Positions 1 through 62,467 are shown, numbered from the whole stretch's first letter. The stretch is DNA of 62,467 bases, filler included, from Globobulimina sp. (GCA_003354225.1; 25 parts of 25 records of this genome joined end to end with filler, not necessarily neighbours in it); one strand, 5' to 3'. Numbers and translations are program-made. Notes: a model not told the origin generated them from the sequence alone.

Positions 1-849
1 AATTAATTTATGAATTGCATAACAAAGATTATTTTGTAAAATCTTTGCATATCTAACATTGCATCCATAGGCAACATAAAACAACAGAATATAACAAGAT
101 GTATCTAATGTTTTTACGCACAAATTCGAATAACATATATATTCAAAATGTACCGCATTACACATCAATTCAAACAAATTATATTTTACAAAAAATTTCC
201 ATTGTTTTGCAGTTGCAACTGTGGTCGAAGTGAAATACATACAATGCATAATAATAGAACCCAACGTACGGCATGTATTCATTAAATAATCCAACTTCAA
301 ATATGTTGCATCCATCTCCATATATCTCAATTCATGTTTTCTTTCATTTATTGGACCAAATAATTTTGTACCATTTTTATCAATTAATTTTAATAAAAAA
401 TAAAAGATTTTAAATAATAATTTCCAATATTTTTTGAATATTAATTTTAACATCTTTGGACAGATTAAGAATGAATATAATATTCTAAACAACGCATAAA
501 ATGCATCTATATTTTTATAAAACTCATCAATTTTTACAGCGGATTTTAACAGTTTTATTAAACATTTATTAAATTGATTGATAAATATTGAATTACTCAA
601 AATTTCAGAAATACATTGTTGGCAAAAAACAGCAACCCGCTGAGTTATTGTCGCAACGAAATGTTTTAAATAATTTACCTCATTTTTTACTATGACATTC
701 AAAATAAAGTCAATACAGTTATGACAAGATCTAAATCTCGGTTCATTATGTATGCATTTTTTAAATGATACTCTTCCATCGATCTTTATCTTGTTGTAAT
801 ATATAATTTCATATTTAATATGAGAAGGAAAGACATGGCGATTTGCCAT
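1..849 (-). CDS. Hypothetical protein, at least 283 aa, 3'-truncated at window edge (absent from the supplied ORF track)
   Basis: Manual translation from ATG at 849 (MANRHVFPSHIKYEIIYYNKIKIDGRVSFKKCIHNEPRFRSCHNCIDF...) is stop-free to position 1 despite very AT-rich sequence. Confidence 0.75.
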   Translation of the reverse strand, partial: MANRHVFPSHIKYEIIYYNKIKIDGRVSFKKCIHNEPRFRSCHNCIDFILNVIVKNEVNYLKHFVATITQRVAVFCQQCISEILSNSIFINQFNKCLIKLLKSAVKIDEFYKNIDAFYALFRILYSFLICPKMLKLIFKKYWKLLFKIFYFLLKLIDKNGTKLFGPINERKHELRYMEMDATYLKLDYLMNTCRTLGSIIMHCMYFTSTTVATAKQWKFFVKYNLFELMCNAVHFEYICYSNLCVKTLDTSCYILLFYVAYGCNVRYAKILQNNLCYAIHKLI

Positions 850-909
850 GTTAAGTTTTTTAATATCAATTTTGTTTAAAACTTTACTTTTAGTCAGTCA
901 GTCCTGAGC

Positions 910-2118
910 ATGGCACGTAATAATCTCAACTGGAAGCAAAAAAATAGGGAATATATGCCTCAGGTTTGGATTTGATAAAAGCATAGTAAACGACGATTAA
1001 ACCACATAAAACAACGATAGGCATCGAAAGAAGATTTGATGGCGCGACAAAAAGGTTAAATTTTGAATATTTGCATGTACACACTATGAGATAATATAAT
1101 TAGTAATATGTATAACTGTATACGTACATATGTATAATATGAACAAATAAATAAATAAACAGATCGATATAAATTAAGCAAAGTGTATCAAAATGGGATC
1201 TGGTACATCGACAATGATAATAATATGATGAAAAAGAGAAAGGGTAAAAGCAAAAGAAAGAGCAAAGGGAGTGACAGATTTTATAATTATGCGGTATCAA
1301 CAAATCAAAATCCACAGAAAAAAAAGAATAAAAATAAATCCAAATCGAAATTAAAAGTTAAATCGGCGTCGACCGCCTGCATATTTTATCAAAAAGGCGC
1401 TTGTTTAAAAGGCAAAAGCTGTCCCTTCAAACACGAAGGCGTAAAAGGACAGAATGTGGATAAGGACTCGTTGGATTTGTATCAGATTTGCTGGGATTTT
1501 GCCGCTGGACATTGTGGGCGGGGCAGTAAATGTCGATGGTTACATTCGGTAAATGACAAAAATGAGAGTAAAGAATATAAATTCAATTCGACTGACAGTC
1601 ATAAACAATATTCGTATTCGTCGGGAAAGAAAGAAAAAGAAAATGAAAATGAAGAAAAACCGGATGTTAACATTGAGAAATTTATTCCGCGCATAAATAT
1701 TTATAAAAATAAATCAGAATTTGAAAAGGCAGAATATTTGCTTTGTTGTGAAGGATTGAAAAACAATGAAAAGATATTGGACGGACACTATGAATCTTTA
1801 AAATGGAAATCGGCATTCAATTATTTATTTTTTGGCGATCAGAATGTTAATTTATTGAATAAAAATGATGCAAAAATCATTAATCAAAACATGGAAAACC
1901 ATAATTTACGAATGAAATTTTTTAAATTATTAAACAAAAATGGGGTTAAAAAAACAATTGAAATTTATAAAAATGAAAATCAAAAAGATAAAACAAATGG
2001 CGATGAGAATAATGATTATAATAAAACAAATGGTGCAAATACAAATGGTGCAGATGTAGTGAATGATGATATTGACGAATTAATGAATTTTATTTATGGC
2101 AAAGTTATTAAAACATAA
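910..2118 (+). CDS. Tandem CCCH zinc-finger protein, 3 exons (910-963, 1021-1054, 1163-2118)
   Basis: Two C-x7-C-x5-C-x3-H motifs (CIFYQKGACLKGKSCPFKH; CWDFAAGHCGRGSKCRWLH). GT-AG introns 964-1020 and 1055-1162 link ATG 910 in frame to the long ORF. Confidence 0.8.
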
Positions 2119-2405
2119 AATGTAAACTTTTTCTTATTTTATTTACTTGTTTTGTTTGTGTTAAGTATTAATATTCGATATAAATTTCAACTTCTTATAT
2201 TATATTTGTTGATAATCGTATTCCAAGCAAACCCAATGCAAACTTAAGTTGTCGTATTTTTTAAGTGAGCAAACAATGGCACATTAGAAGCTGATGAAAC
2301 CAAACCACAACCTAATCATTAATAATGCTAAATCTTTAATAGATATATCAACCCCAGTTCCAACGTTAATGTGTGTAGTATTTAAATTTTCATAAAGAAA
2401 TTGAG

Positions 2406-2505
2406 NNNNNNNNNNNNNNNNNNNNNNNNNNNNNNNNNNNNNNNNNNNNTTAATTAATTAANNNNNNNNNNNNNNNNNNNNNNNNNNNNNNNNNNNNNNN
2501 NNNNN
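2406..2505. other. Artificial contig-joining spacer (N-run, TTAATTAATTAA, N-run); 24 such spacers recur about every 2.5 kb
   Basis: Identical 100-nt structure each time; the linker puts stops in all six frames; contigs decrease in length from 2405 to 2401 nt. Confidence 0.98.
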
Positions 2506-3012
2506 TTCCTCCAATGATATATCAATACTTGTAATAAAATCACTGTTAGTAATACTAATAAAAATGAATAAGACTCAGTCTGTGCCTTCTCATCCATTAC
2601 TCCGCGATGGTAATTATGTCGATGTTCATTATGAATGTTATTGTGTTGGATTACTTTGGAATGTAACATTGGTTCTGCTTTATTCAAATCATCAACAGGA
2701 ATTTGTTCAACTTCAGATTGTTTATTACTGTCATCATGTAGTTTCCTATGATGATTATCCAGGTATTTGTCCCTACGCAATGAGTCGGTATCGAATAAAT
2801 AACCTATGCTGATTGGTCAGTGTGTTATGATGTGGGATGTAATTAGATGTAGGTACAAAATTAGTGGACACACTTGTCTTGTTTATCTTTATCGATAATA
2901 GAATGGTTGTCATCAAATGCAAATTCTTCAGCCATGATCGTTAGAAAAACCTTCAAGTGAAAGGTTTTTGTCATTTACTCATTTATTTTCGGAAACGCTG
3001 CGTTTTTCAAGC

Positions 3013-4910
3013 ATGTTAGCTATACAAGCCATATGTATCATTATAATCCTTCTTGTCTGTGCTTATAACTCTGCCTCTAACACTTACAATATATCGTATC
3101 ACCCAAACGGAGAGATAATATGGCAATCCACATCTGATTTTGTGCCTATTCAATCACAATCCTATGGCGAAATAAGATTAGGACAAATAATGAGTATTGA
3201 GTTTGATTTCATATTTGAAGGCAGAGGAAATGTTCCTAACTCTGGATTTACGAATCAATTTTTTCGTATCGGTGCTGATGGATTTCTAAGTCAATATTGT
3301 GAAGGTGAAAACTCAAAATATTCATCTATGTGGTTAAAATACGGAGGTGGCAGCTCTGGGATACTCGACATACAATTTACATCTGGTGCTTCATCATGTA
3401 GCACCAAACATTATTTAGACAATTATGGTGAGCTGAATGTTGGTGCGAATCATCATATTAAAATATCATTAACTAACACAGCAGCAGACATTGTAATAAC
3501 TGGTGGAGGCGCTGGCAAGACATCGCCGTATACAGAATCCTGGCCACGAGAGGAAACTCCTGAAAATATTCTCGGAAACAATGTTTCTGTTTGGTGGATG
3601 GGAAATAAATATTCTGGTCTCTATAATCCTGGTTTGGCTACGTTCTCAAATATAATTATAAAAACAAATATATTTGCTCCACCATCCATAAATCCGACCA
3701 ATAATCCAACTGCCACTCCATTGACTCCAACTATATTTCCAAGTACATCTCCAACTATATATCCCAGTATATATCCAACTATATTTCCAACTACACTCCC
3801 AACTACATATCCAAGTACACATCCCACTATATATCCTAGTACATATCCAACTGTGTATCCTACAACAAATCCAACCAACACACCAACAAACAATCCTATT
3901 ATTGGCACAAAATCACCAACATCAATCACGCCAAATCCAACTAGTTCTCCCACTAAACATCCGACTGGAAATCCCACCAAAAATCCTACTGGAAATCCAA
4001 CTAATACACCAACAGAAAATCCAATTATTGTAACACAATCAGCAACCTTATCTCCTACTAAACTACAGACTAAAAATCCGACCAATGCACCCACGGAGAA
4101 CCCAATTGTTGCTACAGAATCTCCAATAACAGATGGACAGATTGATGGAAATGGCCAAATTACCTCAACAATGAGACCAGATATTCCAGATCACCAAACA
4201 TCAAAAGATAAGCTATTGGCAACAATGGATATAATGATGATTGCTATCAGTGTTACTATAGTGATGGTGTCGTGTTGCATAATTTGTGGACTGGTCATGT
4301 TATATAAGAAAAGGAAAGCACATGAATCAGATAACGTTTCACCAGCACTCAAACAATCAACATTAGAAATTGAAATGCCAGCAATTAGTTATAATATTCA
4401 ACCTGATACTGTTTCGAGTCATGATATCCGTTTTCAACAGCAACAGCATATTGAATATAACCCACCTGATCGGATGCAGGATTTTCATATAGAGACATAT
4501 GAGTGTAATAATAATCAGATTCCTGATGCAGATGCCCCATACACTCCGGATGGTGTTGTAAAAGCCGGATTTGCACAGATAAATCCAAAGCCAATGTTAG
4601 GTTATTTATCTGCAGCGCAGCAGCAGGAGGTATATGTTACAGCAGGAGGACCAGAAAAAGAACCAAGTACTAGTCCGCAAATTGTGTACCAAGATGAGCA
4701 ATTGCAAGAATCAGAGTATATTCAACGGGAAACAGAGACAATTGATGACAATAAAGTTGCAGAGTTCATTTGTTATTCACCTCATATTGATAATGATGAG
4801 AAAGATCCAGAGATGCCATTATCGCCTGGAAATGATCAGGATTTTGATGATTTGATGTATGAGGTACCGATAGAAAACCAGATGACAATTGGAGTTATTG
4901 AGGATTCAAA
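3013..4910 (+). CDS. Type I membrane surface protein: signal peptide, beta-sandwich (LamG/ConA-like) domain, PT-repeat stalk, TM helix, acidic tail; 3'-truncated
   Basis: Hydrophobic N-terminus MLAIQAICIIIILLVCA; many PTxx/PSxx repeats; TM IMMIAISVTIVMVSCCIICGLVMLY followed by KKRK. Confidence 0.75.
3690..4110 (+). repeat. Coding 12-nt tandem repeat (PTxx/PSxx mucin-like stalk)
   Basis: Repeated ccaactatatat/ccaagtacatat/aatccaact units encoding PTIY, PSTY, PTNN, PTGN. Confidence 0.85.
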
Positions 4911-5088
4911 NNNNNNNNNNNNNNNNNNNNNNNNNNNNNNNNNNNNNNNNNNNNTTAATTAATTAANNNNNNNNNNNNNNNNNNNNNNNNNNNNNNNNNN
5001 NNNNNNNNNNTTTTATTGACAAGCATAAAAAATTTTCCTTTATTTGCTGAGTAATGTCTGTTATATTACCAGTAATTACCAAGCTTGT

Positions 5089-7215
5089 ATGGATTTCCTT
5101 GATATGGACTCTCCAGAACCCGAACCCAGAGATGTTGAAGACATAAAAGAAGACGATCTAGTGAGTAATAATAATAATAGACGTGGTTCGTACACGATGA
5201 ACAACCCTCACATCCATGCCATAATCAAGCAATTCCAATCTACCATCAACGAATTACAATTAGAACTCGAATCCGCGTCGGTAGAAAACGAACAGTTAAT
5301 GGTGAAGAGCGAGACCTTAATCATCGAATACGACGCCAAGATCGACGAATTAAATTTAGAAATCGACGAACTGCAAATCGAATCGCAACAATACCAGATT
5401 CGTTACAGCGAAATCAACGAAGAATTGCATGAGTTGCGATCGCGCCAAGCCGACCACGTTTCCTCTGGCAAAGAGAACCAAGAGCTTCTGCTCAGACTAC
5501 AGAACAAAGAGCAAAACGAGATCTCAATGATGATCGAATTGGAACAGAGCCACAAACAAAACCAAAGCCTGAAGAAACAAATCAAAAACGGCAACGAGAA
5601 CATCACCAAATTGCAGCACGCCATGATCCAAATCAAGAAAGACAAATCCATCATGGACAAGAACATGGAATCCAGCATGGATAAATACGACATTTTGCAG
5701 CAACATTCCCGCGCAGAAATCCAGAATCTCACCGCCCGCTTATCGCAGTTATCGCGCGAGAATGAGATTTATCGCCAGAATCTGTCCACGGCCGAGGCTG
5801 AGAAGATGGAGATGCAAAATAACTTCACCGAGGCCACTATGGAGTTATTGCACGACGAGATGAACGACGCCGAAGCGGGCAATTATGCGACGGATGGCGG
5901 CCCCATGCGATTGGAGCGGGTGTCGACCAGTGATATGCACCGCAGATTCGCCAGCATCAACAGCCAAAACTCCGTCGATATTGGCGCCAATTCCCATTTT
6001 ATTAAAGGGCGCTTTAACTCTCAAACCTCGTTACCGGATCAGTCATTGCTAGAAAGCTTTGACGATCAACGCTATCATTCGCGCAAATCGTCGGTGCAGT
6101 CGTTAGATTCGAGGATGGGTTCATACGCTGGCGACGCTGCCTACGCTCCGCCCATTGATGTGGCCAAACTGAAGCAGGATATTAAAGAGATTTTAGTGTC
6201 GCATTTGAATTCATTGCCATCGCAATCGCCCACTTTCGATCCGAAATTGTTTGTGGAATTCGAGCGGTCCATCAATGAGAAGATCAAAAATATCCTGGAT
6301 TCGCGGCACGATATGCAGCAGTTTGAAAATATCATCAATGAGAAGATTAAGGGCATTCTGGACTGCATCCAGGCGATGAATGAGAGCATCAATGAGAAGA
6401 TGGATGAGCAGAAGGAGCGTATTGACGAAGTGGATGATGGCGACGCCGACGCACAGCGCATGGAGCGGATCCGGGAGATATTGTACGAGACCATTGAGAA
6501 TCAGATGAGTGTGTTTCAGATCTCTTTGGAGAACCAAATCGGTGGTACGGTGAATGAGCACTTACAACATGTGATTGAGCAGAAAGTTAATGGCAAATTG
6601 CGGGAGGATATCAAGTGTGATATGAATGAGTGTGTGGATGGGATGAAAGAGGAAATAATGGAGAATTATAACGATGGCCGTAATGAGAATGCGGCGGAGA
6701 AGGACAAGAAAGAGAAAGAGGTGGCATTTGATGAGGAAATGTTGAATAATAAGTTGGAGAGCGCCATGGATAAAACTATGGATGGCAAAATTGATGGCTT
6801 TATGGCGGAATTTCGAAAGGAAGTTATACCGGAATTTATGGCCATATTTGAACAGTTATCGAATGAAAATAAGGGGATCAATTATAACGATTATGACGAC
6901 GAGAAAGCAAACTCGAATCGAAATGAATTGTTGTCACTGAACGAGACGTTGAAGAAAGAGATTTTTGTGTTGAAGCAAGAGAAGAATGAGCATGACAAGA
7001 TATTGCGCAGTGCGGCGACGTCCAAAGTGCACCAAGTGGTCAAGTTGCAGAATTTGTTGGATCACATGAGGACTGATAACAGGTTTTTGCAGTTTCAGTT
7101 GAATAAATATCAAGAAACCTTTGCGAAAATCAAAGAGAGCCAAGAAAATAATGTTGTCAATAAGTTTTGGGGCTATTTTGGACAAAATAATACTTTCAAT
7201 CGCTTATCTACATAA
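5089..7215 (+). CDS. Large coiled-coil protein of unknown function
   Basis: About 700-aa uninterrupted ORF rich in E/Q/K/L heptads; no catalytic motif recognised; first ATG at 5089. Confidence 0.8.
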   Translation: MDFLDMDSPEPEPRDVEDIKEDDLVSNNNNRRGSYTMNNPHIHAIIKQFQSTINELQLELESASVENEQLMVKSETLIIEYDAKIDELNLEIDELQIESQQYQIRYSEINEELHELRSRQADHVSSGKENQELLLRLQNKEQNEISMMIELEQSHKQNQSLKKQIKNGNENITKLQHAMIQIKKDKSIMDKNMESSMDKYDILQQHSRAEIQNLTARLSQLSRENEIYRQNLSTAEAEKMEMQNNFTEATMELLHDEMNDAEAGNYATDGGPMRLERVSTSDMHRRFASINSQNSVDIGANSHFIKGRFNSQTSLPDQSLLESFDDQRYHSRKSSVQSLDSRMGSYAGDAAYAPPIDVAKLKQDIKEILVSHLNSLPSQSPTFDPKLFVEFERSINEKIKNILDSRHDMQQFENIINEKIKGILDCIQAMNESINEKMDEQKERIDEVDDGDADAQRMERIREILYETIENQMSVFQISLENQIGGTVNEHLQHVIEQKVNGKLREDIKCDMNECVDGMKEEIMENYNDGRNENAAEKDKKEKEVAFDEEMLNNKLESAMDKTMDGKIDGFMAEFRKEVIPEFMAIFEQLSNENKGINYNDYDDEKANSNRNELLSLNETLKKEIFVLKQEKNEHDKILRSAATSKVHQVVKLQNLLDHMRTDNRFLQFQLNKYQETFAKIKESQENNVVNKFWGYFGQNNTFNRLST

Positions 7216-7591
7216 TATATTAATATTTAATCTGATCAGAATCTACTTTTATAGCTCCGAGTGTTGTTTGTTTGTTTTTCACGTTCGAATTCATTCCTTT
7301 TTGATGTTGTCAATGAATGTTGAGTGTTGAATGAATGATGAATTTTAATATGTTTAATATTTTTTTGTTTTTGTTCTTTTTTTTTTTTATTTTTTTTTTT
7401 TTTTTCTTTTTTTTTNNNNNNNNNNNNNNNNNNNNNNNNNNNNNNNNNNNNNNNNNNNNTTAATTAATTAANNNNNNNNNNNNNNNNNNNNNNNNNNNNN
7501 NNNNNNNNNNNNNNNATTACCAAAAATATGGACAATGAATTTTCGAAAACACAGACAATTTCAGAGTGTGCTGTCGATTTGTCTCTGTTTT

Positions 7592-8638
7592 TCATAAATA
7601 TACAGTAATATATACAACATACATTGTCGTGGCAGTCTCAGTACTCTGCCTTATACTGCAGTCTCCGCCAGTGGAGCCATAGCCCCATGTACCACTATTA
7701 AAAGTAAACCGAGTCGACCAATCACATATATAATTCCAAAATGTATTCTCTGGCGAATTGCTCGTAGTGACTTGTACATTTCTCAACGTTGCACTGAATG
7801 TATTATACCATGAACTGCCCAGATACACGGCGCGATCCATTACAATTGGATGGGACTCGGTATCCGAATCATACACAGTCGCGCCCGCAAAGGTAATTGT
7901 TAAATGTCTCTGTGTCTGATGTAAAGTATAAAGATATTCAGTGCCCAACGCATAGCCTGAACTGGAATCATGGCTTGGATTAGAATTAGAAATCAATCCA
8001 AAACTTGACCGAATATAACGAGAAGTTCCTTCAATATATATGGCCGGATATCGCTGCGAGTCATCATTGCCAAAATGGAGAATATTGCCCCAGCCACTGG
8101 GCCAGCTCTGGAATGTAATATAAAATGAAATATACACTTCATCTAAAATGTCAATGGTGCCGATGAGAGTGCCTTGTCCGCGGATTCGCACATAACTCGG
8201 CTTATCGTTGAGCACAGAGAAGCCGTTGGGATAACCACATAAACCGCTATAAGTATCAGCGCAGTCGAAATCGACCCATTCATCTGAGGAATAATAAAGA
8301 CCGGTGCAATCTTGATCGCCACCGACATTGTTTGGTTGGTCAGACATCCACGGTGTGGTGAAATATGTGGTGCCATAGTTCCAGGGCGTGCTATCGGACC
8401 AAACCCAGGTATCTTCTACAACATCAGTAAGACCTATCCATGCATCAGCGAGATATGTTGCGTATGCCTCTGTGTTTTCGGATGAGTTGTGTATTGAGGC
8501 TAAATGTCGATCATAATAAAATAAACACGTTGCTTCCCAATTTGAGTGTGTTAGTTGATAGTCGCCGTTGTATATATATTTTTGTGAATGTACATGTGCT
8601 ACAATATACACAAGGGGGAATGTTAAAGACCATGACAT
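7592..8638 (-). CDS. Secreted C-type lectin domain plus beta-sandwich domain protein (probably continues past an intron and the contig end)
   Basis: Signal peptide; CTLD motifs HLASIH, WIGLTD, WVWSD, W..DQPNN...QDC, WVDFDC; then ILHFG..RYPAIYI module shared with 25920-27140. Confidence 0.85.
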   Translation of the reverse strand: MSWSLTFPLVYIVAHVHSQKYIYNGDYQLTHSNWEATCLFYYDRHLASIHNSSENTEAYATYLADAWIGLTDVVEDTWVWSDSTPWNYGTTYFTTPWMSDQPNNVGGDQDCTGLYYSSDEWVDFDCADTYSGLCGYPNGFSVLNDKPSYVRIRGQGTLIGTIDILDEVYISFYITFQSWPSGWGNILHFGNDDSQRYPAIYIEGTSRYIRSSFGLISNSNPSHDSSSGYALGTEYLYTLHQTQRHLTITFAGATVYDSDTESHPIVMDRAVYLGSSWYNTFSATLRNVQVTTSNSPENTFWNYICDWSTRFTFNSGTWGYGSTGGDCSIRQSTETATTMYVVYITVYL

Positions 8639-9240
8639 TGTTCCCGGCTAAAGCTTTAATGACACAGTTTTTTTCTCTTAGAAACTGTTTTTTTCCCCAA
8701 CATTAATTCCATCAGTAATCCAATCCAATCCAACCCAACCACATATTAACCGATTCAATTCAATTAGTGGATGCAATCAACAGTTAAGAATGCATTCGCA
8801 CATTACACATTGCATTCTGTATTTCGGTAACACTCAGGTTCTGCAGATGCAAAAACGGCTGCGGTTCGGTTTGGTAATGGAAATAAATAAGGAAAATGCA
8901 CCTGTTTATTGGCACTAATATCGAAATGAAACATTATCAAATTTATCAAATACAAAATAATTATTTTTCATTCCAATATAAGTATTTCCAATAAACAATA
9001 TATAAAACTGTTCATTTTTCTCTTTTTTTTATTACAGTTTTTTGCATTGCCAATTACAGTGATATTCAATGCATCATTTTGAATGTGTTGAACTTATCAA
9101 AATATGAAAATACACAGCAAATCATGGATCTCCTGGGTGGTAAAAGCATGGCTATGTATTTGAAGTGCGGACGCTTGTTTTGTGTTCTTTCAGTGTTGAT
9201 ATTATCGGTTCTGTTTTTTGTGTTAACGTAACTCTGATTG

Positions 9241-9420
9241 ACACTCAATATTTGTCACAAACAGTAAAAGATCAAAACATATTTAACCACACAGATGACA
9301 CAGATGACATTCAATTTCAACATTTGCCGCAAACAGCAATAGATCAAAACATATCAAATCACACAGATAACACTCAACATTTGGCACAAACAGTAAATGA
9401 TCAAAAAATATTAAACCCAA
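9241..9420 (+). repeat. Three imperfect tandem repeats of about 57-70 nt inside ORF 9165-9485
   Basis: caa(t/c)atttg(t/c/g)c.caaacag.aa..gatcaaaa occurs three times, encoding QYLSQTVKDQNI / QHLPQTAIDQNI / QHLAQTVNDQKI. Confidence 0.7.
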
Positions 9421-9485
9421 TATTGCACGAAATTACGAATTGCATAAAACTCTTCTGTGGGTTTAAATATTGCAGTAGTTTATGA

Positions 9486-9800
9486 TTACAAACAAGAATT
9501 TAAACTAGGAGATGACGTATTGACATACGGCCACCCATTTGAGTCATAATATACTCGATCCATCAACAATTTTCTAGCATTATTTTCTCCAATCTGATAT
9601 GCATGATAATATATCCAATCATTGCCTTGTTTATCCGTATATAAACTATTATGTCCAGTTGCATAGAAACTATCATTGGATTGCAAGATAACATCATCTT
9701 TAAACCCTTGATTTGCTGCAGATCGTCTTATAAATGGTCCAAATGGTACCTGATCCGATACGGAAATCATGACAGCATAATGAGCATCAGTGCCACAACT
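9486..9800 (-). CDS. Glycoside hydrolase family 43 (arabinanase/xylosidase-like), C-terminal fragment
   Basis: CGTDAHYAV...PFGPF...ATGHNSLYTD..GNDWIYYHAY...RKLLMDRVYY..NGWPYV matches GH43 five-bladed propeller C-terminal motifs; upstream catalytic region absent. Confidence 0.8.
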   Translation of the reverse strand, partial: SCGTDAHYAVMISVSDQVPFGPFIRRSAANQGFKDDVILQSNDSFYATGHNSLYTDKQGNDWIYYHAYQIGENNARKLLMDRVYYDSNGWPYVNTSSPSLNSCL

Positions 9801-10020
9801 TGCGCAAGTGCTATCATCTGCCACACATGAGAGTGATGGTAGACTTGATGCGTAGATGTGAGGAGGATAGTAGTTGTAATGCATTCAGCTCAGTCAATTA
9901 TGATCCTAATGATCCAATGGNNNNNNNNNNNNNNNNNNNNNNNNNNNNNNNNNNNNNNNNNNNNTTAATTAATTAANNNNNNNNNNNNNNNNNNNNNNNN
10001 NNNNNNNNNNNNNNNNNNNN

Positions 10021-10874
10021 AACTTACCTGATGTAGCTGACGATGATTTTTTACCAATGCTTTCAATAATGGGATGTGCAGATTCTCCAGGTTTTAATAA
10101 CGGAAACTTTCCAGTATTTGATGTTGAATAATATGAAATGATGGTCATTTCAGACATTGATAATTTGTCAGTTCGTTTCTGGTCTGACTGTGCTGCCGCA
10201 GAGCCTTTTTCGTCTCTTACAAACAATGTTACCCAACACAATGAGTTCAGTGTAAACAGACCACCAACAAGACACGGCAATAAATATGCATATTCTTCAA
10301 ATATCCAAAACTGCAAAACTGAATCGGATGGTCGACTAAAACTATTGGAACCATTGGCTTCCTCCAAATCATACGATATCACCAATAATCCACCAAGTGA
10401 CGAGGCGATAATTGATCCCGCACCAAATCCAATTGCCATAATTGAAAATGAAAACGCTCGGTTCTCACGGTCATATATATCCGCAGTCCACGCCTTTATC
10501 ACACCCATATTACCACTCATTGTACCTGCCACACAGCGAGCAATCAGTGCCATGGCATACGAGGTGCTCATACCAAATACAATCAAAGCAGCACTGCTAC
10601 AAAGTATACCAATCAACAGTGCACTCCTTCGGCCATACACATCACTGTACCAACCCCACAAAACTGAACTTATAAATTGACAGAACGCGAAGCTGGCTGT
10701 CAACAACCCAGTAAAAAATCCAATATTTTCCTCAGCAATTCCAAAATCCCGTATCATAAACACAACAAATGGCAGTATCACATTGATTTGGTATGCTTCA
10801 CCGGCTAGAACACAGAATACCGTAAACAATTTCGATTGCGTCACTGTTGATTGCTTCTTTTGTGGCTGCGTCAT
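10021..10874 (-). CDS. MFS transporter (ZIFL/TetA-like), N-terminal half, 3'-truncated
   Basis: MFS motif A (WGWYSDVYGRRSALL), ARCVAGTMSGNMGVIKA, six hydrophobic segments, LLPCLV. Confidence 0.9.
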
Positions 10875-10932
10875 TGCAATGATATGACGAAAAAAACTCT
10901 TTAGTAACTTTGCTTCTTATAATACCCATCAG

Positions 10933-12141
10933 ATGAATATTATATTATCATTAGTCTTTCTAATATATTTTGCTTCTGCAAGCCATAATATCAACGACAA
11001 AAAGTCTAAATCTAAATCTGTTGAATCAAGGCAGTGTCCAGATGACAAGCCCAATCGTTGCGGCAAGAGTTGGGATGATGCTAATAAGAAATGCGGACAA
11101 TGTTGTTATTTTAACGATGACTGCACCAAACGTGATCAAAAATGTTATGCGGAGCTTAGTCCAGAACCCTGTGGCGGAACAAAGCCACCAACACCGGCAC
11201 CCACATATAACAGACCATGTCCTGTCCGTTGTGGAGTGACTTGGCCTGATGCTAATACACAATGCGGGCAATGCTGTACAGACAATGCTGACTGCACAGA
11301 TCCAAACGCACTGTGTTGGGCTGATCTGGATACATCTCCCTGTCCCACAGCAACAACACCAACAGCAGCACCAACACCGCCACCAACCGGCGATAACCAA
11401 GCCAGTGATTACCGTATCCCAACGATCAGCGGTTGTGGCCGTGGCAAGTATGTGGCATTAACCTTTGATGATGGACCAGCCAATGGAGCCAATGGAGAAA
11501 CACAAATAATTATCGATAAGTTGGTCGCACGTGGCATTGTGGCGACATTTTATGTGTCGCCAGCTGTGAATGGCGACGATCAGCCTGGTTTGGAGGAAAG
11601 ATGTGTGTTAATACAAGAATTAGTCGACGCTGGCATGGAGATTCAAAGCCATTCATGGTCTCATCCTGACTTCGCAAGTGTTACTGTGGCGGGAAGTGGT
11701 GCGCCATTAAGCAATGCGGCGATAAAACAACAATTGGATGACACACGGGATGAGGTGGTGCGGTGCGGCGGTGTGGCTCCGACCATATTTCGGCCGCCCT
11801 ATGGCTCTTTGAATAGAGCACAAGCGGAGTATATTGCGCGTGACTTGGGATATATTCTGGGTCTATGGAATCTAGATTCAAATGATTGGAGGGATCCGAA
11901 CGATGTGGTTGCCATATCTGACAATATCGATTTGAGTTTGTATGGCGAGGACAGTGTTACTGTTTTGATGCATGATCGGAGTGTTTATGCGGTTTTAGAT
12001 GATATTATCGATTTGTTTGATGGGTATGAGTTTATTACACAAAGTGAATGTTTTGCGAGGTGTGATACAATGGATAATGATGGAGTTTGTGTGGATTCGC
12101 ATGGATTTGATTTTTGGATAATTGATACGTGGCGAAATTGA
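10933..12141 (+). CDS. Secreted CE4/NodB polysaccharide (chitin-type) deacetylase with two N-terminal Cys-rich repeats
   Basis: Signal peptide; all five CE4 motifs (TFDDGP, HSWSHP, FRPPYG, DSNDW, LMHD); repeats CGxxWxDANxxCGQCC...DC...C(Y/W)AxL...PC with PT linkers. Confidence 0.92.
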   Translation: MNIILSLVFLIYFASASHNINDKKSKSKSVESRQCPDDKPNRCGKSWDDANKKCGQCCYFNDDCTKRDQKCYAELSPEPCGGTKPPTPAPTYNRPCPVRCGVTWPDANTQCGQCCTDNADCTDPNALCWADLDTSPCPTATTPTAAPTPPPTGDNQASDYRIPTISGCGRGKYVALTFDDGPANGANGETQIIIDKLVARGIVATFYVSPAVNGDDQPGLEERCVLIQELVDAGMEIQSHSWSHPDFASVTVAGSGAPLSNAAIKQQLDDTRDEVVRCGGVAPTIFRPPYGSLNRAQAEYIARDLGYILGLWNLDSNDWRDPNDVVAISDNIDLSLYGEDSVTVLMHDRSVYAVLDDIIDLFDGYEFITQSECFARCDTMDNDGVCVDSHGFDFWIIDTWRN

Positions 12142-12889
12142 TTAACATACGATTTTTTTTTTACATGTTGCTGCTAATTGGGTGCAAATGAGCACTTTTT
12201 TTGTTGTTGAAAATATATTTTATATTTTTTTCTCTCACCTTTCGAACAAGTATACGTAGTTTTAGTTTGTGAACGTTTTTTTGTTATATTTTTAGTACAT
12301 CAAATGTTTTAAATTTTACCTTCTATTTTTATTCAACGATTAGTTCCCGTGGTCATCCATCGACTGCAAAAGGCGAAATCCGACCACCCAACACAAAGCG
12401 ATAGCAAAGATGGTGGTTATCTTTNNNNNNNNNNNNNNNNNNNNNNNNNNNNNNNNNNNNNNNNNNNNTTAATTAATTAANNNNNNNNNNNNNNNNNNNN
12501 NNNNNNNNNNNNNNNNNNNNNNNNCAAACAAAAAAATATCTTTAAGATTTCAGAAACAAAATAAAATAACTTGTTGTTATAAAACCTGAAAATGTAATAA
12601 ATTGATTGATTGGCTGCTGTGTATTTGTGGTTTTACGAATTTGTATATTGTTGTATTTTAATTATGGATTTTGTTATCGAATAAATAAAGAGTATGATTA
12701 TACTGCGTATACTCCATTTGCTGTAACATATAAGTTAGACACATACGTATAATACAATGTGATGATTGGAAGAAATATGTCTGAAAACGCATAAAATAAA
12801 TATTTCATGTCAATATCTAACGTTTGTTTGACAAAGATTGGTTTGACAAATTAAGCTTTCAAAAAAACTTTAACAAAACTCGTGACTGA

Positions 12890-14335
12890 ATGGCAAAGGA
12901 AATTATCACCATATGTATTGGCCAAGGTGGTGTGCAATTGGGTGAGTCTGTGTGGAAACAATACAACGCAGAACATTGCATAGCAAGCGACGGAACATAT
13001 ACTGACGAAACGAAAGATGCAGACACTCAATTTCTGAATTTCTACCAAGAATCACAAACAGGCAAATACAATGCCCGATGTATTATGATTGACACAAATC
13101 AACAAACAATTAACAACCTAAAGGCCTCGAAATATAGTGAATTATACAAGGCACAGTATTTATTATCACACAAATTCGATGCTGAAAACAACTTTGCTTC
13201 TGGTCGCTGCGTGATTGGTCCACAACTTATTAACTTGATAAATAACAAAATACGCAAAGCCTCAGAGCATTGTGACAATTTGCAAGGTTTCATCGTCAAA
13301 CATTCCATTGGCGGCGGTACAGGATCTGGTTTAGGCTCATTAATATTGGAAAACATGAGCAATGACTTTAAAAAATTAACAAAAATCGGATTCGAGATTT
13401 TCCCCTCACCCACAATTTCAAGCTGCATTGTTGAGCCATACAACTCGTTGTTATCCATTCATTACTTATTGCAATATCTAAATATGTCGATTGTGTTAGA
13501 CAACGAAGGCATATATGAAATCTGTCAAAGGTTCTTAGATGTGCGACGGCCCAGTTTTGACAACTTAAATAATTTGATTCGGAAAAACATATCATCCTTT
13601 ACTGGAACATTTAGGTTTGGCAATAAATCGCGCAGTGTTGGACTGGATGAATTTGTTACAAATTTGACACCTTTTCCAAGATTGCATTTTATGATTACAT
13701 CCATAGCGCCGTGTATGCCATCTCGGAGGAGCGAGTCACGCAATTTGAGTTTGATAAAAATTGTAGAATCTGCATGTTCGCCGAAGCTTTTTTCCGCAAA
13801 GTTGAGTAATAAAATATTGTTTGTTTCTGAGATATGATTTAATTTGGACAGAATTGCTGATTTTGATATTGAGGAGGATAAATATACTGCGATGTATTTG
13901 AATGTCAGCGGGGAAATTGATGTGAAAGAATTGAATGTGTGTAGTAAGTGGTTGGTGGATGAGAAAAAAGTAGTATTTACAGAATGGACACCATGTCAAA
14001 ACATTAATGTGTTAGCAAAGAAAGAGAGTATTGTGGCTTTGGAAGATGATGATATTGGACGTGTTTGCAAAGAAAGTGTTTCTATGATAGGGAATAATTA
14101 TGCGATTTCCAGGTTGTTTAGAGAAAGAATTGCGATGAAATATGATTTGATGTATTCACAGAGAGCATTTGTACATTGGTATGTTGGTGAAGGGTTAGAA
14201 GAGAGTGATTTTGAGCAAGCAAGGAATGATATCACTGATTTAGAGAAAGAATATCTGGATACATTGATGGATCAATATTCCAGTGATGATAACAGTGAAG
14301 AAAACAGTGATATCGATGATGCTAAAAAAGATTGA
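12890..14335 (+). CDS. Highly divergent alpha-tubulin (retarian alpha2-like), 2 exons, intron 13801-13851
   Basis: KEIITICIGQGGVQLG, GGGTGSG, VEPYNS, PFPRLHF, YDLMYSQRAFVHWYVGEG; removing a 51-nt GT-AG intron joins the two ORFs as FSAK/IADFD. Confidence 0.92.
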
Positions 14336-14625
14336 TTTCTATGTAATGTTTTATAATTTATAATGTGAGCAAGGTTGTAATTAGATGAAGTAAGCAAGGT
14401 TGAACTAAAGGTTTTTAAACAAAATTCTTTCATCCGGGTATGATTCTCATTCACTAATTTAAAAGCTTGATTTCTATGAATAAAAAAGATGCAGTGCATT
14501 CATTGTGAAAATAAGGCAATACGCAGATGTATTCGATGAAACATATAACATTCAGAAATTAGTTTGTTAACGGATATAAAAATAAAATCGTTTTTCATAA
14601 CGCAACAACAGATTGCTTTTAAAAT

Positions 14626-14928
14626 TCAGCCCAAAAATTCTATATCCTGAAGGAATTTAAATCTTTTCGGTGATAACAAATCAACATCAATGCCCAAATC
14701 AATATATTTCTTTGGTAACTCCTTATCGACAGCCAAATACGAAGCAATTTCCGAATACGCCGGCGAAGTTTGCACGCCATAACCACCCAACGCTGCGCAC
14801 CAAATAAACGATTTGTCCTCAAACGATGGTCCAATTACAATATTTTTGTCCTGTTTGTGTGAACATTTAATCCCCGCCATTTTGGTAGCCACATTCTTTA
14901 CTTTTAATGTCGTATACTTTGCAAGTTT
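14626..14928 (-). CDS. FAD-dependent oxidoreductase (DAO/glycine oxidase family), C-terminal fragment
   Basis: AGIKC...DKNIVIGP...FIWCAALGGYGVQTSPA...LLSPKRF is the typical DAO-family C-terminus. Confidence 0.8.
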   Translation of the reverse strand, partial: KLAKYTTLKVKNVATKMAGIKCSHKQDKNIVIGPSFEDKSFIWCAALGGYGVQTSPAYSEIASYLAVDKELPKKYIDLGIDVDLLSPKRFKFLQDIEFLG

Positions 14929-15028
14929 NNNNNNNNNNNNNNNNNNNNNNNNNNNNNNNNNNNNNNNNNNNNTTAATTAATTAANNNNNNNNNNNNNNNN
15001 NNNNNNNNNNNNNNNNNNNNNNNNNNNN

Positions 15029-15173
15029 TCGATTTATTCGTTTTTTAGCACTATCATATGCCGATTGGTTATCCACACAAAAGGACATTGACGATGACGA
15101 TATTAAAAAAGAATGGAAACATGCTCTCAAAATGCAACCAAACGGTTTCAATTTTGGTGGACTTGCCAGTTAA
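15029..15173 (+). CDS. 3' end of an unidentified gene
   Basis: Open frame RFIRFLALSYADWLSTQKDIDDDDIKKEWKHALKMQPNGFNFGGLAS* from the contig start. Confidence 0.45.
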
Positions 15174-15230
15174 TTGCATAAACACACATATCTGCGAATT
15201 TGCGTACTTCAAAATTGCAATCAACAATAC

Positions 15231-17277
15231 ATGACAGATGGAACCAATGAAGAATACAAATCTGACATAAAAGCTTCATTCCAATCCGACATCAAACCAG
15301 AAAACAACAGCAATGGCCCCCAGGCCAATGGACATGTTCCACTCCCAAACAACAACACTAACAACCAAACCAATTCAGGCGATCGCGACAAAACCAATAA
15401 TAATGAGAACAACCACACCGTGAACCACAACGAAAGCACTGATCGATTGCAGTTAAATGAGAAGAAGCCGTTGGATGGATTTAAACGGCTATATACAGAA
15501 AACGACGAACAATTAAAAGCGCAATTGAACAAAATCATCACTGAGGACGTCGATTTCAATCGATTGCGCCGAGAGATTGAGGGGCCGCCGGCCATGTTAT
15601 CCGACCCCGACGATGTAGCCATTGACAAGATCTTATTGTCAGACTCGAAGAGCAATGACAGCGACACCACGCCGCATACTCCCATCCCACTGTCGCACGA
15701 ACAGGAGAATATGAGGAAATATTTCGAGTTATTAGGCAAGCCACAACAGTTATTATTGAAGTCCAAATTGCCATTATTGTCTGACATCACTACACTAGAC
15801 AAACGCAACGAAATCTTGATCAAAAAGCTCTCGCTTTGCGGCACCAATTTCGATTTCTTGACTACAGTATGAGGATATTTCTATATTCAATACAACTGCA
15901 ACACGCATAATCGCACACAGAACCCATTGGAATTGAAGGGAATTGAGAAGAAGAAGCAAATGTTGACGGAAATCTTGGAGTACATCGCTCGTTATTCATG
16001 GTACAATGAGGAGATCTTAGAGCGGTGCATCTGGACTATTTCGACCAATTTATTTCGGGCCCTACCTCGCAGCGGAAAGAACCCCGACGTCGAAGATGAG
16101 CCCTTTGAAGATCCCGGCTGGGCCCATTTGCAATTGATTTATGATTTGACTTTGCGATTAGTGATCAATACAGATGTGGATAAAAAGGTATTTATATACT
16201 AAATCACCTGGACACATACGCGCAAATTCGCAACATCTTTATATAAAATCACACACATAGACTATGAAGAAGTATTTAGAGGGCGAGTTTGTGGACAATG
16301 TGATTGAGTTATTTGCGTCTGAAGATCCCCGCGAACGCGAATATTTAAAAACGATTTTGCATCGAATCTATGGCCGCTTCATGCCTTTACGCGCCTTGAT
16401 TCGACAGTCGATCGCCAACTGTTGTTATCGTACCATCTATGAACAGTACACTGTGCAGTTTGAGTACTTCGACGACATTATCGATTACGCCAACAATGGG
16501 CAACAATACAAACGCGGCAAAGCCATCGCCAAAGAAAAGTCGTATTACCGCCACAGCATCCGCAACGAAAATGGAATCGCGGAATTTCTAGAGATATTTT
16601 GCAGCATAATCCACGGCTTCAGCATCCCGGTCAAGAAGGAACACAAAGACTTCCTGCGCAATGTGTTGGTGCCGCTGCACAAATGCCGCAAATTGGAGAA
16701 GTTCCATGAACAGTTGGTGGCGTGCTGCGTGCAGTTCGTGTTCAAGGACCCGTGCGTGGCGCCGGTGATTTTGGGCGGATTGTTGCGGTTTTGGCCCGTT
16801 CAGTCGCCTACGAAGGAGGAGATGTTCATTGCTGAGGTGGTGAATGTGGTGAACGCGATGATCAATCACAAGAATGGCTTCTCGTGGCCCGATAATAAGG
16901 AGATCTGTCTGTCGGTGATCGATAAGTTGGTGTTTTGCATGAAGTCGCATCATCATTCGGTGGCGGAGCGCGCGTTGTTAGTGTGGGGCGAGGACGCCAT
17001 TGAGATATTGATCGATTTGGACAAAAAGAGTATATGGCCGAAAATCGTGCAGGCTTTTTTGGATAATAAGAACCATTGGAATGAGAGTTTGAGGGAATGC
17101 AATGAAGAGGCCATGGATGTGTTTAAAGTGCGGGATCCGCAGACTTTTAATAGAATAAAGGAAGAGTATGAAAGGAATACCATTATAAAGATGCAGACTA
17201 AGCCGACGGTGAAGGATACGAAACGCGATCAGAAATGGATGCGGATTAAGCAAATGGCGCAGAAAAATAAAAAATAA
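15231..17277 (+). CDS. PP2A regulatory subunit B' (B56 family), 3 exons, introns 15867-15920 and 16188-16260
   Basis: LIKKLSLCGTNFDF, NLFRALP, EDPGWAHLQLIY, LFASEDPREREYLKTILHRIYGRF, NGIAEFLEI, LLRFWP, VAERAL, HWN. Confidence 0.95.
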
Positions 17278-17532
17278 TAGTTTTTTTCTTTTGGAGTTTC
17301 GCAGTTTTTTTGTGTGTGTTTTTCGATTATATTTTACTATAAATTTTACTGTATTTTATCAGCTCGCTGCAGATTTTTCTTTTTTCTATTTTTTTTTTCT
17401 TTTGTTTATTTTTTGTAATGTGAAAGAAAATCNNNNNNNNNNNNNNNNNNNNNNNNNNNNNNNNNNNNNNNNNNNNTTAATTAATTAANNNNNNNNNNNN
17501 NNNNNNNNNNNNNNNNNNNNNNNNNNNNNNNN

Positions 17533-19936
17533 CGTAATTCTGCCGCCAATCGCCGCCAATCAACGCGCACAAAACATGCAGCAAACTGCAGAAAATGAGG
17601 CCAAAATAGGCCAGCAACAAATGAATGTGTTTGTATCCCAACAAATTGTCCAAAACGAGGCGCACAATGCACATCTGGCGCAATCTGCCATTCTCATTCA
17701 AAAAGGACTGCAAACTGCTCATTCGCGACAACAGCATCAAGATCAAAGAGAGCAGCATCACGCGGCCCGTACACACCATCACCAAATCACGCACTGTCAG
17801 CGACGCCATCTCATTCAAATTCGCGTACGGCAACAACGGGAAAAACAGCCGCTCGCAGACCCCAAACGCGCAAATCCCAAAATACATCAACAAAAACAGC
17901 AGAAACTCGCCATATTCGTACAACAATGCATAGACCACAGCGTCCACCTTCTTCCACCGGCCCACACCCCCAAAAATCAGCGAGCTCCGCAACTTATGAA
18001 TACTGCAACAATTACACCGTTTTGCTTTGGCCGCATACGCATTGAAGCCATTATAATCAACCAGCAGCGGAGAGCTTTTTCCATCGTCATTCTCGTAATA
18101 CGCGCAATCTTCGTCAATGGCCGCATTCCCATCGCATTTCTCGTCCATTTTGCTCTGAACATTAACATCCAATGTGGTCACCGTCGCCGTCGAGTTGTTG
18201 GACTTTATCGAGGTTTGCAGCTTTAAGCCGGCGCCAATACCGCTAGTCCGCGGAGTGTGTGTCACCGAATTGGCCATCAAGCCGCCGCCCAATTTCTTGC
18301 GGGTGTTATTCGGCGACAGCACCGGGTTCGGCGCCGTGTAGCTCTGCGTCGACTTTATTATGCCCAACAAATGTTTCTTCCGTTTCCGCCCCGCCGCCGC
18401 AGCGCCATTCGGCGATAATAAGCTCGTCCGCGTCAACACGGTGCCGCTCGACACATTGTTCAATAGTTCCAGCTCCAACGCCACCTCCTTCTCCTTCGGG
18501 AAGCTCGTGTAAGTGATCACATTGGTCATCAGCTTCGAAGTGATGTAACACGTCGCAATGCCGTCGATCTTCAGATTCCAATCCAAGTCTTGCTTCATTT
18601 TGATGTTCCGCGGCTGTGTCGGGTGGTTTATGTCATCTCTGTCCAGGTTCCGCAGCCGTTTATAAATGAACAAATTCAGGTTCTTCAAGTCCGGGTATTG
18701 CGAGATCCGAAAGTCAGTCGATAGCAGCCACGGGTTATTCGTGTAGTATTTGGGGATATATTGGCTGAAAAAGGACGAAACCTCTTGGTTTTGCATGATC
18801 AGCGGACTCGCCGCCAAATGCTTGTTGGTTTTGCGGTCCTTCCCAGCACCGCCAATCACCGACGCATTGCCATCGGCGCCGACGAACACCGCCGGACCGA
18901 TGAGGCGTAATTTGTTGCCGCCGGCGGGCATAGCGATTTTGGGCAGGGAGCGCGACGCCGAATGGGGGGCCAACATTCGCGGCAAATCGTCGTCGACGTA
19001 CTCCATGTCGTCGTCAGCCATCTCCGTGGCGGCGGCGGCTGCGGCGGCGGCTTTGAACGGGTTGTTTAGCGGTGGATTGTTGAATGATTCTTCTTCGCTG
19101 GATTCGAGTCTGTATTTTTGATAGGAATCGGATTCGTCGCTGTCTTCATATTGCGACTCGTCGTCGTCGTCATCTTCTTCGTCGTCTGTACTGTGCGTTT
19201 GATCGTCGTCGCGATCGTTTGGATCGTATTCGAGTATGACGGCGGTGTCTGCCTCGTCTTCGTGGTCTGTGTGCGGTGAATGTTGCTGTTGGTCGCTGTG
19301 GGGATTGGGGGCTGGGTCTATTTGGGGGATATTTGTCATAGCCATTGATTGGACATAATCGTATAAATGCATTGGAGGGGAATTATCAGAAAAGGCATCG
19401 TTGATATCATCGGCAGAAAAACAGTGTTCATCGGCACGAGACATACCAGATACGGCGGGGGCGGCATCTGCGGCTTCTGTACATCTGTCGGTGTCGCACT
19501 TTATTGCTATATTCGCTGTGTATACGCAGATAAAAACGCATTGAAAACGTATAAAAATGAGAGAAAAGCACATACGAAGCGACAGAGCCGCGGTATTTTG
19601 GATTTGTAGCTTGAGATTGAACTCTTTTGGCTGTGGCGGCATATGCGGCGATTCTGGACTTTGTGGCTCGTCGCATTGAATCAATTCAGTGCCCACTTTG
19701 ATGTCCAATATGCCGACGATGTCATCCACGGTCTTATGCTCATTCTCATTCTCCACACCATTCTTAAACCGCACTTTTCGACTTCGACTGTTTGAGCGCG
19801 AACTCCCTAACCGAATGGTGGGCATTTTCTGCGTCATTTGGAGCGGCGCTTTGCGAGACATCAAATTCTCGGATTTGGCCATATCGGCAAAGGCCACCTC
19901 CTTCCTTTTGGCGCGCCGCTTCTTTCCTTTATTGAC
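17533..19936 (-). CDS. Large protein fragment: long acidic/disordered region followed by TM helices, possibly ferric-reductase-like; in-frame intron 19516-19575
   Basis: Over 800 codons open; poly-D/E and poly-A tracts; C-terminal hydrophobic helices with HIHLLLAYFGLIFCSLLH; 60-nt AT-rich GTATGT...ACACAG segment within GC-richer coding DNA. Confidence 0.6.
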
Positions 19937-20036
19937 NNNNNNNNNNNNNNNNNNNNNNNNNNNNNNNNNNNNNNNNNNNNTTAATTAATTAANNNNNNNN
20001 NNNNNNNNNNNNNNNNNNNNNNNNNNNNNNNNNNNN

Positions 20037-20328
20037 GGTTGATTTTGTTGATAATAATATTAATTATATCCATCCGAGTGTGCTCGCACATAATTATCAG
20101 CAAAATAGATATCAAAATCAATGGCAGAGTGGATATCGAAATCAATATCCAAATTTATATCAAAATCGATATCCAAATCTCAATCCAAATCTAAATCCAA
20201 ATCTATATCAAAATCAGTATCAAAATGCCAATCCAAATCAATATCAAAATATTAATCCAAATCTAAATCAATATCGCAATCCGTATCGAAATGCACAGCG
20301 AAATGCAAATCAATACAAGTTAAGCTAA
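20037..20328 (+). CDS. N/Q/Y/P-rich low-complexity exon (12-nt repeats NQYP/NLNP/NLYQ)
   Basis: Tandem aatcaatatc/aatccaaatc units in an open frame. Confidence 0.5.
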
Positions 20329-20567
20329 ACACACATTGTCTATGAAATATAATTGGTTAAATGTGTAAGTTATAGATTTATTTTCTGTTTTTGCTGCGTA
20401 CAAATATTTATACAGAAATCTATAGTTTGCACATTCAGACTGAAGGGCTTTTGTGTACATTTTTTTTTACATTTATACACAAAAAACAATGAATCTATAA
20501 TTGCATGACTGTAATTGTAAAAAAAGTGGTTTATTATTGTATAAAATTAAATGAATAATTTAATTCA

Positions 20568-20851
20568 GACCGAATGAAATTGAATTACCTCGCAATCGCT
20601 ATCCAATTAAAATAAAAAATGATGACACAGCAAAAGCAGCAAAAGGCAAAAAAGCGAAAAAAGGCAAAAAGATTCGCGTGAAAAAGAAGAAGAAATTGGT
20701 TGCAATTGAATCTGTGGTGGAGCCCGTGGTAGAATTGCAAGGAAGACAGGTTTTCTCCGATGTTGACGAAGAGAGCGAGAGCGATTATGAGGGTATGCCG
20801 GCAACAATATTACCTCAAAATGGCTGTGTTTATTATTCTTCCAATCAATGA
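20568..20851 (+). CDS. Probable terminal exon, Lys-rich then acidic (not in ORF track)
   Basis: After ttcag: PNEIELPRNRYPIKIKNDDTAKAAKGKKAKKGKKIRVKKKKKLVAIES...DEESESDYEG...SSNQ*. Confidence 0.5.
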
Positions 20852-21349
20852 CTGTTCTCTTTCCTTGCAAATTACATTCATTGTACATACGTATATAATA
20901 TACTAATATTATTAATAGGTTGTTTAGTACAGTAATAAGTTTGTGATTTTTTAAATTAAAACAGTTACATTATACGCTATTATAATTATATAGATCGTAT
21001 CACAATAAATAGATCGGCGACTTTCAAGTGTTTTTCTCTTAGTCACAGTGCTAAAAAAAAATGCTGTGGAAAGATGTTTTTTAAATCTTTCTAGTCTTCA
21101 AAAATGCTGACATATTATGTGGTTTTGTACTGTATTTCGAATGCAAAGGAACGTCATCTCGATTGTCTCCAATACACCAATATAGTGCAACTTTGCTATT
21201 TATGTATCCATAGTATTGTGCATACACACAAGGGACATTATTTATGCTTTAATATATTCATTCTTCTACAAATAATTAATTATTTAATTTTAAACCTGAT
21301 ACAGTGATGCTTGTGTGGTGGCAAAACTGTTTAAGTGGTGTAGATTACG

Positions 21350-22439
21350 ATGGATCTTTCTTCATCAAAATCATCTAATATCCTTCCATCGCTTTATGAA
21401 TCGTCAACAGATTCATGTTTAGCATTGGAGACACAGTGTAGCTCTGTCAATTCCATCTGTTTCAATGGTTGTGATTTCTCATCGTTTCCACCACGGAAAA
21501 ACATAAAATGGACATGTTCAAAATCATGTATATCAGTATTACAGGAACATGGATATAATATATTAAACAAAATATGTGATACACTTCAAGGAGAATTAAT
21601 TTTAGCTGAAGCAAAATATGAAGATGGCACGTTTCATAAAGTTGCAATTAAAAGAACTGACAAAACATTGCATGAAAGGAAAATATGTCTCAATCAAAGT
21701 GAAACATATTTCTTGTTGGACGAAAATATAATTTCTGAAGGAATAATTTTAAATATACTGTCAAACAGTGATGGTGCAAGTGATTATATCTGTAAATTTA
21801 TTGAATTTTTCCAATCAGAATCTGATTATTATCTCGTTATTGAATACATATCATCCGAGCTAACACTTGAACAGTTTTGTAAGAAAGCACATAAATATAT
21901 TAATAAAGGCACACTACAAAGAAATGAGTGGGATTTTTTTACAAAACATATCTTTTCACAGTTAGCGAATACATTGGATTATATGCACAATTCATTGAAT
22001 ATATCGCATTTAGATTTAAGTGGTGATAATATATTGATCGAGAATGGAACATTTTTTATTGCTGAAGATGGTGAAATTAAAATAAATCGGAGTGTTTCTA
22101 TAAAAATATGTGACTTTGGCTTAGCTGAAATGTTTGATCCAAATGATTTAAAATGTGATAAAAAGGCACCTCAATTTGAATTAAATTATAAAGCGCCGGA
22201 AATATTCAATGATGAAAAGTATAATCCAATCAAAGCAGATATTTGGTCATTAGGTATTATTTTATATGAAATGGTGTTTGATTGTTTTCCGTATGATATA
22301 CAAAATGGAGTCGATGATAAAAGATATGCTTTGATGCTTGGAAATAGTGTGCATGAAGTTATACAAATGAATAAATTAAAAGTAAATGAAACAATGATAT
22401 CGTTATTAGCCAAAATGTTGAACGTAAATGAAAAATATA
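21350..22439 (+). CDS. Ser/Thr protein kinase (CAMK-like, HLD catalytic loop), 3'-truncated
   Basis: VAIK, HLDLSGDNILI, ICDFGLAE, YKAPE, DIWSLG. Confidence 0.92.
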
Positions 22440-22539
22440 NNNNNNNNNNNNNNNNNNNNNNNNNNNNNNNNNNNNNNNNNNNNTTAATTAATTAANNNNN
22501 NNNNNNNNNNNNNNNNNNNNNNNNNNNNNNNNNNNNNNN

Positions 22540-24942
22540 TGCGGAGCAGGAGCTACAAAGCACTCAATGCAAATTGTTGGAGTCCAAGCAAGTGAATAAG
22601 AAAGCCATTGAATGTCTGGGTTCTTTGTCGAGATTTTTGGCAAATAATGAATTAAAACTCATAATAAACACTTTGTGTGACAGCATCACCAAATGCATGA
22701 AAAATAGGGAATATTCGACATTGAAAAATCTATTCAATGCCGTCAATAAAATAAGCAATGATTACAAGAAAAATAAGAAAAACGGAGGCCTGTCGGCAGA
22801 GAGTGTGCGGAAATTATGTCTAATTATCATAAACGTGATTGGCGACGAAGAGGACAGCGACATTAAGAAACAAATTGAAATCCGAGAATACGGCTTTATG
22901 GCTTTGGAGACGTTGATTAAAAACAGTGTGTCCAGCAACATCATAGCTTTGTTTATGCAGTTTTTGAGCGTGTTGTCCAATGCGTTGAGCTATGATCCGA
23001 ATTATAATCAATTGCAACAAGATAACGAGCCGCAGAATGAACAGAAGCAACCAGAGGAGGAATGTTCTGTTTTTAGTTAGTTTACTTATATAATTTGACA
23101 CAGAAACAAACAAAAACAGGCAAATACCGGCTGGACAGACGACGACGATGACGATTCATGGGGCAATAATGACGACGATGATGGATTTATAAATGACGGG
23201 AAAGCAGCAGAGAATGAGGAAGATTTGGCATATTTCTCCAAATTGGATGAGTTGAATCAGAATTTAGAGGACGATGACGATGATTCGTGGAAAGTGCGAC
23301 GATCATCGAATAAGTGTTTATTAGCTATGATAAATATATTAATCAATACCCGGCGGGATTTTAATCCCAATATGTTTCGGTTGATCAAAGAAAGACTGAT
23401 CAATAAATTGTTATTGCTGTTAAATAGGAGATGTTGCGAACGTGTTTTGAAAATCAAATTAAATGTATTCAATACGTATAACACTTTATTGGTACATTTA
23501 ATTGCAATCAATTCCAATCCAAATATTTATATAACTTTAGATGGAAATGTATTGAATGTTGTATGTGCGCAGATTAATAATGAACAATATTTAAACGAAG
23601 TTGTGATGGATATTAAATATAATAACAATCCGCAACTTTATCACTCTTTTTTTCATACATTAAGCAATATATTATTACTATATACACAAAATTATAATGC
23701 ATTGCCGCCATTTATAGACAATATTTTACCGCTTTGTATCTCCACAATGAGCCATTATCAAAATGATAAATGGAACGAAGCCATCACCGCCGCGTTTCAA
23801 TGCTGTTGCCATATTTATAACAATGACACGGATCACAGAGTAGAGATTGGAAACGTATTTGATTTGAGTATAGAGATTGGAAGCAATTGCACATCCAATG
23901 AAGTATTAGAAGCAATGTACGAAAGTATGGCGATAATCGCAAAATATTTAGATGCGAAGCAACAGGAAATATCCTTAAAACAATGCATTGAACGGTTACA
24001 AGAAAGGGCACAGCAACAACAAAATGTGATTAATTCGACTGTCTTATGTCTCACTGGCTTGATTTCAAATATTTCAAATGTTCCATCCATATTTGATGAT
24101 AAAAGTAATATTGATTTTGTGCAAAATATATTAATGACTGGTTTGCAAATAAGCGATGAGTTAATGACAAATTAAGTATCGCTTGTATAAAATGTATAAA
24201 ATCATTAGATTTGTATGACGAGAAAAGCGTATGTATCATTATCAAATCTATTGTACAAAAACTATCATTGTTCTTGAAACAAAATTCGTTGAATGTCCGT
24301 TTTTTGTCATTGAATGGATTGTTATTAACATTCAATAAATATCCCGAGCTATGCGCAGAATTTCAACTGTCAATGTCTGAACTCATTGCTTTATTGAAAC
24401 ATACATTGAATGAATCATGCGATCGCTTAAAAGATTTGTTGTCTGTTATTATTTATCTATTTGATGCACAATGTATGTTATACAATAATTATAATTTGAA
24501 AAATATCTTCAATGTATTGCAGATTGTCACTAATTCGAATGCCATTCATCCGGTTTTATTTCCTTTATGGACGCGTCTATTTTGCTTACTTGCGCATAAA
24601 ATGAAAATGCAGCTGAATGTGAGTGATGATGACGAATTGATAGCATTACTGCACAGGTTTCATGACAAATTAATTCAAAATAATATGATTTTATCGACCA
24701 AAGCTGCCAAATATCAGTCATGTTGTTGCGCTGTGTGGCTATTGAATGAGTTTGTAAATATTGAAAGTGTGCAGCAATTTTTTATGCAATTTACGGAGGA
24801 GGAGGAGGAGGAGGAGGAGAAGGAGGATATTAATAATAATAGAAATATGATGTCAAAGGAAATCAATCGTATTTTAATTGGCGAGTTGGTGATAATCAAT
24901 AAAAATACTGGTGCGATTGTTAATCGAATTCTTGATCCTTTC
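22540..24942 (+). CDS. CAND1: CAND1/TIP120-like HEAT-repeat protein, divergent internal fragment with introns
   Basis: LSYDPNY followed by an acidic loop and DDDDDSWKVRRSSNKCL, the CAND1 signature; helical repeats either side. Confidence 0.75.
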
Positions 24943-25042
24943 NNNNNNNNNNNNNNNNNNNNNNNNNNNNNNNNNNNNNNNNNNNNTTAATTAATTAANN
25001 NNNNNNNNNNNNNNNNNNNNNNNNNNNNNNNNNNNNNNNNNN

Positions 25043-25331
25043 CGGCGTTATTGTGTTGATGCAAATTGCAGTGATTATATATTTGGATAAGACACTTCCT
25101 TGGAAAGATTGGATGGATTCAAAAGATACACCATTGGAGAACTTAATGTTGGTGCCATTGTCCCCTTATTCTCAATGTTTGTTTATAATGTTTAATTGTT
25201 ATATGATTGCAAGTGTCGGCATTATATACTTTGCACAATATCTGGCATTGGTAATATTTGGAATAATAATTTATATTTTGTATGGATATCGACATAGTAA
25301 TATGAACCTTTCAAGGCAACCATTACTGTAA
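25043..25331 (+). CDS. Cationic amino-acid transporter (APC family), C-terminal fragment
   Basis: VPLSPY...FN.YMI...GIIIYILYGYRHS matches the AA-permease C-terminal motif. Confidence 0.8.
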
Positions 25332-25919
25332 ATAAACTTTCTATTTACAAAGCTTGGAATATACTCTTTCTCATTGATATACATTCTATAACATTAGAGT
25401 TTTCCTATTTAACCTTGATTTTGCTTAACGATTGGATAACCTCCCCCTGGATTAGCAAACCTAAGACAAAGTTATAACAAACACAGAACAAACCCAAGAC
25501 AACATAAAGAAAACAGTTTCTGGATTTGCAATTAAAGCGTTTCTCAGATAATTGAATCAAATGTTATCTTTTGGAATATATCGTTTAAATGAATCTTTCT
25601 GTTCGCTGGCCACATGATTAATCCTATCACCAAGATAACGGTAATTGCTGTCTGGAAAAAGTTATTTTCAAAACTCGTACTAAAAAAAACAAAATCTCAG
25701 GATTTTTTCTCAAACGTATAGAAAGTACTCGATTCTATAAAAGTAATAGAATATATTATTCTAATCGTTGAAATGAAACGAAACGAAACTAAACCAAAAT
25801 TATAGACACATTATATTATTTATACAAGTTTTAATTAAAAATATGGTGTTGCCTCTATACCTTTATTATTATGAATTAAATTTTGAACATTTTTATGTAA
25901 ATCCAATCTATCTTTGAAA

Positions 25920-27140
25920 TTAACAATACCCCAAACTCTCCAATCTGATAATGTTGGTGCATAATATGCATGGTGCATTCGTTGGTACATTCGAAGGTGA
26001 GATAGTATGCAACTGCCCATTATCAGGAAACACAATATTTAACGAATAAAATATAGTTTTTGAAAAATATGTTCCAAGTCCCACGGACCCTTTGTTAAAT
26101 GTTGAATCAGAGATTGAAAATAAATATATATTGTTAAGGCTCACCGCAAAATTATTACCAGAAACAACAACTTTTAATGTGTTCCGTGTATTCATAAACA
26201 GCAGATCGTTATCTTCGCCATAACTCTCCGAATAATCATATATATTAACAAAGTCTCCCCAGCTATGATACTCGAACCAATCCACTCCCCCATCTACGGT
26301 CGAATTACCTATATACGCACTCATTACGTATGTCAGCCCACGAGATACTGTGCGATAAATAATGTTAGCATCTGGGGAATAATTTGCCGCACGGTCTACA
26401 ATATTAAATTCCATACTCAGTGTATAATCTGTCCAATCTCCACTGGTTATGTCCCGATCATACATCCATACCAAAGCATTTCCCGACGCTGTATTCTGTT
26501 GTGTCAACTCACAGGAATTCGCGTCATACGTCCAGGTCCCAGTGAGTACACTAAATCGTTTTGCATAATCACATAAATAATTATATGCCGGGTCGCTGTT
26601 ACCAGTATACACCGTTAAAGCATATATTGTTGCATTCAATGGTGAATTCCACGGCTTTCCAATATACATATTTTTGTTGGATAATATTGAATGCGACGCA
26701 ATGGATGAATTGTAAATGGTGGAAGAATCGACAGTGAGTTGGACAAACTGATGAGTTATATCAAATTGGAAATGATAGGTTTGGCCCAAAGTGAGTGGTG
26801 TTGATGATTGCCAATGTTGTGATGGGTCGGAAATGCCATTGAATTCGATCTGGAATGTTTTCCGGTCTGCATCCACATGAATTGATGGATAGTTTTCTGT
26901 TTGGTCATCTCCAAAATGTAATATATTTGCGAGTGGTGTGGACGATGAAAATGAGTGGATTACGATGTCAAACTGAATTTGTACGTCGTCTAAAATATCA
27001 ATAACGCCAATTAGATTTGATGCGGATGGAATTCTCATATTGTTTGCATTGTCATCTATTACGTATATGGGGGTTAAGGGCATGAACAATGAATAAAACA
27101 GAAACACCCATCTGTGCGGAACGCATTGTTTTTGAGTCAC
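25920..27140 (-). CDS. Secreted protein with two beta-sandwich domains (LamG-like plus DUF1080-like)
   Basis: Hydrophobic leader; IDILDDVQIQF..NILHFG..YPSIHV module; WTDYTLSMEF...LKVVVSGNNF..SLN...DSTFNKGSVGL. Confidence 0.7.
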   Translation of the reverse strand: MTQKQCVPHRWVFLFYSLFMPLTPIYVIDDNANNMRIPSASNLIGVIDILDDVQIQFDIVIHSFSSSTPLANILHFGDDQTENYPSIHVDADRKTFQIEFNGISDPSQHWQSSTPLTLGQTYHFQFDITHQFVQLTVDSSTIYNSSIASHSILSNKNMYIGKPWNSPLNATIYALTVYTGNSDPAYNYLCDYAKRFSVLTGTWTYDANSCELTQQNTASGNALVWMYDRDITSGDWTDYTLSMEFNIVDRAANYSPDANIIYRTVSRGLTYVMSAYIGNSTVDGGVDWFEYHSWGDFVNIYDYSESYGEDNDLLFMNTRNTLKVVVSGNNFAVSLNNIYLFSISDSTFNKGSVGLGTYFSKTIFYSLNIVFPDNGQLHTISPSNVPTNAPCILCTNIIRLESLGYC

Positions 27141-27850
27141 TCCTCCGGCCTCAACTTTTGTTTATTTTCTGTGGCCAGCAACCATGTCAGTTTTGTCTCA
27201 ACTCGACCACAGATTGGTAATGGATGCGGCCAAAAGATTAAAAAACGTGGTAACAAGAACACACGTTCTTGAATCATCATATTTCAACAAAGCAACTGGT
27301 TGCAATGTTTATTTTAAATGTGAAAATTTCCAAAGAGTTATATAAAATATATTCACTACCAATCAACACCAAAATATCTCAACTATTTAATTGTTTACAG
27401 ACCGGTGTTTTTAAGTTCCGTGGAGCGTCCAACGCAGTGAGTCTTNNNNNNNNNNNNNNNNNNNNNNNNNNNNNNNNNNNNNNNNNNNNTTAATTAATTA
27501 ANNNNNNNNNNNNNNNNNNNNNNNNNNNNNNNNNNNNNNNNNNNNGGGTAAGTAATGACACAAAACAACCAAGAGCATTCGGATCAACGCTAATGAAGAA
27601 GATCATTCATCACTCGGTAAAAATCGTATCAAATGAGCTACCAACTTATCACAAATTCTTTGATTTTAACAAAATGCCTCTTATAGACATTTAAAACAAA
27701 TAAGTAATTGATAACAGACATAGAGGTCAAGTTTATTTTTATTCTTAGTCATGAATTTGATTAAATCTAAACTATTTTCAGTTCATAGCACCAATCGATC
27801 TCCTAGAGGTATGGCAAGAACCCAAAGCTAAAAGGAATAGCAGGAAGGCA

Positions 27851-28498
27851 TGTAATGATAAAGGATTTATATTACAATTAATGACCAACAGCTGCTGCTC
27901 TGCGTCCTTTCCATTTCGACGCGGCCAAGTTCGCAAATGATCCGCCGTTGGCTTGATCAACTGACGCTCAGGACAGATGCCAACTTAAAGTGATTACGCC
28001 TACGGTAGCAGCTAAATTCCGGACAAATTAGACGCCAATTTATGCGACGCCTGGCCTTTCCGACGACATATTACCACATTATTATGGACAGAAATATATT
28101 TGCATACCATTATCTATTATTATGCAGTGACTATACGAACTGTAAACTATACGATTATGTCTTGATATCATTATTCATTGTTGGTTGGAAGTTTTGTTAC
28201 ATTGGTTGGTGATTTGAGTGGTTATCCGTTGCTCATCATTTTTATACCTTGCTTATTGTTCTTTTGTGTTATCGTAAAGAAGTTCATCGAAATCAGGTAC
28301 ACCTTTTACCATGCAGAGTAGTGTAGCCTTCTCTAAGTGAGCCGATTATTATTATTGTTGCTCTCGACATCGCATTTCATCTCGCCTAAACAATTTAACA
28401 GTTGCCTCGTGTGGTCGTTTTCATAAGAGCGCCGTGAACCGAGTTCTGGAGTGCTCACATTGATAACATTTATACATTACATGAGGTATACTGTTACA
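27851..28498 (+). mobile_element. Putative 5' LTR of a Ty3/gypsy-type retrotransposon
   Basis: Begins TGTAATG (27851); ends TGTTACA (28498), with a perfect inverse CATTACA at 28475-28481 as alternative end; followed by a PBS-like TGG motif and a gag-like ORF. No second LTR is available to confirm boundaries. Confidence 0.55.
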
Positions 28499-28499
28499 G

Positions 28500-28511
28500 T
28501 GGTGGAAGCTG
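28500..28511 (+). promoter_or_regulatory. Putative primer-binding site TGGTGGAAGCTG
   Basis: TGG-initiated tract 1 nt after ...TTACA, complementary to a tRNA 3' end ending CCACCA. Confidence 0.5.
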
Positions 28512-28589
28512 ACTTGTGTTGTTTTGTGTTATTACTTGGATTTCCGAGAGGAGGATCTATTATAACGACCTTTTATCACAGCATACAGT

Positions 28590-29948
28590 ATGTCCGACTT
28601 ATCTCAATGTAATCAATCTCGTCCTAAAATGCGATTGCATAGATCAAAATCGTCCAATAGTCTTGCTTTCGGATTACCCGTAATATCGAAATCGAAACAT
28701 CAAACCCCAACAGTCGAGGGTCGCGAAACAATGCCAAAAACATTCCGTACAAGGCAGTCTAGCGAAAATTCACAGCCAAAAGGTAGACTTGGTGACACAG
28801 ATGATAAATCTTTCGAAATTCCCGATTTTTTGCATACGTTACGAAGTGAGACACCAAAACGGGACGGAAATATCGAAACGGGTGCAGTTGAGGGTGAAAA
28901 ACAACCCCAAAATTTTTTGTGTACTAAACCTAATGATCAGTCGATTGATTTGCCTAAAAGGCCGACCGAACAGGAGAAAAACCCTGTACATACATCGCCA
29001 TCGATCGGATCGAGTGAACCTATCGCATCATCGACTAAAAGCGGTTATGTAGACAATTTTACGGGTGTTGTTTCGAGTTTATTTAATTATTTGGGTACGG
29101 CGGCGCGCGACCAGCAAAAACAGCCAAATTTAGTCGATCAATCTGCGGTTACGGACGTTTACAAAGAAGTCGATCGTTTACGAAAAGAAAACGAACAGTT
29201 AAAACTTGTAAGTGTGCAAAATCGCATAGAATTAAGTCGTGAACGTGCGCATCAGGTTGAGCTTGAGAACGAGTGTAAACAACTATTAGAATCGTCACAA
29301 CACACAGTACAGGCAGTAGTTAATGACCCAAATGTACAAGAAATGCAAACTTTTTATAGGAATGAATTATCACATTCACAACAAACGTCACAAGACCATT
29401 TGGGAAAGAATATTACTGTTGGTATTTCGTACAAACCTCAAGTTCAAATGAACCCTTCAATTGGTCAACATTTGACACAAGTGACTCGAAATTCGTCCAA
29501 ATTGCCTCATGGTATTCAACCGATTTCTCAAACTGACAATGACACAGGTAAATTAAAGGGAAATCAGCCTCAAGTACCTATTAACTTAAGCTGTCATAAT
29601 CAACTATTGCCTAAGCGACAGACCGAGTCACGTCAGATTGAACGTGGACTGTCAACAAAAGGTCAATCGCAGATTAGTCAAGTTGATTGTGAAAAAATCG
29701 ATCAAGTGTCAGGGGCTCAAGGGTATTCATTATGCGACACCATAGAAACAAAACCAAATGACAAAAAAATCGATCGAACAGTTTTTGTTGATAAATTCCG
29801 TCCCCAATTCGATCATTGTGTTATCACACCAGAGTTAATTTTTTCGGGCTTACAGGATGAAAATTTAGAATCTTGGATCGATAAAGCCCATTTAGTATGT
29901 AAATTACAGGGTAATCGTAACTTTTTTGAAGAATTTTTATTTCTTTTT
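28590..29948 (+). CDS. Gag-like protein of an LTR retrotransposon with long N-terminal extension, 3'-truncated
   Basis: Intronless; C-terminal FSGLQDENLESWIDKAHLVCKLQG resembles the start of Ty3/gypsy capsid domains (FSG....(V/L)..W+.K..LVC.L.G). Confidence 0.6.
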
Positions 29949-30075
29949 NNNNNNNNNNNNNNNNNNNNNNNNNNNNNNNNNNNNNNNNNNNNTTAATTAA
30001 TTAANNNNNNNNNNNNNNNNNNNNNNNNNNNNNNNNNNNNNNNNNNNNATTGTCATGGTCGTGGATTTATAGTAG

Positions 30076-30786
30076 GAATATGCTTATTGTCCATCTACAT
30101 TGCAACCACCGACACGATATCAATGCGCAAACTGTCATAACAATACAGTATTTATTGAATATGATATACAACAACATACAAATATGAATAATAACAAACA
30201 ACATGGTCCACATCGAAAGGATTTGTGTCAAGCATGTGATTTGTGGGGTGATTGCAGATCATTTTTTGTTCAACCTTCTGTGATTTATGAATCATTAAAT
30301 AATTTCCATCGTACTCAAACTAAATGGAGTATGGATAAGAATGGAGAGGGCATAAATTGTTCGTTTGTAATGAGGAATAAGTCATATTCGTTTACAACTA
30401 CACCGTATTGTAAATGTGTAAAAGTGAATGCAAATAAATATTATGAGAGAGAAAGAGAAGAAGCAAACAATGAGAGAATTCAAAGAGACTTTGACAGAGA
30501 GAGAGAAAGACAAAAACAGGAAACGGAGGAAAGAGAAAGACGAAGACAAAGAGAAATACAAAGATACTTTGACAGAGAGAGAGAGAGAGAGAGAGAAAGA
30601 GAAAGAGAAGAAAGAATATGGGCATTTGAAAAAAGAGAAATGGAACAAGTGCGAAAGGAAAATGAAGAAATGGAACAACAGCAACAGCAAAAAAACGTGC
30701 ATACTTCAAACATGAAATATATGTTAATTGCTGTTGGTTCTGTTGCTGCGTTGGCTTTGTATTTTTTTCGACCAAAATTAAAATGA
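30076..30786 (+). CDS. Tail-anchored protein with partial 3CxxC-type zinc finger and RE-rich helix (terminal exon)
   Basis: YQCANC...GPHRKDLCQACDLWGDC; (RE)n tract encoded by GA repeats; C-terminal TM YMLIAVGSVAALALYFF then RPKLK. Confidence 0.55.
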   Translation, partial: EYAYCPSTLQPPTRYQCANCHNNTVFIEYDIQQHTNMNNNKQHGPHRKDLCQACDLWGDCRSFFVQPSVIYESLNNFHRTQTKWSMDKNGEGINCSFVMRNKSYSFTTTPYCKCVKVNANKYYEREREEANNERIQRDFDRERERQKQETEERERRRQREIQRYFDREREREREREREERIWAFEKREMEQVRKENEEMEQQQQQKNVHTSNMKYMLIAVGSVAALALYFFRPKLK

Positions 30787-31019
30787 CATGTTCTCTGCGT
30801 TTATCTGTATACAGTGATGTATCTGTACATAGTGATGTATCTGTTAATTTGATTGTGTCCATGTTGTTTTTAGTTGAATTTTAATATGGTATCATGGTAC
30901 ATAACGTTGTTTCAATCGAGAAAGTTGTTATATTTCACACTGCAATGATATTTGTATTGGATTTAATTGTATAGCTACAGAGTTTAACGCAAAAGTTTTC
31001 CATAAAAAAACACACAGTG

Positions 31020-32451
31020 TCAATGGAAGGCAGTTGACGCTCCTTCATTACTATTGTCATCATTTTGATGTGCACCATTAAGTAATGATTTTATATGATT
31101 CAACAATGATTTGCTATCTTTAAAATCACGAATACCCCACGACATTATATCATTTCTATCCACCTCCGCTAAACAACTGCCATCCACATTTTGTTGACTC
31201 AAACAAGATTGTAATATATTTTCATATTTTGCAAATCTTTCAGATTCTAAGGAAACAATCCAATGAATCAACTGACTCGAATCCCAATTTGCATATTCTT
31301 CTACATTCAAATTCTCCAATTTTAATTGTTTTATTTCATTTTTTAACTCCAAATTTTCTATTTCCAATTCTTTTTTTTCATGTCGTATTATGGATAGTTT
31401 GTTGACAAACTTTAAAAAAAACAAAATCAATGTTTTATATTTTATATCTTCGCAAACACATAAAAATATAACCTCTCTATTTTCTGTCTGTAAACCAGAT
31501 ATTCGTTTCTTTGATTCCTCATTCAATTCCTAATTATAATTTATTTAAAATATTATATTTAATTATATCAATAAAACAAATATCAAAACTTTTAAATGTG
31601 TTATTTGATTCTTCAATGCCTCAATCTCACTCTTTTGAATGAACTCATCTTTTTTTTCCTTCTCTCTCTGTGCAATCAACTCATATTTACGTTTATATTC
31701 ATTAATATCCACAGCATTCCCTCCCAAATCAGTGAGTTTCATGGATTGTATCTTCAAAGCAAACGTGATCTGATTACAATCCTTCAACTGATTTGTATAA
31801 AGCCGTTTCGATTGTTTTTGAATAAATTTCTGTTTATTATGATTCAAATCGCATGTACCTGATAACAATGTTTTGTTCAATTCTTTAATTTCAATTTCAA
31901 ATTTAATGTTTGCAGCTTTAATATTTTCAGGTAAATCTTTCAAACACAATGCTATGGAAGGTCTGTCAATATGATTTTTTTCCTCTCTCTCAATTGGTTC
32001 ATCAATAAAAATGTCTGTTTCTGGAGCAACAATGCAAACATTATCAACATAGAGGCCAGACACAGTAAGGTCCACCACTTCAAATTCTACATCAGCATTC
32101 ATTTTAGAAATTTTATAAATATCCCCAATGCGAACTGGACGATAAGCGTCTTGGAAATATTGTTTTATATAATTATTCCATAATTCGTTTGCGATTGTTT
32201 CTGTACTTAAATGTTTTTTACGTTTGCTATGTTTTCCGCCATACTTACTTGCACCAAATGGGCGTGAATCACATAGAAATTGTCCAGTAATAGTATCTTT
32301 CAATGGCGATAAACGAATATTATCACCATAGCGGGTACCTACAGCTACAGAAATTGCTGCAGTATCACCATATTCACAACCAATATTTTTCCTGACTACA
32401 TCATTAACTTTAATTGCTTCATTATTTACCACATCATTGGCTAGTATAATT
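31020..32451 (-). CDS. Multi-domain protein: CDC48/p97 N-domain, beta-rich (MATH-like) segment, coiled coil, SAM domain; 5'-truncated, introns near 31400-31590
   Basis: IKVNDVVRKNIGCEYGD, PLKDTITG, YIKQYFQDAYRPVRIGD, VEFEVV, CIVAPETDIF..EPIERE; C-terminal WDSSQLIHWI...NVDGSCL...WGI. Confidence 0.8.
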
Positions 32452-32551
32452 NNNNNNNNNNNNNNNNNNNNNNNNNNNNNNNNNNNNNNNNNNNNTTAAT
32501 TAATTAANNNNNNNNNNNNNNNNNNNNNNNNNNNNNNNNNNNNNNNNNNNN

Positions 32552-34736
32552 ATCAAATTCATTCAAATCAAAACAAAAAAAAAATATTATCGATTCAGAA
32601 TGGGATATTTTAGGAATTATTTTGAATGAATTAAATGAGTCAATGAAAAATGAACAATCAAAGAAATTCGAGAAACAAAGGAAAAAAAATAAAAGTAAAT
32701 CTGGAACGTATCTGAAAGAAATCGGAAACAAAGAATTTCGTCAAAGTAATTATCAACAAGCAATAAATTATTACACTGAGGGTATATCAATTCATTATCA
32801 CATTGTCTCAATATTACTGAGTAATCGTTCCGCCGCATTGATTCATTTAAAAGAATATAAAAAAGCATTTAAAGACGCAACAATATCTGTTATACTTAAT
32901 TCAAATAATATTAAAGGTTGGTACCGTCGAACAATGACGGCATTTCTCTTAAACTTAGATGAAATCGGAAATGCTATTTCTCAACATTTTGAAGGAAAAA
33001 ACGAAACATTTACAAAAATGATATGTAAATTCAGATCTGATCAGAAAGAATATAAATATGACAACAAATTAGAAATAGAAAGCAAACCGAATGCGAAAGC
33101 GTTTATGAGCACAGACCAAATGGCGATGATGAATAATTTAATGAGTTCCATGCCATATGGTTCAAAACATTGTTATAGTTTGGTTAAAATGCCGGAATTT
33201 CACATATCATTTTCAAAAAAACGTAAATATCCGACAGGTTCAGATGCAAATCAATGCTATGAACGGTTACATACAGCATATGAGGTTGCTCGTGGTATTC
33301 GAATGCATGAATTTAATATTTTACGAAAAGACTATGTGATGAGTTCAAGTGATATTGTAACTCGACTTGGCAATGTCACTGAGAAGAGGATAAAATGGTG
33401 GTATCATGCTAAACGTGGTGATATTGATATGAATTATTTTGAGGATCAAGATAAAATGGGATATAATATTGCGAATCAATGGAAAACTACATTCCATTCC
33501 TTTAGTAATGCGCCAGATTGTGATATCATAATATTTAGTGGTCAAACACATATCGCTGTAGGTTTTTGTGATTTGGGGTTATTAACGAAATGTAAAATTC
33601 GCAAATCTGAAAAAAATGGACCAGTGAAATTTGTTGGTGTTGATTTGTCGGCATATTCCATTGCTAAATCATATGTCATTCATGAAATGTTAAAAGATAG
33701 ACAAATATCAATTGAATCGATTTTAGAGGTTTGGTATTCTGCCACATGGAGCAAATTAACAAAATCAGATTTTTATCAGATCCTGGATAAGATCTTGAAA
33801 ACGCATAAAATTGACGATGCAGTATGGAACTTTATACAACATTGGCAACATTGTAAAGGAATTAGTATCACGCGAGCAAGAAAAGAATGGCACCAATCAT
33901 TAACAGATAAATTTTCACTCATTGGCTGTTTCAATAATTTAGATGATATGTATGATTATGCAGAATATGTATTGTCTGGAGATATATTGAGAGAAAATGT
34001 GAATAGTTTCTGTGGAAATATTACGATGTTTCATAATCCCAAAGGCGCAGAAAAACACAAAAATGAAAATGTTTTTCAGATCATGGAAATGAATAAGTTA
34101 TTTGTTGAGACCTGGGAACAGTGCAAATCATTGAAAAACACAGTCAGATTAATATTATTGCAAAATATCAAGAAATTGAAAAATCGTATATTGAATAAAG
34201 AAGTTGTTGTGCAGTTCATCCATGATACGTTAACACCAAATAATAAACCATTAATAAACAAATTAAAACATATGAAGCCATACTCAGTGAGTTGGAGTAA
34301 TTGCATTGATTATATTCATCCAACCAAATTGCATAAAATGGCAAAACAAATTGGAGATAAAGATTGTGTACATTTTGCCTATTCCATGAATTGGGCGTAT
34401 TCCATACAAGGAGCCCACATTTTGGATTGTAACACAGTCGATGGCAAACGGCAAATGATAGAAATATCGAAAACAGCAATTAAAATGGTTTGGACTGACT
34501 TGGGGATTGATAAAATATTTAAATTTCCTCCAATTGATAATGTATTGAACTTTGGGAGTGCAGCCCATATAATGTATTTCCAACGGGAATGGATTAAATG
34601 GTTTTTAAGCGCGGAAATCGCAAATTCGAATATTAAATATTGTGAAGATAGTATCATTGCATTGTATTATTCTCCATTACATCGAGCAAATACTGTTATG
34701 AATTTTTGTTGGTCATATGATGAAGAGATTGTTTAA
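32552..34736 (+). CDS. TPR-repeat protein with a large C-terminal domain (possible Rossmann/methyltransferase-like)
   Basis: LKEIGNKEF...YQQAINYYTEGI..LLSNRSAA..KGWYRR (3 TPRs); HIAVGFCDLG, FVGVDLSAYSIAK, SWSNCIDY. Confidence 0.8.
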
Positions 34737-35053
34737 TTGTCCTTTTGCAAGTAACGTGGAAACAGCTAGATTTGATTTAGTATTTAGTGATTCTGTGATT
34801 GTCTTTTTTATTGATTGTGACTGTGACATGACAAGACTTACAATATACAAATTCATGTTTGATATTATTTTTCCTGTTTTTTGTTACAAACTTTTTAAGA
34901 AATTTTTCAAAAGTTTTTGCTCGATGTAATGGAGAATAAGGAAATGCAATGATNNNNNNNNNNNNNNNNNNNNNNNNNNNNNNNNNNNNNNNNNNNNTTA
35001 ATTAATTAANNNNNNNNNNNNNNNNNNNNNNNNNNNNNNNNNNNNNNNNNNNN

Positions 35054-35714
35054 TACGAAAAATAGTTTTCCTGTTTATTTTTATCAATATGGATATATTT
35101 CGCCGCCGTATGACCAGGTATCGCACGGTTATGATATTGTTGGGTTATTTGGGTATGATTAAGGATTTTTTTTTAAGTAATCCATAGGCCACTCATTATT
35201 CAATGGCCAAAGGTGACTTTTTTCAGCATTTTTTCAGCAAATACAAGGAATAAATGATGCTGAAAATGTTGCTGTATACTAGCTTTCTCAGCATTTTGAT
35301 GCAATGGGTTTGGGCAAAAGTGGTTCTTAAAAAAAAATCCATAGGTACGATATCGATTGGATTAATGGCGGGGTAGAATATTCGGAACAATTTGTCGAAT
35401 TGACACAGAATTTTTTTGGTGCTTATGTTAAGGGAGTTGTTCCAGTGAAAGATGGGCAGACTGCTTGTGTGCAGAATGGTTATTATATTCAAGTTGTGGA
35501 AGAGGTTAAAATTGTTGGTGTTGAAGATTTAGATCATATTCGGGATAGATGTGAGGTTTATAAATTGCTTGGTGAAAATATTTGGAGAGACCCGTTTTGT
35601 ATTGGTATTTACGATGTAACTGCGGAACAAATGGAAAGATTTACGAACAATGATACAGATGTAACTTCTTCGGAGCAATGTGGTGAAAGCAATTGTGAAC
35701 AACAAGAAGTTTGA
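35054..35714 (+). CDS. Probable type-B carboxylesterase C-terminal fragment with introns
   Basis: PVYFYQY...VSHGYDIVGLFG resembles the catalytic-His motif (HG.D+..+FG); later exon ...LTQNFFGAYVKG...RCEVY. Confidence 0.5.
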
Positions 35715-35845
35715 ACTAAACTAGTATCCTATACTAATACTATCATAATTAGTAAATATTAATTATAAATTATTCCTATACTAAATATTATCTTTCTTAC
35801 AACATTAACCTTACTGAAAAGCGCTGAAGTTCCACCTTTCTCATC

Positions 35846-37384
35846 ATGTCAGACAACCAAGCTCGAGGAACGAATCGAGTCAAACAAATCTGTACAAAAG
35901 AAGGGTTAAAAGCTAGACTGAAATATTATTATTATTTATTTCATCTCTTGGATCTTACAGTTGGTGTCCTGCTATGCATTGATGGTTATGTTGTAATTTC
36001 CACAGCAACATTAGATTCAGCCAGCAGTTTCTCACGATTTGTAATTCCAATTTATTATTTTATATTTGGTTTCACAATGATTGCATTAATATTTTATGTT
36101 CCTCCATTCGCCTCTGTTATGGCTATGTTTTATTGGACATCCTTTGGTCGTTGTTTTATTTTATTGTTTCTCTCCGTACAATTAATGTCATTTGCTTCCT
36201 CATTGGACATTGCTGTTGGTATTTTTGTTGGTACCGTGGCTTTATTGTATTTCATATTTGCTTGTTTAACCATTGCACAATGTCCTGTGCTCAGAGACTC
36301 TTTGCCGCCACCAATCCTCCAAAGATTCGCAGCTGAAAAAGAAATCACGCAACCAAACCAAGCGCAGGTCACAAAATTAAAAAACCAAAATGAATTGGAA
36401 CAAAAAGATGAATTGCAATCGTTGCATATGGTGGCAATCAATTCGGGCTCAGCTGCAAATATTAACAGAATATCATACGGCAACGAAGACATCCAATCGG
36501 ACGAAGAAATGAAGGATAAAGTGGCTGGAATTCCAAACAAAGATCTTCAAATAATACATATAGAAACTCAAACAGCGCGCATTCAAAATATAAATCTAAA
36601 AAATGTGGATACAGCCAATGCTGTAGAAAAAATGATTAATTTGGGTTTGTTTTCACATATTTTTGTTAAAAAAAATGTTTTTCAACGGTATGCTGCACGC
36701 AATACATATTGGAATATGTTGGTTGCTGGAAATGCCAATGAGGAGAAAGGTTATGATTGTGATTATATTAAAATGCATGTTTTGAATATGACGGACAATG
36801 ATTTGCTCACTAATTTGAGTGAGGAACAAGTTGTTGAATTTGAGAAATTGTTGTTATATTCTTTGGAGAGTGTTGATAAATTATATATGATTCAGTTTAC
36901 GAGAACTGATTTGAATTCGATATTGCTGCAGAAAATAATAAAAACGTTGATCGAAAGAAGCAAAGATGTGACTAAATTTGGTCCTGAAGAATTTCATTGC
37001 GATTCAAATGTTGGCATGGAATGTATTGAGTATATTGCTGAAAATGATAAAGATTTGAAAGTGATTAAAGTTGCCATTAACAATGAATCCTGCAAATTAT
37101 GTGCCGACGTATTGAGTGAGAAAAATGAATATTTGTTACAATTTTGTATTGACGTTGAATGTGCAGAGTATCAAACAAAAATTGATCAGGCTTTGATGAG
37201 AAATAATGGGATGTTTAGAAAAGAAAACAGTGAAAAAAAACAAATGCATAAGTATCATGAAACGGTGGGTATTCCGGATAATTTGCTTGAAATGACATCA
37301 AAGTATGTTCAATTTATTTCAATTGGTATATGTCAGAGACTGGTAAAAAAAAGTGAGGAAATATACAGTAATTGCCAGCATTGA
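35846..37384 (+). CDS. Membrane protein: COPI-associated (Tvp15-like) TM domain plus tropomodulin-like LRR C-terminus
   Basis: IPIYYFIFG...FYWTSFGRCFILLF in 3-4 TM helices; C-terminal NEYLLQF...KIDQALMRNNGMFRK resembles the tropomodulin LRR cap. Confidence 0.55.
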   Translation: MSDNQARGTNRVKQICTKEGLKARLKYYYYLFHLLDLTVGVLLCIDGYVVISTATLDSASSFSRFVIPIYYFIFGFTMIALIFYVPPFASVMAMFYWTSFGRCFILLFLSVQLMSFASSLDIAVGIFVGTVALLYFIFACLTIAQCPVLRDSLPPPILQRFAAEKEITQPNQAQVTKLKNQNELEQKDELQSLHMVAINSGSAANINRISYGNEDIQSDEEMKDKVAGIPNKDLQIIHIETQTARIQNINLKNVDTANAVEKMINLGLFSHIFVKKNVFQRYAARNTYWNMLVAGNANEEKGYDCDYIKMHVLNMTDNDLLTNLSEEQVVEFEKLLLYSLESVDKLYMIQFTRTDLNSILLQKIIKTLIERSKDVTKFGPEEFHCDSNVGMECIEYIAENDKDLKVIKVAINNESCKLCADVLSEKNEYLLQFCIDVECAEYQTKIDQALMRNNGMFRKENSEKKQMHKYHETVGIPDNLLEMTSKYVQFISIGICQRLVKKSEEIYSNCQH

Positions 37385-37555
37385 CATGACCGATACGTTC
37401 TGAGTTAATTGTAAAAACATATTTGTGTGTACAACAATTGCAATTAAAGGTATACNNNNNNNNNNNNNNNNNNNNNNNNNNNNNNNNNNNNNNNNNNNNT
37501 TAATTAATTAANNNNNNNNNNNNNNNNNNNNNNNNNNNNNNNNNNNNNNNNNNNN

Positions 37556-39957
37556 ATTTTAATTTCCTGCATGTTTGCCACAACCGTTACGTTTGCGTAT
37601 AAATAACATACAATTAAAATAAGTGCTTTGTCTGCAGTGCGCAACGATAATTTCCGGCGGCGTTCTTGAAAGAATGAAGAACAAAGTTTATCTCTTATGG
37701 TGTTTTTTTACTATTCTTATTACTTATTCCTTCATTGCTCATTGGATTTGGAGTCCACTTGGATGGCTTCATAAATTGGTATGTTTTCTAAAGTCTTTGT
37801 TTTCCGGATTTGCAAATTAAATGTGGTTAATTTGTCTGTATTAAATGTGGTTAATTTGTTCTGTATATTGTTATTCTGTCTGTTTGTAACTGAAAGGGTT
37901 TTATTGATGGTGGCGGTTCGTTTGTTGTGCATTGTACCGGAGGCATAGCAGCAACCATTGCTATTTTCAACGTAGGACCAAGAAATGACTCGATTGGAGC
38001 AACTGGACAATTAAAAAAGGTGCCGGCCGCGTTTTCTCCGATTATTGTAAATATCGGAGCATTTATCTTGTATGTTTTCTGTACAATGTACATATTTTGA
38101 AAAATATCATCTGTATATATCTGGATATTGATACATTTACATCTCTGATCTGATATATTCTGACAGATGGTATGGATGGTTCGGATTTAATATCGCTTCT
38201 GCCGTGCAAGAAAAGGACATAACACCAGAGATTTTGGACACTGTTGGCTTAATTACGATGATGGGAGCCACTGCATCAACGTTCTCTGCAATGATGTTAT
38301 GTAGCTCTGTCCTTTACAGTTTCATTTTTATTTACATTTCTATGTAATTACAGTTTGATGCAGCGAGGATGGATTGATTTGAAAATTGAGACTTCAATGA
38401 CTGCGATGTTGGGTGGTTTAGTATCGGTGACGGCGTCCTGTTATACGTTGGATGTTTGGGCTGCGTCGATTATTGGTTTTTTTGCGGCTTGGGTTTGTTT
38501 TGCCGTTCAATATGTCGCTCGATGGAGATTTGGTTTAGATGGTACTATTTATTTTTGTTTTTTGTTGAATATATGTTGTTTAATCACTTTAATGTTGTTT
38601 AATAAATTAATGAAATTATAAATAGATCCATTAAATGTGATTGGTATTCATTTAGGATGCGGTATATATGCATGTATTATGCAAGGGGTGTTTGCAAATG
38701 ATGCGGTCGGACATCCCGGTTTACTTTATGGCGGATTTGATCATTTTGGTGTTCAGTTATTAGGAACGTTGGTTTGTTTGATATTTACGGTGGCTATGAA
38801 CTGTTTAATATGGGTTGCTATGAAGCATGCATTCTTCCGTCATACTTCTATCCGAGTTACACTGTTGGACAGTTATTTAGGTCAAAGTGTTGCTGCCACA
38901 AATATGACCCGCGCCTTTGTATGCATATATATTATATTTATGTGTAACTAAAAGGTCTCTACTTTACATAATGTACGTTTATGCAGCGTGAGATAATGAA
39001 TTGTAACAGCAATTTAGCAAAACAATTAGTTTGGGAATTCCATCAATTTACAGAGCAGTGCTTCAACTCTGAAGGTTTGGACTTTTTGATGGCAGTGAAT
39101 GAGTTTCGAGATATCGTTACTTGCGATGACCCGGCTCGCTGTAAGCAACACGTCGTGGCCATTTGTAAAACCTTTGTGGATGAAGGCGCCGATAATTGTA
39201 TCAATGTGAGCGGTCCGCTGAGGAACCAGATTTGTGCCATTTCCACGCAATTTGAGCAAGAATTAAGAGAACAGGAAGAAGAGGAAGAGAAACAAAGACA
39301 AGCACAAGGCCAGCAACAGGAGCAAGAGCATGCAATGAAGCCATTAACAATCAGCATAACTTATGATACGATATTCGAAGCTTCCTATTCTGAGATATTT
39401 AAGATTATGTTGCCGTATTTCCAGGATTTTATTAAACAGTTTCATGCTAAACGCAAACGATGCAAATTCCGAGTACTCGTTCCCTTTTATTTTGAAAGCG
39501 ATTGGCGGGTTATTTGGGATCAATTTTTACAGAAAGAGACCAAAGCAAATAAAGAGGAACGAATGTTGTCCAGTCATTCGTCCATATCGGTGGAGGTAGA
39601 GCGGGATCCGGGCACTCCACAGACGCCCGACGATAAAAGCGGTAAAAGCGGCAAAAGTGGCAAGAGTGATAAAAGTGATCGAAGTAACCGCAGTAACCGC
39701 AGTAACCGCAGTAATCGGAGTAGGAGTAACCGATCCAGGCCAGATCCGTGGGTGGAGGCCATTGCTATGGAACAGATTCGGATGAAAACACTTGCGGTGC
39801 CTTACAGTGGTGGGACCATTGAGAATGTGTATGATGAATATCATGCTACATTTGCTTCAAAAATGGCGCCAGCGGTGGATGATTTGGTGTTGGTTCAGTC
39901 GCAATCGGCGAAAACGTATGAACCGGCGGCTGTGGATCAAGCGGCAACGTGGAGTGC
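37556..39957 (+). CDS. Ammonium transporter (Amt/Mep family) fused to a C-terminal RGS domain; truncated at both ends; six introns
   Basis: Spliced product: FATT/CATIISGGVLERM, AHWIWSPLGWL, DGGGSFVVHCTGG, VGPR, WYGWFGFNIAS, LGGLVSVTA, LD/DPLNVIGIHLGCG, GLLYGG..FGVQLLG, then FHQFTEQCFNSEGLDFL..V.EF...ICKTFVDEGADNCINVSGPLRNQI...IFEASYSEIFKIM. Introns 37586-37637, 37779-37896, 38070-38166, 38296-38353, 38542-38625, 38919-38986. Confidence 0.9.
39636..39735 (+). repeat. Coding 9-nt repeats (KSG)n(KSD)n(RSN)n
   Basis: aaaagcggt.. and cgcagtaac repeated in the tail of the Amt-RGS ORF. Confidence 0.8.
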
Positions 39958-40057
39958 NNNNNNNNNNNNNNNNNNNNNNNNNNNNNNNNNNNNNNNNNNN
40001 NTTAATTAATTAANNNNNNNNNNNNNNNNNNNNNNNNNNNNNNNNNNNNNNNNNNNN

Positions 40058-41857
40058 ACACAAACTGTCCGTATTTAATGATGAATGGGTGGACAGATTA
40101 TGACGGCAATGTTTGCTTTAATGATGATATAGACATTAAATATTGGAGCAAACGTAGTGGATCCAGCGACAGCTCAAATCATAAAAACAAAAGGAATGCA
40201 AAGAAGCAATCGTATGGATCGAGTGATGGCGCCAGCTCTGGGTCGGCGAGCTCGCGACGGCGGAGATTAGGCAATGGAATGTCCGCCAAATGTATTTGGA
40301 ATGAAGATGATAAGAAATATTTGTGGTATAAGAACACTGCAAATGGCTGCAATGGCCAACGGAATGGAAGGAGGAGGAGTTTGTTATGGGGCAATTATTA
40401 CGCTTCATCATCGATGTCTGCTTCGTTGGATTCGCGGTCGGATTCCTCGGACAATGACGATTCTGATGATGAACAATGGAGAATATTACATACAGTTTGC
40501 TTAACATATTATATAGGAATTTTGCGAGAAAATTGTAGTGCATTACACAGTATATTTCTACCGTTATGCGAGAATAATAACACTTCATTCAATTCGAGCA
40601 GTCTTAGCGCAGAGGACATGACTGATTTAATTGTGAAATATTCACCTGAAGAGGCTATAATTCCCGTTGGTTATCGCGATAGCAATGATATATTGGGAAT
40701 ATTGGTGAACTTAATGAGTAGTGATGTGACTGAGTTTGAACTATGTCTTGGAAATGTTACGATTGACTTGCATATGTCTGTGAATTACACGAAGGATGCA
40801 ATAGATATGGCAGACAGCGTTACGTTTATTATAGGAAATGAGTCAAGTATTTGCCAAAGTGATGGGTTGCCATGCTTAAGTTTAGTATTTTGATGTTTTT
40901 GTTTTTTTGAGTGAGTACAAAATGTTTTGTTCATGCACAGATTTTTATTTCCAAGAAGAATGTGCAACCACCACAGCTAAAATGAATAGAAATTGTGATT
41001 GTAAAGGAAGAGGATTACAATCGATGACATTTTTATATTCCGGTGATAAGCGTGTGCATAAAATTGAAGTGTTTCGGAGACAAAACGTATTGTGCACATT
41101 CAATAATGTTTCCAGCGGAGATATGGTTGTCTGTAATGAAGCATTTATGCGGAGGACATTTTTCAAAATTACTTATTCGAAGAATGATGAGATTTGTGAT
41201 GGTATATTTCGGACAGATTGTTCTCGCAATCTGCTTGGTGCTACGTTGTGTGACGGCGACTTAATTGTTACCCAATGGATTGATAAAAGCGGTGCTATTT
41301 GTGATGAAACAGTGAGTGATTGGAAAATATCCAGACATAATGCATTAATTCATGACAAATATGACATTCTAAATAATACATTGCAAGTATTTAAGGAATT
41401 GGATATTTATATTAAATGGGCATTGATCGGAATTATGATAATGTTTGGTGTCTTAATGTGCATTGGTTTTAATATTTATGTTTTTGACAGATTCTATCAT
41501 AAAAACATTGGTTTTCAATCGGAGGCAGAGCACAAAAAACTGCAAAGTACGTCTATTGTCAAACAAGTGCACGAAGTCAAAGTGGACGAAATGGAGAATA
41601 CCAAATTTAAAGCCATTGACAACATGGCGGAGAATGATGATATCGGAAAGCAGCAACATCGGATACATAAAAGCATAAATTTTGATGAAGAAGAGGTTGT
41701 TAATAATATTTATGAAATGGAAGAAGAAGCAGTAAAGGAAACATACCATAAACATAAAAACATCAATTTCAACGAAGAGGAATATTTAAATAATGAGGAT
41801 CACAGTGATGGATATTATTATAATGAAGAGAGTGATGCCGATAGTACAATGTTATAG
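40058..41857 (+). CDS. Cys-rich extracellular protein with repeated beta domains (DUF7467-like), TM helix and acidic tail; 5'-truncated, intron near 40880-40940
   Basis: CKGRGLQSMTFLYSG...LCTFNNVSSGD...CDGIFRTDCSRNLLG; RRRRL/RRRSLL motifs; TM WALIGIMIMFGVLMCIGF. Confidence 0.55.
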
Positions 41858-42254
41858 AAATTAGTAAGATGATAAGCGTTGACATAAAACATATATGTTT
41901 TTTCTATTTCTTTATGTGTTTTATGAATAATGAGTGTCTTTAACATATATAAGTAATACGATAAATAGATGCAATTATAATTATTTGATTATGAATTATT
42001 TTTTTTCTTCTTTTTTTTTTCTTTTGTTATTAATATTGGGGATATTGTTTTGTTTGTTTGATTCATCCGTATCGCAGTATAGGTAACGCTGTATATTATA
42101 AGACGCGTAGTTATTTGTAACTGGTTAATTTCCTATGCTTAAATATTCTAAAACGACGGATAGAATATATGGTTAAATAAAATATAATATTAGATCAATT
42201 ATGCATTTTTATCGGAGTTAAATGTTTTTTTTTATGTACATTTCCGGCTAAATC

Positions 42255-42459
42255 ATGTCTACCAACAATTGTTCTGCAGAGAATAAAACATTGAATATTA
42301 TTCATTTTAATGATGTCTACAACATAACAGAATGTAATAATGGAAATAACTGTGGCGGTGCATCCCGACTTATGACATTAATAAACAAATTAAAATTATT
42401 ATCTCCGCCACCATTGACTTTTTTCAGTGGTGATTTTTTAAATCCATCTTTAATTAGCA
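42255..42459 (+). CDS. 5'-nucleotidase/metallophosphoesterase, N-terminal fragment
   Basis: LNIIHFNDVYNI...GGASRL...FSGDFLNPSLIS. Confidence 0.85.
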
Positions 42460-42629
42460 NNNNNNNNNNNNNNNNNNNNNNNNNNNNNNNNNNNNNNNNN
42501 NNNTTAATTAATTAANNNNNNNNNNNNNNNNNNNNNNNNNNNNNNNNNNNNNNNNNNNNGAAGTTTTTTAGTTACAAAAACCAATCAAGCAAAGAACAGA
42601 AACTTTTAGAATGTATGTAACAAATAAAC

Positions 42630-43703
42630 TCAAATCCCAAATATTTCAAAATCTCCCACTTCCGAAGCACTTATTCGAATGAAACTTTTTCTTTCAACTG
42701 AATTAGTTCCGCATTGAAAATATGGATGACTGCTTGTAGAATTAAATTCCAACATTTGTATTTTATATTTTTCAGCAGAGGTTTGAGACATTTTGAAACA
42801 AAACCCATTTGGTTTCAGACAACAATTGTCATAACTTTTCAGTACATTGATTTTATCTTTAATAAAAATACCAATCACAGAAGGATCCATTGTGAATCCT
42901 AGAGAGTAGTGGAACTTTGTGAATATTAATAATACAGATTCACGATGTTCAATAAGTTTAACCACATAAGGTTGATCGAAGCCATATGCGTCACGTACGT
43001 CACGTTTGTATTTGTTGCGATTGTATTGATACAATAATTTACATTTATAATCTATCAGCGGGTTCGCTTTATCATTCATCCATTCTTGTATTTGTTTGAT
43101 ATGTTTGACCGATAATATACGTGACTCCAAACTGATTTTCATCGCACAAACATCAGCAATTAAAGGCATAATTTGATAAAATTCCGATTCTGATAATAAA
43201 TGATTTAATAAATATTGTTGATTTTGATCAGGAATAATTAATTTACCTGTTCTCATATAATCTAATATAATGTCAAAATATTTCCCATTTCTATCAATAA
43301 AATATGAGCCATTTTTATCCGGTTTCAATGAAAATCTTCCTTCAAACATTTTGCATAACACACTGCTCGGATATCTGCATAAAGTGATCAGTGTAGTTTG
43401 ATATTTTGTGCCACCAATATTTAATACTATTGGCTCTCCGGCCATCATCAACTGATTTTTGGACCATGGTACATCTGAGGTGCTTGTAGCAACCAAAGGG
43501 TTAATATTTTTGTTTTGTATATTGTCTGCATCATAATGGCTTTCCTCGTCATCTAATCCTTTCACTTCAAGAACGGGCAATTTCATTACCGGTTTGTTGG
43601 ATTTATCCGAAGCGCCTACAGTTAATGGACTGCTACGAAACTTTCTTGAAATTCCAATGCTACCTTCATGCTCAGGACCATCTCTTTGTTTTTGTTCTGC
43701 CAT
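42630..43703 (-). CDS. KCTD-type BTB/POZ domain protein
   Basis: IVLNIGGTKYQTTLITL...SVLCKMF...YFIDRNGKYFDIILDYMRTG...ESEFYQI; first ATG at 43703. Confidence 0.9.
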   Translation of the reverse strand: MAEQKQRDGPEHEGSIGISRKFRSSPLTVGASDKSNKPVMKLPVLEVKGLDDEESHYDADNIQNKNINPLVATSTSDVPWSKNQLMMAGEPIVLNIGGTKYQTTLITLCRYPSSVLCKMFEGRFSLKPDKNGSYFIDRNGKYFDIILDYMRTGKLIIPDQNQQYLLNHLLSESEFYQIMPLIADVCAMKISLESRILSVKHIKQIQEWMNDKANPLIDYKCKLLYQYNRNKYKRDVRDAYGFDQPYVVKLIEHRESVLLIFTKFHYSLGFTMDPSVIGIFIKDKINVLKSYDNCCLKPNGFCFKMSQTSAEKYKIQMLEFNSTSSHPYFQCGTNSVERKSFIRISASEVGDFEIFGI

Positions 43704-43738
43704 TATTAAATTCTTACTGCAAAGCAAACAAAAACATC

Positions 43739-44960
43739 ATGATCATCCTTGCAGTATTCGCAGTGTCAATATTACAATTAACCACTTCCTACAATATAGA
43801 TTGGAGTGTGAGTTATGTATATTTCATGGGAGGCACACGGAATCCATATTTAGTTGAGTTACGCGGCACTGATCCCGAATTTTTATTAATTTGTTTCGAA
43901 GAGTTACGCGACGATGATTATGCCGGTATTTGCAAAACGGCCACTTTAGACCTTACAAACCAGCGCATTTTCTTCCATCCCTCTGAGATATTTCAAGCGC
44001 AAAACGCATCGAATCCAAATGAGATTCAAATCTATAAAAACGGACCCACTGAGTATTTCTTATTGGCGTATACCAATGGACCCACTCACTCCTCCGGGCC
44101 CGGACAAATATTACTTGGTAGTTATGGCACCAACGGCGCTATAAACTATGGCGAACAATATACGTTCAATCCAGCTTTAAATGACCAATCGCGTTTAATT
44201 GAGTTGCGAAGTCCTGACATGAATTATTTCATTATCTGTGCCTCAGTGGGCCCAAACAACCAATATGACACTGCTTGCCGTGTAGGGGAATATGACACTG
44301 ATTCGTTCGCCATATCCCTTGGTATGTACTGTACTCAATGTACTGCACTGCCAATACTGTATACAAAATTAATATTTTTTGTGCATATAGGTAGCAAAAT
44401 ATTTAATATGACATTGAACCATCCAACTAAAGCTATGGCAGTGTCCCGTGTGGCCAGTGATGTTTTCATCGCTTGTTTTGCAGCGTATTTGCAACAGTTT
44501 GGCGTCTGTTATGTTGGTACGGTGGTGAATGACTTCAACGATGGGCTTGAGAGTGAAGTCGAATTTGGGAATGAGGTCATCTTTCACAATGAGTTCGCCA
44601 TTGATGAAATTAAAATTGTCCACGCAAATTCTACTGTGTTGATAATTTGTTATTCGATGCATCAAACATTTGGTGATGGCGGGGCTGGCGTTTGCCAGTT
44701 TGGTGTCATTCGACAATTAATCGGTATCTAATATGTGTTATATAATTTAAATATGCTATTTTTAATATTGTTTGTGTTCTACGTAGGTACTCAGAGATAC
44801 ACTGTCGAGTTTTTGCCAGAGACCTTTACTTTTGCTGATAAGGAGGATGAGTCAATATCTGTTTTTCAAGTACAGCCGAATAGTTTAGTGCCGGACTACA
44901 ATAATCCGGAGTTATTGGGGGTGTGTTATGTGGATAATCGAGTGGGGAAATGTAGATTTG
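43739..44960 (+). CDS. Secreted beta-repeat protein of unknown function, with introns, 3'-truncated
   Basis: Signal peptide MIILAVFAVSILQLTTS; recurring (F/L)(L/I)(I/A)C(F/Y)....G.C..G...G....F units suggest propeller blades. Confidence 0.6.
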
Positions 44961-45140
44961 NNNNNNNNNNNNNNNNNNNNNNNNNNNNNNNNNNNNNNNN
45001 NNNNTTAATTAATTAANNNNNNNNNNNNNNNNNNNNNNNNNNNNNNNNNNNNNNNNNNNNCTACGAGTGATTCCCTATACGATTGGAAACCCTGAGAGGA
45101 ATCAACAGGGAACCATGACAGTACTGATATTAATTACCAG

Positions 45141-45428
45141 TGCTTTACGCCCGGCATATTGTTGGCTTTGCGCGAAATCCGCAAATATCAAAAAAGTACT
45201 AATTTCTTAATCAAAAAACTCCCATTCCAACGTCTCGTTCGTGAAATAGCCAGAAACATGTGTCCCGATCGTAGATTCCAATCGTCCGCTTTGGCGGCAC
45301 TACAAGAAGCCAGCGAGGCTTATCTAACTGGATTGTTTTCCGACACAAATTTATGTGCTATTCATGCCAAAAGAATCACCATAATGCCCAAAGACATGCA
45401 ATTGGCACGTAGAATCAGAGGTGAATAA
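45141..45428 (+). CDS. Divergent histone H3 (histone fold only; start uncertain)
   Basis: [31 protein letters not shown]...[46 protein letters not shown]. Retains the H3 Q68/F84/T107 equivalents, so not CENP-A-like. Confidence 0.92.
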
Positions 45429-45455
45429 ACGATTTAACCATGATAATTTTATTAA

Positions 45456-46117
45456 TCACTTCAAAATTTCGTGTGCAAATTCTCTTTGTAAATAATGACG
45501 TGTTTTCATTATAATAACACCAAGTAAATTCAACCCTTTCCATTGTTTCTCATCAAAACATTTTGGATCATTGAGTCCTATTCCTACAAATTGAGATAAT
45601 GTAAAATATAGACAATGAACAAACCAATAGAAACTCACCAATTCCCCAAACTCTGTCGAAAGGAGAAGCTTCCGCCAATCTCATACCGATAGTTTGAAAC
45701 AGCTGCTCTCTTTCATTAGGATTTTGTCGAAACTGAATATTATTATTATTATTATTATTATTATTAGCTAGCCTAAACATTCGTGGACATTGGTACCTTC
45801 GCTATCGTCGCTTTCAACATAACAGCTTCTCTGATCTCAGCCCATTGGGATTCCGAATAGTTGTTTACTCTTCTCCCCAAACGTTTCTGCTCATCGGGTG
45901 TAGACGCTTCTAGGATAGCTTTTTGAGCTTTTTTATCATGGAAATAATAGGCTTTGTAGTGTTGAAAATACTGTTCCGTATTGAGCCAATGATGTCCATC
46001 GAGATAAAAGGTTGAAAAATAGAAATTTGAGTATATGGGAGCTCGACCGAAGAAAACCAAAAATTTCTCTTTTCCATCCGGACTATCGCCGATAACAACT
46101 CCCCGCGACACATTCAT
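45456..46117 (-). CDS. NADAR/YbiA-family protein, 3 exons (introns 45733-45796 and 45584 or 45578 to 45638)
   Basis: YSNFY, TEQYFQHYKA..F.D, KRLGRRV, W...REAVM....AK/FRQN, LAEASPFDRVWGIG/LNDP, WKGLNLLG.IIMKTR; GT-AG introns restore one frame. Confidence 0.92.
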
Positions 46118-46250
46118 AGCGAACTATTGGTTTCTTCTCATGTCCTTAGGTGGGTGTTGAAGTTAATTGCATAGTTTAAACTTCCCGCCTTGACGCGCGT
46201 GTCTCTAGAAGGGGTACATTTTTCCTACGACATCGAGAACAAAAGTAGGT

Positions 46251-46280
46251 CTACTACTACTACTACTACTACTACTACTA
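46251..46280. repeat. (CTA)n microsatellite; (TAA)n at about 45740-45766 and (TG)n at about 47391-47411 in the same contig
   Basis: Directly visible. Confidence 0.9.
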
Positions 46281-46340
46281 TTTGTTGTGACTGTCTCCTG
46301 GTCGATTACTCAGCAATTTAATTACGAAATAGTGGTTTCC

Positions 46341-46823
46341 ATGGATAATATGGCTTCTTCGATGCCCGATGTGGATGGTGATTTACCCGAAGCTTTTCTC
46401 AGTATAATATCCTTGCAATATGTTAAATGGAGAGTGTCATTAGAGGAATTCGATTTCGAAGACTGTCCCGAATTACCACAACTCGATCCCATCGACAATA
46501 TTTTGAGAGTTAAATGCATTGAAAAAGAATCGAGCAATGATGGGTTGATATTCGATATGATATCCGATTTGAACATTTCCCCCCAAACAGCTTTTCCGGA
46601 TTTTATGGACTTGATTAATAAAAGACTATTTGATAAAGGTGTGGATTGGGATAAAATTTATGTACTATTCGCTTTTTGTGGGAAAGTTTCGATCAATTGT
46701 TTGGATAAAGGCATACCTCAAGTAATCGGAAATGTTTGCGATTGGCTCGCCGTTTATATTAACTCTCGATTGACAGATTGGATAGAAAATAATGGCACAT
46801 GGACACATGTAATTGAAGAATAG
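46341..46823 (+). CDS. Bcl-2 family protein lacking a C-terminal TM anchor
   Basis: BH4-like IISLQYVKWRV; BH3-like ILRVKCIEKE; BH1 LFDKGVDWDKIYVLFAFCGKV; BH2 LTDWIENNGTW; linker DLNISPQTAFPDF resembles Bcl-xL QLHITPGTAYQSF. Confidence 0.88.
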   Translation: MDNMASSMPDVDGDLPEAFLSIISLQYVKWRVSLEEFDFEDCPELPQLDPIDNILRVKCIEKESSNDGLIFDMISDLNISPQTAFPDFMDLINKRLFDKGVDWDKIYVLFAFCGKVSINCLDKGIPQVIGNVCDWLAVYINSRLTDWIENNGTWTHVIEE

Positions 46824-46946
46824 TAATCAAATTGTATTTCCATCGATACATTTATGTAAATACTTGATATGTAAATACAATCAATTTTTAATATGTTACA
46901 GTATAAAGACAAACTTCACATAAATCATGTGCACATCATCACTATA

Positions 46947-47366
46947 TTAATCATCGATAAGGTCTAGTATTTCGTTCGATAAGGTACATACATGTTTATA
47001 AAATATGTCAAATTCGGTAATTTTAATGATTAACGTTTTCGTTATTTGACTTAGCCGTAATTCATAATGGGGGTATGGAGGTAGTTTGCGAAAATGTAAT
47101 CCTAAATATTCTTCCGGATATTCATATTTTCCAACCAAATCTTCAATGGTAGTTTCATTTCTTACTCTGTCCATACTATATTTCAATTGAACACTCCAAA
47201 GAATGGGTAGTCCAATTTCTTCTCCACCGTTCTGCACCACACTGAACCATTCAGATTCGTCCAGTTCTCTATTGGCTAAATTCGGAACAAAAATTTCAAT
47301 GTTATCTTCAAGGCATAAAAACACAGAGTCAGTCATTTTACCAAACAGTTTTTCGTCAAATACCAT
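46947..47366 (-). CDS. Orphan protein, 139 aa
   Basis: Intact ATG-to-stop ORF filling the remaining space of a gene-dense contig; no motif recognised. Confidence 0.6.
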   Translation of the reverse strand: MVFDEKLFGKMTDSVFLCLEDNIEIFVPNLANRELDESEWFSVVQNGGEEIGLPILWSVQLKYSMDRVRNETTIEDLVGKYEYPEEYLGLHFRKLPPYPHYELRLSQITKTLIIKITEFDIFYKHVCTLSNEILDLIDD

Positions 47367-47561
47367 AGAGATTAATGTAATATTGCGAAATGTGTGTGTG
47401 TGTGTGTGTGTGATTTGGGTTACTGTGACTGCTCTAGTTTGTAGAAATAAATTTTTTTAAANNNNNNNNNNNNNNNNNNNNNNNNNNNNNNNNNNNNNNN
47501 NNNNNTTAATTAATTAANNNNNNNNNNNNNNNNNNNNNNNNNNNNNNNNNNNNNNNNNNNN

Positions 47562-49673
47562 CGTCTGTGTTCTATAATGATAATATATCATTGCGATGGA
47601 CGCGTGAATGCAATTTAAAATTACGGACGCATTCAAAAGCAATATCAATTCCCGGTGCCTGTGCATTGATTATTATGTTTGACAAAGAATCCAAATTGCC
47701 GGCTTCAAATGGCACACAGCCAAATATATTGACCATATATAATGATGAAACCTGTCGATCCATATACAAACAATATAGCGGCGGTAAACTAGGCAAAGGC
47801 ATATTATTACCGACAATTATACCGTCCTTTGAATGTTGGATAAAATTAGAATCATTATATAAGCCAACACCAGATATTAAGTTTAATATTTTGCCAATAC
47901 ATTCCGATATTGGATTGTCATTTTGGATCATAAATTATTTGTTACAATCTGTACTCAGCAGAATCAATAATGACAAAGCAGACGCGACTGCTATTCCTGA
48001 ATCGATTGATATGTGTTTAAAATTATTAATATTATTATATCAATCATTTGATTTGCAACATATGCAACCATCGCCATTGAAACAATCGATTGTAAACTTA
48101 TGTTTTAATATATTATCGACCATATCTTTATTATTGAACAAATATAATACAAATACAATTCCACAACAAATTCAATTAATGATTGATCAGAAATTGCAAT
48201 TATTTAAAAATATGGAAACCGAAATTAATAACCTATTTAATCAGGAGATTGAATCTGGTGAAATTACCACATATTTTCAATTATTAATTGATTTTTCGGT
48301 GTTATGCGATAATTTGCGGTCAAAGGAAGAAAAAATTATAAAGGATTTTAATTTTAATGATGAAAAGAAAGATTGTGATAAAAAACAAGAAGAAAAAGAG
48401 GAAAAAAAAGAGGAAGACAGCAGCAATATTTGGTCGTGCGTTGTATGTACATTGGAAAATCCATTTGCAAACAGCGTATGTTCATTGTGTGCGAGTCCTA
48501 TGCCGCCGCAAAAAAACAAACAAATAATTGATGAAGGTGCCAATGCAAATAAATTAATATCACAATTTATTGGCTTGACTGATTCTATAAACTATTTAAA
48601 AGGTGCAAACGAGAAAAAATCCATATTATCACCAAATATTTCGGTTTGTGCCTTATATGAGAGGGCCTATAATTGTTTAAAAGAAGCCGTTAATCCAACA
48701 AAATCGTGGTTTTTTATTAAAAATGTACCTCCTGGAAATGATACGGATATTAAATTAATTTTAAAGAATTGTGTGGAAAATATTGAAGATGACATACGAT
48801 TAAATATAATAAATATATTTATTGGTCAAGATTTATCATTAAATGATGGAAAGTATCCATTAACCCATCGACGGAAACGAATAAGAAAAGAATTTAAGCC
48901 AACATTATCCGACACATCCGACAAAGAATTGGATGAGAATGGTATATTGTATAATATTGCCACATTTGATAAAACAAAAGAATATAAAAATCCAATGGAA
49001 TTGGGTCTAATTAAAGTGAGTGCCAAATCAATCCAATCCGATTCATTGCCAGTGCACCATGCCTGCGGTCGGGTGGCTGTGCGTTGTGTCAGTAAACGGG
49101 AAGCAAACTCGTGGTTCGAATTTGATTTAATAAATCGGAGTGTCTGTCCAACATATTATAAATTGCGACATTATAAATCATGGGACACGGAAGCATTAAG
49201 AAATTGGCTATTTCAAGGCAGCAATGATGGTAAAAAATGGATTACAATCATGGAACATAAAAATGATGATAAGCTAAAACAAAAAGCACAGATTGCGACC
49301 TGGAAGATACCTGAAAATGGTGTAAATGATAAAACATTTTATCGAAGATTTCGCATATTTATGACTGGCACCAATTCGAATGGGCAATATTATTTGGCAC
49401 TGTCTGGATTTGAATTATATGGCATTTTAGATTCATTACCAATAAAACCACCGGATCCGCAAAACACACATAAATTTGCAATGGTTGAAATATCAAATTC
49501 TTCGAATGAAGCTATAAATGCAATGTTAGGAATTACGGGAATGACTGTGACTGCGCCCGAGTACTGTTTAAAAGATTTTCTTCCAAAACCAAAACCAAAA
49601 CCTCTGCCACAGCCTCAAAATGATGATATTGAGTCATCTGCCGAACCACCTAATTTCTTTAACGATGATGACG

Positions 49674-49704
<31 letters not shown>

Positions 49705-49962
49705 GGAGGAGGACATAGTGAAGGGGAAGAATATAGATATGGATAAATATGCAGATGAAGATATAAATGATGCGTTGGATGATCCAATGCAATATGTTAT
49801 AGATCCAATTGTATCTCAACTGAGCATATCAAATTTTAATGAATTAAGTGATGACAATCCAATTAAAATTCAATATTTGACAAATAAATTTTTAAAAAGT
49901 TATGAAATTGAAAAAAGAAAACCAAGCCAACCAATACACGATGAAGATACTAAAGTTGACAA
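47562..49962 (+). CDS. Internal fragment of a very large protein with RanBP2-type zinc finger and HECTD1-like galactose-binding-fold domain (probable E3 ligase)
   Basis: WSCVVCTLENPFANSVCSLC; DENGILY.I...NP...SWFEFDL...PTYYKLRHY.SW..EALRNWLFQGSNDG..W...H.ND...YLALSGFELYG. Confidence 0.75.
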
Positions 49963-50062
49963 NNNNNNNNNNNNNNNNNNNNNNNNNNNNNNNNNNNNNN
50001 NNNNNNTTAATTAATTAANNNNNNNNNNNNNNNNNNNNNNNNNNNNNNNNNNNNNNNNNNNN

Positions 50063-50472
50063 ATATATTTACCTTCGACGATACAACAAATGAATGGACA
50101 CAGACAGCGAAATTAGTGGCCAGTGACGGAGCTTCAGGTGATAGGTTTGGTCGTTCTGTGTTTATTTATCAAAATACTGCAGTAATTGGGGCGTATTATG
50201 ATGATGACATGGGAGGAGACTCTGGTTCAGTATATTTGTTAAATATTAGAAACTTTGCGTCATGTCAGAGTGTATGGGATCAATCAACCGAGGAATTATC
50301 ATTAAACCGCAATTATACATATCTCATTCAAGGTGAAATGGAACAATGCAGTTTCACAGCATCACCAAGTTCAGCACCAACAAATAATCCAAGTTCATCA
50401 CCAACAAATAATCCAAGTTCAGCACCAAGCAACCCACAAATAATCCAAGTTTATCACCCACAAACAGCTTAA
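50063..50472 (+). CDS. FG-GAP repeat and PT-repeat surface protein fragment
   Basis: WTQTAKLVASDGASGDRFGRSV....TAVIGAYYDDD.G.DSGSVY; PSSAPTNNPSS repeats. Confidence 0.75.
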
Positions 50473-50530
50473 ATTATTTTTGTTTTTTTGTTATTTATAT
50501 TCATTTATTAGTATATTCATTTATTAGTAT

Positions 50531-51505
50531 ATGTGTCCAATGTCCGTGGTTGCGAATGGAATCAAAGGCTTTGAGGAAGTGTGTAAAACGGGATTGCCTC
50601 AATTCAGTGCGGCGCATAAATCTAAGAATGAAGAGTCGGAAGAGAAGGACTGTTATAAATTGTCGTCTGTGGAATCATTGCGAGTGTGGTCGGCATTGGG
50701 CGATGTCGTATCCGTTGCTTTTCGATTACAGCATGACAGCAAAAAAAAAGCAGTATCATCATCGTATAGTTATAATTTAGATAATTACAACAAAATAGAT
50801 GACAAAAATGTGAATTCCAATAAAACATTGCAACAGTTGGTCGATTTGAAATTGTCCATATTAGAAACCACGATGCAGTATATTTTGCCGTATGGACATT
50901 TTGCACCGCAGACATTGAAAAAGCGCATTGTTTTGTTATTGGCGGGAAACTGTTGGAGCGATAACAATAATTTAAGCTCGATGTCAATACAAAGACATGC
51001 GCGTTTGGGGCAAGCTTGCATCTCTGCACTGTTCTCGCTGTGTGGTGACACATTGTTAGATAAAAAGCAACAAAAATATGACATTTCGCTATCTGCCATG
51101 TCATATCAGCTGTTAATACCCAAAATTGCATTTATTTTAGACCAATATATTGACGATGAAATGAGTTTAATTTCAAGTCAAAGACCATTACCTATTTATA
51201 GACAGAAGCATATTGTGCATATCTTGAATTTGTTACAGAAACTAAAAATACATCCTGATTTAGATAAAATTGATTCATATTTCCATCTTCCAAATAAAAG
51301 TAATACACTCTGCAAATCGCAGTTATATTATTCTGATATGTTATTAATTAGCGGGCAAACTAAGAATCGCGCGCATTTGTTTCGACTTTATCCGGTTTTA
51401 TGTAAATTAATTCGTGTTAAAGATGACGAAATTAAAAATTGTTTATGTGACGTATTTAAAACATTTGGACATGAAATGGGATTAAATAACACTAACAATA
51501 CATAA
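50531..51505 (+). CDS. MON2: MON2-like protein, C-terminal region
   Basis: ACISALFSLC...ILDQYIDDE...PLP.YRQ..I..IL..L...HLFRLYPVLCKLI...EIKNCL resembles the Mon2 C-terminus. Confidence 0.6.
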   Translation: MCPMSVVANGIKGFEEVCKTGLPQFSAAHKSKNEESEEKDCYKLSSVESLRVWSALGDVVSVAFRLQHDSKKKAVSSSYSYNLDNYNKIDDKNVNSNKTLQQLVDLKLSILETTMQYILPYGHFAPQTLKKRIVLLLAGNCWSDNNNLSSMSIQRHARLGQACISALFSLCGDTLLDKKQQKYDISLSAMSYQLLIPKIAFILDQYIDDEMSLISSQRPLPIYRQKHIVHILNLLQKLKIHPDLDKIDSYFHLPNKSNTLCKSQLYYSDMLLISGQTKNRAHLFRLYPVLCKLIRVKDDEIKNCLCDVFKTFGHEMGLNNTNNT

Positions 51506-51797
51506 TATATTCTTTTTTTTATAGCTTCCATTGTTTGTATCCATCCATCCATTTATTGTTCACTTTCCATCAATCAATGATTTTTTATCTAAACCAAAAA
51601 CGACACATAGCAGCCAGACCAAAAACGTCACATTAGTTGAAAATATGGGACGTCTCACTTTTTGTATATATGTTTTTTGTGTGCTGCTAAACCTTGTGTT
51701 TTTTGTTAAATTTATCTCTAATCCAAAAACCAAAAACCAAAAACCTTTTACCTTAAACACTTCTTCTTCTTCTTCTTCTTAAACTACATTAAATAAA

Positions 51798-52088
51798 ATG
51801 ATGATGACCCGATTTTGTTTAATAACATTAGCATTATTTGCCATCTTCCTATCAACAAATGAAGGCAGTGAGCAGATTTGCGATAAAATATATCTCCACG
51901 AAAAGATGCATGCAGAGAAACATCATCATGTGGATTATTCAGAAGGTGGTAAAAATTGGGATAAATCCATTTACGGAGGAATCTGTGAATTACATGCGTT
52001 GGAGGCACCGGATCAGTCGCCAATAGATATTAAAACCGAGTCTCCGATAACTACTGATTTTTTTGAAAACTTTTCTAACAGCTCTTAA
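51798..52088 (+). CDS. Secreted alpha-carbonic anhydrase, N-terminal fragment only
   Basis: Signal peptide; DYSEGGKNW.....C......QSPIDI. Zinc-binding His region not present. Confidence 0.6.
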   Translation: MMMTRFCLITLALFAIFLSTNEGSEQICDKIYLHEKMHAEKHHHVDYSEGGKNWDKSIYGGICELHALEAPDQSPIDIKTESPITTDFFENFSNSS

Positions 52089-52563
52089 ATTTTCAATCAG
52101 TTCGATAAGTCCTTAAATTTTCAATTTTACAAAAGACAGTGAATTCCTTTTAAAACGTGTCCAAAAAACAAAAATATATTCTTGCTCTTTCACACTCCAC
52201 AAAAATCCAATATATCAGCCATTATTTTCCTTTTATATTCCTGTTGAAGTTGTTTAAGTTTTGTATTAAGCTCATTTTGTATTAATTTCTGTTAACTGAT
52301 TTGTTTTGTTAACATTTTCTTGATTCATATACATTCCAATTCTCCATTAGGTTTGCTTAGTTTAATTTTGTTCCACCAATTGGGTTTAATTTTTATCTTT
52401 TGTTACGTATTCATATCAAAATCGACGCACTGATTTTATGGATTGAGTTGTTGCGAATTTGCGNNNNNNNNNNNNNNNNNNNNNNNNNNNNNNNNNNNNN
52501 NNNNNNNTTAATTAATTAANNNNNNNNNNNNNNNNNNNNNNNNNNNNNNNNNNNNNNNNNNNN

Positions 52564-52734
52564 TGTGGAGAGACAAAGAGTTGTGACATTGGACTGGAAT
52601 CCACTGTGATTAAAATGGATGAAATGAATAACCGACTCATCATATTGCGGCCCGGCGGCATCACAAAGGATATGATGCGTTGTGTGGTGGGAAAGTATGG
52701 CGTTGACATTAAATATGCAAAGGAGCTAAAATAG
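52564..52734 (+). CDS. SUA5: Sua5/YrdC threonylcarbamoyl-AMP synthase, fragment (not in ORF track)
   Basis: SCDIGLESTVIKMD...LIILRPGGITKDMM matches the Sua5 C..G.EST(V/I)...ILRPG.IT motif. Confidence 0.75.
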   Translation, partial: CGETKSCDIGLESTVIKMDEMNNRLIILRPGGITKDMMRCVVGKYGVDIKYAKELK

Positions 52735-53302
52735 CAAAATAGTATGATTTATCAGAATTAATGTTAGATTTTCCAACATATTCTCCATCTCTGTAAAATA
52801 TTATTGTTTTACGTTGATAATCTAGTTTTAGTGTAATCTTTTGATTCCCATTCCATTTCTTTCTAAATCCATTGATATGAAAAAACAGTTTATCCTTCTC
52901 TTTGTTGCGCAAAATATGTGAACGAGTGTCACGTTCTAACCAATGTGAATAACTCTGATTTTCCCAATTTCCCTTTTCTGCAATTATTCCAATGCTACGA
53001 TAACAATCAACAGAGTGCACATTTTGAACAGTCCAATAATAAATATGTGAACCATCATTGACTAATAGTTTGGTAAAGGCAGCATACGCAGAACAACCAC
53101 CAGCTTTACTGCCACGTAATTCTGTATTATTATTTAATATTTTCAAGCTTGGATGACAACAATCAAACTCGATAAGTTCAATAAAATAAAATGTGAAAAT
53201 GATGCCGTTAATCGCTTTGTCCATATTCATCCAAAATGTGTATAGTTTTTCAGCAGAATGAACATAAGCAGCAATAAGGTTTGTTGTGTGATTTGGATCC
53301 AT
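52709..53302 (-). CDS. SPRY/B30.2-like domain protein
   Basis: IYYWTV...RSIGII...W...QKITLKLDY..KTIIFYRDG..VG......YYFAI; likely start MDPNHTT at 53302. Confidence 0.65.
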   Translation of the reverse strand: MDPNHTTNLIAAYVHSAEKLYTFWMNMDKAINGIIFTFYFIELIEFDCCHPSLKILNNNTELRGSKAGGCSAYAAFTKLLVNDGSHIYYWTVQNVHSVDCYRSIGIIAEKGNWENQSYSHWLERDTRSHILRNKEKDKLFFHINGFRKKWNGNQKITLKLDYQRKTIIFYRDGEYVGKSNINSDKSYYFAILAPLHI

Positions 53303-53372
53303 GATTAAGTTGTAACAAAATATAAAAAACACGTACTTTGAACTAGCACAGTTCGTTTTCATTTGCGCATTC

Positions 53373-54629
53373 ATGGACATTGACGAAGAGAAGCGGAATA
53401 TCATTCATTTTAGCAGGTACCCTGCGTTACAATTTGAGGTTTGGTCAGAATGTAATATATCCGATGCGCGACGATCACGCGTTGTCTTACCTCATGGTCC
53501 AGTCGATACTCCTGTATTTATGCCTGTTGGTACACAAGGTACATTGAAAGGATTATTGGCAACGGAGGTTTCTGATGACATTGGATGTCAAATAATGTTG
53601 TCCAACACGTATCATTTAGCATTACGACCAACAACTGCAATTATTGAGAAATTAGGAGGAATTCATAAATTTATGAATACAAAATGTAACATTCTAACCG
53701 ACAGTGGAGGTTTTCAGATGGTATCTTTGTTGGAATTGGCGGAATTCAGTGAAGATGGCGTTAAATTTCAATCGCCTGTGGATGGAACAGAAATGTTATT
53801 GACGCCTGAAAAATGTATGAGATTACAAAATGAGATCGGATCCGATATTATGATGGCTTTGGATGATGTTGTTCCCGTTACGTGTAATGATAAAAAGCGT
53901 TTCCAACAAGCGACATATCGCACATTACGATGGCTGGATCGATGCATCTCTGCGCACAAAAACACTGAGAAACAGAATTTGTTTGGAATAGTGCAAGGTG
54001 GCTTGGATATAAATTTGCGGAAACATTGTTTGACAGAAATGATAAAACAATTTGATGACAAATTACCAGGCTATGCCATCGGTGGATTATCTGGTGGTGA
54101 ATCAAAGGATGCTTTTTGGAGAACGGTACTTTTGTGCACTAAATATTTGCCTAAGAACAAGCCACGTTATTGTATGGGTGTTGGCTATCCATTGGATTTA
54201 GTTGTTTGTGTCTCATTAGGTGTTGATATGTTTGATTGTGTCTATCCATGTCGGACTGCCAGATTTGGCACGGCTTTGAACGACAGCGGCGAATTACAAT
54301 TAAAAAAGAAGCAATTTAAATATGATTATAATGTAATTGATAAAAATTGTAAATGCTCAACATGCCAAAATATTAATGGCAATGGAGGATATAGTCGAGC
54401 TTATTTGCATCAAATTGTTGGGAATAAAAATTCAAATGCAGCACAATTGGTTACTACTCATAATATTACATATTTGGGTGAGTTAATGAAGAGAATGAGA
54501 AATGCAATTGTTGATAATAAGTTTGATGGCTTTGTAAAAGAGTTTATGAGTGGCATGTTTAAGGAAGGAATTGAAAGCTATCCCAAATGGGCAATGGACG
54601 CTTTTACTAGTGTTGGAATTAAGTGTTAA
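53373..54629 (+). CDS. QTRT1: Queuine tRNA-ribosyltransferase catalytic subunit (eukaryotic TGT), intronless
   Basis: TPVFMPVGTQG, NTYHL, LTDSGGFQMVSL, DDVV, GIVQGG, GGLSGGE, YCMGVG, DMFDCVYP.RTARFG, CKCSTC and HN zinc ligands. Confidence 0.96.
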   Translation: MDIDEEKRNIIHFSRYPALQFEVWSECNISDARRSRVVLPHGPVDTPVFMPVGTQGTLKGLLATEVSDDIGCQIMLSNTYHLALRPTTAIIEKLGGIHKFMNTKCNILTDSGGFQMVSLLELAEFSEDGVKFQSPVDGTEMLLTPEKCMRLQNEIGSDIMMALDDVVPVTCNDKKRFQQATYRTLRWLDRCISAHKNTEKQNLFGIVQGGLDINLRKHCLTEMIKQFDDKLPGYAIGGLSGGESKDAFWRTVLLCTKYLPKNKPRYCMGVGYPLDLVVCVSLGVDMFDCVYPCRTARFGTALNDSGELQLKKKQFKYDYNVIDKNCKCSTCQNINGNGGYSRAYLHQIVGNKNSNAAQLVTTHNITYLGELMKRMRNAIVDNKFDGFVKEFMSGMFKEGIESYPKWAMDAFTSVGIKC

Positions 54630-54647
54630 AAGTTTTCCACTTTAACA

Positions 54648-54871
54648 TGATGTCGCGCCAAACTAACAACAAAGGAAGGCAAAACTCTCAACGTGTCACC
54701 TATATTGTAAGTGGAGCCTTCATTTGTTCCATTCTGGGATATTACTGTTATTCACAATTCACACAATCATCAAAAAGCAACAACTCTGATCATAAACAAT
54801 TCAAACCAATGTCAAAGACACTGCCAAAACCACCAAACAACTCTCACAAAATAATAGTTAAAATTAAATAA
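54648..54871 (+). CDS. Small single-TM protein or first exon
   Basis: MMSRQ...VTYIVSGAFICSILGYYCY; begins about 20 nt after the QTRT1 stop. Confidence 0.4.
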
Positions 54872-55064
54872 AATTCCACAGATTTTTCGAATGTATTTTA
54901 ATTTCCTCAATAAAATATTGACAAAAAACGCAGCACACTAAAATCTGGAAGATCAGGTCCAATANNNNNNNNNNNNNNNNNNNNNNNNNNNNNNNNNNNN
55001 NNNNNNNNTTAATTAATTAANNNNNNNNNNNNNNNNNNNNNNNNNNNNNNNNNNNNNNNNNNNN

Positions 55065-55300
55065 GGACTTCTTCTTTTCTTTCTTCTCTAGAACGTCCTC
55101 TTGGAGAGTGTCCTACCAAGAGTTGGTAGAGGATATTACCGAGAGAGTATATATCTGACTTGCCGGCGAACGGATGCCCAGCGAAGAGTTCGGGGGCGAT
55201 GTATCCGTCAGTACCACCAAGTCTGCGCGTTATCGGCCCACTTTCTGGAGAAGGCAACTGAGCAAGACCAAAGTCAGCTGGAATACTTCGTAGTTCTTTG
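55065..55300 (-). CDS. Ser/Thr kinase fragment (DFG to subdomain IX)
   Basis: ADFGLAQ...GGTDGYIAPE...KSDIYSLGNILYQLLVG.SP; no HRD or N-lobe upstream. Confidence 0.8.
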
Positions 55301-56086
55301 TCAAAGTCAAAATCAAAATCTACACTAACTAAAAATGGCTCTCAAACATCAAGGGCCCGCATCATACCATGGGTGCCAAGAAAGAGACATCCACGAATTG
55401 ACGATGGCATACGACTGAGATACCCAGAATGGCGAATAACAGCGCGTGGTGACGATGTTTACGGACTTATGAAGAGGTCACCAGGACCAATATATATACC
55501 CAAAGATACATTTGTTTTGCCGCAACAACCAAAGTGGACACTAGGACGACTGATAGATGACTCTTTAAAAAATAAAAAGTCGCCGGGACCAATATATAAT
55601 CCGAAGTACACGTACACTCACTACGACGCACCGAAGTTTTCAATGATTAAACGACGACCAGAAAGAACATTTGCTCACACCACACCTGCTCCAAATCAAT
55701 ACGACCCAACGAAGTCAAAATATTACAAATCATCGCGACAGTATACATTGAAAGGTAGGATTACAAAAAGAACAGATACCTTATCAGATACACCAGGCCC
55801 ATCAGCGTATGATGTGTCTAAATCAGTGCGTAAACATTCCATTCCTTCAACTAAAATTTCTTCCCGATTGCCGGATATGACTCAAAAATATCTAAACTCC
55901 GTACCAGGACCAGCTGCATATATACCGCAGTATGACAAGACATTGCATCGCTCCTCTAAATGGACGATGGGTTCACGAAATAAAATTATTGATTCAAGAT
56001 GTGATAATCCTGGACCTGGTTACTATGGGCCATCATTGGTTCCTCCGTACAAAAGAAAGAAGAAAAAAAGAAAGTCAAAGCGATAG
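55298..56086 (+). CDS. SHIPPO/PGP-repeat (ODF3/STPG-like) axonemal protein, start missing
   Basis: Six (S/T/V/N)P(G/A)P..Y repeats: SPGPIY, SPGPIY, TPAPNQY, TPGPSAY, VPGPAAY, NPGPGYY. Confidence 0.85.
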   Translation: MSKSKSKSTLTKNGSQTSRARIIPWVPRKRHPRIDDGIRLRYPEWRITARGDDVYGLMKRSPGPIYIPKDTFVLPQQPKWTLGRLIDDSLKNKKSPGPIYNPKYTYTHYDAPKFSMIKRRPERTFAHTTPAPNQYDPTKSKYYKSSRQYTLKGRITKRTDTLSDTPGPSAYDVSKSVRKHSIPSTKISSRLPDMTQKYLNSVPGPAAYIPQYDKTLHRSSKWTMGSRNKIIDSRCDNPGPGYYGPSLVPPYKRKKKKRKSKR

Positions 56087-56123
56087 GATTTTGTTTGACA
56101 TTTTAATTTTTCTTTTTTCTTGT

Positions 56124-57166
56124 TCAAGTCAAAGTTTTTGGCACTCCAATCATGACTCTTTTCTGCTCGATTTGTTTTGCTTGCGGTTTCTTATTTTTCT
56201 TGTCTTTTCTTTTTATTTGTGGTGGATACGTTTGATTAAAACAAACTTTTGCGATAATTATATGCAAATAATGACACATTGGACAACCTCTATAGATATT
56301 ATCATAAAACTTTGCCATTACAAGAATACAAAATGCATTTATTATCGAATCAAAACATAATGAATAACTCGATGATATATCGATAAATGTAAAAAACATA
56401 ATAAATATTGATGTGGATAGGATTGATACTAATGTTAATACACTATATTTACTCATAATATATGACAATTTTGCATTAAATTCTATCGATACGTTTTGTG
56501 AATTGCTTATTAAGCATTGTCGCATTTTGTAAATAAACAAAAACAAACAGAATAAAGATAAGCAGGTATCAATACTCAAGAAAAATTTACATAACACAAC
56601 ATTGACTTTTGCGGACTGAATGCGAATACATCGCGTCCATGGCTCAGTGTCCAGCGCACCGCCAATAAAGAGAACATCTGAAATAATTAATCCGTGCATT
56701 GTCATAATTACAAATGCGGATAAACTGTTGATTAATATGCATGAATATGCAAATACTGAATCTTTGAATATCACTCTCAATCTTGTTACCAACATGAAAT
56801 ACATAAATCCTTTCGCACAGTGATAAACAGCAAATATCATTTTTTCAATTGTCGGACAAACTGATTCTGGAAATAAACTCCAATTATCTTCCAAAAACAA
56901 AACATATACACAGAAAACAACAAAATAAGATATAAATTGTATACTAAACTCAGACAAATTAATGTTTCTTGAATAGAAAATAAAATCAAAGATATCACAG
57001 ACGATGCATGTAAAATATAATTCCATTTTTTTTTAGCTTTCGGTTGTTTGAAATGACGATAGCAACCAGGTACATACAATACAATAAACGACCATGTTAA
57101 TATCAACCCACATAAGGAAAACACACGATCATTAAGTGCTTGTTGGAAGGAATATTGAGGAGGCAT
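56124..57166 (-). CDS. Multi-pass (about 7 TM, GPCR-like) membrane protein, one intron near 56890-56950
   Basis: Two overlapping ORFs joinable by a GT-AG intron; about seven hydrophobic segments; Cys before TM3 and in the later loop; basic C-tail. Confidence 0.6.
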
Positions 57167-57216
57167 GACATATCAAAAAACTTTTTATTAAATACTAAAA
57201 AAAGATGAAGTAAAGG

Positions 57217-57465
57217 ATGACTGCTTTAACAGATAAAGAATACACATCAGTACGTACATTAACCAGAGACACATTAAAAAACGATGTTCATGTCGACATC
57301 TTGTCCATTGAACGCGTGTTGGTGTTAGAGAAATTAAAGAAAAATAAGGAAAATTATAAAGAGAGATTCTTAGTTATCGTCCGTGCGCCGGGTCGATTAA
57401 TCACCGTAAATTCAAAATTTACGGGCAAGGCCATCACAGAAAACATCCTAATTCTCACCATCAAT
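57217..57465 (+). CDS. N-terminal fragment of an unidentified protein (possible PH-like domain)
   Basis: ATG-started frame open to contig end; KERFLVIV...RLITV. Confidence 0.45.
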
Positions 57466-57565
57466 NNNNNNNNNNNNNNNNNNNNNNNNNNNNNNNNNNN
57501 NNNNNNNNNTTAATTAATTAANNNNNNNNNNNNNNNNNNNNNNNNNNNNNNNNNNNNNNNNNNNN

Positions 57566-58919
57566 AAATTTGAAAGTTCAGGAAATTTTGGGAAATAATA
57601 ATAGCATTAATGTTAGTAATGATGATGATGATGATGCCGGCGGTAATAATAATGCTTTAGGAATTTACAAAAGAATTAAATTAACAAAATCATTGGAAGA
57701 GATATATAAATTATTGGATGAATATGAATTAGAATTTACGGCATTGAGAAAGATTAAATATTGCGATCCGTTGAGATATCCAACAATGTTTCAATTATAT
57801 CCCGCAGCAATTAAACAATGCGCAGTGTTAAATAAAGAGGAAGAAGGATGGGATATATTTAATATTTGTAAAGAAAGAGATATTTTGACTTCTTATATTT
57901 ATTCAATAATGATGTGGTTTTCAATGCATTTTAATCCGACAACATTGGGTTTAAATAAAACATTTGATCTTTTTCATGAAATGTTAAATGAAACGACATT
58001 AATTCCAACAGCGATGATTGATGCCGTATTAATTGATAACTGTTGCAAAATAAATGAATATGAGAAAGCTTATGATGTTTTAAATAAAATAAAAAAAAAC
58101 AAAAATGCAAATATGTTGTTAACATCGCAAACATTATGTGTCAGTATCACTAATTTATACATTAAATCAGATAATGTTGATAATGGATTACATTTTTTAT
58201 TTAATATTTACAAAACATATAAATTCGTTCCAAATTCAATGCAATGTCATTTGTTATTGTCTGCGATTGCAAATAAAATGGATATTAATTTACATAGTCA
58301 ACAAAAAGAAAAATATTTAATTTATGCACAAAAACTATTCGATTATGCATTTCATAAAAACAAAGGGTTCACACCGCCAATATTTGTGTTTACGCCATAC
58401 ATTAATATTTTTGCAAAAAATGGAGATTATAACACTTGTCTTAAACTTCTAAAATGTATGTTAAATAATGATAAATATCCAAATCCAGAGTTAATATCTT
58501 GTTGCACTGCATTGTCATCCTTTATTTATTTGAATAAAAATGAAAACAATAGAATTGACAGTAAATTACAAAAAGCAGTGATTCAAGAAATTATTATAAG
58601 TATTATGGATAAGTTCCAAATTAAACGTAATAAAATATTTTATTTTATTTTAATTCAATTATCGTTACAGCACAATGACATAAATAAATTGTATATGTAT
58701 TACGAAGAAATAGATGACAAAACAGAACAGGATGTTGCAACCATGACAAAGTATGCAATGCAATATTTTCAAAATCTCAAAAGTGAAACTATCGAGTCTC
58801 AAATATCACAATTTAAAGATTGGGCAATTAGTGAATACACAACTTATAACACATTCTCATTGCTAGAAAAAGAAGATAATATTCAGAAATTTGCAAACAT
58901 GCTTAATAACAACTTGTAA
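57566..58919 (+). CDS. Pentatricopeptide-repeat-like protein, 5'-truncated
   Basis: Degenerate 35-aa repeats: YIYSIMM, LFHEMLNE..IP...LIDNCCK..EYEKAYDVL, FTPYINIFAKNGDYNTCLKLLKCM. Confidence 0.7.
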
Positions 58920-58966
58920 TTTAAACTTGTAATTTAATTAAACAAAAACAAAAAAGTTATTAATAA

Positions 58967-59965
58967 TTAAAAGAACTGTACATCAAATGCCCAAAACCAT
59001 GGTGAAAATGGATTGTTGTTTGTCTTGATAGGATATGAATATCCAATCTCTAATCGGCCCACAGGGAATGGAACAATAAAAGAGAGGCCACTGCTTGCAT
59101 TCGAATGATGTATCAATTGATTCATGCAATTGCGAGACATATTTCTTAATAGGTTACAATAGGAGAAATTAAAAAATATATTGCCATATAACCATTCAAA
59201 TATTGGTACAGCCATCGATATGCCACCAGAAAATAAAAAATCACAATGTACAAAATCGTTTCTATCTTTTGGGCCAATTTGAGCGTGTTCAAATCCTCGT
59301 AATTGCAATCCGGCGAAGGGAATGATACGATCAATTATACGGACATGTTGATCCCCATTGAGATTAATATATTTCTTCCATGGCACAACAAAACCAGTTT
59401 GCAGCGCAATGTTTACAACGGATTTAAATGTATTGCCAGTAGCTATGTGATAATAACAGGATAATAAAGTTTTAAAAAAATCAACATCACCTCCAATGCC
59501 TGCAAACTCTGCTTCTGTTTTAATTAAATAACCGGCGGATGGAATTGAATCATGATTTCGAGTGTCTTTGATGAATTTATACTGCAACGACGATTTTGTA
59601 CTCATCATTGTCGATTCGTCGCTGATTGACGCCGACGGCGATGACAATGTATTATTATTATTGTTATTATTATTATTAGTCGGAATTAGTGATCGTAAAT
59701 GAAAATTATATGATAAACAATGTTGTTGATTGTAGGATATTAATGAGGATGTTGTGCCTAATGAATCTTCACGATACGAACTTGACCGCGTTCGGTCTAA
59801 TTTCTGTTGAAATCCTCTTAAGATTAAATTGAATTTATTGTATTTCGTATTATCATATTCAAATAAGTGCAGACGCGGTTTATTAAATGTAATATTATAT
59901 TGATTCGATGTGTTATGTATGGAGGAGGCGCTAAATTCGTTGGTAGTGGCTAGGCCAACATCTGC
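58967..59965 (-). CDS. SAM50: Sam50/Omp85 mitochondrial outer-membrane beta-barrel, 5'-truncated
   Basis: Frame is open to the contig end; KSSL...KDTRNH..IPS.G....EFAGIGGDV.FFK, IIDR, LRGF....IGPKD, FPVGRLEI.YS.P, terminal F. Confidence 0.85.
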   Translation of the reverse strand, partial: ADVGLATTNEFSASSIHNTSNQYNITFNKPRLHLFEYDNTKYNKFNLILRGFQQKLDRTRSSSYREDSLGTTSSLISYNQQHCLSYNFHLRSLIPTNNNNNNNNNTLSSPSASISDESTMMSTKSSLQYKFIKDTRNHDSIPSAGYLIKTEAEFAGIGGDVDFFKTLLSCYYHIATGNTFKSVVNIALQTGFVVPWKKYINLNGDQHVRIIDRIIPFAGLQLRGFEHAQIGPKDRNDFVHCDFLFSGGISMAVPIFEWLYGNIFFNFSYCNLLRNMSRNCMNQLIHHSNASSGLSFIVPFPVGRLEIGYSYPIKTNNNPFSPWFWAFDVQFF

Positions 59966-60272
59966 GNNNNNNNNNNNNNNNNNNNNNNNNNNNNNNNNNN
60001 NNNNNNNNNNTTAATTAATTAANNNNNNNNNNNNNNNNNNNNNNNNNNNNNNNNNNNNNNNNNNNNAGTCAGTCACTTAAATTATCTTTAAATTAAATGA
60101 AACATTCGTCGCTTACACAACGTTCTGCTTTATACATCTTTCTCTGTGAATATGTTTCTATCCTCGCACAACAAAAAAATAATAACAAACATAAAAATTG
60201 CGTACATTTCCGCTTATAATTATTTACATTAATTAATTTATTTTACAACTCATTCAATTCCATATCAAGACA

Positions 60273-62143
60273 TTACAAATATATAAACGAACAAAACAAA
60301 AGACACAATGGATAATAACCAGCAGCTCCATCAACATTGATTGGCTCCGTAACCGCTGGCAACTCGGCATTTGGAAACGGCGGAGTTCCATCATAATCAA
60401 CAGAACATTTTCCATCTCGCTTAAAACTGCCACGACCTGTCCCCCAAATGATATTTGCATCATTTATATCCGTATCCGGTATTTTATACATCACTAAGCC
60501 ACCATTGATAGTCACAAATGTAATTTCTATCAAATCATCGGACGGATCAATATTCCCCACAGTCGGTGCCGTCAACGCTCCATTTTCAGTCATATTCAAT
60601 GCCGAACTCGCTAACAAAGTGCCAGCATACGACAAAATTAACAATTCTCCGTCAACATTGCTGTCCTTTTCAGTCCAAGTAACCACAATAACTTCCGGTA
60701 TGCCATCACCATCCAAATCGACAATGGCCGGTTCCGATGAAAATATGATTGAATCCTCCACAGTCACTGCATATGGCCAATAATATGGTTCCGCTGCAAC
60801 ATTATAAGACACATCCTCTCTGAATTTAGATTTGAATGAAAAGCAATGGATCCTGCCATCATAAGAAGAGAACACAAATTCAGGATATCCATCGTTGTCT
60901 AAATCGCCAATGGCTACATTTGGCTGAATATTTTCTATTTGATTGTAATTCTGCGACAATGGAGAACCTGTCCATTGTGGCGGCCATAGCCAATTTATAT
61001 CATATTGCTCCATCACAACCCGACTGTGGTCAGTGTTATATACAAATATCGAATAATATAACTGCGTATATGGCGACGTACTGCAATCGTCGACATTGCC
61101 TGGTACCACAATGACAGTTTTATTCTTGAATTTAAATGTCGAAACTGGACTGTTTGCGTGATTTGGACGATATGGATCTGGGTCACCGTCGGAACACGGT
61201 CCCCAGCCTTGATATGGAAATGGAATAATTTTATAATGCTGTGCTGCTCACAAAAATATGAGGGAATATAGTTTGACGTACCTTGAACATCATACTGTTC
61301 GTCGATATATACAGATATCTCTCCCCACGTTTTGTTACGTTGCGGTGTCTGATCATGTGTTTTATAGCGAGTATTAGCAGCAATTGCTTCTGCTGCGTAG
61401 TTATATGCACATATATTGATTACATCCGATGGAGCTACAATATCATCCACGCCATCATCGTCCAAGTCAATTATACCAATGTTGTCGTTGAATATGCCGT
61501 GAGATCCGCCATATGTAACATCATTGTTTTGTGGCCAGCCGGGTTGCAATGCGAATGATGTCGGATTGAGATAGCTGTCCAAGGCGTAAACATATAAATT
61601 AATGTCGTTATATGATGCCTGTCCTGCGATGATATACCATCTGGTCGGTAATAACTTATTTATTTGGCCGATAGTAATGCTCCGAAACTCCAATAAATCT
61701 TGAAACGTTTCTGTTTGATTAATGATAATATTTCCAAACGTGTCTAACATTACAATTTGCGCAGAAGATCGTGCAGCAATAATCACATCAATGCCATTGA
61801 AAAACGATTCTTTATAAATTAATCCTGCCCAAATCCGGTTTGTTGAATAAAATTCTTGATTCCATACATCCTCTCCGTTGAATGCATTGACTGCGCGAAT
61901 GGAATAAGCACCGCCAACCACTATGTTTTCGTTGGAGTTTGACGGATTTGGTATATATATTGGTGAGGAATACCATCCAGTTTGACACCATGGTGTGCAT
62001 CCACCGCGTGACCATGATAATTGTGGTGGTGATATCCATGATAATGGATCAAGAGTGCGTTGTACGATCTGTCCTGCGTTATTTGTATATGATAACAATG
62101 TCAATATAACAAAAAGTGACATTGTTGGACTGTGTCCAGTCAT
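60273..62143 (-). CDS. Secreted FG-GAP/VCBS beta-propeller protein with hydrophobic C-terminus, intron 61208-61281
   Basis: Signal peptide; WSRGGCTPWCQTGWYSSP; DLDDDGVDDIV, GDLDNDGYPEFV, DLDGDGIPEVIV; a 74-nt GT-AG intron joins the two ORFs as VQG/WGPCSDG. Confidence 0.85.
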
Positions 62144-62467
62144 CAGTGAAAAAAAGGAGAAAATAATTCATTGCAGTGATCGGCTTTCAACTTTTTGAGT
62201 ATAATATCCTACTTTATTGATAACTGTAATTTTAAAAACTTCAAAGTTAGTCTGAAACTCACACATTTCCACTACATTTCCACCACATTTCTCAACAACT
62301 CATTTATATATTCGCTGACCAGCACTTCCTCCATATTACAGTCCATAAATCAGATAAAATATGGGAAACAAAATTAATGCACGTACTGCACAGAAAACAA
62401 ACGAGCATCAATCAACACGTACGAAGCAAGAAAATGAGCCGCAACAATTATTATACGCATCAGATAG

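Follow-up and report, generated by a model that had tools for sequence, protein, structure and literature searches.

The 2401-bp contig carrying a histone H3, a NADAR, a Bcl-2 and an orphan gene is best explained as compact, gene-dense cellular nuclear DNA, most likely from a co-sampled small invertebrate, and we put the probability of this reading at about one half. The contig would then hold four independent transcription units, namely a divergent H3, a NADAR gene, an intron-less Bcl-2 gene and a lineage-specific orphan, which lie side by side because the genome is compact. The source animal may have been nematode-like, which is a guess, and it would have been sampled and assembled together with the AT-rich protist from which most of the window's contigs derive. 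Uptake of nematodes and further small animals by benthic foraminifera is reported in passages of PMC6547873. The first-pass annotation had preferred a large DNA virus replicating in the nucleus and kept a very compact animal genome as its fallback; it is the fallback that we now favour.

The window, i.e. the whole stretch of 62,467 nucleotides from the Globobulimina sp. assembly (GCA_003354225.1), is built from 25 contigs (2405-2401 bp) with 24 linkers (N44-TTAATTAATTAA-N44) between them, and positions 45061-47461 correspond to exactly one whole contig. Since the window was made by joining contigs via N linkers, the sequence on either side is unrelated to it. Pfam searches, frame translation and ORF calling confirm the four genes in the order and alternating orientation first proposed, which are H3 (+), NADAR (-), Bcl-2 (+) and the orphan (-) (Table 1). 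The 27 nt described between the stops of H3 and NADAR (45429-45455) are also found, as is an AATAAA hexamer that overlaps with the stop of H3 (45426-45428). The stops of Bcl-2 and the orphan are separated by 123 nt, and 223 nt lie between the divergent starts of NADAR and Bcl-2.

Table 1. Features of the contig and its flanking linkers, with positions counted from the first letter of the window
Feature	Position	Strand	Basis or remark
Assembly linker, N44-TTAATTAATTAA-N44	44961..45060	.	Separates the preceding, unrelated contig
Contig head	45061..45162	+	Disagrees with independent assembly; H3 intron/acceptor unverified
Histone H3, C-terminal histone-fold part, 95 codons and stop	45141..45428	+	Pfam Histone, PDB H3, frame translation
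AATAAA hexamer overlapping H3 stop codon	45424..45429	+	Sequence reading
AATAAA hexamer, 2 nt past NADAR stop	45448..45453	-	Sequence reading
NADAR exon 3, including stop 45458-45456	45456..45583	-	Spliced frame; Pfam NADAR, C-terminal part
NADAR intron 2, 55 nt, GT...AG	45584..45638	-	Spliced frame
NADAR exon 2	45639..45732	-	Spliced frame
NADAR intron 1, 64 nt, GT...AG	45733..45796	-	ATT/TAT microsatellite inside, 9 units from 45738
NADAR exon 1, 107 codons, ATG at 46117	45797..46117	-	Pfam NADAR, 1.3e-17
(CTA)10 microsatellite	46251..46280	.	In the divergent NADAR/Bcl-2 spacer
Bcl-2 family gene, 160 aa, single exon	46341..46823	+	Pfam Bcl-2; Bcl-xL profile match; model
Orphan ORF, 139 aa, convergent with Bcl-2	46947..47366	-	ORF call
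(TG)11 microsatellite	47391..47412	.	Presumed 5' leader of orphan gene
Assembly linker	47462..47561	.	Next contig unrelated

The contig begins within the H3 gene, whose N-terminal tail is off the contig. The translated part matches the Pfam Histone family at E 3e-35 (121.6 bits, cut-off 26.4), and its top match among solved structures is an H3 (E 3.2e-43), with which the histone fold aligns end to end (query positions 2-95). Compared with canonical H3, it is a divergent variant with about 15 substitutions over 94 aligned positions, including some in the loop that follows helix 1, and the protein, which ends in ...RIRGE, is two residues shorter at its end. The gene has an AATAAA signal, and no histone stem-loop was found; the search for an animal-type 3' stem-loop gave a sole Rfam match, at chance level (E 0.65). 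In the H3 that is the top solved-structure match, the REIRKYQ stretch carries Lys, which we take to be the plant and protist state and not that of animals. An intron plus acceptor for H3 in 45061-45162 is unsupported on comparison with an independent assembly, run X1. Contig record 1 of this run is identical to the window contig over 45163-45714 and has 42 different letters upstream of 45163, where the canonical H3 frame continues uninterrupted for 14 codons (10 of them legible in the 30 letters displayed, which were translated by eye).

In the NADAR gene, removal of two GT-AG introns (64 and 55 nt) gives 180 aa in frame. Exon 1 matches the family (DUF1768, PF08719) above its cut-off (65 bits against 35.1, profile positions 12-100), and the C-terminal end of the domain is found on exon 3 (profile positions 134-162, E 3.5e-4). 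Proteins of this family either release ADP-ribose from the bases of nucleic acids or are N-glycosidases. The gene described here is eukaryotic and carries two spliceosomal introns, and the search recovered a single close relative, P0180 (70% identical), which has the same exon-intron layout and conserves the position of intron 1, the intron being read through in its sequence. Such introns, one of them conserved in position, fit a cellular gene. Because the NADAR polyadenylation hexamer lies at 45453-45448, the transcripts of H3 and NADAR, which converge, must overlap at their 3' ends. At the other end of the contig, the orphan ORF has no Pfam family, no PHROG and no relative among 4 candidates, and its single-sequence model reaches a pLDDT of 35.8, a quality too low for a structure search.

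The assignment of the third gene to the Bcl-2 family is supported by profile and by fold. Pfam PF00452 is matched at E 3.3e-16 (60.1 bits, cut-off 31.4) over profile positions 12-100 of 100, and the best hit of a profile search of PDB sequences is Bcl-xL (E 1.8e-20, positions 4-155 aligned), with the alignment running from the BH4-like first helix through BH2. The AF2 model (pLDDT 91.9) has seven helices, forming the helical bundle with central hairpin seen in human and mouse Bcl-xL/Bcl-2 (PDB 1r2e, 1maz, 8hln and others). When this model was searched against PDB by Foldseek, 291 matches were obtained at E <= 0.001, the best being Bcl-xL (E 1.1e-8, 26% identity), and superposition on Bcl-xL gives a TM of 0.79-0.9 and an rmsd of about 2 Å over about 145 columns.

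Despite this shared fold, the protein (23-28% identical to Bcl-xL/Bcl-2) departs from these proteins in several ways. The NWGR motif of BH1 reads DWDK, so that two ligand-groove residues, Gly and Arg, are missing, and the BH3-like helix is without the Gly-Asp pair. DW[DS]K is present in all full-length members of its clade (4 of 4), while xWGR is found in 104 of the 146 relatives with a recognisable BH1. BH2 (W..GGW) retains its Trp and Gly, with WIENNGTW aligned to WIQENGGW of Bcl-xL. A C-terminal membrane anchor is typical of the family, but not universal; here it is absent, the stop codon being placed 6 residues past the BH2 Trp, and the relatives P0001/P0181, P0002/P0183 and P0003 end at the same point. 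We also considered a hidden transmembrane exon (donor 46813, acceptor near 46901) and rejected it on two grounds: P0002 and P0003 conserve the 6-8 residues that follow BH2, which line up with the beginning of the next Bcl-xL helix, and the putative exon would supply no more than about 10 hydrophobic residues. The intron that splits BH2, typical of animal genes and present in many relatives, is absent as well, and several of the nearest environmental relatives read through it.

To place the gene, 1.84 billion representative sequences were scanned with HMMER, which gave 843 matches at E <= 0.001. Organism names are attached to 6 of 30 top matches that were looked up, five of them from nematodes (Trichinella twice, Trichuris, Plectus, Romanomermis) and one from a nemertean. 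The closest named sequence, from Trichinella, has an E value of 1.8e-29; as no named animal sequence does better, any animal source must be one that has yet to be sampled. In a tree of 69 rows, the protein groups with P0001, P0002 and P0003 (SH-aLRT 99), and this group, on a long stem (0.71), is nested in an 11-row clade of environmental sequences only (SH-aLRT 91). Taken together, the tree and the named relatives show that the gene derives from animal Bcl-2 genes of the protostome type. The nematode proteins, among them the Trichinella 'Bcl-2-like protein 1', have the N-terminal 'DYI..RL....W.(D/E)CP.LP' stretch in common with it. However, they are only about 30% identical, retain xWGR and a hydrophobic tail, and fall outside the 11-row environmental clade.

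Five sequences known so far form a previously undescribed Bcl-2 subfamily, whose full-length members have in common that they are presumably soluble, intron-less, without the BH1 Gly/Arg and under purifying selection. Between the window gene and a copy from a foraminifer-associated metagenome (P0003, 59% identity), pN is 0.228 and pS is 0.775 (saturated) over 155 codons, from which we consider the gene functional and under purifying selection. With the anchor and the BH1 Gly/Arg lost, the protein would act as a soluble regulator in which classical BH3-groove binding may be weakened or retargeted. Homologues of Trichuris and Plectus are reported, in the part of PMC8998228 that cites Young et al. 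2020, not to bind BH3 motifs, which fits a non-classical groove.

The copy P0003 was obtained from locus L001, the one locus returned by a metagenome scan with a 5-sequence Bcl-2 alignment. Its start is about 110 nt away from an ORF resembling an integrase. The locus also includes a capsid-like double-jelly-roll ORF (protein-atlas scores 0.97-0.98, with low recognition) and two ORFs that resemble a protease (Pfam C39/C48/C5, E 0.014-0.045) and an A32 ATPase (E 6.6e-4). Each of these four assignments is weakly supported, and none exceeds a Pfam cut-off. At E <= 0.01 only Pox_A32 was returned by Pfam for this locus (E 0.0016); among PDB sequences the sole match was to adenain (E 0.39), with none to an integrase, the PHROG search gave nothing useful, no PolB was found within 8.6 kb, and a viral-contig scan with the ATPase returned no relative. 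The element is decayed, with frameshifts in the capsid-like and integrase-like ORFs, and the Bcl-2 ORF is intact and followed by a tRNA-Leu gene, so this Bcl-2 may be a host neighbour of the element. Moreover, synonymous sites are saturated between the two Bcl-2 copies, and no recent mobility links them. P0003 beside these decayed Maverick/Polinton-like genes is the only viral link, and it is located outside the window.

Composition separates the contig from most of the window. Codons of the form NCA (Ala/Pro/Thr/Ser) make up 17 of 96 in the contig against 993 of 2185 pooled from 21 other contigs (p 1.4e-8), although this contrast is drawn from 96 codons only and the other contigs vary widely among themselves (0.11-0.60). 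The share is low in all four genes (0.18, 0.19, 0.23 and 0.06), and the RSCU correlation of the contig with the rest is 0.57, compared with 0.73-0.90 for most contigs. Microsatellites are also dense in the contig, with 3 in 2.4 kb where the remaining 57.7 kb has 6 (Poisson P 0.002). The first-pass annotation held the contig to be foreign to the foraminiferan-like organism that dominates the window; on codon usage and microsatellites this is probably correct, while the viral source that it proposed is unsupported. Other measures count against an animal source: the trinucleotide make-up is no outlier (distance 1.61, with 10 of the 24 other contigs further from the mean) and the GC content (0.363) is inside the range of the window. 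Short introns are not distinctive either, as a tubulin intron of about 50 nt, also short and GT-AG, exists in a contig of the majority type. The Lys in REIRKYQ, given its presumed lineage meaning, and the lack of a histone stem-loop are further counter-points, as is the join between NADAR and Bcl-2, which is unbridged by independent contigs.

Several of these points lend weight to another reading, in which the contig is the AT-rich protist's own and the Bcl-2 gene on it came by horizontal transfer from an animal, perhaps via a Maverick/Polinton-like element, and lost its intron and membrane anchor after the transfer. We regard it as possible, though on the unlikely side. The contig comes from the same assembly, with similar GC, an ordinary trinucleotide profile, introns of the size seen in the majority-type contig and an H3 without animal hallmarks in the REIRKYQ stretch and at the 3' end. 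The long stem of the Bcl-2 clade and the loss of intron and tail in 4 of 4 full-length members are as expected after a transfer. A clade member adjoins Maverick-like genes in a foraminifer-associated metagenome record, near-identical variants occur in run X1 (3-4 differences per 42 nt), and caspase-like genes are reported in passages on the foraminifer Reticulomyxa (PMC10565124, PMC10959488). Against this, codon usage and microsatellite density are unlike those of the majority contigs. L001 has a GC content of 41-47% and, according to passages of PMC6783311, was left out of the foraminifer's genome bins by its authors, and the protein-atlas clusters nearest to its capsid-like ORF are mostly from nematodes and molluscs, which is weak evidence. 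In the literature passages on the subject, no report of a foraminiferal Bcl-2 was found. The more specific proposal of a functional Bcl-2 in a foraminiferan-like protist nucleus, brought from an invertebrate by a Maverick/Polinton-type element and remodelled into a soluble, anchor-less protein without NWGR, seems to us rather unlikely.

Improbable, in our estimation, is a contig that belongs to a virus or to an element resembling one, be it the accessory-gene arm of a Maverick/Polinton/adintovirus-type element or a larger nuclear DNA virus, endogenised or not, carrying chromatin, ADP-ribose-reversal and anti-apoptosis genes. The very tight packing with overlapping 3' ends would suit such an element, the Bcl-2 gene has neither intron nor tail, a state common in captured genes, and P0003 lies near the integrase-, capsid-, protease- and ATPase-like ORFs of L001. 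Adintoviruses are reported to carry homologues of Bcl2 and IAP (PMC8502044, in passages of section 3.2), and like these accessory genes the window gene is a single exon. However, none of the four genes in the 2.4 kb examined is a hallmark gene (capsid, terminase/packaging ATPase, PolB, PIF), nor does the contig hold an integrase, double-jelly-roll capsid, adenain-like protease or A32-like ATPase or any other Maverick gene, and Bcl-2 is the only gene it has in common with L001. Searches of viral contigs recovered no relative among 141 (Bcl-2), 5 (NADAR) and 10 (orphan) pattern matches. By structure, cellular Bcl-xL is far nearer to the protein than any viral model is: Foldseek against a viral library gave one match at E <= 0.001, with identities of 9-19% among the 50 matches listed, and the adintovirus Bcl2 ranks 19th (E 0.11, 14% identity). 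The two spliceosomal introns of NADAR, the decay of L001, whose Bcl-2 is perhaps a host neighbour, and the synonymous saturation between the two copies argue in the same direction, and we see no sign that chromatin, ADP-ribose-reversal and apoptosis functions were grouped as a functional module, as had been suggested. An assembly chimera, with an H3-NADAR half and a Bcl-2-orphan half of different origin joined across a microsatellite, is very improbable. It would be consistent with the X1 contigs, which end at the three repeats of the contig, leave 45715-46291 uncovered and so fail to span the (CTA)10 repeat that separates NADAR from Bcl-2, and with the disagreement at the contig head. Runs X2 and X3 of the same sample yielded no sequence for the contig, and we regard these blanks, like the gap in X1, as uninformative. 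But the unusual codon preference is common to all four genes, NADAR is coherent across its (ATT)n repeat with the layout of P0180, and breaks at microsatellites are technical.

If the contig comes from a co-sampled animal, the lesson is practical, namely that small contigs of animal origin occur in draft assemblies of protists collected in the field, and that a Bcl-2 or caspase gene in such an assembly should not, unless physical linkage is demonstrated, be read as evidence of non-animal apoptosis machinery or of a virus. If it is instead the protist's gene, it would be a rare case of the Bcl-2 family outside Metazoa, and together with the caspase-like genes of Reticulomyxa it would imply that components of the apoptosis toolkit of animals moved into Rhizaria. 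The clade member beside a Maverick-like element suggests a route by which such genes may move.

The window, 62,467 bases long, is made up of 25 separate pieces sorted by length (2405 to 2401 bp; GC 0.276 to 0.509) and cut by 24 linkers (N44-TTAATTAATTAA-N44). The region at 45061-47461 coincides with exactly one of these pieces, so the flanking window sequence is unrelated to it. Pfam matches, the spliced NADAR frame and the Open Reading Frames (ORFs) show that the four-gene cluster described in the first-pass annotation is real, with its alternating orientation. The H3 stop (45426-45428) falls within an AATAAA, the gap to the NADAR stop is 27 nt, both as described there, and NADAR is followed by an AATAAA of its own two bases past its stop; with these positions, the convergent H3 and NADAR transcripts must overlap at their 3' ends. 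The NADAR domain is detected by Pfam on exon 1 (1.3e-17) and its end is matched by exon 3. For the orphan ORF, neither a family (Pfam, PHROG) nor a relative was found.

Genes of the 2401-bp contig
Feature	Coordinates	Strand	Support
Histone H3, C-terminal 95 residues	45141-45428	+	Pfam Histone 3e-35; solved H3 structures 3.2e-43
NADAR, 180 aa in frame, 3 exons	46117-45797, 45732-45639, 45583-45456	-	GT-AG introns of 64 and 55 nt
Bcl-2 family gene, 160 aa	46341-46823	+	Pfam 3.3e-16
Orphan ORF, 139 aa	47366-46947	-	predicted ORF

As an independent check, contigs of the public run X1 of the source sample were compared with the region. They are identical to the window, with zero differing letters, over 45163-45714 and 46292-47382, and thus the half with H3 and the NADAR 3' part and the half with Bcl-2 and the orphan are each confirmed separately. 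Upstream of 45163 the X1 letters differ from the window and extend the canonical H3 frame unbroken (translated by eye), which makes the window's first ~100 nt, with their intron-acceptor look, doubtful. The X1 contigs end at the three microsatellites of the region and leave 45715-46291 uncovered, so that the NADAR-Bcl-2 adjacency comes from the original assembly alone. This bare stretch would suit an assembly chimera, but we regard one as very improbable, since one unusual codon habit is common to all four genes, and the NADAR gene runs coherently through the first repeat, with an intron position shared by its 70%-identical relative P0180. Among short alternative X1 contigs, two differ from the Bcl-2 gene by 3-4 letters over 42 nt (46374-46415) and one matches 46589-46618, then diverges completely; they may represent allelic variants, close paralogues or DNA of a second, closely related organism.

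A profile built from the window's Bcl-2 protein and its two closest relatives was searched against sequences of solved structures; Bcl-xL ranked first (E 1.8e-20), and the alignment runs from the first helix through BH2. The AlphaFold model (37-sequence alignment) is confident (pLDDT 91.9) and has 291 matches among PDB chains at E <= 0.001, with Bcl-xL at the top (TM 0.79-0.9, 26% identity). Against the viral structure library, a single model passes E <= 0.001, identity is 9-19% among the 50 matches listed, and an adintovirus Bcl2 ranks 19 (E 0.11).

A HMMER scan of 1.84 billion representatives gave 843 matches at E <= 0.001, only 4 of them at E <= 1e-30. In a tree of 69 rows, which excludes hits under 120 aa (including the partial P0008), P0010 and all beyond P0070, the window protein forms a clade with P0001 (73%), P0002 (63%) and P0003 (59%; SH-aLRT 99), nested in an 11-row group of environmental sequences (SH-aLRT 91). 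Organism names are attached to 6 of the 30 hits whose clusters were looked up: Trichinella (twice), Trichuris, Plectus, Romanomermis and the nemertean Tubulanus.

Three traits mark the full-length clade members (P0008 is an N-terminal partial sequence covering none of these sites). The proteins stop 0-7 residues past BH2 without a hydrophobic tail, the intron seen as read-through after the BH2 Trp in many relatives is missing, and their BH1 is DW[DS]K, compared with xWGR in 104 of 146 relatives. The protein probably acts as a soluble regulator whose groove is non-classical. In line with such a groove, Trichuris and Plectus homologues are described in PMC8998228 as showing no BH3 motif binding. 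Between the window gene and the copy in metagenome locus L001, non-synonymous divergence is 0.228 per site while synonymous divergence is saturated (0.775), so the gene is old and under purifying selection. P0182, from the P0002 cluster, starts differently: instead of the usual 20 N-terminal residues it has an unrelated stretch of 50, a pattern that recombination or an upstream fusion in another contig would give.

The metagenome scan returned one locus, L001 (PJEL010007397.1, 8629 bp), on which P0003 is encoded; PMC6783311 describes its record set as unclassified metagenome sequence accompanying the foraminifer Globobulimina. The ORFs that precede Bcl-2 there, at 1105-7791, resemble those of a decayed Maverick/Polinton-type element: penton-like, basic core-like, capsid-like, protease-like, ATPase-like, C2H2 zinc-finger and integrase-like. 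For the capsid-like ORF, the nearest protein-atlas clusters, most of them nematode or mollusc, have a double-jelly-roll domain (scores 0.97-0.98; weak evidence given low recognition); the protease-like ORF matches Pfam C39/C48/C5 (E 0.014-0.045), the A32-like ATPase reaches E 6.6e-4, and the integrase-like ORF is recognised by eye only. Frameshifts break the capsid-like and integrase-like ORFs, no element gene matches above the curated threshold, and PolB is absent within the 8.6 kb. Beyond the Bcl-2 homologue, 76 nt after its stop, comes a tRNA-Leu(TAA) gene (8397-8481, minus strand), a possible sign of host DNA or of an integration site. Section 3.2 of PMC8502044 reports Bcl2 homologues among the genes of adintoviruses. 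This neighbourhood would allow the contig to be the cargo arm of a Maverick-like element or another virus; however, L001 shares only the Bcl-2 gene with the window and nothing viral lies on the contig. We consider such an origin unlikely, third in rank ahead of the chimera, and the viral origin first proposed for the cluster is not upheld, the Bcl-2 model being nearest to cellular Bcl-xL.

The other pieces carry eukaryotic genes (tubulin, PP2A B56 subunit, queuine tRNA-ribosyltransferase, protein kinase, C-type lectin, laminin G, RGS, PPR). Contigs 3, 7 and 8 (5011-7415, 15029-17432, 17533-19936) have GC3 of 0.58-0.64 and an RSCU correlation with the rest that is nearly nil (0.09-0.22); two of them bear long ORFs (728 and 801 aa) without a Pfam family, and the PP2A B56 subunit is on contig 7. 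By composition they are probably from yet another organism, which would make the window a mixture. At 12890-14332, a very divergent alpha-tubulin-like gene is broken by a GT-AG intron of ~50 nt with an in-frame stop (13835-13837), which shows that short spliceosomal introns occur in the majority organism too. C-type lectin and laminin G domains (7595-8647 and 25923-27161), commonest in animals, lie on contigs with majority-type codon usage; either the protist owns such domains or additional animal DNA is present.

Four-fold Ala/Pro/Thr/Ser codons end in A in 17 of 96 cases on the contig and 993 of 2185 in 21 others (p 1.4e-8; GC3-rich contigs 3, 7 and 8 left out of the pool), and the share is low in every one of the four genes (0.06-0.23). 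The RSCU correlation with the rest of the window is 0.57, and three non-coding microsatellites on this contig stand against six in the remaining 57.7 kb (P 0.002). These results indicate a contig unlike most of the window, and to this extent the earlier claim of a foreign contig holds. They also speak against a horizontally acquired protist gene, the second-ranked and still doubtful explanation, on whose side are the features that do not fit a foreign contig: an unremarkable trinucleotide profile, introns matching the majority-type tubulin intron in size, a Lys in H3 (aligned to solved H3) that we take to be the non-animal state, and no histone stem-loop found on the contig.

In summary, the region in our reading is compact DNA of a cellular organism, and its likeliest source is a small invertebrate collected together with the protist (probability about 0.5). 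According to PMC6547873, benthic foraminifera take in nematodes and other small animals. In place of the functional grouping suggested by the first-pass annotation, we read the four genes as independent units, adjacent because the genome is compact.
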